64,000 bases of DNA, from NCBI GenBank assembly GCA_904063045.1, contig CAJFCJ010000004.1:1481713-1545712 (forward strand), given 5' to 3'. The DNA comes from Dimorphilus gyrociliatus (taxonomy: Eukaryota > Animalia > Annelida). Shown piece after piece: positions 1-64,000 of this stretch (its first letter is position 1; each line of letters opens with the position of its first letter). The position numbers and the translations under genes were made by a program. Under the pieces are notes generated by a model that made no database searches, was not told the origin of the DNA, and saw only the letters and a list, made by a program, of their open reading frames with translations.

Positions 1-640
1 CTGTTACTAATCTAACTGGAGATCGATATTTGAACTTTCTGCTGTATGCTACGGCAGAAGTACCAGCTTTTATTGTTATGTATTTCATACTACCAGTGTG
101 GGGAAGAAGAATTCCTTGTGCCGTCTTTCATGTTATCGCTGGATTGAGTTTGATAATGACCATTATACCTAATCTCAATCTATTATCCGAGACTCAAGCA
201 TATATATTTGGCTTAACAATGAACTTTATAGGAAAGTTTGGTATTACAGCAAGTTTTTCAATCATTTATTTGCAAATCCCGGAAATATTTCCAACCAACA
301 TTCGAAATTTTTCCATGGGACTGTGTATGTTTTCCAGCAGGGCTCTAAGTTTAGCTATACCTTTCGCTCGAACTCTGGTAAGTCAAACTCTTTTAAAATT
401 CCTAAATTAAGGTTTTGATCATTTCTTCAGGATAAAGAGATCCCTTGGCTTGTAAGAGCATTATTTGGAGGATTGAGTGTCCTGGGAGCTTTTGCAGCAT
501 TAAATGTCCCAGAGACACTTGGAAGAGACCTACCAAGAGATATGGAAGAATTGAACTCTTGGAGTTTAAAAGGACCAAAGTATGACAAACAGGGTAAAGA
601 TGAGCATGTGTATTTAGAAATGAACAAAAGCTCACAGTAA
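1..640 (+). CDS. SLC22/organic cation transporter family MFS protein, 3' part (exons <1-377, 431-640)
   Basis: GRR loop motif (WGRRIP), 'GKFGITASFSIIYLQIPEIFPTNIRN' and C-terminal 'PETLGRDLP' typical of SLC22; GTAAGT donor at 378, TTCAG acceptor at 430; TAA at 638-640. Confidence 0.88.
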
Positions 641-662
641 AGAAACAAAGCTGATTGTCTAA

Positions 663-3600
663 TTAGCTAAAAGAATTACAAAATGTATAGGCGTTAATAA
701 ACATTGCCATCCAAGGACTAAACTTTCGATTACCTATAGGCGATGGCTTATAAGGCCATTGCCAGGATAAAAAGCACCTTTCCGGGTGAGGCATTACGGC
801 TAAATGACGACCATTTTCTGAAGATAAGCCAGCAACCGCTTCCCTACTTCCATTTGGATTTAAGGGATATTCCATTGTTGGCTCGCATTTGGCGTCCACG
901 TACTGCATGCATAGCTGCTTATTTCTTTTAATGTTGGATAAAGCGCTCGAGTCGTTGTACGTAAATCGTCCTATGGGTTTTAATATATATATATATATAT
1001 ATATATCACAAAACTTTTCATAAAGTTACAAAAAAAATTTTCTAACCTTCTCCATGGGAAACATAGACGCCAAGAATACTATCTTCCATATCTTTTAATA
1101 GAATCGAATTTGACTCTCTAATACGAACACTAACCCAACGAGATTCGTAACGCTCGGATACATTGTGGTCGATAAAAACGCCATCTATCCAACCTAATAA
1201 CGCCATTAGTTGACATCCGTTACAAACTCCCAAGCTGAATGTATCTGGTCGACTATAAAATCTATCAAGCCGTTTTTTCGCCTTATCATTGTATCTGATA
1301 GTGGCTGCCCAACCCTTTGCCGATCCACAAACGTCTGCATAACTAAAGCCACCCACAAAGGCAACACCGTTAAAGCCATCAAGAGAGAATCCATCGCAAA
1401 TATCTTGAGAATTAACGTCCCAAACCTCAAACCCTGCGGAATAGAATGCTGCGGCCATTTCTCGATCTCCGTTTGAACCTTCTTCCCTTATTATAGCTAC
1501 TTTAAACTTTCTATTATGATTTAATAATCTAATTTTATTGACAAGATCATCGCAGTCGAACCTATATACATAAGTTGGATTTTTTCTAGTTGATAAATTA
1601 CTTTCCTCTTCTTCTACGCAAACACGATTTGTCTGTCTTTTTTCCAAAGCAAAACTAGTCCTTTCCCAAATATCTCTCAGTCGAACCATACTCTCACTAA
1701 TTATTTCATCTCCATTGAAACATATAGAGATTTTAGAATTTTCCACTTCATTTATTATCTTAGTCCTTGCAACTTCTTCGCAAATAATTCCAGAATTTGA
1801 GAAGAGCTGATTTATCAAAGGAATATCTTTTTCATTCGCTTCAAATACCAAACCCAATTCTTCTGCAAATAAGTAGTCAATAGCATCTGCAAAGATGACA
1901 AAAATGAAAGGTTTTAGTCACAAAACAATCTGTATTGATTTTATATTAGTTACCATTATTCTTATTTTTTATGTTCACTTCTAGTCCACAATTTCCGGCA
2001 AAGGCCATCTCTAAAAGACATGTTATAAGACCACCATCACTGACATCATGACCAGAAGTTAAAAATTTATCTGCAATATCATTAGACGTTATCTTTTAAG
2101 ATAAACAAAAAAACTTTAATTATGTAATATTACTTTTAATGCAATGTTGAATTACATTGAAGACTTTCTTAAAATAGTTACAATCTTCAAGGTCAGGGGA
2201 ATTGCATCCTATTTGTCCAAAAACTTGAGCTAAAGCCGAACCACCCAGTCTGCTTTTTCCAGGAGAAAGAGGAACATAAAATATAACGCCGTTAGAACAC
2301 TTAAGGTCAGGAGTAACAGTTAATGTGATATCCGAGCAAGAAACATAATTAGAAATGACCAAAGTTCCAGGTGATATTACTGTATCATTTTGAACCCTAG
2401 CAGCCATGCTTAAAGAATCCTTTCCACCATCAACGGCTATACCCAACTGCTTCATACACTCACACATAGCTTTGCAAGCTTTCACTAGTTTTGAACCTTC
2501 ACCCTCAATTTTTGCTGGCCACATCCAATTAGCTGAACATTTTACGTCTCGCAAATCGGATATGAATGCCCATACAAGGTTCGTTAAGGACTCCCCCACC
2601 GCCATACGAGCTCCCTTCTCCGCATCAACTAAAGTCTTTATCGGTTGCTCCCCTATAGATGTTGCTGTGCCGTACTTTGAGAAGTAAGATAATGCAACAA
2701 CCCCGACATCGGCTACTGGAGTGTGTAATGGACCTACACACTGTTGTTGTGCAACAAGACCAGTGACAGAACGATCAACTTTATTCGTAAGATACCTAAC
2801 AAATAGAATTAGATTTTCCAAAATCTCCTAATAATAGCATAAATTGAATTTGGTTATACCTTTTAGAGCCGACAGAGGGCAGTGTCAGAACGCGCTCAAG
2901 AGCTTCCATAACGTTAGTACCTACAGGTAGTTTAAAGGGGGGTTCCTTATTTTCAGTAGGAGATTCCATGTTGAAAATCTGATAATTAGAGTACTTAAGA
3001 TTTCATTTACAGGAGAATTATTATTTTACTTTTCTAGGCATTTTGCCTAAAACAGATTCAAGATCCAGATCAACAACATTTTCTACTTTCCCGCTTTTCC
3101 TCAATCTATCATCAACCAATCTTATCTGAAAAACGATAAATTAATTTTTCCACTTAACATCTTGATGATTTATAGTTAACCCTAGATGAACCAGTTATTT
3201 CACCAACAAAATCGACAGAACATCTCTCTCTTTTACTAATTGCCTTTAACTTTTCAGTTGATTTATCTTTAATCAAGATAGCGTTGCTTTAAAAAAATTA
3301 TTGATAAAAACTAGAAACTCAAGGTCAATATGGTTATCACCTTTCTTGATATTCAGCTCCCCATATTTCTAATACACTTAACGTAGGATCCGCTAAGCGA
3401 AATTTACTAATCATTATATCTGCGCCAAGAGGTTCAGATATTTCTTTTAGTACATTGCCTTAAAGAACAAAGTTTATAATAAGCCTAATATTAAATCTAT
3501 GTATTTTAATATACCGTTTCCACCCGCTCCTTGATCGTGAATACTGCAAATAGGGTTTTCTTTAGATTCTATACATGCCCTTATAACTCTGTTTAATTTT

Positions 3601-5469
3601 TGCTCCATTTCTGCATCACCTCTTTGGACTGCTCCAAAGTCTAATTCCACTTCATTATCACCCTGAATTTTGACTGACGAGGCAGCACCGCCTCCAACAC
3701 CTATTCTATAAACAGGTCCCCCAACTTTACAAATCTTCATCCCTTTTTCAGGATCTAATTTATGAATATCACTATCATCTAGAGACCCAACTCCACCACT
3801 AAACATGATCGGTTTTATCCATTCTACTCGTTTCCCTCCTACTATTCCACCAAAATTTCTTGCAAATCCGGTAATAACTGGTTCACCAAACTTATTTCCA
3901 TAATCAGACGCTCCATTACTGCCTTCGATAATTATGTCCAAGGGTTTTGCAAAATTAGGTGGGTATATCGCAGATTTGTCTTCCCATGGTAAATCAAGGT
4001 CGTCCAACAACAAATTTCCAAAAGAATATCCAGCTGAGCCGGCAACAACATTAGCACCCCTTCCAGTTGCTTGAACATCTCTAATTCTGCCTCCCGTACC
4101 TGTAGTAGCTCCAGGGAAAGGTGCTACACCTTGATAATCATTTCAAAAGTAAAAAAAAACTGCATGAAGATAATTATTACCAACCAGTAGGAAAGTTGTG
4201 AGTTTCAGCAGTGAGGAGGGCGTGTCGTTTGACGCTTTTGAAATATTCAAAAGGTGAAGCGCTTTCCGGTTGACTAGGCCTTAAAATGTCAACTTGGCTG
4301 CCGTGAATCGCACTACACAGAAACCATAAAAAATGCGTCGGTAAACAGCATAACAGGACAATAAAGAGAGATAAGGTTAGTATAATCTATGGTATAGCGA
4401 CACTGCTGAAGTTACCTGCTGTTATCACTAAATTTGATAACGTTGTTTGGATTCGAATACTCTTGTGTATTCATAACCATTTGAAATAGAGAATTTTTTT
4501 CTTCTTCACCATCAACGACCATCCTGCCTTTAAAAAACCAATGACGCGAATGTTCGCTGTTAGATTGGGCTAAATCGAAGCATTCTACATTTGTTGGATT
4601 ACGCCTTATCTAGAGTTTTAAAAGTGAAAGTTTTACAGAAGTAAACAGTCTTCAATTTAACTACTTTATCGCTAAATAATTTTGTATAATAATCCAAATC
4701 CCAATCATCAAAAGCTAAGCCTAAATCGTTGCTGACTTTCTTTAAGGCAGATCGACCTTCCCCCAGAATATCAACTTCGAAAACTTCATTGGGATTTACA
4801 GGTACTTGAAAGGATTTTAGGGTTTCCTCATAAACGCATTCCGTCATTTTGTCATATAATGCTTGTGTCACCTTCAATTTTTCTCCTTTTTCCAATATCC
4901 GCTTTGTCTTTATTAAATAGATAACCGACGTCTCCACCCGACTTATCTCTTTTAAGCCTATTTGCTGACATATTGAAACCACATTTGTACTGAATGGAGT
5001 ACAAAAGTTCAACCTTCGAAAACAGTCAAATTCAGTAGAAATTCATATTTACTACAAAATTTGAAGTAAGTAATTGAATAATTATATACCTTGGTCCTAT
5101 TTCTATAGATAGTTGACTTTTTGAGAAATCTTTCGATTTCAAGATACTTTCACTTGTAATTTCATTATTTTTGAATGGTTCTTGAATAATCCAAAGAAAT
5201 TTCTCTTTTTGAACATCATTTAATGCTAAGAAAAGACTAGATTATATATATTTTAACAGAATGTTCAGCTAAAAGCAAAATAAAAACACTTATAAAGAAT
5301 TCAATAGGAAATGAAACATACTTGTAGAACTTTCTACGTAATAACACCCTTCTGTTTTAAAGTCTTCAATAATATCAAGTTCGTTTAGAGCTTTAATAAT
5401 TCGAGACTTGATCCGGTTAATATTTCCCTCGTGTAAAGCGTTCTTTTTATAGAATCTTGAAAGTTCCAT
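663..5469 (-). CDS. PFAS: Phosphoribosylformylglycinamidine synthase (large PurL/FGAMS), multi-exon
   Basis: Exons encode HNFPTG, '[12 protein letters not shown]', 'KPIMFSGG', '[10 protein letters not shown]', 'DGGKDSLSM' and the glutaminase 'GVCNGCQL' and 'MPHPER' triad; first ATG at 5469; many short introns. Confidence 0.97.
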
Positions 5470-6094
5470 GCTTCCTTTTTTAACCAACTTGTAGAAAGTA
5501 AAAATTACAAAGTAATAGAATCTTTGTTTAAAATGCGCGTTTTTATTGGTCGAAATGCTAACCTTTATAAATTTTCCATTCTATTGTTAGAGAGACTTTT
5601 TAGAACAAAGGAATGGTTCAAAGTTCAGCTGTTTTTTTCACTTCGTATGAGCATAAGTGTACAAATCTATTGTCGCTCAGAAAAAAGATTGTATTATGTA
5701 TTAACAATGGTACACCCGTCAGTAACACGATAAATTTGCATAAAAGTAGTCAATGTGAATTTTATAAACTGATTTTGGAATATGTAAATAAAAACAGATG
5801 TCTAAAGAATTTTATTGACTAATTGAACAAAGTTCTAATTGTATTGATATAAAATCGGCGCCAACGTTCTGAACTTCGTAACGTTTACTATTTGATTTCA
5901 AACGCAGACTATCATTCACGATTCACGTAGAATTTCTAAAACTCTGTAAAGGTAATGAAAGGTTGTAAAAATGTTACCCAATTACAACCCTTTATTCATC
6001 TTTCACTATAGAAGCTCGGGATAAAAACTATTATTGAAATCGTGCCTTTTTAAATATTAGATAATTTTTCTAATAAAAAGTTTCTGTGGGAAAA

Positions 6095-8726
6095 TGAGAC
6101 AATCAAACACAAGGTGAGTAATGTGAATTGTAAATACTTTCAACTTGAAACTAACTATATAATCTTTCATAACAACAGACGGACCATAACTGTTGTCCAA
6201 TCCCAACCTATCAGTCAAGTGGGATTTAGGAATCATCCTCCTAGAGATCCCCATTCTACCCGTAAGTTCTTAACTTTTACGATGGCTATAAATAATTAAT
6301 CTACTGTATCTAACAGCTGTAGTTAGACCACCATCTTATGAGGTATCTGTTGAGGTATTGATATTATTTTAATCTTTTATATATTGATCTGACATAAGTT
6401 TGAAAAATCTTAGCCACCTCCTCCATACGAAGCCATAAATGCTATTCGCAAACTACCTAAACCTCCCAAACCGGTCAAACCAAAAATATCACCGAAACCT
6501 TCAGCAGCCTTAAATGATGCCGCGATATCTCGTAACGGAGCCCCTGCGGCAAGACCGCGCTCTCTTGTTCCGTCACATTCCGATAACAATATTAGTAGTA
6601 CAATGGCTACTGCATCTGCAGCTAGGAGCTTTGCAAGTTCAAATCCAAATCTTATTCGACAAGCACCATCCGTAGCTTCAAGCGTAGCAAATTCGGGTCT
6701 TATTCAAAAGGCTCCGCAAGCAGCAGCCTTTGCGGCAAATTCGGGTCTTATTCAAAAGGCTCCGCAAGCAGCAGCCTTTGCGGCAAATTCGGGTCTTATT
6801 CAAAAGGCTCCAGAAGCAGCAGCCTTCGCAGCAAACTCGGGTCTTCTTCAAAAGGCTCCAGAAGCAGCAGCATTTGCAGCAAATTCTGGTCTTATTCAAA
6901 AGGCTCCAGAAGCAGCAGCATTTGCAGCAAACTCGGGTCTTCTTCAAAAGGCTCCAGAAGCAGCAGCATTTGCAGCAAATTCTGGTCTTATTCAAAAGGC
7001 TCCAGAAGCAGCAGCATTTGCAGCAAACTCGGGTCTTCTTCAAAAGGCTCCAGAAGCAGCAGCATTTGCAGCAAATTCTGGTCTTATTCAAAAGGCTCCA
7101 GAAGCAGCAGCATTTGCAGCAAACTCGGGTCTTCTTCAAAAGGCTCCAGAAGCAGCAGCATTTGCAGCAAATTCTGGTCTTATTCAAAAGGCTCCAGAAG
7201 CAGCAGCCTTCGCAGCAAACTCGGGTCTTCTACAAAAGGCTCCAGAGGCAGCAGCCTTTGTCGCAAATTCGGGTTTTATTCAAAAAGCTCCAGCAGCAGC
7301 CGCCAGTGTAGCAAATTCAGATTTTATTCAAAAGGCATCTTCTGTAGCTTCTGCTCAGTCCAAAAGCAATTTAATCTCTTTTAGTCCAGAGAAAGAAACA
7401 CAGCCGCCAATTAGCCTGCCCAGATCTTCTTCAACTATGGGTTTATTAAGCGTACCTAAGAACAATGGATCTGAAACTAGTCAACCTAGTCGTTCAAATG
7501 TTAGCTCTCTAGTGGATAGATATAAAGATTTGCGAATTATTGGAAGTTTTACGAATACTTATAATACGAATAAGCCTAAAGCTGAGCAAGAAGTAAATAG
7601 AACTAGATTAGCGGAGAATAATCCATTTGAACTAATAGGATTAAATGAATCGGCTAATAGTGCTGGACAAAATGATAGCACCACAAATTTCGCATCAGAA
7701 TCAGTGGAGACAACAGCAAGTAATAACAATTTATCGCCTCCGTCAAGAGCGAATAACAATCATATTTCCTTAAATACGAAAAAGAAGAGACCTCCTAGAC
7801 CTCCTCCACCAAAAGCTCTAACCAAGCCTAATAATCCGGAAATTAAGCACAAAGTCGGTCCTACTTCCCTTTACAAAAGTGTAATGACCGAACCTCATGG
7901 ATTAGCTATACTTGATTACAACGCAAAACAACTCAATGAATTATCCTTCAAAAAAGGTGATATAATACTCTTACAAAGAAGTATTGATTCAAAGTGGATC
8001 TATGCTAAAAACGGTGATAAAGAAGGTTCCTGCCCAGTGAATTATATGAATATCATAAGCAGACCTCAGTATTTTATTGAACCTATAGTTGAAGTTTGCT
8101 ATGCGAAATTTCCTTTTACGGGAGAAAACTCAACTGAACTATCTTTTAGAGAAGGTGATAAAATAAGACTTATTGATAGGATTAGCGATGAATGGCTAAT
8201 TGGAGAATTGAACGATTCGATAGGAAGTTTTCCACTGTCATTTGTGGAATTGCAGTCTCCGATTTTGGATAATTTAAAAAATGATAAAAAGCAAAGTCTG
8301 ATAAAAAAAGATGTAAATATTTACACATACCATTTTTATTTTCAAAATTTAAATAACTTTATTTCTGTTCAAAATATTTAGATAAGAATTGCTATTGCCG
8401 AATACGACTATATATCTGACGCGTCAGAAGATCTTCAATTCAAAAAAGGCGAAGTTATTAATATTACAGAATTTATTGATGATAATTGGATGAAAGGACA
8501 AAGTTCTAATGGATCAACCGGTCTCTTCCCATCTAATTTTGTCCATATAATTCCTAATGAAAAGATCGCCTGTGCCGAATTTGATTACGAATCTAATGTT
8601 GAAGGTGATCTTTCTTTTAAACAAGGAGATTCGATAATAATTTTAGAAGATATTAACAATGAGTGGGTTAAAGGTCAAGTTAGTCATAAAGTGGGGATAT
8701 GTCCTAAGAATTTTTTAAAGTTTTAA
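6095..8726 (+). CDS. Multi-SH3 adaptor (SH3D19/Eve-1-like) with four C-terminal SH3 domains, Pro-rich segments and an N-terminal 16-aa repeat
   Basis: ATG 6095 followed by short exons with GT/AG joins; PRPPPPK motif; four SH3 units (e.g. 'DYNAKQLNELSFKKGD..W..G..P.NY', 'EFDYESNVEGDLSFKQGD..W..G..PKNF'); intron at about 8311-8380. Confidence 0.85.
6663..7334 (+). repeat. Coding minisatellite: 14 x 48 bp (APEAAAFAANSGL[I/L]QK)
   Basis: Unit starts recur every 48 nt (6663, 6711, 6759...); central units alternate between the I and L variants (96-bp higher-order repeat). Confidence 0.97.
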
Positions 8727-8860
8727 ACAGATTTTTACAAAATTTTGCTATGATTTTTTCCATCTTTTTTTATGTTATTGTGATATTCGAAAAAATATGA
8801 TTTATATACATTTTGTAATAACAAATATAATATCAATTGAAATGCTTTTTCTTTCAAAGA

Positions 8861-9905
8861 TTAAACCTGTGTTGCTAAATGTGCTGTAGTCATATCTTTC
8901 TTATGATTAGCTTCGGAAGAAGTTGCTGACTCCGTCTCCTTTGTTAATTCTTCTTCCTGTATATCAATCTCTTTCGGATATCTTCTTCGATATAAAACAA
9001 TAGTTAAAATAACAATTCCTAATATACTGGCTCCTAAAACAGAAGCTAAGGAAGCATATAAATATGTAGGAAAGTGAATAGTTTGTAATTTTTTATCCAC
9101 ATCCTCGTTAGTCAATTGTGGTGAAGCTGGATGTCTCTCTTTCGTAGAAATATCTGGGGACATATCAGATGAATAAAACCCATGACCCTTAAAAGTTGAT
9201 TTCATTATTTCGTCCCCTATTGTTGTACAATCGCATTTTTGATTATTTCGGCATTTACATTCCTGACTAATCCCTGGTTTGGTTGGTGAAGGAATAGGTG
9301 CAGGAGGATTTGGAGGTAGAGCATTTGTTACATCTTGACGAGTCGGTCCATCTGGTCCAGGTCTACCAGGGACACCTTTAAAAGAAGGTCTGAACTGATG
9401 TACAGTCGAAGTTGTTAGATCTTCTGGAAAACTCCCAATTTCTAAGGTAATAAGCAGTAATGAGTCATGATAAATATCGATAAAATTGTGCTTACTTATA
9501 CACTGTGTTCTAATTTTGCAGTGAATCTCATTACAATCAAAATCTGCTTTACAATAGTGTTTTTCCGGACAATTTTTCTGTTTGTAAAATGAACCGATTT
9601 TATAAACTGGTAGGAGTAAATAAGTATTTTAATACTACCATATGAACTCCCTCTTTACATGGATCCTGACACCTACAATATTCACAACCATTTCTATCTT
9701 GTTTTCTTCCAAATTTACATGTTATAACACAGCGGACAGGTGGACAACCCTTTCTCTGATTACAATGACACGTTGGACAACTATCAGTCAAGGAATATCC
9801 AAGTTCACTACACTTAGTTAAACACTCTCTTGTTTGGCAGACATCTTCACATATTATCTTCGAAATATACAGTAAAACCAGAATGAGTATTAAGCTGAGA
9901 TTCAT
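8861..9905 (-). CDS. Type I membrane protein with antistasin-like Cys-rich domains (3 exons predicted)
   Basis: Signal peptide MNLSLILILVLLYISKIIC; 'CPPVRCVITCKFGRKQDRNGCEYCRC' matches the antistasin pattern; spliced into a Pro-rich stalk, a TM segment (ASLASVLGASILGIVILTIVLY) and an acidic tail. Confidence 0.75.
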
Positions 9906-10990
9906 TTTTGTTCCATTTATAAAATCAAGAAGGTGTTTAACAATAAAAAAAACAATAAAATCAAGAAATCCGCATAGAAATATTGTGTTTTTCTCCAAAC
10001 TGCGTAGGCTTTTTGCAATACTATTCAACTGCAACAAAGACCCTGTACCAAGCACTACCACTTTCCGAAGGGCCATCTATCGTCTGTTTTGGTCTCTAAT
10101 CGCGAAATATACCTTTTTAGGCCTATTATAGCAAAATATTGGAGATAGTTGAGTTTCTGGAGAAAAACAAGTAAATATTTAAAAAGTTATTACCAGACAG
10201 CATGATCACGCAAAAATAGTAAAAATCTGGGACTCTATTTATAGTGTAGTTAAACACGTGTGTTCTGTAAAATTCCATTGTTCTTGCGTCAGCCAAAAGA
10301 AGGCTTATCAGGAAATTTTTTCACATAAGTCTTAACTAAATTATGAGTGATAGTTTATATAACAGATAGCAAAAAATATTAATTCAAAAATTATATAAAT
10401 ATATTTTTTATCCAATCATTATCAAGGTCAGACGGTGCCGTTTAGTGTTTATCTCTAATCATTTACAAATTAGCAGCTCCTTAAGCTCCTTCGGAATATC
10501 TATAAATTATCTATACAACTTGTTTCTTTATTAGTCTTCCTAGTCGGACCTTTCCCTTTTACCTAAGAAGTTGACTAATTAATATTATTTTTGCCTGGGA
10601 AAAATTTAATTGTCTTGTTACCAGTGCAAGACATATACTTCTTCCCTACGTAAAATCTCCCTTCATCCCTTCTCTACCTGATTTTTGGTTCATCTCATCG
10701 ATAAAAAGATAATAAATAAGGTAAGGAATGTTTTTTTTATGCTATTTTTTTTTGTTTCTTTTATTAAAAACAATCCAAACGAAACGAACTTTTTAGTATT
10801 TAAAAAAAAGACTAAGAAGTAAAAGAAACTACTTTAAAAAAATAGTAATGTGAAGTGAAAGTTCGTTTGTAGAGATTTGAATCTAACACTCCTAAATAAA
10901 AGGAAAAAAAAAAGCACGTATACGATAAGCGATGGCACCGACAGGGCTATTCTTTTCAGAACAAAGAAAATGCTCGGAATTTACAACCTA

Positions 10991-11620
10991 ATGAGCGACC
11001 GTCCAACGAAAACTTGGCAAATGTGGATAAAGCATATAATGAACGAAAAAGAAACGTTTCGATTAAGTAAAGCGGCATTTTTTAAACGGGAAGACGGAAA
11101 ATTAATTGCTTCTACGAACGATTTTTCGGTTCAGACAAAAGAAATATCTGTAAGTATATACGTACGGTATAATAGCTACATAATTAGACACAAATATTCG
11201 ACAATCGTCTGATGCATAGCACGTGATCGGTGATATAAGACGAAAAGTTTTTTTTATACTACATTATGTCCCTGTTATAGAACAACCAATACCACAATCT
11301 AATCAATATTAATTAAATATAAAAGTAATTCATACTTTTTTATATATATATATAGTATAAATTATATGTTTTGTTCATTTCAGATTCTCAATCAACATTT
11401 CGATACTGATTCAAGCATCATCTCAATAGAGGGCGTGAGCTATGTGATAAGATTAAGAGACGAACGACAGCTAATCGCCTTCAACGGTTCCAAGTATTTT
11501 ATCGTATCTCGATCGAAACTTTTAATTCTTGTAGTAGTGTGTGAAAGTAGAGCAAGAAGTTCTGACGCTGCTGTCTGGTTGAGGAAATTGACTAGTCGAC
11601 TGATTGAGAAAGACTTTTGA
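10991..11620 (+). CDS. Divergent profilin (131 aa; exons 10991-11149, 11384-11620)
   Basis: Phase-0 splice joins 'TWQMWIKHIM..LSKAAFF..DGKLIAST.DF' to 'ISIEGVSYVIRLRDERQLIAFNGSKYFIVSRSKLLILVVV..WLRKLTSRLIEKDF', giving profilin length and pattern. Confidence 0.75.
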
Positions 11621-11938
11621 TCTGTTTGTATAAAGGCAATAAAAAAAGACTTGTATATATCGTAATTGAATAGACAAACTGCTCAGTAGACCTTTTCCTT
11701 TAATCTTTATATGTCATACATGATATATTCATATTTTACGTCTTATTAATAAATATGCAACAAAACGAAATATCAATAGAGTTTCTGCATAAAATGTTGA
11801 AAGTGTAAGTTTTTAGTAATTACTTAGGCCTACGAACAGAGCAGTACCGGATATGCACTAAAGCTTAACATCAAACGCGCGTGCCAATTAGTCGGAAAAC
11901 CCACTTACCTGCTACGCCGTTTCTTAGTCGTCGTCACG

Positions 11939-13354
11939 ATGGACGGAGAACTCTCTTCCGTATCCGCAACGTCGTTCGGTAGCCAATATTCGTTCTTCTC
12001 GATAAGCAGTGAAGAAGATGAGTCTAAGAAAAAGAGGAAAAAGCTGGATCTTTGCTTTTCTGAACCAACATCTTTAAAGGGACGCCGACTTCAAGCGATT
12101 AGATTAACATTGATACCTGTACTTCCTCTTATAGTTTTAAATGTTTTTATTATTTACAAAGTGGTGGATATTGTACATAAGTTGTCAAGAGAAGAGCCCG
12201 ACGAGACATATCTTCTATATAGAAGGTATTACTTGCAGAAATTGGAACTAATTTATCGATCACCGTCTGATAATTATCAGGAACGATATCTCTTATGTTG
12301 GGATATTGTTAAGGAATTAGATAAGACGGAGGAAGACTACTGCTTGTTTAATAAATCACTATCCTCACTTCAGTTTTTATTATCTGCAGTCGAAAAGGAA
12401 ATCGAAAATTCGCTCGAAAGCAGTCGTAGATCGTTTAAAATTGAACTTATTATACAAAGTCTTCTATTTTTAATCAATATTCCAATTTGTGTGTTCCTTT
12501 TCGTTAACTGCTCAGTTACGATAAGAAATCTCAAAATGGTTTCCAAGAATTTCTCTAATAGAGCGAACGAATTAAAGAAAGAGAGAAGAAAAACTGAATT
12601 GTTACTTAACGAAATGCTTCCTAAACTGGTTGCTAAGGCTCTGAGGTCAGGTAAGCCTGTTAGTGCCGAATTCTATCACTCAGTATCAATCATGTTTACG
12701 GATATCGCTAATTTCCAAGAAATCTCTAGTCTATCTAAACCAATGGATCTAATTACACTATTGAATAATGTCTACAATTTTATCGATGCCAAGATCGAAT
12801 TGCACGACGTTTATAAAGTAGAGACAGTTGGGAGCGTTTACATGGTAGCCGCAGGTGTTCCGATAAGATCGGATGGTCATGCAAAGGAAGTTGCCAACCT
12901 AGCTTTGGACGTAAAAGATGCTACAGAAGATTTCGTCATCCCTCACCTACCAGAAAGAAACCTGCTACTAAGAATTGGGGCTCACTGCGGTTCAGTAGTT
13001 GGTGGTGTAGTTGGTAACAAATGTCCCAGATATTGTTTGTTCGGAGATACGGTTAACACAGCCAGCAGGATGCAATCATCAGGATCCGGTTCAATTTTTA
13101 ATTAACCTTCATTGCTTTTGATTTAAGACTAATTTCGCTTTTCTTTAATAGCTGCCAAAATTCACGTATCGGGTGCATTTCAAGAAGCCCTAGCAAGCGC
13201 TGGCTGGTATGTACTTAAGTACAGAGGAGAAATTCAAGTAAAGGGCAAAGGAATAATGCAAACATATTGGTTAGAATCTACTTCGAAAACGTCTAAACGG
13301 AAAAATGTTAGAATGAAAGTCGAGCAAAAGACTCTTTTAGACGACGCTTGGTAA
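11939..13354 (+). CDS. Two-TM (NIT-GC-type) guanylate cyclase (exons 11939-13088, 13152-13354)
   Basis: Two hydrophobic helices, coiled coil 'ELKKERRKTELLLNEMLP', cyclase motifs FTDI, KVETVG, 'PRYCLFGDTVNTASRM' and 'VKGKG.MQTYWL'; E and C specificity residues indicate GTP. The donor at 13089 (GTTCAA) is weak but restores homology. Confidence 0.9.
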
Positions 13355-15382
13355 TTTTTAAACTGTAGATGGCGTTGTATTTAATATATGACGGAATACA
13401 AAAAGAGTACAAGATTTATGTTGAAATTTATTATGATAATCCGACCGCCAATAGCCATTTAACAGGCTTTTATTCAGTTCCTTATCTTAGGAACGTCTCA
13501 TTTCCAACGTTTGTCTAGTGATTATGAGAACGTATGAAATTTGGCTTGAGTTTTGCGAAAAACGGTAAGTGGCATGAGTTACACTAGAGACAGAGAATGA
13601 AAAGCGGAAAGGAAAGTGTAACGCCTATTACAATCCGCAATCCGCAATACGCAATCCGTTTGAAGTGTTCGGTCAGAAGTAAAATTAAAAGTACAGGAAG
13701 AGGCCGAGTGTCTGCTCCCCGTTGATCGAACGATCAAGTCCGAACGGAAGAGGCTTTTCGTCCGATTCTTTCGAGTGTTATGGGCGTCACTTTGATGGCC
13801 GCAATTTCACTGCATGCGTTCGATAATCGCGTGCAGAATAGGTAAAAACAATGAAAGTAAATAATCAGTTTGGGCGGAACACTCTGTCTTCATTTGATCT
13901 GTACGCGTTCCGCACGTAAAGCAGGCGTCAGGTGGCCGTCGAAGCTCTCACGATATAATTATGAGGACGATACGACTTTTCTTAATTATTCATTCGTTAT
14001 TTTCTTCATTTATTTTCCATCGCTTATCTGTTTTCCAAATCTTTTGATGGAAGAAAAGCCTTTTCTTTCCTCCATTCTTCGTTTTTTATCAATCAAAAGA
14101 AAAAAGCAGGTACCGAAGATCGATTATTCTCATTAATAAAGAAATCGTTTCGAAAAACGCAACATTCCCGTTATATACGCACGCCCGCAGTTCTGGACGC
14201 TTCAGGACGCCAGAGGCGGAAAAGGACGATTACGTCACCTTCAAAGCTACTTTACTTACAAATTTTCGCCTTACTACTATCATTTTTCTTGCTTTGGGCA
14301 AATTTTTAGACGGTATTTTCCAAACTTCTTCAATCTCTATGCACCAATTGACTAATACCAAATACTAACTTAAGTTCGTTTCGGCGGTTCTTAATGAGTG
14401 AATTGCTTAATCCCTTGTTAAGTGAAGGTTCTCCCCTTATACTCTCTTAAATATGGCCATAGGCAAAAAAAGCTATATGGAACATGAATTTCATACCGAT
14501 GCTCACTTTCTAAAAAACTCTTTAATGGATCTAAAAATATCAATTCGTCGTGTGCAAGAACGGCCACGTGCTGATGTCTCTTGTTAAGGGCCGTTCTTAC
14601 TTTATTTATAGTATTTTATTTCTTTGCTCTTCTTTTATTGTTGGTTGTACACGCGTGCAATAGAATATACAATCTAAACTGTATACCAAATATATAAAAT
14701 TTTACTGCTGTATCAATATATATATATATATATACTGTATATACAAAATATACGTACAGTCAGTTAACCGTGCTATACTTAGATAAAAAGTTTCATATTT
14801 GCAAAAACATGGGAGCTGAGTTTCATACATGATTTTCCTTTGATATTCTATTATTATTATCATTATTATTCCCCAGGTTCGACCTAAAAAAATCCAAACA
14901 TGTGTAAATAGGCTGTGTGCTATGATCTTAGAGATAAGGATGAAGAGATGAAGATGAGGGCATTTAGATTTTCTTCGTTTTTTTTTTTCAATTGATGTAT
15001 AACTTATTTTGCGTCTACGTAGACCTTTTTTTATTGTCTTTCTGAAATTAGGGACTTCACCGGTGATTAATTATGTTAATTGTCACCTCTACTCTGACGT
15101 CTGCCACTTTGATTGTTTTTTAAAGGGGTCAAATGCAATCTTTTTAAAAACACACGGTCACTTAGACTGTTTAATGAACGCTTCACTAAACCGGCGTGAG
15201 GACTGCGTAGATACTATACCGATTTTTAGCAGGTTTTTATTGCCTTTTATTATGAAGTTTTTCCTTTCTAACCTTTTGATAAAACACTTGACTATGAAAC
15301 TCTAATCGGTGTCTCAAATTGGCCTAGTACAACTGTCATTATACTTAAAATATAATTCAATACAGTAACGAACTGAATTGTG

Positions 15383-15502
15383 ATTGGTTGAGAAACGGCC
15401 AATCAGATATCACGTGATCCGCTTTCAATGCGCTTTGTTCCAATGCGCCCTATTCATTTGAGCCGGTGGCGCTGACCATATCAGCTGAGATGGAATGATT
15501 GG
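15383..15502. promoter_or_regulatory. CCAAT-box cluster plus E-box (candidate promoter)
   Basis: ATTGG 15383-15387, CCAAT 15399-15403, CACGTG 15411-15416, CCAAT 15440-15444, ATTGG 15498-15502. Confidence 0.5.
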
Positions 15503-16895
15503 TTTTTTGCTATAACTTTAATATTTTGTAACTTGTTAGACGGATATTTACCACCTAATGTTGTTTAAGGAATTTTAAACAGAGTCTTCATATAGGTTTG
15601 TACTGAATATCTGATTATTAAGTAACTTTAATCCCGCGTTAAACTCCATCAACCAGTGGATGCTAACGATCGTTTAGATTTACAAAAAAGTAGCAATTTT
15701 AGAGTATAGGATCTTGCGTGATTTAATTTTCTTATTTTTTTATCGTTATTAGTGTGCTTGAGAAATGTCTAATTAGCGTTTAATCAAAGTAAATACTTTA
15801 ACGACTGTTTGATTTAGAGCAGACGTAAAATTGTCCACTTTCACCAGTTTTCACGGTCACTCAATTTCCCGTTAATGGTTGTTATGTATACCTTTGTCCG
15901 CCATTTTGTTTTTCGTAAGATGGTAGGGAACTGATGGCAGGCGTTAACTGTATAGAAAGGGGGCTACTAATTCGACTTCGTTATTTATACACTCTCTAAC
16001 TAATAGGAATGGGTCTTAAGATTCCTATGCACTCAAAGAATGGGCGGATGTCGCGCGTAATTTAATTGAATAAAATTACGGATGCATTACGTAAGACGAT
16101 AAACGAACTTATTAGCCCAGAGAAGAAATGCAAACGTTTCGAGTAGTTAAATTTTGTATTACGATTAAAACTTACAAAAAAATAACCAATTGGAACAATT
16201 TGTTCCGCAGACACTTGAGTCAGATAAAGAAGGAGCAACTCAAGTGAAATAAAACTACAATAAGACGTAAAAAATGTAAACTTGCCCTTTACAACCTTAG
16301 AAAAAAAGCATATTGAAAAAAAAAATTTGGTATTGGCCTATTTCCGTGTCTCGTCATTGTTATTATTTCATACACCTGCATTGTAAATTTCAATTTCTTT
16401 TTATGTTTTCTTTACATTTTTATGCAAAGTCGCGAAAGTGTACGTAGACAATGAGCCCGGATGCGTTCCCGTTTGGTTGAAATAATTCAAATTCCATTTT
16501 ATTTTACTCGCATCGCTAAAAATGATCGAGCGGCTCGTTTAAACTCGATTAAGTTTAGAACCTGCCTAGTAATTTAGGTTCGGTGAAAAAAATGAATTCG
16601 ATGAATTTTATCTTTTTCGCTCCCTTCAATTAAAAGACGAGACAAGATTGTTTATCGTGAGAAATAGTATAGTTGAAGAAATGTTAAAGGGCATTAAAAA
16701 AATAAAGGGGAATGTAGATTGTTATTATTTGCCTTTCAAATGGAAAAATTTCTAGTTGAACGCTCGCGACCAAAGTAAAATAATCGTCTAGTTTCCTTTT
16801 ACTATACGCTTTTTTGGTTAAATAATAGAGTATGGGTCTGCATATTGAATAGGACTATTTAAACAAGTACTTATTTTCACAGCCGTTTGAACGAG

Positions 16896-19202
16896 ATGGA
16901 ACCGAAAGATGATTGCCTTAAAACGTCGTATTTCCAGACGAAGACGCGTATGGTAAGATATAATTGTACTATAATTACATTTCCATCACATTCGCTATCA
17001 TTAATTTGCGGTCGTGACGAGAAACAGACGCTACTATAATAAAATATAATCTGGCAGTTGTGGTATAACTATAAAGGGGAAAGCCATTGGAGGGAGGGGG
17101 CCGGGGCGTCAAGAAGAGAAAGAGGGGATAAAGAAAATTTCTGTGCGGTTGTCTTCCCACGCGCCGCTTTCGCTGGGCAAACGAGAGTTAGGGAACGATT
17201 TAAGTAAATACACAAATATTGACATTGTTTCGAACCGAAAGGATACTATATAGTTCGAGTATTGTTGACTCGATTGGGCGGGTAGGAAAGGGGGAGGGAA
17301 AGGCTATTATAAACACATGCATATGCATATGTCAACTCATATAGGTTCGCGTATTTTAAATCTTTTCAATTGCTTCTCTTCAAACAGTTGGAGATCGTGC
17401 AAGAAAGTCTTCGGATTAAACTCGAGGTCAACTCAATAAAAGAAGCCTTCCTAAATGTTTTGCAAATGCAAGATACATTTGAATCGAATGGTAGATTACC
17501 AAAAATAAAAACTTCTATTGACGAGGATTCTAGTCTACCAGCATCAAGAGCCCGTATTAGAGCCATGTACGAGGCGCGAAAAGCGCGGTTAAGAGCCCGT
17601 AACGCATACAAAAGGGATAAAGAGAACACCGACCCTGAATTGGAAGAAAAAATTACCAAAACACCTAATAGAAAGTGCACTTGTTCTGCTTCTAAAATTT
17701 CACCTAATGGCCGATTAACACCAATTAGAGAAGAGAGACAGAATAACAACAACGTTGTGGGTTATAGGGAGAAAAATTATTACAGCGACGGTGAATACGT
17801 GCAACTTAAACCTCCTGGCATACCTTCAAACGATTACGTGAATATTAGAACGGAAAATGCCGATGGCGCAGCAGAGGAAAGTAGTTTGTGGAATTGTTCT
17901 CCGGCTTCAGTCTTACGCACGAAATATGCTACCTCCGACGCTATTAATCAAATGTACCTATCGCCGAATAGTACTTTGCCGTCTTTGCACGAAATATCTG
18001 ATATTTCGAGATCGTCTGTTGACAGAAATACCTATCCTCTTCATTCGACACTCAATTATCCACTTCATTCTACTCTCATATCTGAGAATAGAACAACCGC
18101 AGCAGATAATTGTAAGAAACGCTTAGAAGAAGATGATAGTGTTAAAACACTTGACAAGGCTGCGATAAGAAGCGATAGCTTTAGCGGTAGTTCAACTTCT
18201 AGGAGTTCCAGTTCAGGCTCCGCAGCACCGGGATTGTGCAAAGAGCACGGTTTGCATCCTACTTTCGGTGGCCCTTGTATATTTGAACATATTAGACCGA
18301 ATAATTCTGATGATGCGGACGATGAACGAGAAGATGTACTGGAAAATAACAAACTCTTGGTTCCCACCGATTACGATAGTTCATACTTAAGTGAATGCGC
18401 CGACACAGAAGATCACTTGAGCGATCACCACGATGTTATTCATGTTTACGATTCCACTGTCGCCCGTATGCGTGTGCTACGTAGACAAACTGGACAAACC
18501 TCTTTGGGCGGGCACCCCAGGGGAATGATCGGGCTCTCTGAATCTGATTTGTTCGAGTCATCAAAGGCTTCGAAATCATCTGTTAACGCAACAAGAGACT
18601 CTAAGGAACCTCAGCGGCCTCTATCTATTGCAACAACAACTACATCAAATACAGATAGTCCAGAATCAAATCAATCTCCAATAGCACCGGTTAACTCACC
18701 TAATGTAAGTTGATAATTACTTTAACAGAATATCTTCTTTGTTCAGACGCTAATAAAATACACATTGCGTTATTCGATACAGATAACTGATTCCGGTTCA
18801 AGCAGACCCACCACTGATAATTACGAATATTACGATGTCGAACAGCCAACGTTCAACACCATTCCTCATATTGCCAGAAAGATATTAAAATATGATAAAT
18901 TAAATGGAAATCTCTGTCAACGTATTAAACGTGATGAACATGGACAGTTCAGAGTTCCTGAAATTCCAACTGTTCGCAGGAAACCTAGAAGGAGTGAAGC
19001 TACTTGGACAAGAGAGGATGAAGACCATATATACTTTTACGATAAGCATGGTTTACCAAAGGCCGCTCTTAGACAGAATAATGATAAAAGGTTACCGAAA
19101 AGAAGGAAAAGGGAGATACGTAAACGATTGGAACTTTTCAATTCTAATTTACATCAAAGGACTAGTGCAAATTTTTCAATTAAAGTTCTTGGTGAGGTTT
19201 AA
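16896..19202 (+). CDS. Uncharacterised, largely disordered protein (exons about 16896-16952, 17388-18704, 18747-19202; an extra 5' exon is possible)
   Basis: Long Ser/Asp-rich ORFs joined by in-phase GTAAGA/CAG and GTAAGT/CAG introns; no domain recognised. Confidence 0.6.
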
Positions 19203-19323
19203 ATTGTAAAGAACAGTAAACAAACTATTCTTCTTTTCCTGCATGTGTTCTTTCTTGTTCTTTAAGCATTTAAAGAAATTTTTTATAAATATATTCTAAC
19301 GCCATCTAACGAATATTTTTTTA

Positions 19324-22300
19324 CTACGCTCCCAGTTTGTTTAATGCTTTTCCAAGGACTTCTATTGTGTCGTTGGCAGTCCTTATTTTTGCTTCAGCAT
19401 AGAGGCTAAGGGCATCTTCGTATGCTTGCAATTTTTGTCGATGGAAGAGAAATAACTAATTTAAAAATACAGATAGTTAAGTTTTGGTAATATGGTATCA
19501 AGCGAATATTATACAGACTTCCTTTTTAGCAACGTCTGAGAAATGTTCCAAATCCTTCTCAACGGCATCTTTTCTTTCATTAGCCTATATATTTTGACAA
19601 AACAGTCAAAATACGAAAAAATATGTCATTAATTTTCTTCTATTTAACTTAATAAACGTTTAAAAGAGATGCTTTCTTTCATCAGTTATGATTCATCGAC
19701 GCCGAGCACCAGGTAGCAATCAATGACATTGATCACGTGGTTTAATATAGCCAATGGAGAGCGTCGACTGCAATCATTCCTGCCGTATAGGTGTATACAC
19801 GCTGTACGTATTGCAGCTGTTGCTAGAAAATATCTTGTAAAATACTGCTACGGAATACAAAAAATAAATAAAAAATCACTATAAAAACTGCTCATCAGAA
19901 AAGATTTATGGGCTTAGAGAAGATGTCTGAATCGAGTTATGTCTACAACGATTCTGAATACCACTCTACCACCTCCACCAACTGAAAGGACGATTGCCGG
20001 TCTAACGATTGAGACTTTCTCATTTATTTTACTAGCCATTGGCGGTTCTGGCCCTATAATTTTCCTGATCATACTAGCTATTATTCTACGACTGAAACGG
20101 AGCCGAAAATTGAAAACGGAGTACTTTTCTAATCGCCCGAAAATGTTACATGCTCATGAACTGTCAGCCGTTGAAGAACATTTAAGCAGTAAAGCAGAGG
20201 CTATGCTAAATGGGCAAATTCCAAATGGAAACGTTCAATCACTTCATAACCCAGAAGTTTTCTTTGTTCGAGCTTCGCCAGTCTCTCCACCACCACCCCC
20301 TCCGCCTACTAAATCAATACAACGTCGTCCTAGTATAGGACCCGAAGAAAGGAAAGCTCTGGAATGCTTCAATGAAATCTATGAAGGTTTTGATGACAGC
20401 GAACCTCCAACACCCGTCCGCAGCAATATGATAACATTAGCTGAGGTGCATGAACAACCAAAACATAGGACAATAATAAATGTAACAGAATCAGGTGCTT
20501 ATGACAATATAGCATATTCAAGTTAGCTGTCTGTATATATGGTGAGAAAAAAAAATACTTACAACAACCAAACCACCCGGTTTAGCTTTAGCCAAATTAG
20601 CGTTTGCTTCTTCATAATCCATCAATAAAACTGTTCTATCGTTAAGTATTTCCTAGAATGATAGGAAAGAAGAAAATGTCATTATTTTTTACTTTTGACA
20701 ATATCATTCTACGGATAAAAAATATTTGGACTTGTACACCTTCATAATTTCTTTGTTTTTTTTTTATTTTTCAATAAATAATGCTCAAAACTCCCTATAT
20801 AGGGTTGACATTTTACGTATCGACAATTTTGGTGATTTATATGACATAAATATATCTTTGAACGGGTAATCACGGCGTAACGATAACCGGAAATGGCATG
20901 ATAAAATTGAACAGTCGTCAGACGAAAAAGGTTGGCCATAAAGTATTTGGAATTGGTTTATAAACATCCTATTTGGGTGGTGATTGAAAAGGAAATTTTA
21001 TTTATGCAAACTCTCCTAATCTATAAAAATACGCGCTCCATTAGGTTTTGAATGGGAAAACAATATAACGGAAAGGGTTTTCGTCTAACTAGACTGTCGG
21101 ATCATATAAGACATACCAGGAAAGAGTGAAAGAGACGGAAGTTAGTAAAAAGTTGGGGCGTTGTCATATACTTTCAGTAGATGCAAAATAAAGGTCTTTG
21201 CTCATGACAAAAGCATGTTCTAATTCTATAATTATAGGCGACTAAATCGGACGAACATTGCCCATCTGGACGAGAAAATTTTACAATGCAACTCTCAATT
21301 AGACCCTTACGTAATCAGAGGCTTTAGAGATTGATGCTTCGCCCTAGTGGGTCTTCTATCGAATTCCGGAAGTGGTTTTTCAGAGTAAATATGTGTTCAA
21401 GTTTGACATTAACTCTCTATTTAAGAGTCTATTATTCTTCCATAGACTCCCTCACTCTACTAAAGAGATTAAAACTAACAATTCAATAGCCCTTCCTCAT
21501 TAGAGATTCCCTCATCATTATAATTACTTGTTAGGGAACAAATTTAAACATATTGAGTCTTGTATAACGGTAAAATAATCTGGCAGTTGGCGTGTGTCAT
21601 ACTATAGGGGTGAAAACAATTATTCATCATACTCCAAAGGGTGATTCATGAGTACTATGTTAATGAGTGTACAAATTAATTTTACTCTAATCAAAAGGCT
21701 TGTGTTATTTGTAAAATTAATCATCTATTTTGTAAAATGCTTACTTGACAAGAGTCCACGTATCTGTTATATAAATCCAGATGAAATCCAAAGGTATATT
21801 CATCGTTGTATATGCCAACAGAAATGCATTTTTGCAAACTTTGAAGGATTGTTGATATTTCATTGAAAATCCTATAGTATACAGTAAATATATATATATA
21901 CAGTATATAAATGTATATTAAATATATGTATATATTTATATTTTATGTAAATATTTTTCAGAATAGAACTAAAAGTTCTATTTCAATAAATTATTAGTAT
22001 TGTAAGCTTACAGAGTTTCATTTTTGTTAACGAGAGATTCGCAGGAATTGATTAGATTAAATTGTGACGCCATTTCGTGATAGGAATGTAAAACACCTGA
22101 AAATTTAAAAACAGTCCATTCAAACTAATACGCTGAGAAAGGTTTAGTTATATATTTATTTCGAGAATCTTTACTGACGTTGTTCAGCATTTTTATAAGC
22201 CGAGTAATCCTGTAACGATAAAATTTTCATCATTAATTTTTTAACAGATTTATAGGCTTACGTTTAAGGCTTGACTAATGTACTCTTTGTAATTGGTCAT

Positions 22301-22959
22301 CCAAACCCGTTGGTAAGCAAAATAGTCGTCGATGTCCTGTAAAATAACATATTTTCCAAAAAGACAATTGGCATTATTGTAAAATTACCGTATGATTGAA
22401 TTTTTTTGCGTCGACCATTTTAGATTTTATTCGGGAGATTGCCACGCAAGGCGGTGCTTTTTCCAAAGTTAAAAATCTATCTAATATAGGATCCGCTCCA
22501 AAAACTGGATGATCTATAAGAAGACTGAGATATTTTTCCAGACTTCTACAATCCTTTTCGTATTCATCCTTAATTACACATTTTAGACGCCTACCAAGCA
22601 TCTTTTTTGATTGCATTTGAGCTGATTTTGCATCAACTATAGGCCTGGCTGGTAATGGAGGTATAATCCGACATCGATTTTCATCTTTGACATTTATACA
22701 ATGATTTAAGTATTCAAAATCGTCATATTCGCGAACGGTTTCGAAATCTTCGCCGGTTGTTAGTGATTTAGTTATAATTTTAAAGAGAAGACGTTCACCA
22801 TCTTTTATAGCTTCAATTATTGCAACTGAAAATCGAGCAAAAAAAGGTCTCTTCGGTTCGATGGGAGTAGTTGGATCTGATGGATCATCCTGCAATAATA
22901 TTAATTAAAATTTTGCAATATATTACTGCTTTTTCTCTTAAAGTATTGGAATTTACCAT
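19324..22959 (-). CDS. SNX6: Sorting nexin 5/6/32-like PX-BAR protein (9 predicted exons)
   Basis: PX domain 'VREYDDFEYL..IIPPLPARP'; BAR segments 'DIDDYFAYQR', 'EILNDRTVLLMDYEEANANLAKAK' and 'LEHFSDVAKKELFLFHRQKLQAY' parallel SNX5/6. The first exon is the ATG alone (22957-22959). One exon is out of phase (see findings). Confidence 0.8.
19939..20526 (+). CDS. Intronless single-pass membrane protein (195 aa), nested antisense within an SNX intron
   Basis: Short Thr/Pro N-terminus with an N-glycosylation sequon (NTT), hydrophobic helix followed by RLKRSRK, Pro-rich and Tyr-containing tail; lies wholly within SNX intron 19586-20562. Confidence 0.75.
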   Translation: MSTTILNTTLPPPPTERTIAGLTIETFSFILLAIGGSGPIIFLIILAIILRLKRSRKLKTEYFSNRPKMLHAHELSAVEEHLSSKAEAMLNGQIPNGNVQSLHNPEVFFVRASPVSPPPPPPPTKSIQRRPSIGPEERKALECFNEIYEGFDDSEPPTPVRSNMITLAEVHEQPKHRTIINVTESGAYDNIAYSS

Positions 22960-23207
22960 ATTTGCCTAGGCAATGGAGAGAATTTTTTATAGCTATATGA
23001 ATCAAATCAAGAAAATTTCTTTCAAAAGTTATTTCTATCCAAAATAAGAATACAAGATCGAACAAAATTAAAATTCAATTTTTTCCAAAATAGTCCTATT
23101 CTCCAACACCAGTTTTTAGATATTAGAGAGAATATTAACAAGGTTTCCAGTTCATAAGCATTTTCCAGATCACTGTTGTCAAAGTGGAATATATTCCAGC
23201 CGTTGTC
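22960..23207. promoter_or_regulatory. Candidate bidirectional promoter (SNX / XRRA1)
   Basis: Divergent start codons 248 nt apart; X-box-like palindrome TTGCCTAGGCAA at 22962-22973. Confidence 0.5.
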
Positions 23208-26154
23208 ATGGCGGCAACAACTGGAATTAAATTTGATGATGGATCTGGTCATTCTATAACAAATTGTTTCCCCGTTAGAAACTATAATAGTAGTGGAGGT
23301 AAATTTCATGCGACTATTCAAATCTAGAAAAATAATTTTTCATCTTTGACTTATATATGATAATGTTTACTTGATTTCGTTCAGATCATTTATTTCGCTT
23401 AATATTCTTTTGTAGGAGCTTGGGTAGTAGAACAAAAAGCGGAGCAAAGAAGACGATTTAAAGCAGTATTATGTGCCAATCCAAGAACTTTCGAGGATAT
23501 AAGAGAGGAGCGTAAAAAAGCTGAAAGAACAGGGACAGACTTTCAAGCGCCTTCAGTTCCTCCAGCTACTTCAAGGAAAGATAACGATGACGAGGATGAC
23601 ATAAAAATATTGGACGGTTTCTTTTTGGTAAGTAAGCAAATGAAACTCCTCAATCTCATATATAAATTAAATAATAAACTCTTTCCTTCTCTGAAAATAG
23701 TTAAAGCATTGCTTTGTAGAAGATCCAACAGATCTATGCTCAGTTAACATAAGTGGCTGTGGCTTAACAGACGTGAAAGAGGATGATTTAGTATTATTTG
23801 ATAATGTTATTTACGTAAATGCTGCTGATAACGTACTACAGTTGGAATCGTTAAAAAACTTCTCTATGATGAGGGAATTGGAGTTATCTTTAAATGGCTT
23901 AAGAAATATTAAGATATCACCAGAAAACTTCAATGAGCTTAGGGTTTTGGACGTTTCCTATAATAATCTTAGCAGAGACGATATACTATACTTGGGTGTA
24001 CTAAGGAACTTACAAGTTTTGCATTTATCTTCGAATAATATAGAGAGATTACCTTTGGATATGAGTAGACCATTCGTTATTGGCCAATCAAGTTTCAAAA
24101 GATTTCCAAATTTAGAGGTATTACTGCTAGACGACAATAGTATGTCAGACATGGAGAATTTTGGTCCTCTGGCTGGCTTAACTGAGTAAGTATAAAAGCA
24201 TTAAAATGCTTTGATCTAAATTTTAAACATTAAATGATTAACTCTCTGTAATATTCTTTTATAAAAGATTAAAAGAATTAGATTTATCTCGAAATAAATT
24301 CGAATTTGTACCACATTTATTAATTGCTGAAGGCCGTCATATTACGAAAGATAGTATTCCGTTAAATAAATCAAAGAGTGCCAGAGAACATACAAATGGA
24401 CCAGATAATAAAAAACAAACTTGTTTATCAGCTCCTCAATCTAAAGCTGCTAGTTCTCCATCAAATCCGACACCGTTGAGTAAGTTTTAACACTATAAGC
24501 TGTCGTCTAAATATAACATGTAAGTATTAATCGAGCTTATTTTATTAAAGGGGAATCGTTAATGGGAGAGCTGGAGGCCCTTGATCTCAATGAGGTTGAC
24601 GAGAAAATAGAACAGGAAGAAATTGAAGAACAATTAAAGGACAGTCTTCCACCACCTTTCCTTTCGTTAAGATTATTAAATATGGGCCATAATTTGGTTA
24701 GTGTTTATTTAGCATTTTTAAAACGTTTTTTTCCCTTAAAAAGCATCTTTATTCTATTTTTAATATTTAATTTATTATGATTTGTTATTAATGTCTCTGA
24801 AAGATTACACGAGAGGAAGCTTTGATGCCTGTTGCTGCTTGGCCCAATGTGCAAGAATTGCTTGTGCATGGAAATCCTTTAGTAACCGAACATTCTGGAG
24901 ATCCTGCTTTGTTGAAACAATTTCTCGTAGATCATCTTGGCATACAGTTAATTAGAAAGGAGCCTCCAAAATCTATTAAGCCTACTATAGAAATACCCAC
25001 TAAAAAGGAGAGATTTGTATCTGGTAAAGTTCGAAAAGTTCGTAAAGTTCCCGTCGAAGATTTATTGGCTATTGAGGCGCCAACGCCCCCGTTAAATTTA
25101 TTATCTTCCCCAACGAAGCAGCCTCTCCCGCCAATTCCCCAAAGCCCTAATACGGAAGAGAATAAACAGGAGCATGATGAATATTACGACGACTACGAGG
25201 ACTATGAAGAAGGGTCGGATGTAATTAACTATGGAGATTACAGAACTCCTGACTCTGGACCGCATACAGTAGAAGGACAAAATCTTATTGGCGAAAATGG
25301 CGATGCATTCTTTATGACGCAATTAGAAGAACCAATTGAAGAGCTCTCAGAGCAAGGCTCGGGAAAGCGAGATGATAAAGAGAGAAAGAATGAGAAATAC
25401 AAAGGGCAGACACCAATTAAAAGTGATAAAGAAAAGTTAATGGAACTGTTGGAGATGACAGAGGATGAGCAACTCGCAGTAGACACAGTTAACTTGCCTG
25501 ATAAATCCGGTATGTTTGCTTACTTTTACTTTCTATTTTACTCTTGAAAGCTGATCTTCAATTGTTACAATTTGCTTAACTTTAAGACGTTGCCGCCAAT
25601 GTACGAGCATTGAACTACCTGCTTAATCATCCTTTACAATTGAAAGAACGCAACATCTCCTTACGCAGACCTCAAGTACCCTTCAGACCGGAAATGAAGG
25701 TGTTTAAAAGTTTCCACCCTCTTTGAGAGCTAAAATATTACATTTTTTTTGTTACATCTAGCCGCGCCCACCCGCTGAAGTAAATCCCAGAAAGAGCCGA
25801 TTAAAACAAAAAGAGGAGGCTCTTAAACAAATGAAGAATAGAAAAACATATAAGGAAGCACCGCTAACTGACACCTTGAAAGATGATAAATTAGCAAAAG
25901 ACTTTCCCGACGCGGCTAAATTGTTAAAAAGGGTAAGTTTATAAGTTTATAAATTTTGCATTCAAGGTAGCTTGAATAGCTCAATATATCAATTTCCACA
26001 TTGTGTCAAAGTTCACGAAAATTTTACTTGTTGAAAACTCATCATACAGATTGAAAGACGATATAACAAAGCAAAAATCGATACAATGCAAGAAGCAACA
26101 GAACTTCGAAGTTTGGTTAGGAGTACTATTGAAAAAGTGGCTCCACCCACCTAA
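23208..26154 (+). CDS. XRRA1: X-ray radiation resistance-associated protein 1 (LRR protein)
   Basis: N-terminus MAATTGIKFDDGSGHSITNCFPVRN and 'LDGFFL..KEDDLVLFDNVIYVNAADN..LELSLNG..LDVSYNNL' align with recalled XRRA1; LRR motifs; last exon ends EKVAPPT*. Confidence 0.85.
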
Positions 26155-27092
26155 TATAGGATGTTTTTTCAATTAAAAAAAACTGTGCCAACAATGTACT
26201 GTGATAATAAAACTTTTATCAAGAATATATATTAAATATATATCAAATACAGCCAAATATAAGAAATTCAATGTTCTAATCATTATACGATATTAGGCCT
26301 AAATCTCTATTTTCTGATCACATTGACTTTATTTAATTTCATTCCCTAATCCAAGTAGTATTAAAAAAGTTTTAAAAGATAATCAATATTGAATAGTGAC
26401 AGAAAGTGTGGGGGTAGAGATTGAGAAAGAGAGTGAAAAAGAAATAGAGAAAGAAGAAATAAGAGTAAATAATATAATTCAAGGCTTCTAACCAGGATTT
26501 TTCCCCCTTACCTGTATTTATTTGGTCGTTAGTTGAAAGGTAAACTTTCAGAGTTTTATAAAAGCCTTTGAAATTTTACAAATAAGTTATTTCGTTTCTC
26601 ACGAAAGAATTATTAACAGTTATTACTCCAACCTGTTTATGCTTATATTTAAGATTTTATTGTATATTTAGCTTTTAAAAGGTATGTTTTAATTTCTAAT
26701 CTATATATATATATATATATATATATACTGTATACTAATAAATTTATATATATATATATATATGTTTACACTGTTTATATTTTACATAGAATTCTTTAAT
26801 CAAACATTCAGTCATAAATTATTATCAGTATTGAACTTTCTTTTTTTTGCTGTTCAGAATAATCGATCAATATTGTCTGGAGAAAAGAGATAAAATTTGA
26901 ACTATAGTATTTTCAAAGGGGGTAACATCGAAAAAAAGAAATTATTGAAAAATAGTACAAGATCTATAGAGAATTATCGAATCAATATATACAATTGAGG
27001 CGTGATATTTTAAAAAGAACTATTACTCTCTAGTAATATATACTATACAAAAAGGACAAGATTAATATTAATCCTAAATAAGAAAGTAAATT

Positions 27093-28243
27093 ATGGATAA
27101 TACTATAGTATTCCTTCTTATTCTCTTATTTCAACCCTTGAAATGTTCATTAACAGCGTGTGATATGAATACGAAACATGTTATTCCAAAATGTACAAAT
27201 GAACATATTAAATTAGAAAAAAGAGAAGAAATATTTAATAAAACTGATCTGATATTTTGTGCCGATTACACACCGACAGTAGACTCTCTTGAGATAATAA
27301 TCAACAAGACAAATTATCCAGATTTACTATTGTTGTTGAAATATGAGTATGGAAAAGAATCGTGTTTGACTGATCAGAGTTTTATTATTCAAATTGATGA
27401 AAAGGGAGAAATTCCAGATCCTTTGAAACTAAACAACCAGGAATATAATTGCAGAAGTCGTTTTGTTCAATCTTTGGCTATAATTCTTCGACTTGAATTC
27501 AAGTCAAACTGCTCAAAGAAATTGAGAATGTATTTTGAATTAAAGATAAACGGTACTGAGATTATACCTCTTACAACCTATACTACAAAACTAACAACAA
27601 AAATTGTAAAACATTCAACTACGAAGAGTACTCGCTTCAGCACGAAGCAAACATTAAGTGAAGAAAGAACAAGCGAAATGGCATCAGTACAAGAAAGAAC
27701 AGACGAAACAACACCAATGCCTTTAAACAATTTATCGACTCTCAGTACATTAAAAAAGATTTATTACACGTCCAACTCCGTAACAGATTACGTAACAATG
27801 GGAACAAAGGAGTACGACAAATCCGTCTCAACTTCTAATAATCTTCCTGATTGGTGTAAGTACGAAAAGCTAAAAAATATAATTATCAATGCAGAATTTT
27901 GTTTATACATATAGGGCCTATAATTGTTGGAGTGGGTGGATTTTTATTTGTATTTTTGATAGTCTTCGCTATTTATATTTTTATACTACATCGTATAAAA
28001 GGTCAATCAAAGCCTGACTCTTCTTACGAAGAAATTGACATTGTTCAGCATTCTATTTATTCAGAAATGAACAACGTAACAAGAGTTAGTATTCGATCAG
28101 TCAAAACGCCTGTAAAACTTGACAGAAAAAGTGATAGTATTAACAGAAAATCTCTAATGGTTATTATGGAAAATGATACCTATGGACATACAAGTAATGA
28201 TATAGATGAGGATAGAAAAGTTAGTTTGTCTCAGGGTAGTTAA
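27093..28243 (+). CDS. Orphan type I membrane receptor (exons 27093-27855, 27915-28243)
   Basis: Signal peptide, Cys-containing ectodomain, Thr-rich stalk, TM (IIVGVGGFLFVFLIVFAIYIFIL) and Tyr-motif tail; the phase-1 intron fits. Confidence 0.75.
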
Positions 28244-28564
28244 TCTTTATTAAGCATGAAGATTTTAAACGCTACATAAAAAAAAAGTGTATTCAAGTGT
28301 TTTTTTTTACGAATAGAATAAAGGATTTTGTATCTGAAAATTAAACAATTTTTTTATATATATTTATATATACTGTACTTTTATGTGTTAGATAATGTAT
28401 ATTATTATTATTATTATACATATGTTTTTTATTTTTTCAACTGATAACAATTTGTAACTTTCCCTCCTTTTCTACTAAACGGTTTTCGTTAAAGAAGAAA
28501 TCTAAGCATATTATTGATAACGTTGATTATGAATTGCGTTGAATCTGTCGACATACTTTCGTAG

Positions 28565-31368
28565 CTATAATAAGAGAAAATTCAATAATAGTATATTGCA
28601 AAGATGGTAATACTTGCTTCTGTCGCTTTCAATGCCTTTGTCTATTTCAGAAACAGATCTTTCTTTTGAAATGCTTTGACAAGATAAAAAAGGGTTGTTC
28701 TTCTCTAGGTCACAAAGTATAGCATTCCTTAATGATTTGACTAAAGACAATTTATTACGATCATCTTCCAACGCAAACTCTAAACTACAGCCAGAATTTA
28801 GTAAGAAGAGCTTGTGCTGAAGAATTCTTCCGTACAAAAATTTCCAAGGATGACAACTGCTTGCAGGTAAGGGTTGAGCGCACACATCGTTGAGAAACAG
28901 GATATGCTCAATCCCTAAGGATAGCATTTGTCCAATATACGAAGAGCGAGTAGTAAATTCTGATGAATTGAATTCGAACGCAGTACCAGCAGATAAACGA
29001 CTGTCAACTGCTGCAACAATGATTGCATCAAATTCATTTGAAGTTAACACGCGAGTCTTTTGACTTAGAAGATATCGCAACAGTAAGCATAAAGTCATCA
29101 GCTCCTCAGGTATGACTTTAGGGTCGAATATATTGGCATCATTATTAAGTGTGCAATATCGCAAAGCCATTTCACGTAACTTTTTATGCTGATTTTCTTT
29201 ACCCCACCACAAATGAGATAAAGATAAATAATTAGCTTTTTTGGGCTTAACCTCAATGTCAAACTCCTTAATTTCACCTTCACTGCCAACGAAGTACTCT
29301 TTCACCAATATTTTATTCGGTTTACTGTTTTCCGTACCAGATTGCTGTAACAAAATATTATAAGCTTTAGCTCTTAACGGCCGAAACATGTCATTCATGT
29401 TTGATCCCATGCGAAAGCAATCTACATTCCAAATGTTTGGGATTTCAATTTCTCTCTTTTTAAAAATGAAAACAAAATAAATTAGTTAATTATTAGCCAT
29501 TTTAAAGAGTACTAATCAGCAAACCTTGCTTAAAATCTGCAATATCCAAGGATGCATACATCCTGTCGTATACCTGTCTGTTGCAATTTTTAAAGCATTT
29601 CTCTGTACTTGACTATCCACAGATCTCGTTATCTTTAAAATTAAAGAAATGTGTCTAGCTATCATTCTTTTAAAACAATCCGAAAATAAAATAAAATATA
29701 TATAAACCTGTTTCTTAATTATTGTATTTTCTCTCTCTTCGGTTTCATCTCCGTAGGTGAAATTGGATAGATTATGGTATTTAGCTTCAAGAGAGGAAAG
29801 ACGATGACGTTAAGACAAGTAATTATCATTAATTAGCTTATTACCGTAATATTTAGCACATTTAATGAACTTGGCAGACAGAACCTCTTTTTCTGAATCG
29901 CTATAGCTGTTAAACATACATTATTACATTTGTTAAAGATTACATTTATTCAGATTAAATTACTTGATGAAAACGCATTTCGCAATTCCCTCCAAGTCAG
30001 TATGAGATTTTAGCTTTTTAACAAAAGCACTAACTCCAACGATAAGTTCAAAGTTATCAATCTGTTAAAAAAATATTTAATGTAATAGATAAGTTACAGA
30101 AAAAGTCTCAGACAAACCGAATCTAATTCGTCAGGATTTCTTAAACTAAATAGGTCAAGATAAAAAGTAAAAAATTCTTCTCTTAGAATATAGGGATTTT
30201 CTGTTAAATTTTAAAATGTATTTAGTCAATATTTTATATATCTTTTAATTTACCAAGTAAACTGCCAAGAATTGGTAGACGTTCTACATCTAGCTCCAAA
30301 CATTCTAGTAACTTCTTTAGTTTTATTTCTTTCATGCTCATTGTTCCCGAAAAAGTTAACTTTAAAGAAGAACCAAGATATAATTTCGTGTCAAAAGTAG
30401 CGGAAAAGAAGAATGATATATCATTAGTAACAACTCCATCAATTGCATACAGCTTAACCATTTCCCGTATATCGGCCTTTTCGCTTACAATTACTATTTG
30501 GTTCAAATGTTGGAGCATGCTTTGAATAAAGAATCGGGCGGAATTAGGAGCGACCCAATATTTCTTAGTCGGTAACTTTCTACTATCTTCTATGGATATT
30601 ATATTATTCTTTGCAAGCTCACTATTGAAAAGTCTCACTTTTCGCCAAAGGGATTGAGATTTATCAATAGCTCCCCGAAAAGCGAAAACTAATTCAATTC
30701 TATTCTTTGATGAAGTGAAACATAAGTTTTCCAAGAACTTATACGAACTTCCCCAGTCTCCTCCACTCGTAAAATCATGTAGAAAGCCACCATAGAGTCT
30801 TTGAATAGTTTCATCGCAATCTATGAGCAGTCGGAAAGCACGCTCACTTTTTATACTTTTCCTCCAGTCCTTAATAGTTTCTAAAAGAAAGTCTTGCTCT
30901 TTTTCAAAAAGAGCATATAAAGAATGGTTCTTGAAATATGACATTTTAAAGTTATTTTTCAAACCCCTGAGGCTAAAAAGTCAATTTTTCAACAGACCAA
31001 AAAAGATTTGGAAAAGTTACAAATGTCTGGGAGTGCAACAGCGCATGCGTCTATCAACACCGGTTTACTGTTTTTCTTTACCGGTTTTTATACTAGAGAC
31101 ATCTGGTTATTGGCTTTCGGTTGTCAAGCATTCTTTGATAAATTTTTTTTGAGTGATATCTTTTATATTTTATCACATAGAATTGTTTTCTTCAACAACC
31201 TTTCTAAATATGAGTCAGGGGTAAGAGTTATTTTTCCGAGAAGATAGAAATTCGCACTTAATTCGCTAAATTTATCTTTTTCTTTCTATTTTCGTATTGA
31301 GCTTTAAATTCGCATTGCACAAATTTTAAACAAATATAAACACGCTACTTTCCTATCTCAACATCCAT
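28565..31368 (-). CDS. FAM120: FAM120-like (PIN-fold, constitutive coactivator of PPARG family)
   Basis: 'LLIDCDETIQRLYGGFLHDFTSGGDW..IELVFAFRG' matches the FAM120 N-terminal domain; multi-exon. The first exon (31349-31368, MDVEIGK) is inferred from phase compatibility and is less certain. Confidence 0.82.
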
Positions 31369-31847
31369 TTCTCGACTGGGAACTCCTTTCAAAATGTTCT
31401 ATACTATAATTTTTTATTAAGTTGTAGGTTTAATAGGAATATGGTTGATAATTGGAAGATATGCGCATCTAAAAAAGCTAATTAATTTAATTACAGATGA
31501 TTTATATAAGTATATATACGCTTTTTCACAATTTATCAAATAATGATCTAAAAGTTCTAGTATAATAAAAATATTGGATAAAAGGTACGCTAAATTAAAA
31601 AAAATAAGTATTAATTATAACAGACTTGGCGATAATGTAGATGGAATGATTCTATCTATTACACTAATTTTTAAAGAATAGTGATAGCTCTAAAAAGTTT
31701 AAATATCACCAATTACCAAATATATGAAAAGACGGCAGCTCTTGTGGTTTTCAATTATAAGAAACTACTGAGCGAAAAATCGATTTTGCTTTATGATGCT
31801 GTCTCACCTGAGCTTTCAAAAGCTCATACAGTTTTCATACGTTGCAG

Positions 31848-32131
31848 AACAACAATTCGGTTCCAAACCTCGTCGCAGAATGGAAAACCGGTCATACTCT
31901 GGGATAAGCCTGGTAATAATTTGGATTATTATTCCGAAAACAAAAGCTTTTAGTTTTTCAACATCCTTTTTTTCTATTTAGAAGTAAACTCAGAAAAGAA
32001 AAAATTTGGTTACAAGGCTAAAACTAATCGAATACCTCTGCGCTCAAAAAAATTCGAAGATGATAAAGCTAAATTAAAACCTCCAAGACCCATCTCGAAG
32101 AGTAATGGATCCGAAAGAAAGACAACTATCA

Positions 32132-32166
<35 letters not shown>

Positions 32167-35042
32167 GTCATGAAGGGTTCAGTGACCTTATCTCAAAAAC
32201 AGTTAGACGCTATCCTGACAACGATTGGAACGTTAACTGAAGAAAATGCAAAACTACAAGTAGCCCTTGGTAAGTATTTATAAAGAAAACTAATATGGTC
32301 AAATATAATCTTTAACGTATACGGAGTGCAAAGCGCCACTTACAAGAATATATAGCACTTTGTGATATTATATGTATCATATGTATCGTGTATCTTACAG
32401 AAACTGAACCAGCTAGCAGTGAGTTTATTCACCGTTTGATAGTTTTTTGTCTTTATGTTTTCTAACGTTTTTAAATTGATAAAACTCGCACGATAACAAC
32501 TAATTTTAACCCTGTTTAATTTTATCCAAGTGCAAAAATTTATTTCTCCCTTTTTTGATATTTATATATATATATATATTCAGTATATATTGTATCTATT
32601 TATAATATATATGTATATAATATATGTACACTACCTTCATTGCTAGTTACAGCTTTTATGTATAAAATTACATTTTCAGAGGAAGAAAAGTCAGCAGCTC
32701 TGCCGCTTCCTGAGTCAACAATTCCACCTCCATCAGTTGCTGAAACTACGATAAATAGTACTCATACAAAAGAATATGAAGAGTAAGACAATTGTTTTTC
32801 TGGGGAACAAACGTTTATATAGTGTTTTTCATTATTATTCATACTTAGCGTGCAAACAAAAGGAAATATAATCCAAAATGAAACTCCAAAACCGCCTTTA
32901 GCAATTCCGAAAGCTCATATGACTTTGGCGGAGAAAAAACGCTTAGAATGGGAAAAGGAAAAAGATCAAGCAAACTCTAATTGGGATCCCTGGGGAAGGC
33001 CAGGTTGCGGCGCAAAAAATGCAACAGTTAATACTAATCCAATAAGAAACAATACCCCTCCTGCTTCCAGGACAGGTAGTAAATATCATACAGTTTCTTT
33101 TTTCATTCAATTTTTAATTTTATTTATGTAACAGGTGCTGAACGCATTCACGTTAATCCGACCAGCGTACCTGGTCTTGAATCTGCCTCACCCTCTGTCC
33201 CACAATCTCGATCGCAACCAAATTTAAGTTCTAATCGAGGTACTACTACTACTCCAAATCAAGTTGCTCCAGCAGCAATTAGGAGTTCGTTTGTTATCGG
33301 TGGTGCTGCGCCAGATGAAAGTCGTTTTGACAGAACTAAAGAGCAAGAAAAGAAACTATGGCTAGAGGAACTAAATATGCAGAGAGAAGAGCAACGTCGA
33401 AAGAAAGAAATGGAGAGAAAATTAAAGAACAGTGATGAACCAACGTGGGCAGAGCCGAGAAAAAGCGTGTCGAATACAGATCAAACTACAGGCTATGTTC
33501 TCAATTCGTATACAAGCCCTCCTAGTAATACAGAACACTCTTACCTAAGGGGAGCAAACGTTCACTTAGATGAGGTCACTAAGCGGGAAATGGATGAAAA
33601 GAGAAGACGACACCTTGAGCATCAGGAAGCCATAAAAGCGCAAGTAGAGGAGAAATTAAGGAAGAAACAAGAAGAGAAAGATCGTCAAATGAGAGAAGAA
33701 ATGGAAATAGAGAAAAAGTTAGCAGAAGAGAGAGATGCTTTGAAAAAGCAACAAGAATCAGAGCAGATGAAAGCACGGACGGCAGCCCAACAACAGGCGG
33801 AGCGTATCAGACAATTAGAAGAAGCTATGAAAGACGCTGCTACAGCTGCAGAAAGAGATAAACGCGAAAAGAGATTAAAGAAATTGCAGAGATCTGGTCA
33901 CGATACTGCAAGATTGAGTGATGCCTATGCAACTGGTAAATATTCATATTTCTATTATCAAATACTATAGGGCGAAATGGCTACAGAAAGTCTTTTTTTC
34001 TCTAAACCTTTCTTGAATTGCTTCAATTAGACGAATCTGAGGAATTTGAATTCGTACAAGGTAGTATATGCGTGATTAAGAAACATTTGTTAAATCCATC
34101 ACTCTCCAAAAAAAAATCACTGCATGCTTTGGTGTTTAATTAAACTCTTATTCGTTTCCATTAAAATCTCTTTTTTTCTTTTTATCTCTTAGAGAGGTCA
34201 GATGAAATCGATTTTCCTAAAGATATTGAAGAACCGAAAGCTTTCGATTTACCCCCTGCGACCAGTAGATCAAGAGAATTTGGTGTTCAAGCTAATTTAA
34301 ATGTAGCTGATAATGATAGCGATGATGTTCAAATTGAATATAAGGCCCTACCTACTCCCCCCATTAAAGTTGTTCCAAAGCCGAAAGAAAATACAAATGA
34401 CAGAAGACGAGTTACTAAACAGAGTGAAAAAGCTCAAAGACCAACGCAACAAAGACCACCCCCAAGAAATAATCCTCGCAATAAAACAAGAGACAATCAC
34501 CCAAAAAGGGAATTGGTTAGTAAAAAACCGTCTCCTCCACAAGTTAGGTCAGTTAAACCTAAATCTCCACCCGTTCCGTCCGTTCATAATCGAAAGAAGA
34601 CACCGCCCGTTATGGATGCTCCAAACGAATTTGTTCCATTTATTAGATCAGTGAATGTCCTCGATCCTTCGGTTGCCGAAGACCCTTTACCAGTGTCAAG
34701 GGAACAATCAAGCGTAGTAAGAGGTCGAAAAGCTTACAAAGAGGGTCAACAGCCGGCAAAATACGGTACAGAAATGTTGAACCGAGACGACCCAATTTTT
34801 AATCCAGGATTAGTAAAAGATAACCCCACATTGAGACAATCTCGTATCTTACAGCATCTATCTGATCTACGCAGAGTAAGTAAATTATAATATTCAGTGC
34901 AAATATATTTATCTATATTTATACCTATATTTACTGTATATACAGTATATACTTATATTTATATATATATATGTATTATTTTCAGGGTCTATTGTTAAAG
35001 CAAAGAGAAGCGGAAGTTGCTATGCCTAGTGTTGATAGTTAA
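31848..35042 (+). CDS. CCDC66: Coiled-coil domain-containing protein 66 (centriolar/ciliary); start codon not resolved, lies upstream
   Basis: 'SYLRG..REMDEKRRRHLEHQEAIKAQVEEK', 'EFVPFIRS' and C-terminal 'RQSRILQHLSDLRRGLLLKQRE' match recalled CCDC66 motifs; polyQ at about 32133-32166. Confidence 0.8.
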
Positions 35043-35364
35043 AATATGTGATATAATCCTGTTTTATTTATTTTTTTTATCTTAAACCCTGAAAACAACT
35101 GTTTCAGGTGTGTTATAAATAAATATGATACACTTTTTTTTACTTAATCTATGTCATAGAGGGCGGTATTGGTGTCGGTTAAAATGCAGTAACATACCAT
35201 GACAGACAATTAATCGTTCGTCTCTTGAGTCCATTTCTTCGGTTGATACGAAGCAATAAGCTTAGCTATTTCACTCTACTAAATTCATCAGTTGTAAAAT
35301 ATCTAATCGATCGATAAAATCTTATCAAATATTGGTAACTATAAACAAAAAAAGCAAAGAAAAG

Positions 35365-37520
35365 ATGGGCTGCGTTCCTAGCACAATTGATAATGATACA
35401 AAGAAAACGAATGAAAGCGTCGCGGATGGTAATATCATTACGAACATTGAGCCTATTATTAAATCAAATAAAGGTGCTCTTGTCCTCTATGCAAGTGAGA
35501 GCGGAACTTCGGAAGGTTTCGCCAGGGATATGGCCAAAAAATTGCCAATTTCAACCAGATTAATATGTATGAATCAGACTTCGAGTAAAGAACTACTAAA
35601 AGAAGAAAGGATATTTGTAATTGCTAGTACGTACGGAGAAGGAGAAGCTCCTTCGAATGGTCAAAATCTCTATTTTGATCTATTAGAATGTAGGGAAAAT
35701 GGGTGTAAATTTGATAATTTAACTTTTTCCGTTCTGGCTTTGGGATCTTCAAAACACGTTGATTTATGTAATTTCGGTAGAAATTTTGATAAATTATTGC
35801 ATGAATTGGGAGGGTCAAGAATTGAGGAAGTCCAACTAGCTGATAAAATGGCAGATCTACGGCAAATGGATGTTTATAAAGCGTGGTTTAAACGAATGAA
35901 AAAATGGGTTAAAGTATGGGACATTTAAATGATCAGTATTGTTACGTTTTCATTCATGGCGTTCTATTTTTAGATGAAAGAATATGGCTTGAACGGAGAC
36001 TATAATGAAGAAGAAGAGAATGATGAAGATGAAGAGTCTTTAGCAAAAAATTTTAAATTATCCTATAAATCAGTGGAAAACGATGAACCTCAATTAATTT
36101 ATGGTAGGGTATTTTTTTAACGTTACATAATATCGAGTTTTGAAAGAACTAGTATACTCTTTTTTTTATATAGCCCTAGAAAAAGTACATAATAGATCAA
36201 TAGCAAGTTGCAGAGTAATTAGCGTTACAAAACTTCAAAGTCCTTCATCCGAGTAGGTTTTTCTTTTTATTCAATAAAATAATAATATAATTCTAAAAAT
36301 GACCTAATTTATTTTGAATGTTTGCTGCTGCTTTTCGCAATAGGAAGCAAACAATTCTGGTTAAATTACTCATACCTACAAGTATTCAACATAAACCTGG
36401 TGATCATGCTGTTATTCTACCCCCAAATCCACATGATGAAGTTGAAAGATTAATGTCTTTTATTTCGGATCCTCCAAACAAACATTTCAACATTGAGGAA
36501 ATGATACGCGGGAAATGGATTGAACAAGACCGACTACCTTCTTGCAGCTTACAAAGAGCTTTGACCTGGTATCTGGATATTATGGCAACACCTTCAAAGG
36601 AGTTCCTATTATCATTGAAACAATTTGCTAAACATGACGAAGATCGAGAATTAATAGGAATATGGACAGATGTGGGAGAATTGGAATGGAGGTCTGGGGC
36701 CCCAACTCTGGCGGATACTTTGTCATTTTTAAAATCAGTTAAGGTCCCAACAGCCTGGCTCTTATCAGTTCTCCCTTTGCAAAGTCACCGCAGTTACAGC
36801 GTATCTAACAGTTCCAGTGTCAACCCTAATGAAATGCACATTATGGCTGCCGTTGTAGAATACGAAGCGGGTGGGAAGGTAAGAAATGGTCTTTGTTCTG
36901 GGTGGATGTCAACACTACAACCAGGAGATATGGTTCCCGCGGGTCATAGATCTATGGCCTCTTTCCATTTACCGAAAAACCCAAAGGAGCCTGTAATCAT
37001 GGTTGGAGCTGGAGCCGGGTTATCTCCTTTCAGGAGTTTTTGGCAGGAAAGATACTGTAATAGAGAAGAAGCAGGTCCGTCATTGTTGTTTTTTGGTTGC
37101 CGAAATCCAGATTACGATGATTTGGTACGAGATGAGAGACAAGACTTGGAAGATAAAGGTATCATAGAAAATATAACAGCCTATTCTCGTCATGGTCCAA
37201 AAATGTACGTTCAAGATGCAATAAAGCTCCATCAAGATAGATTATACGATTTATTGATAAATCAAAAAGCTCATATTTATATCTGTGGTGATGCTTCAGT
37301 AGCTTCTGGCGTTCGAAAAGCCATTTTGGAAATATTTATGGATAAAATGGCTATAAGCGATGCCGAGGCAAAAAAATTCATTCGGAAAATGAGGGTTTGT
37401 AAAATTCTTCATTAGTTACATTAAGATAATTACTTTTTTCTTTTTCTACAGAGTGAAAACAGGGTACACGAAGATGTCAACAATATTAAGCACGCGAACA
37501 ATGCACTTATAATTAAATAA
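35365..37520 (+). CDS. Stand-alone NOS-reductase-like diflavin (FMN/FAD/NADPH) oxidoreductase; exons 35365-35913, 35974-36103, 36174-36252, 36344-37394, 37452-37520
   Basis: Flavodoxin motifs YASESGTS, STYGEGEAP, ALGSS; FAD motif RSYSVS and GLCS; NADPH motifs GAGAG, FGCR, AYSR, KMYVQD, YICGD, HED. All introns are GT-AG and in phase. Confidence 0.9.
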
Positions 37521-37986
37521 TTAACGCTGCTAATCAAATTCATTATCATTTATAAAATATAAAATATATTATATACATATATACTGTATATGCAGTATAT
37601 ATATATATATATATATATATACTGTATAAATAAGCTCAAATACATATATTTTCTTTACTTATGTGTAAATGATACTGCTGTCTTATGGTATACTATAAGA
37701 TGTAAATCTTTTTTTTGTACCGGTATAGTACGCCATCTGTCGGATCCAAAAAATAGATTGAAGGGAATAGCGTATCATTAAATAGCTGTCAATTTAAACA
37801 GAATCAAGAAGATAAGATTGAAGTTGGGCAAGAATATCTTGTTACACTTATTGTTTTATTTATACATTCTCCTCTATTTATGCAGAATATACAATGCATT
37901 GTATTCTGTATGTAAAATAAATCAAAAGTTAGTTTATTTTCGTACTCAATTATTAAAAAGATTATTAAAAGAATTAGCTTTCGCCC

Positions 37987-40151
37987 TCATTTATCTTTCT
38001 TCTCATATTTCTCTCTCCATTTGGTATAAAGAGACCTAGAAGAGACAAAAAATAATATCTAAATCAATAGGAAAAATAATAACGTTAATTATCTGAAAAG
38101 AGAATGAAAACTAACGCCAATTCGATTTGACCATCCTTATTTGTAAGGTCGTCGAATAGAGTAAACCATTCTTGATCGGTCAAGTCAATTCCAGCGTTAA
38201 CTTTGATGGCATCTTCAAAAGATTTCTTGTCAATCACAGTAACTGATTGGTCACTGGCAATTCCGAATAATGAAAATGGCGTTTTATCTTTCATATGAAT
38301 AATTTGGCAAAGAATTTCAACAGCTTTTCCAGGTTTTAACTTTTTTGAGTGAATATAAGTTTGATAAGTACAATTAATTTTCTTTCCTTTGTCTTCGAGA
38401 TTTTCTAGTAAATCAATAAAGTTCTTCTTTACAGTAATACCCTGGTATAAAAAAAAGGCTCCTTTCTATTAATATGTCTAAAAAAGGAGATAAAATTCCA
38501 TTACCTGTAAATCCAGTGAGGAGATAGACGAGTCTGAATTCTTTGATATATTTTGCAATAAAGCAAAACTACCAACGTGAGTGAAAGGATTCTTTGATAG
38601 TTTTAATATTTTAATGTGTTCATTCTTTGTCATTGAGAATGAAGAGAAAATAGCTAAAGTTAAATCGACAAATCTGTTTGCTCTTAAGTCGATAGTCCCA
38701 ATACAATTGTTTTCTGCTAAAGCTTTCCCTAAGTCTTCGGCTGCTTTCCGTTCTCCGAATCCATTCCAAGATAAGTTCAATTCGTCGATTTTCTCATTTT
38801 CAGATAAGCATTTAGCAAGAACGCTTGCAGCCTTTCCAACAATCTGATTCCAGGATATGTCGAGCTTTTGTAAACTAGTGTTATTGACTGTATATGTATA
38901 CATATATATGTATATAAATGCATAAATTAGAAAGTACAATCGATTATAAATATCGTTAGTTGTTGAACATCACTCACCTAGAGCATTAGCAAGAGATTGT
39001 GTTGCTTCTAATCCGAGATCACATCTACTCAAACCAAGTTTTAGTAAAGTATTATTCTTCTGTTCAAAAGAGGAAGAAAGATATCATAAACAATAATATT
39101 TATACAGGAAACATTTATGTTTTGTAGATTAAAACGAGAAATAATCCTAGTTTTTCCGTATCACATATCCTTTTGTTATGTATAACAATGTAAATGAATA
39201 CAATACCTGTAGCAGTGACAGTAATATTTTACCACTTCTATTCCCTAATTGGTTTCCTTTGAAAGAAAGAAAAATATAGATTTTTTTTAAAAAAAGAAGA
39301 AAAAATGCAAAAAACATGAACTATCCACAACATACACAAAATACAACAGTATAAATGAGTATAGAATGATTTATACTAACCGGAAACATCCAAATTCTTG
39401 ATGATCTGGTTCGTTAGTAGCATACTCCCAACGGTTTTGAAACCTTTATGACTGATATCGTTGTAAGCTAGATTCTAGAAATGGATATTGTTTTTATTGT
39501 TTTTGAAGTAGAAAGAAAGGAAAATATTGATTAAATTTATCACTATCTCTATTCGATTATCGTTTTTTTATAAACTAGTTATGAATATTAATTATTAAAT
39601 TGTCATTAAGTAATTAGATAAAGTATGAAAAAAAATATGAATACGCAATAAAAACTTACCAGATCAAAAACATAGATATTGTCAACTAATTGATAGCACA
39701 GATGCTCTACTCCCTCGTCGCCCATGCCGTTGTACGAAAAGTCAAGTTTCGTTAGCGTGTTATTAACCCTTAAAGGAGCCGCTATTGCCTTGGCTCCTCT
39801 CGGTCCGAAATAATGATCCCTGAGAGAAATTTGATCATCTCCTGCATGTCTTAGAAAATAAGATATAGGAGTCACACCAATTTTTGAACATTGTCTAAAA
39901 TAAATGTTTTTAGCAAGAGCTTGATGATCATGCAAATCATTGTGAACTTTAGTCTCTTCTTCCAAGTCTGTATCGTATTCGCTATCACTAGACAATGGTT
40001 GATGGTTCTGAGTGTTGGAAGGCTTCTTCTTTGAAAAGCCCGAATGTAGTCTTGTAACTAGTCCAGAAACTTTATGTTGCTTATCCCGTGATTGTATTTT
40101 CCTTCTTCCTTGATTAGATCCAGGATGAGAGTCGGAATTATCCGAAAACAT
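37987..40151 (-). CDS. LRRC74: Leucine-rich repeat protein LRRC74-like (RI-type LRRs)
   Basis: 'YFRQCSKIGVTPISYFLRH..LRDHYFGPRGAKAIA..NNTLTKLDFSYNGMGDEG' and repeated 'L..LDISWNQI' motifs; last exon predicted to end KYEKKDK*. Confidence 0.8.
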
Positions 40152-41650
40152 TATAACTCCTATGCCGATAAGAATGAATTCTGCATAGATATAACAAAGT
40201 TTCCGCACTTTTTTTCAAGTGTTGGATTATAGCCGATTTTGCTATTTACGGTTTAGAAATCTTGTTATTATTACAGTTCGAATACAACTGAATAGCGATT
40301 GAATAGAGACTGTAGCTACTTTGCAGACAATGAATGCAATCGTTATATATGCTGCAGTTGCTAAGTGCTGCTGAAAAGTTTTCATGAATGCATAATTTTT
40401 CTACATTCATTTGCATAACAGGAATTTAATTATATACCTAGTTTTTCAATAATTATATTATTAATAAATAAACTGTAAGTGCGTGTACAAACAAAATATA
40501 TATGAGGAAAACTTTAACTTTATTGACCCTTTTATTATACTACGTCACGTGACAAAGAGATTATAAGTTTATAGCAAAATATAATATTTCTAAACAAATT
40601 TCAGTGTCATTCCTTTAACAATAAAGCCTATATTTCCTAAATATTTAACTAGTAAATTATTTTAGTACTTTTAATAAATTCTTGACGATTTTTTCGCTAT
40701 AAACGACGAAAAGGACAAATAATCCCTTTATTAAATCAATTAATTAAAAAAGAAATTGCTCTTTAAAATTCTATAACAATTAATTAAATATTAACAGAGA
40801 GCCAAATGCGAAATCTATTACATAATTCTTCTTATTTTTATGATTTATTAAATTTTTTCTCCTCTTTTGACGGAAGGAGAAAGAGAGCTAGGAATACAAT
40901 TTTTTTCTTTTTTTCTTCTATTTCCCCTTTCAATTTCTTTGTGCTGACAGGGACAGTTTTTCTTTATTCGTCCTTATATATTCCTTCTCTTTTCATTCCA
41001 TCAATCATTCTATATTTCTCCTTCTTTCTCTTTCCTTCCTCTCTCTCTCTCTCTCTGTCTCTCATTTCTGTTTCATAGTTGGTATAAAAATTATATTCAA
41101 TCTCCTCATATTCATTAATCAATGCCTACTAAGGCCATCTACATTTCAAATTACAAAAGATATATATAAAGCCTTACAATAAGTCATATACCAATTGTTT
41201 TTATTTTGATATTCGTCTTATTTAGATATTGCTCGACCTAGTTTGTTTGGAAACGATGACAAACAAATCTAACAACAGCTTACATCTTTATCTATGCTCT
41301 CCCACCCACCATTCATTTTTTCCCTTTATGTATTGATTCTATTTCACAATAATCAATAATAAAGCCTAGGTCAGCATTTCTTTTACTATTTTAAGGTTTG
41401 GGTAATACTTAGTAATGTAAAACTCATATAAAAGATCTAGCATTTGTGTTTAATTTATATTGTCGCGAAATCAAGCGAGGAGGCCTTAGCAACAGTAAAT
41501 ACTTCGATCGGCCTAAACTAGTATAGATACGTACAATTCTGCCATATTTATACCTTTATTCTCTCAGGAGTAAAATACTCGGCTGTTTTTAGATTAATCA
41601 AATATTGAAATATCCACAAATTTTTAAGATATTATTTATCAATCAACTTG

Positions 41651-42850
41651 ATGGCATCACTCAAAAGAGTAATCATTATTGGAGGAATTGTGGCATTTGT
41701 TGGTTTAATTATTTTGATACTATCTCTAGTTCTGAGCTCAATGAAAAGGCTTGATTCTCATGAAATAGGTCTAAAATATGACACTATAAAAAAGAAACTC
41801 CAAAAAGATGCGTTTTATGAAGGATTACACTTCGGATCACCAGGCTTTAAATTTATTAAATTTGCTGCAGTATTCAAATCATTACAATTGAATAACTTCG
41901 TTGTAAGAATATCCTCTTAATTTGACTTTTAATAGCCGATATATTTTTGTATTCTATCTCTTCACAGTGTCTGAATAAGGATGAGGTATTCATCACTTTG
42001 CAGCTCTCCTTGCAACATAGACCAAGAGCTGTTAAAATCTATGATATAGCTAGGTTATTTAAAAATGAAGAAGATTATCAACATATCTTATTACCAATAG
42101 GTATGGAAAGCTGATAACAGCTTTTATTAATCAGTTAAGAGATTTATCTAAAACAAATGTTTTTAGCTCAAGCTAGTGTTTATGAGACATGTGCTGAATT
42201 CAATACCTCTCAGTTACAAACTGAAAGGGGAATATTTCAAGAGAGACTTCAGAGTATTCTATCAAAACGATTCGAAGAAGTCTATACAGATGTCACTAAT
42301 TTACAAATGCAAGATATTAGAAGACCTAGTCAATATGAAAAGGTTATACAAGACAAGGAAGTCGCCAGAGAAGATATAGATGTAAGTTCAATTAGAACTT
42401 GTATGAATTCTTCAAATAGGCACTGTCTAATTTGTTTTGTTCTCCTACAAGGTGGCCAAGCAAGAGAATCCTAGACAGATTGCTTTAGCCAAAAATGCAA
42501 AGAAGAAAGCTAGGAATGAGGCTGAGATAGTAGTACAAAAAGCCGAAAGTGAGGCCAGAAACGTCTTAGCCAAGTAAGTTATCATTATTCTTGAGATTAT
42601 ACAGTAAATTTTTACTAAGGGTAATTATCGTTATCTTTTTTTTATCAGAGCAAGAGCAGAAGCAAATGGTATTGAAGCTCAATATCAAGCCGAAGCTGAA
42701 ACTTTCTACAACATGAAGAAATCTCTTGGTCTTGACGAAAAATCATTTATTAAATATATAGCTACTAGAGCTATATTCTCCGAAAGAGACTCACCGGTTG
42801 ATCTAGCAATCGACGAACCGGTGAAATTGGGCCTATCAGAGAGCAAATGA
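41651..42850 (+). CDS. SPFH/band-7 domain membrane protein (5 exons)
   Basis: N-terminal TM, 'EIGLKYDTI..EGLHFGSPGFKFIKF', 'TDVTNLQMQDIRRPSQYE' and a C-terminal AE-rich coiled coil. Confidence 0.82.
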
Positions 42851-42945
42851 GTTTTTACACTATATATACTAATATTATATCTATTATGTGCTTAAATATA
42901 TTTTATCCATTTACATAAACAATATATTTAGGTGGCATACGCATA

Positions 42946-42947
42946 AG

Positions 42948-42981
<34 letters not shown>

Positions 42982-43077
42982 AGGATTAATGAAAGAAAAT
43001 ATTGGGATTTTAATAATAAATTATATATAGATTAGTATATAAATACTGCAAGCCGAGTATTAATATAATAGAGGTGT

Positions 43078-43113
<36 letters not shown>

Positions 43114-43160
43114 CTGTCTATCCATCTCTATCTCTCTATCTCTCAATCTCTCCCCCTCTC
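42946..43160. repeat. (GATA)n/(GA)n and (TATC)n/(TC)n microsatellite pair
   Basis: Runs at about 42946-42982 and about 43077-43160 in opposite orientations. Confidence 0.9.
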
Positions 43161-43432
43161 TCTCTCTCTCTCTCTCTCTCCCCATCCATCTAAACTCCGA
43201 ATAAAAAGAAAATGTAAAAACACATAAATATATACGTTCTATATAAAAACTATCTAATTTCATATAAATTCCTTTAAAGTATGTTAAAATCAATTAAAGT
43301 TAGCAGATGACGTTTTAGCCACGTTTATCATTATTCTAGAATTTATTGCTTGTTCATTTTAAGAAGAGTATTTTTTGTTGAAGTTTTTTTCTATAAAAAT
43401 AAAGAACGCTAAAATACAAAAAGAACAATACA

Positions 43433-44083
43433 ATGTTGATTTTATTTATAAATTTCTTTATTCTTATTTCTTTGATTGACTCAAGTCCATCTGCAATTGA
43501 CGGAACTGCTCTAACGTTCGAAGTTGAAGATAACGATAAAATGTGCTTTTATGAATATTTTAAACACACTAAGAATTACATTTGGACTTTTAAGGTAATT
43601 AGTGGTGGTAATCATGATATAGACGCTACAGTCGAATCTCCGAACGGTAAAATTTTATATAAAAAGACGAAAAAACGTCAAGATCAATTTGACTTTGAAT
43701 CTACTTGGGGCGTCTATACCTTCTGCTTCTCTAATGAATTCTCTACGGTCACTCATAAGACAATTTATATGGAATTGAGGCCTGCCGAGCTGGAATCTTT
43801 AGCTGAAGAGGGTGGAAAAAAGAAAATTTCTTCCGCTAATACGCTAATCGAAGATCGGTTGGAATCTATTCATTCGGCAAATAGTCAGATTGTCGAAGAG
43901 CAAGTTCATTATAAGCTCAACGAAGCTGAAGGACGGCACAGTGCTGAAAGATTGAATATGATGGTGCAAATATATGCTTTCGGTCAAGCTATTGGTATTC
44001 TAATTACTGGACTTGGCCAAGTTCTTATACTTAAAACTTTCTTTCAAGACGGAAGGCCTTCGTCGGCTTATATGAAAACTTAG
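43433..44083 (+). CDS. TMED7: p24 family GOLD-domain cargo receptor (TMED7/TMED3, p24gamma), intronless
   Basis: Signal peptide; 'KVISGGNHDID..SPNGKILYK' and 'YTFCFSNEFSTVTHKTIY'; coiled coil; TM followed by LKTFF. Confidence 0.88.
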   Translation: MLILFINFFILISLIDSSPSAIDGTALTFEVEDNDKMCFYEYFKHTKNYIWTFKVISGGNHDIDATVESPNGKILYKKTKKRQDQFDFESTWGVYTFCFSNEFSTVTHKTIYMELRPAELESLAEEGGKKKISSANTLIEDRLESIHSANSQIVEEQVHYKLNEAEGRHSAERLNMMVQIYAFGQAIGILITGLGQVLILKTFFQDGRPSSAYMKT

Positions 44084-44232
44084 TAATTACTGTTTAATGA
44101 TTATCCTATTGTTTCTATTCATTTGTAACAGTAGATGCATAAAATTTTTTCTTTATATCTTTCTAATATCTTGTTTAGTCTCGCGATATAAAAAGGCTTG
44201 AGTAGAATTTTATTACGGTAAATAGTCTTATA

Positions 44233-45234
44233 ATGGCGGATGAACAGCACTTTCATACTTCGAGTTCAAGACTTATTGGACAGATATTATCACCTGTAGC
44301 TGTTGTATTAGGATCTCTAGCAAATTTTACAACAATAATTGCTATAGCAAGACAACCAAAGTTGAGAACTATAACTAATTTCTTTCTCATCAACCTCGCT
44401 ATTTCCGATCTGTTATTCTCTGGATTCATCGGTCCATTGATTTCGACATCGTTTTTCGTCGGCTGGTACAAGATCAATGAGAGTTCGCCGGAGCTTTGTC
44501 GTATCTTCCCCTATATTATGTACGCTACTGGTGGAGCAACTCTCTTTATGGTAGCCCTTGTAACCCTTAACCGCTATGTACTTATAGTTCACGCCTACGC
44601 TTACAAAACCATTTTTACGAAGACTAGAACAGGTATAATTCTATTTACAACTTGGATGATAATTTTATGTCTTCTTCTTTTGCCCGCAACCGAGATTTGG
44701 GGCGAATTTGGCTATGAAAGATCCATTGATTTTTGTACATTCATTAGACATCCTCGTAGACGAGGTGCGAGAACGTTTATCACAGCTTTCTGCATATCCT
44801 TGACCATCGCCTGTGTTTTGTTCTGTAACATAAGAATTTACTTGGTCGTTCGCCGTAGTAGAGAGAGAGTAGGCGGTGGTCTTGGGAGTAATGGAGAGGC
44901 GAATGGAGTAAGAAATAACGCCCCTTCGACTAATCGACCAAGACGGAAAGATTTAAAACTCATTAAGATGATATTAACGGTTTTTGGTGTATTTGGCATT
45001 TGTAATATTCCATTAGTTATTATTCTTATGGTAACTAAGGACTATGTGGAGCCGACTTTACACACGGTTGCTTTAATGCTGTATTGGTCAAGCTCGTTGG
45101 CTAATCCCCTTATCTACACGGTGATGAACAAGCAAATTCGTCTAGCTCTCTTATCTCTACTACCCTTTCGTAAAAAGGGCATACGAGGTTTGAATATAAA
45201 CGACGACTCGACGACCCACTCCTACCGCCAATAG
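44233..45234 (+). CDS. Class A GPCR, Tre1/moody (GPR84)-like, intronless
   Basis: Seven hydrophobic helices; 'NFFLINLAISDL', NRY in place of DRY, and 'NPLIY'; no Lys in TM7, so not an opsin. Confidence 0.85.
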   Translation: MADEQHFHTSSSRLIGQILSPVAVVLGSLANFTTIIAIARQPKLRTITNFFLINLAISDLLFSGFIGPLISTSFFVGWYKINESSPELCRIFPYIMYATGGATLFMVALVTLNRYVLIVHAYAYKTIFTKTRTGIILFTTWMIILCLLLLPATEIWGEFGYERSIDFCTFIRHPRRRGARTFITAFCISLTIACVLFCNIRIYLVVRRSRERVGGGLGSNGEANGVRNNAPSTNRPRRKDLKLIKMILTVFGVFGICNIPLVIILMVTKDYVEPTLHTVALMLYWSSSLANPLIYTVMNKQIRLALLSLLPFRKKGIRGLNINDDSTTHSYRQ

Positions 45235-45514
45235 AACTCTAGCGCAATGGAAAGAGAGGAAGGGGGCGGAGGCCAAGGGGTGGGGCGATCGACGGGCGGC
45301 GGAAAGAAAGCGGAAAGAAGAAAAATAAAATATTCCCCCCTCCTCCTTCAAACTACTGCTGCCATCTATAAAGTCTTAGGGAAAAATTTTTATTCTCTAT
45401 CTTTTTCTTTAAAAAAAAAATTAATGACACGCATACACGCAAACTCCGACACAGACACACCAACAACGAATATATGAGAAAAATCAATTATAGAAATAGC
45501 GTAAAAAAGTTCCT

Positions 45515-48500
45515 TTACATCCAGCAATTATTTCCCACTTGCTTTACATCCTTGTAATCATTCAATTCCCTCGAAAGAACTTTCAACTGACTCTTGAATT
45601 CGTCAATATTCACATAGCAAACCTGTTTGTTTGTTTGTTTTGGTTTAATTAGTATTTCTTTGTTTGTTTATGTGTATGTGTGTATATTTTGTTGTAAAAA
45701 AAAAAAAAAAAGAAAAAAATTGGGGAAGAAAAAAAACAATAAAGAGGGAAAAAACTTTCTGTACAAAGACAAGTTTTGAACGTTTTTTCTCTTTAATTAT
45801 AGATAGTTTTACTGGGATTGCATTAAACTGGAATTCTGTTATATAAAATGAAACTCTAGATTATATTAATAGTCTCTAAAAGGAAATTAACAATCCGGGA
45901 AACAATTGGAGAAAATTTCGTTAATTGCACCTTCAGGCTTCGCGCCGCCCCTTTGCCTGCAAACTTTTTCAGATAAGATCGCTCAGGTGCGAATTTAGAA
46001 ATAAATATAGCGAGAAACGCCGCGGCGTCGTTTCCAGAAGCCTCCGGGGCATTCTTCTTTGACGCCCCCTTGACACGAAACGACACATTTTTCCCCGTTG
46101 TTTGTTGTTTTTGCCGACTTTTTTCGATGGATGGCGTCTCTTTCTTTATTGTTCGGATCGTTTAAAGATTTTAATCTACACTTAATCCAGCTTCTTTTTT
46201 CTTTTTTTAATAAAATATTGAATGTTCTAATTTATTTTTAACTGCATTTACATAACGATAATAATAAACGTTGCGGCGGTGGATAAAAGAGCATAAACCA
46301 CATTCGAGATATAATCTATTGTAATTTACGAGATGAAAGCGACGCCAGCACCTGGCCGTGTCATAGCTAAGTGGCGTCGACGCCGAAGACGCTCGATTTC
46401 GTGCAGATAAGCCGATGAAATTCGATCGTCGTTTCTTAGCCTCGGGGAGAGGTTCTGTAAAACTTATAGGCCTATGGTATGTGATATTATATGGAATAGG
46501 CTGGTAAAGAATTTTTTTAAACGAGATCAATCACTCTGCAGGCGTTCGACACGACGTTCATATATCAACGACACATAAACGCAAGCCGCTACGTTAAAGA
46601 GGATAATAACAGTTATAAGAGGAAGAATTTCGTATACTATACATTATTATACATTATGTGATTCTATATTTAGATAAAAAGATAGTAATATAAAAAATTG
46701 GAGAATAAATCTATATGACTGACTATTCCTCTTTTCGTATTAGCTTGTCTATGTGCAGGCTGATTTTGTTTTATACATTCTTTTATATATGAATTCATAC
46801 ATATACTTTATATAAAGTATATATAGAAACTGTATACCTTTTGCTTGAATAACCTTACCTGCAAATGACGGGTGCCACCATTTAACTTGAATGCTCTGCG
46901 GGCGTGTAGAATTCTTCGGTTATTGAACGATATCAAATCTCCGCTGTTTAATCGGAATTCGATCTGGAAGAACGACTTTGTTAATTATAGCGTACGTTTC
47001 TTCCTCTTTTAATTTCTATTTTAGGCAAAAGACTAACCAAAGTTGGAGAGTGCTCAAGTAATTTAGCAAATGTGCTATAGGCTTCGTAATAGGCTTCCAT
47101 CTCTGTCTAAAGGAAAAGGGATTTTCGTAACGGTAAAAATGTATCATTATTCGAAATCGGATATGCTTTGCTTATAACTTAAATATACCCTGTACTCTCA
47201 AGTCGGATTACGCAAAATGACGCCGACAAATGGTGGCTATTTTATATTTTTCACTTCTTTTGTGTAATCTGATAATTAATTATACGTTTAGAAAGGAATT
47301 ATAACGGCTGTCCTCGTCTACTTTTACATAATATAAAGTAGTTAAAAAATATCTTCTTCTCTCCTCCTTCTTACTCTTCATCTTGCTTCGTCAAGACGCA
47401 AGTATTGATTTGGGAATGACGCTAGAATACTTTGATAATTTAATGTATATACGCAAACTAGCAATCCGTCAGCTTCTCCTAATGATCGTTTTCATTCGAA
47501 ACGGGCGAATAGCGTGATGAGAGTAGAAAAAAGTGACGTAACATCGTCAAAACTCTCGCGTGTTTCATCAATATTTACAAACTGATGGGAAATAGAAAAT
47601 AGGAGGAGCAGATAGAGAGATAGAGAGATAGAAATATTGATAAAAAAAAATATGAACGTGGATGAATATTAATGAATCGGATAGGAAAAAGGCAATCTAT
47701 TCTTTCTTACTTGGTCAAAGCGTGGTGAACCTTCAAAGCTCGGTGCCCAAGTTACAGCTACTACGTTCTGATCCGGGTCAACAGATATATGAGGTCGTTT
47801 ATAAACCATATGCACGGGACGTTCTCTGGAATGCGTATATAAACGATATAAAACGGATGGTATAAATCACACTTTCCTATTGTTCCCCCGACCGTGAAAA
47901 GAGACGCGATTTGACAAACGAGCGCCGAAATCGGCGTGCGGTCGTCGCGTCGCTCATTGTACACGAATTATCAGCTAAGCGCAGTCGGCGCTCGCTAAGC
48001 GCTTCTAAGCATGATACATTTCTCGCCATATGCGCGCCCGGAATACTACCTGCTCGTTGTGACGTCATTGACCAGTTGCGCAACTTTAACCACGCCCACT
48101 TTTTCGGTCATTAGAATACAGATAGAAGGAACCTTATTTTATACAGAATAATTTAACAACAAAAAAAATTTCCCACCTCTCGTAGTGAATCTTCTGGAAA
48201 GTTGCACCCAACCGAGTAAGCGTGTTAAAATGAGTCGGATATTTATTACGTAGTTCATTTGCCGCATGGAAAGAGTCAACAAAAAAACTTTGTCCGCCTT
48301 CCACCACGTCGTCCACTTTCATACAATGCAAAAGCTGTAGTCCAGGAGGGCTTTCGTAATAAGCTAAATCCATATGTAGACCAAGTTCTTCTGTTGAATA
48401 GGCGATGTTTATGGGCGACGGAGACGCTTTAACGTCTGAAATATCTCCATAGATATTTGATTGAACAGGACATATTAATTCGGCAACCTGACAAAACCCA

Positions 48501-51500
48501 TAAGACCACAGAGAACATTAATTTATTTGTATATTTACAATAAATTTTATAAAATGCAACTTCTTTATCGGGTGGTAGAAGGAAAGCAGGACTCGAAAAC
48601 GTTTAAATTATTGGGCGAGTGGAGGGTTTTATCTTGAGGGTGTCCTTTTCTATTCTTTTATTAATTCTTTTGAGTATAACAGAATCTAGTCATGATCTTA
48701 GTCATCAAACTTGCATGCGGCCACTCGACGGCGGGCCGTCTCGCTTCTCATTACCGGTGCCGGGTCGTAGTCATTAGCCTGTCAGCACCTGACACAACGC
48801 CTCGCAATTTTCGGGGCAAATTGCAAAGAAATTTACCATTTCATTTACGCCCAAGTACGTTGGTAGAAAAATTACAGTCTAGGCCTATAAACTACATTTT
48901 CTTCTGTTTATTCTTCTTATAAATATATAAAAAAGCCCAGTTTTATATAGCCTTTGCTACTTGCTCCTCTATAGGATTAAAGAAACTGAGGTGTAACCAT
49001 ACTACCCCTATTACTTCGTATGGAAAGACACCGTCAATCTTCATACAGGCATTAACGTCTCTCGACGTCTCTTCGCTAAAAAGGTGTGACGCTCACGCCG
49101 AACACGCAACCTAAACATTCGACGTCATTTGTTGCCTGATTTATCGACGCCATTTTCTCGCGGTCGAAAATGGCACAAAGCGGTAGGAAGAAGAGCATAT
49201 ATGCGCTATTACTGAGTCTAATTGGAAGTAAGCTGTTTTTAATAAGCTCCATGGAAGAGATTTTCACAAAAAATGGATAAAGGGACTAAGAATTTTTGTC
49301 CATTCTCTTTCCCTTTTCTACTCATTTATATATAACGTATACGCCCTCTGGCACGCGCCCCCGCCTGCTAGCTAGTAGAATTGTCTGTAATATGAAGTTT
49401 AGCGTCACCTTTTTAGCTTGTTCGTTTCGTTGCGGAACATTCTTCAATAGGCATAAACCTTCTTCGTTCAAGTGACGCAACCACCTGTTTGGAATAGGGT
49501 CATAAAAAGGGCGGCGTTAATTACTTACGCTTATATGAGCGACTGTCGAAGGGCGAAAAAAAAGCAATGGCGCGAATTGAAAGAGATGGTGTGTGAGGTC
49601 AGAGAAAGGCATGCAAAATGCAGTTATCTTCACTTTGATGGGCACGTCTTGCTCACTCTTGTATGCGGCAGATCGAATTATCTTCGTATCACGTCTGTAC
49701 TACAATTTTCCACCGCTTTTTACCCGCGTCAGCTAGCGCAATTCCGATATATTTTTATTCGCTTAATTCGATTTGCATATATCTATATAAAGTTATATTT
49801 AAAACTCATATACTGTATAAATTATGCTGTTTATGAAATCTATATAAAACTTATTAAAACTTTCTATCACTCTTTTTATTATTCTTATAATCATTAATAT
49901 CATTTAGACAGTATTTAATCGCTACTAAGCACAATTAAATTGAAGGATAATATGCGTATGGGAGAGTTTTACCAGGGTGGGAAGGGAAGCGTATCGAGAG
50001 AGATTTTTTTTTATAATTGTTAATTAACGCTCTAAAAAGGTTGCTTTCTCTTTTAAGCGCCACTCGAGAGCAGCAAGTTTCCTGTTCAACACCCGAATTG
50101 GGGTGGTTGGCACGCGTTCATTGTTTACTATATATGTATATTTGTGTCGAAATAGTTGTAAAATGTCTATAAACTTTGCTTTCAATAAAAAAAAAGACTT
50201 TCACCTAAAAATAAACGCTCTTTTTTTTTACCTTAATTGTCCTTTCTTAGAATCGGCAACTTCTTCATATTCCAGAACTGGTAGTCGGTTCTGAAAAGCG
50301 AAAGTGGTTTACTTTTTGAACGAAAGTGATATCTCCTAAGTGCATCGTATAATTATAGACGTTTCAATATATTTGAAGATAGGAGACAGGCCGCACTTGA
50401 ACAGTTAGTGTAATCAGTGAAAGACTATACTACTTCAACCGTCTAAACTATTCGGCGTTCGTTTTCGAACGTTTATCTACTTCAAACAGCGGCGTGTGTG
50501 CATACAGCCCTGCCCTTCCATAATCCTCAAACAGGAGGACAAAAGCTGTAATTGAGCGCAAATATTCTTAGCTATATGCGAGTTGAAAAAACACAAGTGA
50601 GAACCGGGCCAGACAGTGCCCTTATTTCCTCGACGTCACATTGGACTGACATGGGCAGTTCCTCTTTGGAAATGAAGAAAGGTCTATGTACATAACGTCT
50701 CCATCATAAAGAATCGCTTTTATCATCTCTTGGCGTTCGTTCTTCTATCGTTCAAGCTGGAATTACTATAGCCGGTATATGAAATAGAAAGGGAGATATT
50801 GAAAATAAGGGAAGGGACAGGGGAGAGAAGAGAACCCGGAACGGACGTCAGATGCACTCAGCCGCTAATCAATCACTCAAAGAACTTGTACGCGGCAACA
50901 AATGCTCTCGGAAGCCGTATATTGTTCCCCGCACGCGCCGCACCCCCGCCTAAATTTCCTCCGCGAAACTAATATATACTCTTAATAAACGCATAGCTTA
51001 TGTTTTCTAGGATTTCTTGGGGCGAATGGTAAGTATATATGAAACATAAGAAAAGAAAATTCTGTACTTCTTCTCTATCCTGTTTAAACGAATCGATGTG
51101 CGAACCGCAAAATCCGCAATTCGATCTGCAAATGGTGTATCTGTCAAGGCGGAGCGGCTCAATGCCACCTCAATCCCCGTCAGAGTTTTAATGAAGGCAG
51201 CGTTGGTGTGCTGCTGCTTTTGCAGTTAGTCGCTTGCATCTCTACATCTATGTAACATACGTGAAAACGCTTAGGAATCGTTTGTAAGAAAGAAATTGGT
51301 ATTTAAAGCAAAAATCAAGTCGCTAATGACCAGTTCTTTTTAGTTTTTCCATTCAATTTTCCGTATGGCTTTGTTCACCCACAAAATCAAAGAGAAAATC
51401 TGCCAGACGTCGAAACTTTTCTTACGTCACCGTTTACGCGAACGATCAACGGACCGTAATAAAACGCCTTTAATTGCCTTTAAGCTTTGATTATGAAAAA

Positions 51501-53113
51501 AGGACGCCTTCAATACTGCATGCGGTCGCCTCGCGTATAGACGTCTATAGTTTGACGTTGACGAGTGAACCGTCACGCAAGTTGCTACATGACGCAGCTG
51601 CCGCTTGCTCACTTCCGCTTCTTGAGTGCATCGTTTTCATGACGTCACGGCAAACAGCTCATACAAGTTTCATACGCTTTACATTTCTCCTCCTACACAT
51701 TCATTATGAATATGTCGTACATGCATTTTGTATAAATACTGTACTTGACAAATTTCTTTCCCTTGCCCTTAGACAAGACCTTTAGACGCTAGACCCTTTG
51801 TTTAAAATGCGGGGATACGCCTTGTTTGTCTTGAGTTTGTCACGAGAAATACGAGTAGAAACAAAGAAGGGATTGATGACTGTTGATTAGAAGGTAATGG
51901 AATGATGGATCGTTCCTGTATGTCCAGTCCAATTTGCATTCCCATTATATAAGTACTATGACTATGTCTTTCCTACTATATTGTTTATGGTATTCTATAT
52001 GCAATTATACGTGTAAAGTTTGTACTGTATACAGTGCAAACAAGTGTTTTTTTTTGTGTAATAAATATCATACTTGAAGAAACAATGTGTTTTATATATA
52101 TCTAAACGTCTTAGGATACAAATGCATAAACAAAAGGTTCAGCTTACTAGACTTTCCGTATTACTGCTCCCGCTAAGTTTCTCCTTTTCCAAACTTTTCT
52201 TTAAATTAATCTCAGAGTACGAGTTTTCATTTAAAAACTGCAAAGGAAATTTTCCATCATGACGGTCTTCTTCGAATCTTACAAATAGTGAATCGCCTGC
52301 CAAAAGAAAAACCGCCCGTAAACAAAAGACCGCCAACCAGCCCTGCAATCGTGCGGCTTCGGCGTCATTCGACGCTCGGCGTGGGGTATCTTGTCGGTAC
52401 ACGATAGCCACAACGTCTATGTAATCAACGCCGAGCTTGCATGAGCGGGCGGTCAGTGACGCCTTAAATTGCCGCATTTAATTATACATACACTCCCCCT
52501 TCCCCTAGTCTTTACCCTTTACCACCTACCTTCAATAATCGCTTTATCAATTGAATAAAAAGGTTCCATGGTCCATGGTTTTATTGTCTTACTCCCGCTA
52601 GAACTCTGCAGACATTGCTCACATTGGCAGTTGTATCGGAGCCAAGCCGCGTGAAATCTGTAATCATCAGCTCTATTAAAGAAATAAACAGAAAATGTCG
52701 AGATTTATCGATCTTTTGTCAGTACTGTCGTTGTCACCTTTGTAACGATTTTCCCCCTCGCTTTTATGCATAAACCATACATGAATTTATACTTATTTTT
52801 TATTATATGTAAATTAATAAATACAAAAACGTCGCCCCAGCAATAAGCAGACTGGCTGTAGGGAAAAAAAGGTAAATGGTTTGCTAACCTATTTACGCCT
52901 TTACCATCCACATTTACATCGATCTGATTTTTAGCCAACGAAGCAATTTCGGGTTTGGTCTGAAAAAACTCGAGTTAACGCATTTTGACAATTTAATGAC
53001 AAACTTACAATGCTACGATGAACAGACGTAGATTGGCGGACCGATAAGCGATTGATTGAACACTTTTTAGCGAACGAGCGCAGTTGAACACCTGTTTTGG
53101 TAAATTTATACAT
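45515..53113 (-). CDS. Gamma-butyrobetaine dioxygenase-like (TauD fold, 431 aa); exons 53113-53009, 52959-52889, 52657-52530, 52296-52148, 50290-50232, 49484-49409, 48487-48177, 47825-47711, 47106-47038, 46963-46859, 45622-45515
   Basis: Eleven in-phase GT-AG exons sum to 1296 nt; Zn motif WLRYNCQCEQC, iron ligands HMD and LHAR, 'FNNRRILH' and 'RHLQVCYVNIDEF'. Confidence 0.92.
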
Positions 53114-53717
53114 TCTCTATGAAAAGGGTAGAAAAGTGTGGCATTTCTATATTAGTCATTACTATGTGTATAACATATATACTATAACAATAACAATATA
53201 TGTTTTTCCATATGGAAATGATATGAGTACATATCATAGAATATAATAGAATATTGTACATCATTACCTTTTGCATACATATTCATTTATATTTGTTAAG
53301 AACTCGAGAAAAATTGTCTTATATTTTGACTTATTAATCCTATAAAGCTACTCATCTCCTCTGTCTTTTTTTTAATAAATTATACATTTCAATGTAATTT
53401 ATATAGGTATTATACAAAAGATAATATGACCTTTTCTATATGAAATGTTGTATTTCCATAAAAATAAATAATAAACGCTTTTTGGACGAATGTCTCCGGA
53501 GACTAATTACCAGTGTCGAGTTAATAAAACAGGCTTTTGAACAATGTATTAATATAGGCCTTCCAATACTGATCCCCTCTTTCTACCGGATATTTGTCGG
53601 CATTCAGCTCTCGGAACAGGAATAATGTTTACCAAAAGATTAATATGTGCATAGAATCACTATTTTTGAGTATATAAAGAATATTTTGAGAAGCCAATGT
53701 AAGAGATATATTATAAG

Positions 53718-53753
<36 letters not shown>

Positions 53754-55989
53754 TATATGTGTGTGTGCGTGTCTTTGTAGACACTGGTATATGTCAAACA
53801 AGTATGAATATTCAATAAAATATCTATACAAGTGTATTTTATACAAAATTCGAAGCTCTATAATCTACACACACATATCTGTATATATATATATATGTCT
53901 ATATATTAATATATGTATATATAATATTAATTCAAGATATATCTTCAAAATTGACGTATCCAACATAATCGTCAACTAAAAAAGTATTTGACATAAACTG
54001 CAGACAATATAAGGTAAGTAAAATTAAAGCGGAGGAGATGTATGAAATCGTTGATAGAGTTTGATTAATCTCGTAAAGTTGCAACAAAAGAAACGTCCCG
54101 TTCCGTCCATCACGCGAGGGACGTCAAGTTGGTAGACGGTCGCTGGACGCCTAAGGGACGGCGCGTCTATCAAAACAATCACAAAAGTCAAAATGGCCGT
54201 CCAGATGTTGCGATAATTTCGGTTCTTTGATTATAATTCTCGTATATATACATTATAGTTTTAAGATATATACACAATATAAACGTGGTAAAAGAGTTCA
54301 AACTCAATTAGGCATCGTTTTAGCTTGTTTATTTGTTTGTTTACGCGTTAACGCGCTCCGATCCGATGTAGCGTGCTATTGCGTGAGTCTACGGAAATAT
54401 ATCGAAGAAACGCCGATATTTATCAGTACGGAACGATGACGTCATTTGACGCGCCCTAACCTCATCCCAACACAATCACGCTGCCCAGTCAGCTTGACCA
54501 GTGGTCATTCTCTCGAGAACGCATGATTGATTTCAATTGCTATGCTTGTCTGTACACACGATTGATCTCGCTCTCAACCTTCTATATAAACATTGAACAA
54601 ATCCCTGCGATTTACCCCAAGTATATACAATTGTACACGTAAGTTGCTCATATTACCAACAAATAATGCACAAAAAAAACATAGGGAAAGTGACCTTCAT
54701 CCCGTTTCCGTTTCTCCACATAATAAAAAAATAACATATACTATATTAACTGCAGCACGTATTAAATAACGTATATGACTGAAGATAAAATACAACGCCC
54801 TAAAAGTATAATTAACATATTTAATTAGTAAATCAAAGGGAAAGAGAGAAAAATTTACGTGACGATATAATCCTCATAATTGATGTCATAATTATAATTT
54901 TCCGGACCAAAATTCTAGTAACAAAGGGAAAAAGAAAAAACAAATCGTGTCGCAAGGTTATTTCTCGAACTTGAAATGGAGAATATGTTGATCAGTGAAA
55001 AAATTCCACTGGATATACTTCTTTAATATTTTATTCAAAGTTCAATGATTACGAGACAATGCCAGCGCTGTAGATTCGAGTTCTTTTGACCGTAAATACT
55101 GGTTATAGTAAATTTGCTCTAACCTTCTAATATTTTATAACATAGTCTCGATTTTTCTATATACGTTTATATTAGTGAATATAAATCTAGTACAATACTA
55201 CTAGTGCTTATTTCCTATATTCTATATTGAATGTACTTTTAAAAGCAAAGTTCTCGATACGATAAGCCAGTAGATCGTAAACTTTGATCCGTCGATAAGT
55301 TACAAGGCAATAAATAGAACGTAAAAGAAACTACATTGATAATGATTTGAGCTTAAAAGAAAATAAAGATCAGACAAATTGGCTACGGGTTGTACTCTAT
55401 CCAACACCGATATCATCTTAGATTCATTCCCTTCGCGTTCCTTTCAATTAACTATCATTTTCATCCTTTTTTTATGCTTTTTTATTACATTTCTCTTCTT
55501 TTAGCCTCTCTACTAAATTTTTTATATACCTTCATTAAATTCTGATTGGTAAAAAGTTTTGTTGACTCTTTGACTTTGATAAAGTCATAAAACGATTAAA
55601 TAAATACTTTGTATTCAATTCCAACAAAAATGTACAGCAAGTCAGACTATAATCCCGTTTATATCACTCTATATACACACAAACAGTGTTGTTGTTATTT
55701 GTTTATACTCGTTAACGTCTGTAAATAAAGTCTTTCTTTCTTTCTGTCTCTTTCCTTAATTCCCTTAAAAAAAGAAAAACAACGTCATCAATGTTTTTCT
55801 TCTGACGCAAGGCAAAAAAAACTTTAACGAGATCGTTTATTCTATAAACTTAATAATTCAGCTTGACTTCCGTTCGTTAAATTATTCCTTAATTACAATC
55901 AAAAGAGTATGTTTGTTATGATATATTTATTTATAAATAACAAGTAGAGACAATAAAAGAACAAAAAGTGAAATTAAGTTGTGAATATT

Positions 55990-56150
55990 ACTCTTCCTGC
56001 AGTTTTATCATTAGTGGGGCGAAATTGAAAGAGCGAGAGAGAGAGCCGAGGGGGGCTGAGAGGGAGTTAGAGAGAGAGAAAAGAAAAGAAAAAAACAAAA
56101 GAGAAGAGAGAAAGAGAGAGAGAGAGAGAGAGACATACACATACACACAC
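55990..56150. repeat. (GA)n purine-rich tract followed by a short (CA)n run
   Basis: Directly visible. Confidence 0.85.
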
Positions 56151-56796
56151 AAGTGGGATTGAAAAAATAATCCATATTCAGTAAATTTTGAATGTTTAAT
56201 CATAAAAGAATAAAAAAAATCTTTATCCTCCTTTGCAATATTTATTTTTTAATTTAAGCCATTTTTTCCTCCTTTTAAATGTGTAGGCGAAATATTTTTG
56301 CAATGCGCATGTTGCGCATAAGAGCACCAGCGGGTGGCGCCCTCTAGACACACTCTACAAGCGTTTGTTCCCGTTTGCTCTATACATCAAAACGAGGTTT
56401 GTAACTTACACGAGATTGTGATATATCTAAAATAATTTTCTTTTTATATCTATATATGCATTTCTTTTTATTCTATTTTAATAATTTTCCCTAATTGAAA
56501 AGAATTTCAATTAATCTGTTATCTCTTAAGCAACAATAATACTTTTGATATCTTTATTGTGTAATTTATATACTGATTTTATATATCTATAGTATTTTTT
56601 GTAGGCTGTTAAACAGCAAATACTGCAAAATAGAGAGATAACCTATATATATTGTAGAAAAGTTTGCATTTCCAGTCTTAGTTATCATATTGTATAAAAG
56701 TTTGTAAGGGTTAATTTGAACTTTACATAAAGTATGCATTTGTATATAAACTGTCTGCATAGGAGGATCTATCTGTATATGTGTAGATGTATGTAC

Positions 56797-56798
56797 GA

Positions 56799-56836
<38 letters not shown>

Positions 56837-56915
56837 ATGTGGTATGTATGTATGTATGCGTGTGTGTATGTATATATATATGTGTGTATTTGCGTATATA
56901 TATATATATATATAT
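56797..56915. repeat. Compound (TG)n/(TA)n microsatellite
   Basis: Directly visible. Confidence 0.9.
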
Positions 56916-59138
56916 TTATGTAAGTAGACTCAACTATGCAAGTTTGAGTTTGTAAGGTGCAAAGCAAAATAACTGCAAAAAGGTTTAACATTTAAGATGA
57001 GGATGGATAGAAAACATAGGGATTCCGCGCATTCGTATCTGCATGTAAACTATAGACGACATATTCATTCGAGCGAATGAGCTCAGAGAGCGTTTTCTAA
57101 TCAAGAAAAAAGCGGAGAATTAGCTTTTTGCGTTTCTGATCCGCCAAATAGCGGTATAGACACGTTCTACGTTCCTTTTCGTGAGCCGGTGCCCGCATGC
57201 CATTTTCTCATCTTCTTAAACCACTCGCCGTCTTTTGTCGCGCCTATTTACTAATTTCATTTCGCCTAAGTGCGCTTTCGCTGACAGTATTGATGTTAGC
57301 TCGATAACTTATCGTTATTAACTGATTACGTTCGAGTGTTAGGTCTTATCTTTAGGTTTAAGCTATTCATGAAGAGTATACAGTCTTGAATAATGTACAA
57401 ATCTTCTTCAATTATTACTCATTTAGGTAAGAAAATAATTGCAATAATTCTTTCCTTAAGTAAAATAGGAAAATTGGAAGCTTGGTAATGTACATTAGAA
57501 AAAAAAGGAACAAAAAAAAAAAAAAACAACAAAGTTCTCGCTACAACGCAGCTGTATATGAGCGCTTCGCTTATCAGACTGCTTTTATACACAAAATGTC
57601 TTGTTGTCTGCCAGCTTTGATGAATGAGGAACGATAAATTTTGCAGTGTTCTCCTTTTCTAATGCAATTTCGCTTTTCTCTGTTCTTTTTCAATTCTATA
57701 ATACATACTCCTCTTCTTCATCGCCTGTACAGCTCACTAATTAGATTTCATTCCCCGTTATTCTTTTAACTGATGGCTTTATGTGCGGCGTTTCCTATCT
57801 ACATTGGTGCATCTCGTTATGATTATATTGAGAACAAAAGGCTCTAAAACAAAAATCTATTGTTTGACGTTTGTTTTTTCTGTCGATATTGCAATCTGTC
57901 AAATTAAATAGTCAAAGAGATAGCGGCCCATAGATAACGTGACGTCATTTAGCCCACTGCGTGCTTGTCATATTTGGCCTAAGAATGCAGGTCATGGAAG
58001 AGCGAATGTTTTGAAGCTGTCAACGTGAAAATAGGTCTACTAAAAAATTCTATCGTCCGCGCATTCTTAACTTTTTGGTATGCAGGAAATTTATTCAAGA
58101 GCGATTGAGAAGAACATTGTTTTCGAATTGATTTAAATGAGCCCTTCGCGCATTTTACAGTACTCTTGGCTCCTCCCACTTTCCAAGTGCGGGCGTGAAT
58201 ATTTTCTCAGACAGCCCAAATATTTTAACTGAAAGAAAGGTACCTATTAATTTATCTAAATCGTTTGCAAGGCCAGTCTTATGTTCGTTCTCTTTACTTC
58301 CTATATGTATAACGTGTACATGGAAAAGCGCAGAGATAAACAGAAAAAAAGGGGGTAGAACGTTAACGAAAAGCAGCCGTTAGAGAGTTTGTTTTCAATT
58401 GTGCATATAAGCCACAAGGTGTCGCCATTAGTTCTATTTTGTTGGAGGGAAGAAGGGGTAAGAGGAAAATACATAGAAAGAGTGAGAGATAGAAGGGAGG
58501 GGGAGAAAAGGAAAGAAGAGGAAGTTGTATTTATCTATCAGATTGAATATTATTACTTATACTTTCACATAAACTAATATATAAATTATATATGCTGTAA
58601 TAAATTTATGATATAGTTGTTTATATACAAGTTCATATTCAAATATATATGCAAATGGGAACTATACATGTGTACGACATTCAATATAGATTTTTGAATA
58701 TGATGTACATTAATTGAATGCACAACTAGGATAACATATGAATTTATCATATGAACAAATAACAGGAGTTGATTGAGAGAGGTTTAAGATAATATTGAGA
58801 GGAGATTATATGTGCCATATTAGAGGGTATAGAATATTTGGATAAGTAAGTCTTATTATTACTACATACAAGTTATATAACCAATAATAAAGCTAAAGGC
58901 GATTGATTGTTCCTGTAATCGATGGCGACGAGCGTAGATACGAACTATCAAAGATAAGGCGTATATAAGGAGTCAGATAGAGTATAGTATAGGGAGATTG
59001 TGGCGCCGCACAGTGCACACGGTCATTATCGTTTTACGACTGAGCCTTCAGGTTTACGACTGCTTGGTGTGGCCCTCGCGCTTTCAATTATTGCAAGGCC
59101 AATATAATAAAAGTGTTATAAATTCTTACGCTCTTCGT

Positions 59139-59148
59139 TGATTGACAG
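59139..59148 (+). promoter_or_regulatory. PBX-MEIS/PREP decameric site TGATTGACAG
   Basis: Exact match to the established consensus, about 620 nt upstream of the Meis ATG. Confidence 0.5.
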
Positions 59149-59765
59149 CTTTCGTACGATGCGGCTGTAAAAGCGATGAGTACTAGTTCTCGAAACACCC
59201 GTAAAACTTTCAAGAGGGATTCCGCCGACAGCAGGGGATGTCGTTCGAAACCAAATTACGTAACGGTAAACACGAGTTTCCCAATGAAATGAACAGTTAG
59301 AAAACGCCGCCATCTTATCATCTCGCCTTTGACGGAGACGTTTTTCTATAGTCTTTAACATTCTATACTAGAATAATCATCTCAGTCGGAGAGTAAAAGC
59401 GGCTATAAGTTACATGCTCGTTACGTAACTTTCCTCTCTTTATTTTCATATGTTTATGTTAGATGCGCTAGCGTGTGAAAAAGAAGTAAGGGATGATAGA
59501 AACGTTTACAGTACTCAGTGCAGGATTCGCGTTATTTGTGTTTTACCTAAAATCTTTTTAAGCTGCCTGCAAGTAGCCATACCAAAGAATGAGTAGTTGC
59601 TTAATCGTGCGATAGGGGGCGACACAAAACTTAGCCACACCCTCTTTGTAATGCGCGATCAGTTCCAATTGGTTGGAAAAGGGTATGATTGACGCGCAGA
59701 CTGTGTAGATGGACAGAGCGAATTCGGTTGGCGTTAGTAGTTGAGCAGTGCTTTTGCTTGCAGAC

Positions 59766-60249
59766 ATGTCGAACACTGCCCAGCCGAGAAGCGAAAGCGG
59801 AAAGATTTACGACGGTCAGGTGGCGAGTGCCGCATTGGCGCTCGGCGCTCTACAGTACGACAATGGAATAGCTCAGGGATACAGTGGTATGGACAATATG
59901 TATCCAACATCGGTAACGGGCGTCGGTCCGACCTCAACTCACAACCTCCCTCATTATCCTACCTATTCTCAGCCCCATCACTCTTCGTCGGAAGACGCTC
60001 AACAGAAGAGGGATAAGGATCAAATATACGGGTCCGTATAAGAAAAATGGATCAGAAACGGGTCCGTCATGTTATAGTGCATCATCGGATAATCCTTCCT
60101 TTTTCAGCCATCCACTCTTCCCGCTACTCGCCTTAATCTTCGAAAAGTGCGAGCTAGCTACCTGTACGCCCCGAGATCACGGAGTAACCGGCGGCGACGT
60201 GTGTTCATCCGAGTCATTTAATGACGATATCCGTGTATTCTCTCAGCAG
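59766..60249 (+). CDS. MEIS: Meis/homothorax TALE homeobox gene, first two coding exons (59766-60031, 60108-60249); continues beyond the window
   Basis: 'KRDKDQIYG|[36 protein letters not shown]' is the MEINOX/HM1 signature; GTAAGT donor at 60250; no next exon found before 64000. Confidence 0.95.
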
Positions 60250-63200
60250 GTAAGTGAGAGTCCCCGACCTTTTTTATTTTTAATTTTATCTGTAGTCTTT
60301 GCTCTTTTTTCCCTCACTAAACCTTACAACTTGCTGCCCAACGGGCAATGCAAGAGGCAGTCGTTAAGCATTATCAGATCGACGCGCGTCTCGAAAATTA
60401 CCGGGGACGGCGAACGAGTAAAAGTATAATTTATAGACGCGAAGGGGGCGAAGAAAATTCCGCGTTTCGCTTCTGGTCAAACGTTAGAGAAGATAAGGCG
60501 ACTGTAGGAGAACAGCTGCTACCTCGAGCTGTATCCGAAGGAAATTCTATCTTGCACCATCCTGCACTACGCCGCCACAACGTTGGGCGCGCGCCATTTG
60601 TTTACGAATTTAATTCGAAAAGTTTATACATTTACATTTGCCACTATGCGGCGTTGAAATGATTTTTTTTGTTGTTGTTGGATAGACTGAAAAAAAGACG
60701 AGCGGAGAGGGAGAAGGGGGCGTTAGGGGATAAAAAAAACTGCAACATTTTTGTGTCAGTTAGTGTCAGTTTGTCGGCAGCAGCCGCACGCTCTCCTTCT
60801 GTTCTCTCCTAACTTTTCTTTTTTTTCTCTTCCCTTCCATTCTGTCAGTCTATTAGGTTGTTCATCATTTTTTTCCACTTAAACATCCTCCTTCTAACTA
60901 TTCATTTTCTTCCTCATTTTATGTTAGTGTTTATTTTTTTCATTCTCTTTCTCTCTAGCTCTCTTGCTATTTCTTTCTCTACCCATCCCATTTATTAGTG
61001 TATACGTACGATTATGAATAATTTAGAGTTTGCCTCTCCCTCCGAAAAAGTGATTGCATTTGTTGATCTGATAATAGGATATTGATATTGACCTCTTAAC
61101 GACCTTGATTTGTGCGCGCGCGTACTGGAGAAGGGTCATTAATCATTTTACCAGCTGGCTCTCAGAGTGATTCAATCAATGACCTACTTTGAGCCGACGA
61201 TACCTTTTGAAATAATCATGGCGAGTTGTCTGCATGACTCTGCATTGAAGGCGAGTAGCGCTCGGTATTTAAACGCCTTTGTAGCCCAATATATGAAGAT
61301 GTCCTTCTTTTTCATCTATAGAAATCATCTTCACCCCTATATTTTTCTTAAAACCGGTCTCTATTTAATAAAATATAAATTGTGAAAAATCACTCTATAT
61401 CGCCCCCAACGGTGACCGGATCCAGAATTGTTTACGATTACGGATTTATGTTTATTTACCTTTCTCCGAGACTAATCACCGTCGCCTATACTGACATTAA
61501 CTTGTTTACGGGGCAGCCGTTTGTTTACAGCGTGAAAAATGTAGGAATTATTGGAAATTCATTGGCTGGCGCCGTTAATATAAATATATAAATGAATCGG
61601 GCGGCCGTAATAAAAGTTGATTGTATTAAGACTCTATTCGATTCTTCGCCCATGCCTTATTAAACCTATTGCGTATATCTTACGTAATAGTTGAAATATA
61701 TCCAAACTAATTTGCATTGACGTAATTAAGTACGTTTCATTTTAAACTTTTTAAATTGTCTTGGTAACTGTATAATATCAGAAAACGTTATTTTTCTCAT
61801 AAAGTTAATATACACGGTCATTCAGTTCGTTCATATAACAATGAATTTCATGACGGTGTATTTTTTAAAACTAGTTTTTTCTAAAATATAAAATACATAT
61901 ATATGCAAGCGGAGTAATCGCTTAAACGCGTCTGCGTACATTAATCGACTTATGTATACGCAAAGCAAATATTGATTAGTCAGTAGGAGAGTTTTTTTCT
62001 TCGTTTCTTTTATTACTTGCATAAAACGGTCCAATATACACAGAGGACTTCTTTAACGGAGGTTAGGAATAGTAGGAATTTTCCTCTTTTCCCTCAATTT
62101 AATTTATGCCTGTATTATGCATATTAACCTACATATATGTACGTACAAGCGTGAAATGCAAAAAGGATAGTAGCTCTTTTGCTCGCCCCCTCCTCCCCCC
62201 CTCTCTCTCTCTCTCTCTTTTAGTCTACCGTTGAGGTTTGGTATAATCAACCAAGTGAGAAAATGTAATTTTTATCGGAGCGAGCCGAAATGTTTCGATG
62301 ATTCGGAAGAGCATTTGGCTGCCTTAATCGCCTCTCACTCCGCATATTTTCCAAACAGGTGACCCTAATTTATAGCAGGAGCCTTTTTGCTTTCTCTTCC
62401 AGATGTGTCCGTTAAATAAAAAAAATGGACGAGATAGATAGGTTTTTCCCGTTTATCCGTATCGTTGTATTCCTGTTTCAATTAGGAAAACAACGATTAC
62501 CGACTTTGTGATTGTGTAATCAACGACAATTCGTAGGCCGTGAGAGGAAGTTGGAGTTGGTCAGAAAGATAACGCTTATCTGCTGACTCGGATGGACTCG
62601 TTTCCGGTTTATATAGCTTTTAAATATAATCTATACGTACGTGTTTTTAGAAAGAAATGGGGGGAAGAGGGGCGGGCTATAAGAAAAAATAAGTTTTCTT
62701 CACCGCCATTTTCAATCCGATTACGGCAAGCGATTAAGAAAGAAAAACGTTTAGCCTTAGCTACAATGCCCACAAATCGGAAATGTAAACTTTAGCGAGT
62801 GTTGACCGTGTAGGGGTGAGACGTAAACAATAGTATAGTAGTAAGAGTATACAATATAAACGTTTCGTAGCTCATATAGTGTATTCGTTACCAACTTTTT
62901 ACAATTAAGAAGCTTTAAAATTAATTAAATAATTCAATTATCTTGACAATTTCTCAAATTTCTCAAATTTTTCAAGTTTTTTTTCTCCATCCCTTTTTAA
63001 AATCATTATTTAACGACCTGAAGTTTTAGTTTTCTATTATTTCCCTAAGTCGCCGACTGATCCGAGAAAACAATCACGACCACACCGTTCGTAGCGCGAT
63101 TATACTGAGAGATCAATTTCAAACAAATGTGCTCGATCCAACGTCGAAATAGACTGCGAATGTAATCCAAACTGCCGTACACACTCGCCATTTGCATATC

Positions 63201-64000
63201 CATTGTGTGCCTGGCGGTCATTATGCAAATTAGCCTCAGCAATAACGCGTTCGTTGTACAAACAATATGTTGCACAAGGGGGAAAAAGGTGCGACAGATT
63301 AGAGTATGAAGGTTTTGTAGGCCTATAATAGTTTTAAATAAAAATAAGTTCAGTTGAATAAGCAATAATAACAATCCGTTTTGTTCGTATACACAGACGA
63401 AAGCCGAAAAGCCATTCTTCTCGGCCAACCACGAGCTCGACACATTGGTAAGTCTTGGTTATTCTATTAAATAGCTATACACAGTAGATCGATGAATGCA
63501 TTTAAGTATAGTATAGTTAAGGGTCTAGCCACTGTAGAATAGATATATATATTTTAAATAAAACTCATTTTAATGGCATTTAGATACATAATGCGTCTTA
63601 GTTGGTATTCGGTACAATGCGTTGAATATATTCAACCAACGTACATTCCCTATATATTATATAATATTATGCTATAGATAGAATAGTATACGGAAACATT
63701 GTCTAATTTCTTTTCTTATACAGTATAAACTGTGGTATTTAAATAAGACAGTGTTAAAAGAAAACCTATATAGGCCTAGACAGTATGTATTTTTAAATAG
63801 TTATATATATAGTATCTACCTATATACAAGTATATATATATATATATATATGTATTTATATATAGAAATTACATACATATATATATAATCTATATTATAC
63901 ATACATTTATACAGAGTATATATGTCTTTTACTGTATATAAAGTATATTGGCGCCGGGTTTATCGATCGGCCGATCAGGCGACCATGACGAAATATGACG

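Follow-up and report, generated by a model that had tools for sequence, protein, structure and literature searches.

Gene structure and transcription

The window analyzed here is a 64,000-nucleotide stretch of the Dimorphilus gyrociliatus genome (contig CAJFCJ010000004.1), and all positions refer to it unless stated otherwise. On its forward strand, positions 35365-37520 contain a five-exon gene whose product of about 626 amino acids carries flavodoxin/FMN, FAD and NADPH domains (Table 1). All introns are of the GT..AG type, and the coding sequence extends from an ATG at 35365, in a favorable context (A at -3, G at +4) and opening the N-terminus MGCVPS, to a TAA stop codon. The upstream neighbor is CCDC66 (PF15236), whose stop codon at 35040-35042 lies 322 nt 5' of the reductase ATG, in agreement with the gap of about 320 nt in the original prediction. 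The two genes are represented by distinct transcript contigs, and that of CCDC66 ends at 35107.

Table 1. Features of the reductase locus, in window coordinates
Feature	Position	Strand	Description
Conserved intergenic block	35158..35192	+	AGAGGGCGGTATTGGTGTCGGTTAA; directly 5' of the transcript contig start
5' untranslated leader, minimum extent	35198..35364	+	Begins at the transcript contig start
Exon 1, 183 aa	35365..35913	+	MGCVPS, variable linker of ~30 aa, complete FMN (flavodoxin) domain
Exon 2	35974..36103	+	Acidic hinge NEEEENDEDEES, then the first part of the connecting region; both joints in the transcript contig
Exon 3	36174..36252	+	NOS-type linker LEKVHNRSIASCRVISVTKLQSPSS; joints in the transcript contig
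Exon 4, 350 aa	36344..37394	+	FAD-binding and NADPH-binding domains
Exon 5, 22 aa and stop	37452..37520	+	SENRVHEDVNNIKHANNALIIK: NOS-type NRxHED motif, then a short tail

A spliced transcript contig of 1986 nt is colinear with the genome from 35198, 167 nt 5' of the ATG, a position that marks the end of the contig and not a mapped transcription start. Its joints at 35913/35974, 36102/36173 and 36252/36344 reveal three introns directly. For the fourth intron, the evidence is the contig's loose end: beyond 37394 it continues as AGTGAAAAC, matching the opening 9 nt of exon 5 (37452-37460). The leader includes a single four-codon upstream ORF at 35199 and an in-frame TAG at 35263; the contig start and this stop codon argue against splicing to a distant oxygenase exon, an arrangement under which the proposal of a stand-alone gene would have failed. 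Trans-splicing is not expected either, since a splice leader was not detected in the 5' UTRs of D. gyrociliatus (PMC7854359). The intergenic block listed in Table 1 is near-identical in a related species (L011, about 7650-7684), where the surrounding intergenic DNA has diverged, and represents a candidate core promoter or factor-binding site.

Conservation and taxonomic range

The related species carries a syntenic ortholog that is 75-78% identical and shares the same four intron positions and phases. The reading frame is unbroken over five exons in both species, and the start context and stop codon are conserved. Between the orthologs, pN is 0.135 and pS is 0.657, with a dN/dS of about 0.1; in exon 1, where pS is saturated, a pN of 0.137 indicates that the FMN domain is under purifying selection. 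Exon 2 is the least conserved, matching the ortholog at 24 of 40 residues, and exon 5 retains 20 of its 22 residues. The stand-alone reductase is confirmed as a real, expressed gene under selection.

The known carriers are these two species and a set of metatranscriptome fragments about 97% identical, so the conservation is shallow. No member beyond the two close species was found among 1.84 billion representatives, and word searches with exon 4 and exon 1 returned matches in one related species only. This narrow taxonomic range limits the generality of our findings.

Domain content and missing NOS regions

The Pfam and database searches were run exon by exon, and the phylogeny likewise covers part of the protein. 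Exon 1 matched Flavodoxin_1 (76.5 bits, 3e-21), while exon 4 matched FAD_binding_1 (123.9 bits, 9e-36) and NAD_binding_1 (47 bits, 4.5e-12), all above their cut-offs. The product therefore has the arrangement of a diflavin reductase, in which a flavodoxin-like FMN domain is followed on one chain by FAD-binding and NAD(P)H-binding domains.

None of the five exons matched NO_synthase, the Pfam heme/biopterin oxygenase domain. Every NOS in the comparison, the worm's own among them, has a basic calmodulin-binding helix; alignment and inspection revealed no such helix in the reductase, whose FMN domain is preceded by only 36 residues, polar or acidic, that do not align with it. Together with the in-frame stop in the leader, these results bear out the claim that the gene encodes neither an oxygenase nor a calmodulin-binding region. 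The autoinhibitory insert, also said to be absent, was not found in the FMN domain when it was aligned with its homologs, and the worm's own NOS has both the helix and the insert.

Cofactor and catalytic residues

The reductase keeps the RxYS and GxGxxP motifs, the Ser-Arg and Lys-x-Tyr residues for the 2'-phosphate, the catalytic Cys of Cys-Gly-Asp, the catalytic Ser, and the catalytic Asp of HED, which sits in the HEDV of exon 5. Among these, R149, Y151, G221/G223/G225/P228, S281-R282, Y288 and C314-G315 occupy invariant columns of the family, and S152 and K286 occupy nearly invariant ones. The FMN phosphate loop and the first stacking Tyr (STYGEGE) are also retained. The change from RYYS to RSYS, which had been listed as a deviation, is present in the sequence but loses its significance because other family members have Y, F, A, P or L at that position.

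Two other proposed deviations are genuine and are shared by the related species. The second FMN-stacking Tyr (LGSxxY), which is Tyr in 11 of 11 compared homologs, is His in the reductase (LGSSKH), and the FAD-shielding aromatic is Asn (HEDVNN). At the latter position, C-terminal tails read by eye have Phe or Tyr in NOS rows and Trp in CPR-like rows; by a rough motif count, 22 of 26 NOS rows have F or Y, and in the exceptional rows the motif search had slipped out of register. The pair of aromatics around the FMN ring is incomplete, and the C-terminal FAD-stacking aromatic is missing. In CPR, the Y178D substitution results in the loss of FMN. Either change in the reductase, from Tyr to His or from the aromatic to Asn, could cripple or repurpose electron transfer. 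An altered NAD(P)H preference had also been suggested; since the 2'-phosphate residues that go with NADPH (Ser-Arg and Lys-x-Tyr) are kept, the lost aromatic is the one argument left for it.

The replacement of two normally invariant cofactor contacts, and the conservation of the replacements themselves, raises the question of whether the protein is a catalytically impaired, NOS-derived pseudo-reductase. Such a protein would fold and might bind NADPH or FAD, would shuttle electrons inefficiently, and could serve as a membrane-bound NADPH/NADP+ sensor, scaffold or regulator. We consider this unlikely, as the remaining FAD, NADPH, catalytic (Ser, Cys, Asp) and 2'-phosphate residues are kept, the FMN phosphate loop and the Tyr of STYGEGE are intact, and the FMN domain is under purifying selection (exon 1 pN again).

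NOS ancestry

In a search of the PDB, exon 4 scored 223 bits against the nNOS reductase and about 150 against CPR and MTRR, and the best solved relative of exon 1 was the iNOS FMN domain; exons 3 and 5 alone, too short as queries, gave no PDB match. Among the 1.84 billion representatives, the best matches after an ortholog fragment and one fused Nymphon model were NOS or NOS fragments, and the best oxygenase-bearing matches were all NOS, with 37-40% identity. Similarly, local alignment of the exon 3 linker gave a median score of 41.5 for 26 NOS proteins, compared with 17 for 80 diflavin reductases of other kinds, and the motifs of the linker and C-terminus (..VHxR..C.VIS...LQSP.S.(K/R)QT and NRxHED) are NOS-specific. 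Two introns, one before KQTIL and one before exon 5, coincide in position and phase with introns of the worm's own NOS. A careful maximum-likelihood tree places the reductase inside animal NOS (99/99) and splits NOS from the rest (100/99), with Physarum-type NOS outside the clade that holds the reductase and animal NOS. The scores, the motifs and the tree support the assignment of the reductase to the NOS type, and not to CPR, MTRR or NDOR1, as the original prediction had proposed.

The two-species clade sits on a long stem branch of about 1.06 substitutions per site, and in an AU test a placement outside all oxygenase-bearing NOS was not rejected (log-likelihood difference 9.9, p 0.20). Both observations would suit an old, independent diflavin reductase lineage that is sister to the NOS reductase domains and was never derived from a full-length animal NOS. 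This origin seems improbable to us: the free tree nests the reductase within animal NOS, and the NOS-specific linker, the NRxHED motif and the two introns identical to those of the worm's own NOS all point to descent from a synthase. An old lineage would also require losses almost everywhere, since its members are restricted to two close species among all the representatives searched.

Several database proteins were considered as further stand-alone NOS-type reductases and rejected. P0019 (a Nymphon "NDOR1," ranked second) is a fused model with 171+139 bits per copy and groups with non-NOS reductases in the tree. A cluster member of P0088 carries oxygenase sequence, P0160 proved to be one fragment of a protein of 1443 aa, and the reading of P0097 begins at contig base 3, so that it may be incomplete at its N-terminus. 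In P0027, P0040 and P0042, the flavodoxin domains are only partial. Most oxygenase-less matches in the NOS clade proved to be fragments, and truncated NOS-like models are common in databases.

Genome context

A six-frame search of the whole genome found a single NO_synthase locus (contig C1), fused to its own complete calmodulin-gated reductase, and no oxygenase-only NOS. The worm also has a canonical CPR (contig C7), an MTRR and a probable NDOR1, so the reductase is not a stand-in for a lost enzyme of these kinds.

These results weaken the earlier suggestion of a split NOS, in which the reductase would act in trans on the product of an oxygenase-only NOS gene. The idea draws on the NOS type of the reductase and on bacterial NOS oxygenases, which use separate reductases. 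It is nevertheless very improbable because the genome lacks an oxygenase-only NOS; moreover, FMN docking onto heme in animal NOS is controlled by the calmodulin-binding helix, and the reductase has none. Finally, a decaying duplicate, a pseudogene or a mis-modelled fragment of a larger gene, which the abundance of truncated models and fragments noted above might bring to mind, is scarcely credible for a gene whose frame is intact over five exons in two species at saturated synonymous divergence (dN/dS ~0.1), whose start context and stop are conserved, and whose spliced mRNA contig has an in-frame leader stop.

Predicted lipid anchor

The N-terminus reads MGCVPST in the gene and MGCFPSK in the ortholog, and the next ~30 residues have diverged. 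Matched by eye, it fits PROSITE pattern PS00008, applied here as Met-Gly, a small uncharged residue at position 3, Ser/Thr/Ala/Gly/Cys/Asn at position 6 and no Pro at position 7, and it has a Cys at position 3. The persistence of MGCVPS/MGCFPS amid divergent residues is consistent, at the level of the motif, with the lipid anchor originally predicted, which probably attaches the protein to membranes. Compact MGC motifs of this type occur in Src-family kinases, G-alpha-i subunits and globin X. In the worm genome, at least three globins start with MGC in frame with the globin domain, and for three further globin matches an ORF beginning with MGC lies no more than 1.5 kb upstream.

Proposed origin and function

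We favor, with moderate confidence, the view that the gene is a lineage-restricted duplicate of an animal NOS that lost its oxygenase and calmodulin exons and was kept as an independent, expressed diflavin reductase. The lost exons would be those at the 5' end, which encode the heme oxygenase domain and the calmodulin-binding helix. Myristoylation of Gly2 and palmitoylation of Cys3 would then hold the enzyme on the cytoplasmic side of membranes, in a manner comparable to the transmembrane helix of cytochrome P450 reductase. Electrons would pass from NADPH to FAD, then to FMN and on to an acceptor. Because calmodulin gating, the autoinhibitory insert, the long C-terminal tail and the FAD-covering aromatic are gone, the enzyme should be constitutively open; because it comprises only the electron-supplying half of NOS, it must pass electrons to a partner and not make NO. 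The FMN domain would hand them to a separate membrane-proximal acceptor, most plausibly a heme protein, and O2 reduction may be a side reaction. We infer that the enzyme is active and that its FMN site, with His for the stacking Tyr, is occupied.

The reductase could be dedicated to the worm's MGC-acylated membrane globins, forming a two-component, membrane-assembled "flavohemoglobin," although we rate so specific a pairing as distinctly unlikely. If it exists, reductase and globin would share a myristoyl-palmitoyl tag and meet on the same membrane leaflet, and the couple could act as an NO dioxygenase, a nitrite reductase or a met-globin reductase. A NOS gene would then have been recycled for NO removal or nitrite-derived NO instead of arginine-based synthesis, and the unshielded FAD and His-stacked FMN might be tuned for the globin partner.

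Animal NOS has been described as always a fused, calmodulin-gated oxygenase-reductase (PMC10073611). Our literature searches on reductase-only NOS, myristoylated diflavin reductases and Dimorphilus NO signalling returned nothing relevant. To our knowledge, a NOS reductase alone has so far been only a laboratory construct; the worm reductase is a natural one. It offers a natural experiment in which evolution has removed the calmodulin site, the autoinhibitory insert, the C-terminal tail and the FAD-shielding Phe together, in a protein that also has a rare His where FMN is stacked. It may represent a fifth class of animal diflavin reductase, distinct in its membrane targeting and presumably in its acceptor. 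In addition, NADPH-diaphorase staining, a common proxy for NOS in invertebrate neuroanatomy, could mark reductase-expressing cells that produce no NO.

Comparison with known systems

Animal NOS reductases, especially those of the inducible, insert-less type, give the best scores and have the same order of FMN, connecting, FAD and NADPH regions. The worm reductase shares the linker, the NRxHED motif and a clade with animal NOS, and two introns with the worm's own NOS. Unlike these synthases, it is a separate gene without an oxygenase or calmodulin-binding helix, has an N-terminal MGC, and carries Asn for the FAD-shielding Phe and His for the FMN-stacking Tyr. Its second FMN loop (STYGEGE) is more CPR-like than the STFGNGD of NOS, and its tail extends only 12 residues beyond the FAD-shielding position. 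Endothelial NOS, also of the NOS family, is N-myristoylated and palmitoylated, and this membrane targeting by N-terminal dual acylation is what is predicted for the worm reductase. In contrast to the worm protein, eNOS is a full synthase under calmodulin control, and its palmitoylated cysteines lie elsewhere than at position 3.

The N-terminal MGC motif is shared with globin X and other MGC-acylated membrane globins, a likeness that serves as a lead only. Electron transfer from a reductase to a globin has precedents in flavohemoglobin and in globin-bearing cyanobacterial NOS. NDOR1 and methionine synthase reductase are likewise stand-alone diflavin reductases with the same three domains; they are cytosolic, score lower and fall in clades separate from the worm reductase. 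The best functional analogy is with CPR/POR, a stand-alone, membrane-attached diflavin reductase (attachment being predicted in the worm) that serves separate heme-protein acceptors and has the same three Pfam domains. CPR differs in its N-terminal transmembrane helix and in its ..DVWS end, which places Trp over FAD; the worm reductase scores about 150 bits against it and lies outside the CPR clades.

Gene architecture and transcript

The stand-alone gene encodes a NOS-type diflavin reductase of approximately 626 amino acids, and none of its exons matches the NOS oxygenase family in an exon-wise Pfam search. Its four introns, each bounded by GT..AG, measure 57-91 nt; the median intron of the published D. 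gyrociliatus genome is 66 bp (PMC7854359). The upstream neighbor is CCDC66, and the gap of about 320 nt originally predicted between the two genes is confirmed by the position of the CCDC66 stop codon. The 3' neighbor is a spliced, expressed leucine-rich-repeat gene of the LRR_6 type that is syntenic in the related species. (TA)n and (TATATAC)n microsatellites lie on both sides of the reductase gene.

Features of the stand-alone reductase gene and its surroundings (window positions)
Feature	Position	Strand	Remark
Microsatellite	34900-34984		last CCDC66 intron
CCDC66 stop codon	35040-35042		322 nt 5' of the ATG
Conserved block, CTGTTTCAGGTGTG.TATA	35099-35118		ortholog contig L011 ~7596-7615
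Conserved block, AGAGGGCGGTATTGGTGTCGGTTAA	35158-35192		ortholog contig L011 ~7650-7684
Whole reductase gene	35365-37520	+	start MGCVPS
Exon 1	35365-35913	+	complete Flavodoxin_1 domain (Pfam)
Exon 2	35974-36103	+	
Exon 3	36174-36252	+	NOS-specific linker match
Exon 4	36344-37394	+	FAD_binding_1 and NAD_binding_1 (Pfam)
Exon 5	37452-37520	+	NOS-type NRxHED motif
Microsatellite	37550-37632		right after the stop
LRR_6-type gene	37709-40208	-	3' neighbor

X2, one of two public sequencing runs that contain this region, is evidently a transcriptome, since its contigs are spliced. One of them, of 1986 nt, contains the joints 35913/35974, 36102/36173, and 36252/36344 and ends about 10 nt inside exon 5. 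Its 5' end, at 35198, lies 167 nt before the ATG, a contig end not being equivalent to a mapped transcription start. The leader carries an in-frame TAG at 35263 and a sole upstream ORF of 4 codons; therefore, the protein of this mRNA begins at MGCVPS. No splice leader was detected in D. gyrociliatus 5' UTRs (PMC7854359). The CCDC66 transcript contig stops at 35107, with no overlap with that of the reductase. In X1, a marine metatranscriptome, exon 4 fragments (~97-99% identical) are found together with a spliced CCDC66 contig.

Two blocks of the intergenic region are conserved in a related species. The first, of about 30 nt, is near-identical amid diverged DNA; it sits directly 5' of where the transcript contig begins and may be a promoter element. 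The second surrounds the CCDC66 contig end and may be a 3'-end processing signal.

Probable origin within the animal NOS family

All analyses were performed exon by exon, and the trees were built from exon 4 only. The predicted affinity with NOS, rather than with CPR, MTRR, or NDOR1, is upheld by several observations. Among solved structures, the nNOS reductase gives 223 bits with exon 4, versus ~150 bits for CPR and MTRR; the nearest structure to exon 1 is the iNOS FMN domain. In a search of 1.84 billion representatives, the exon 4 matches that rank highest after the ortholog are all NOS, either oxygenase-bearing or fragmentary (233-160 bits, 37-40% identity), with CPR-like proteins ranking below them. 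The exception is a Nymphon model, P0019, which ranks second overall with 311.7 bits, the sum of two fused copies (171 + 139 bits); it groups with non-NOS reductases in the tree and was dropped as a NOS-type stand-alone relative. The public model labeled "NDOR1" (P0019/P0167; Nymphon striatum KAG1654611.1, KAG1654612.1) is 2062 aa long, with two diflavin-reductase copies and a Core-2/I-branching enzyme domain, and is almost certainly several genes merged by annotation.

In both a quick tree of 112 rows and a careful one of 58 rows, the reductase and its ortholog nest within an animal NOS clade that includes Hydra, Strigamia, Owenia, scorpion, mollusc, tardigrade, and vertebrate NOS, with support of 99/99 in the careful tree. 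Physarum-type NOS falls outside this clade, and all NOS split from other reductases at 100/99. The caveat is that the stem branch of the pair is long (~1.06) and that a placement outside every NOS row survives an AU test (p 0.20). Independent of the trees, exon 3 matches the NOS-specific linker, its local alignment scores having a median of 41.5 with 26 NOS and of 17 with 80 others, and exon 5 has the NOS-type NRxHED motif, unlike the CPR-type ..DVW. Moreover, two of the four introns, the phase 2 intron ahead of (K/R)QTIL and the phase 0 intron ahead of the C-terminal xxNRxH, match introns of the worm's own NOS in position and phase. The parsimonious reading would be that a NOS was duplicated at the DNA level and then lost its 5' half.

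Other diflavin reductases and the ortholog

A six-frame search of the 77.9 Mb assembly (349 contigs) identified a single NO_synthase locus, which runs on into its own reductase, and no oxygenase-only NOS. The suggestion that the stand-alone protein is a split-NOS partner thus finds no oxygenase to serve. The canonical NOS (L013, G000:C1:1645000-1654999, ~3940-7890) is of constitutive type, with a calmodulin-binding helix and an autoinhibitory insert, and it carries the stacking Tyr in GSSAYPKFC as well as RFYS and HQDIFG. It also has two introns missing from the stand-alone gene, at LQRF|YMDIS and inside SREPNQPK|TYVQD; no PDZ region occurs in its inspected part. Canonical CPR and MTRR and a probable NDOR1 are present as well; therefore, the stand-alone gene is a fifth diflavin reductase, not a substitute for a lost one.

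Another species carries a syntenic ortholog on a Logan contig, L011 (second sample, L012), where CCDC66 again precedes it and the LRR gene follows on the opposite strand. The five-exon layout is identical, with matching intron positions and phases, and amino-acid identity is 75-78%. With pS at 0.657, pN at 0.135, and synonymous sites close to saturation, dN/dS is ~0.1. The first six residues read MGCVPS in the window and MGCFPS in the ortholog; the next ~30 mostly differ. The unusual residues SSKH, RSYS, and HEDVNN and the entire C-terminal tail are kept. Intact synteny, shared introns, low dN/dS, and these conserved residues largely rule out a decaying duplicate. On present data, the reductase-only family appears limited to two close species.

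Predicted function

We propose that the protein is a diflavin reductase that is constitutively open and independent of calmodulin. With Gly2 myristoylated and Cys3 palmitoylated, it would be tethered to the membrane, and it would relay NADPH-derived electrons to a separate acceptor. As originally predicted, the aligned protein has neither a calmodulin-binding helix nor an autoinhibitory insert; the nNOS connecting-domain loop of ~8 residues and most of the C-terminal tail are also missing. At the FMN site, the phosphate loop (SESGTSE) and the first stacking Tyr (STYGEGE) are retained, as are R-x-Y-S, G-x-G-x-x-P, the Cys-Gly-Asp motif, and the Asp of HED. Ser-Arg and Lys-x-Tyr of the 2'-phosphate site are also kept, which argues that NADPH remains the donor.

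Two predicted substitutions are real: the second FMN-stacking Tyr, present in 11/11 compared homologs, is His (SSKH), and Asn replaces the FAD-shielding aromatic (HEDVN), which by eye is F/Y in NOS tails and W in CPR-like tails, the motif count being rough and out of register on some rows. RSYS is no deviation, as family members carry Y, F, A, P, or L at the residue concerned. Mutants of nNOS F1395 and CPR W676/W677 reportedly link the shielding aromatic to coenzyme preference and a conformational lock; by analogy, its loss could loosen NADPH preference and remove the lock.

The predicted lipid anchor stands at the level of the motif: the N-terminus, shared by both species, agrees with the PROSITE pattern for N-myristoylation, which points to a putative dual acylation anchor. 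Of the ~10 globin loci in the genome, at least three (L015, ~1360; L016, ~1354; L017, ~1336) encode a globin domain that shares its open frame with an MGC start, the starts being MGCSASK, MGCSATS, and MGCQQTK. At three further loci (L020, L021, L024), an ORF beginning with MGC lies no more than 1.5 kb upstream of the globin match. These loci suggest an enlarged group of membrane-bound globins, probably with dual acylation, a lead to the acceptor that would share the membrane address of the reductase.

Relation to known NOS

Oxygenase-less look-alikes in the databases turned out to be fragments or fused models, and our literature search found no natural reductase-only NOS derivative described in animals. 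Animal NOSs are reviewed as always having calmodulin-binding domains (PMC10073611).
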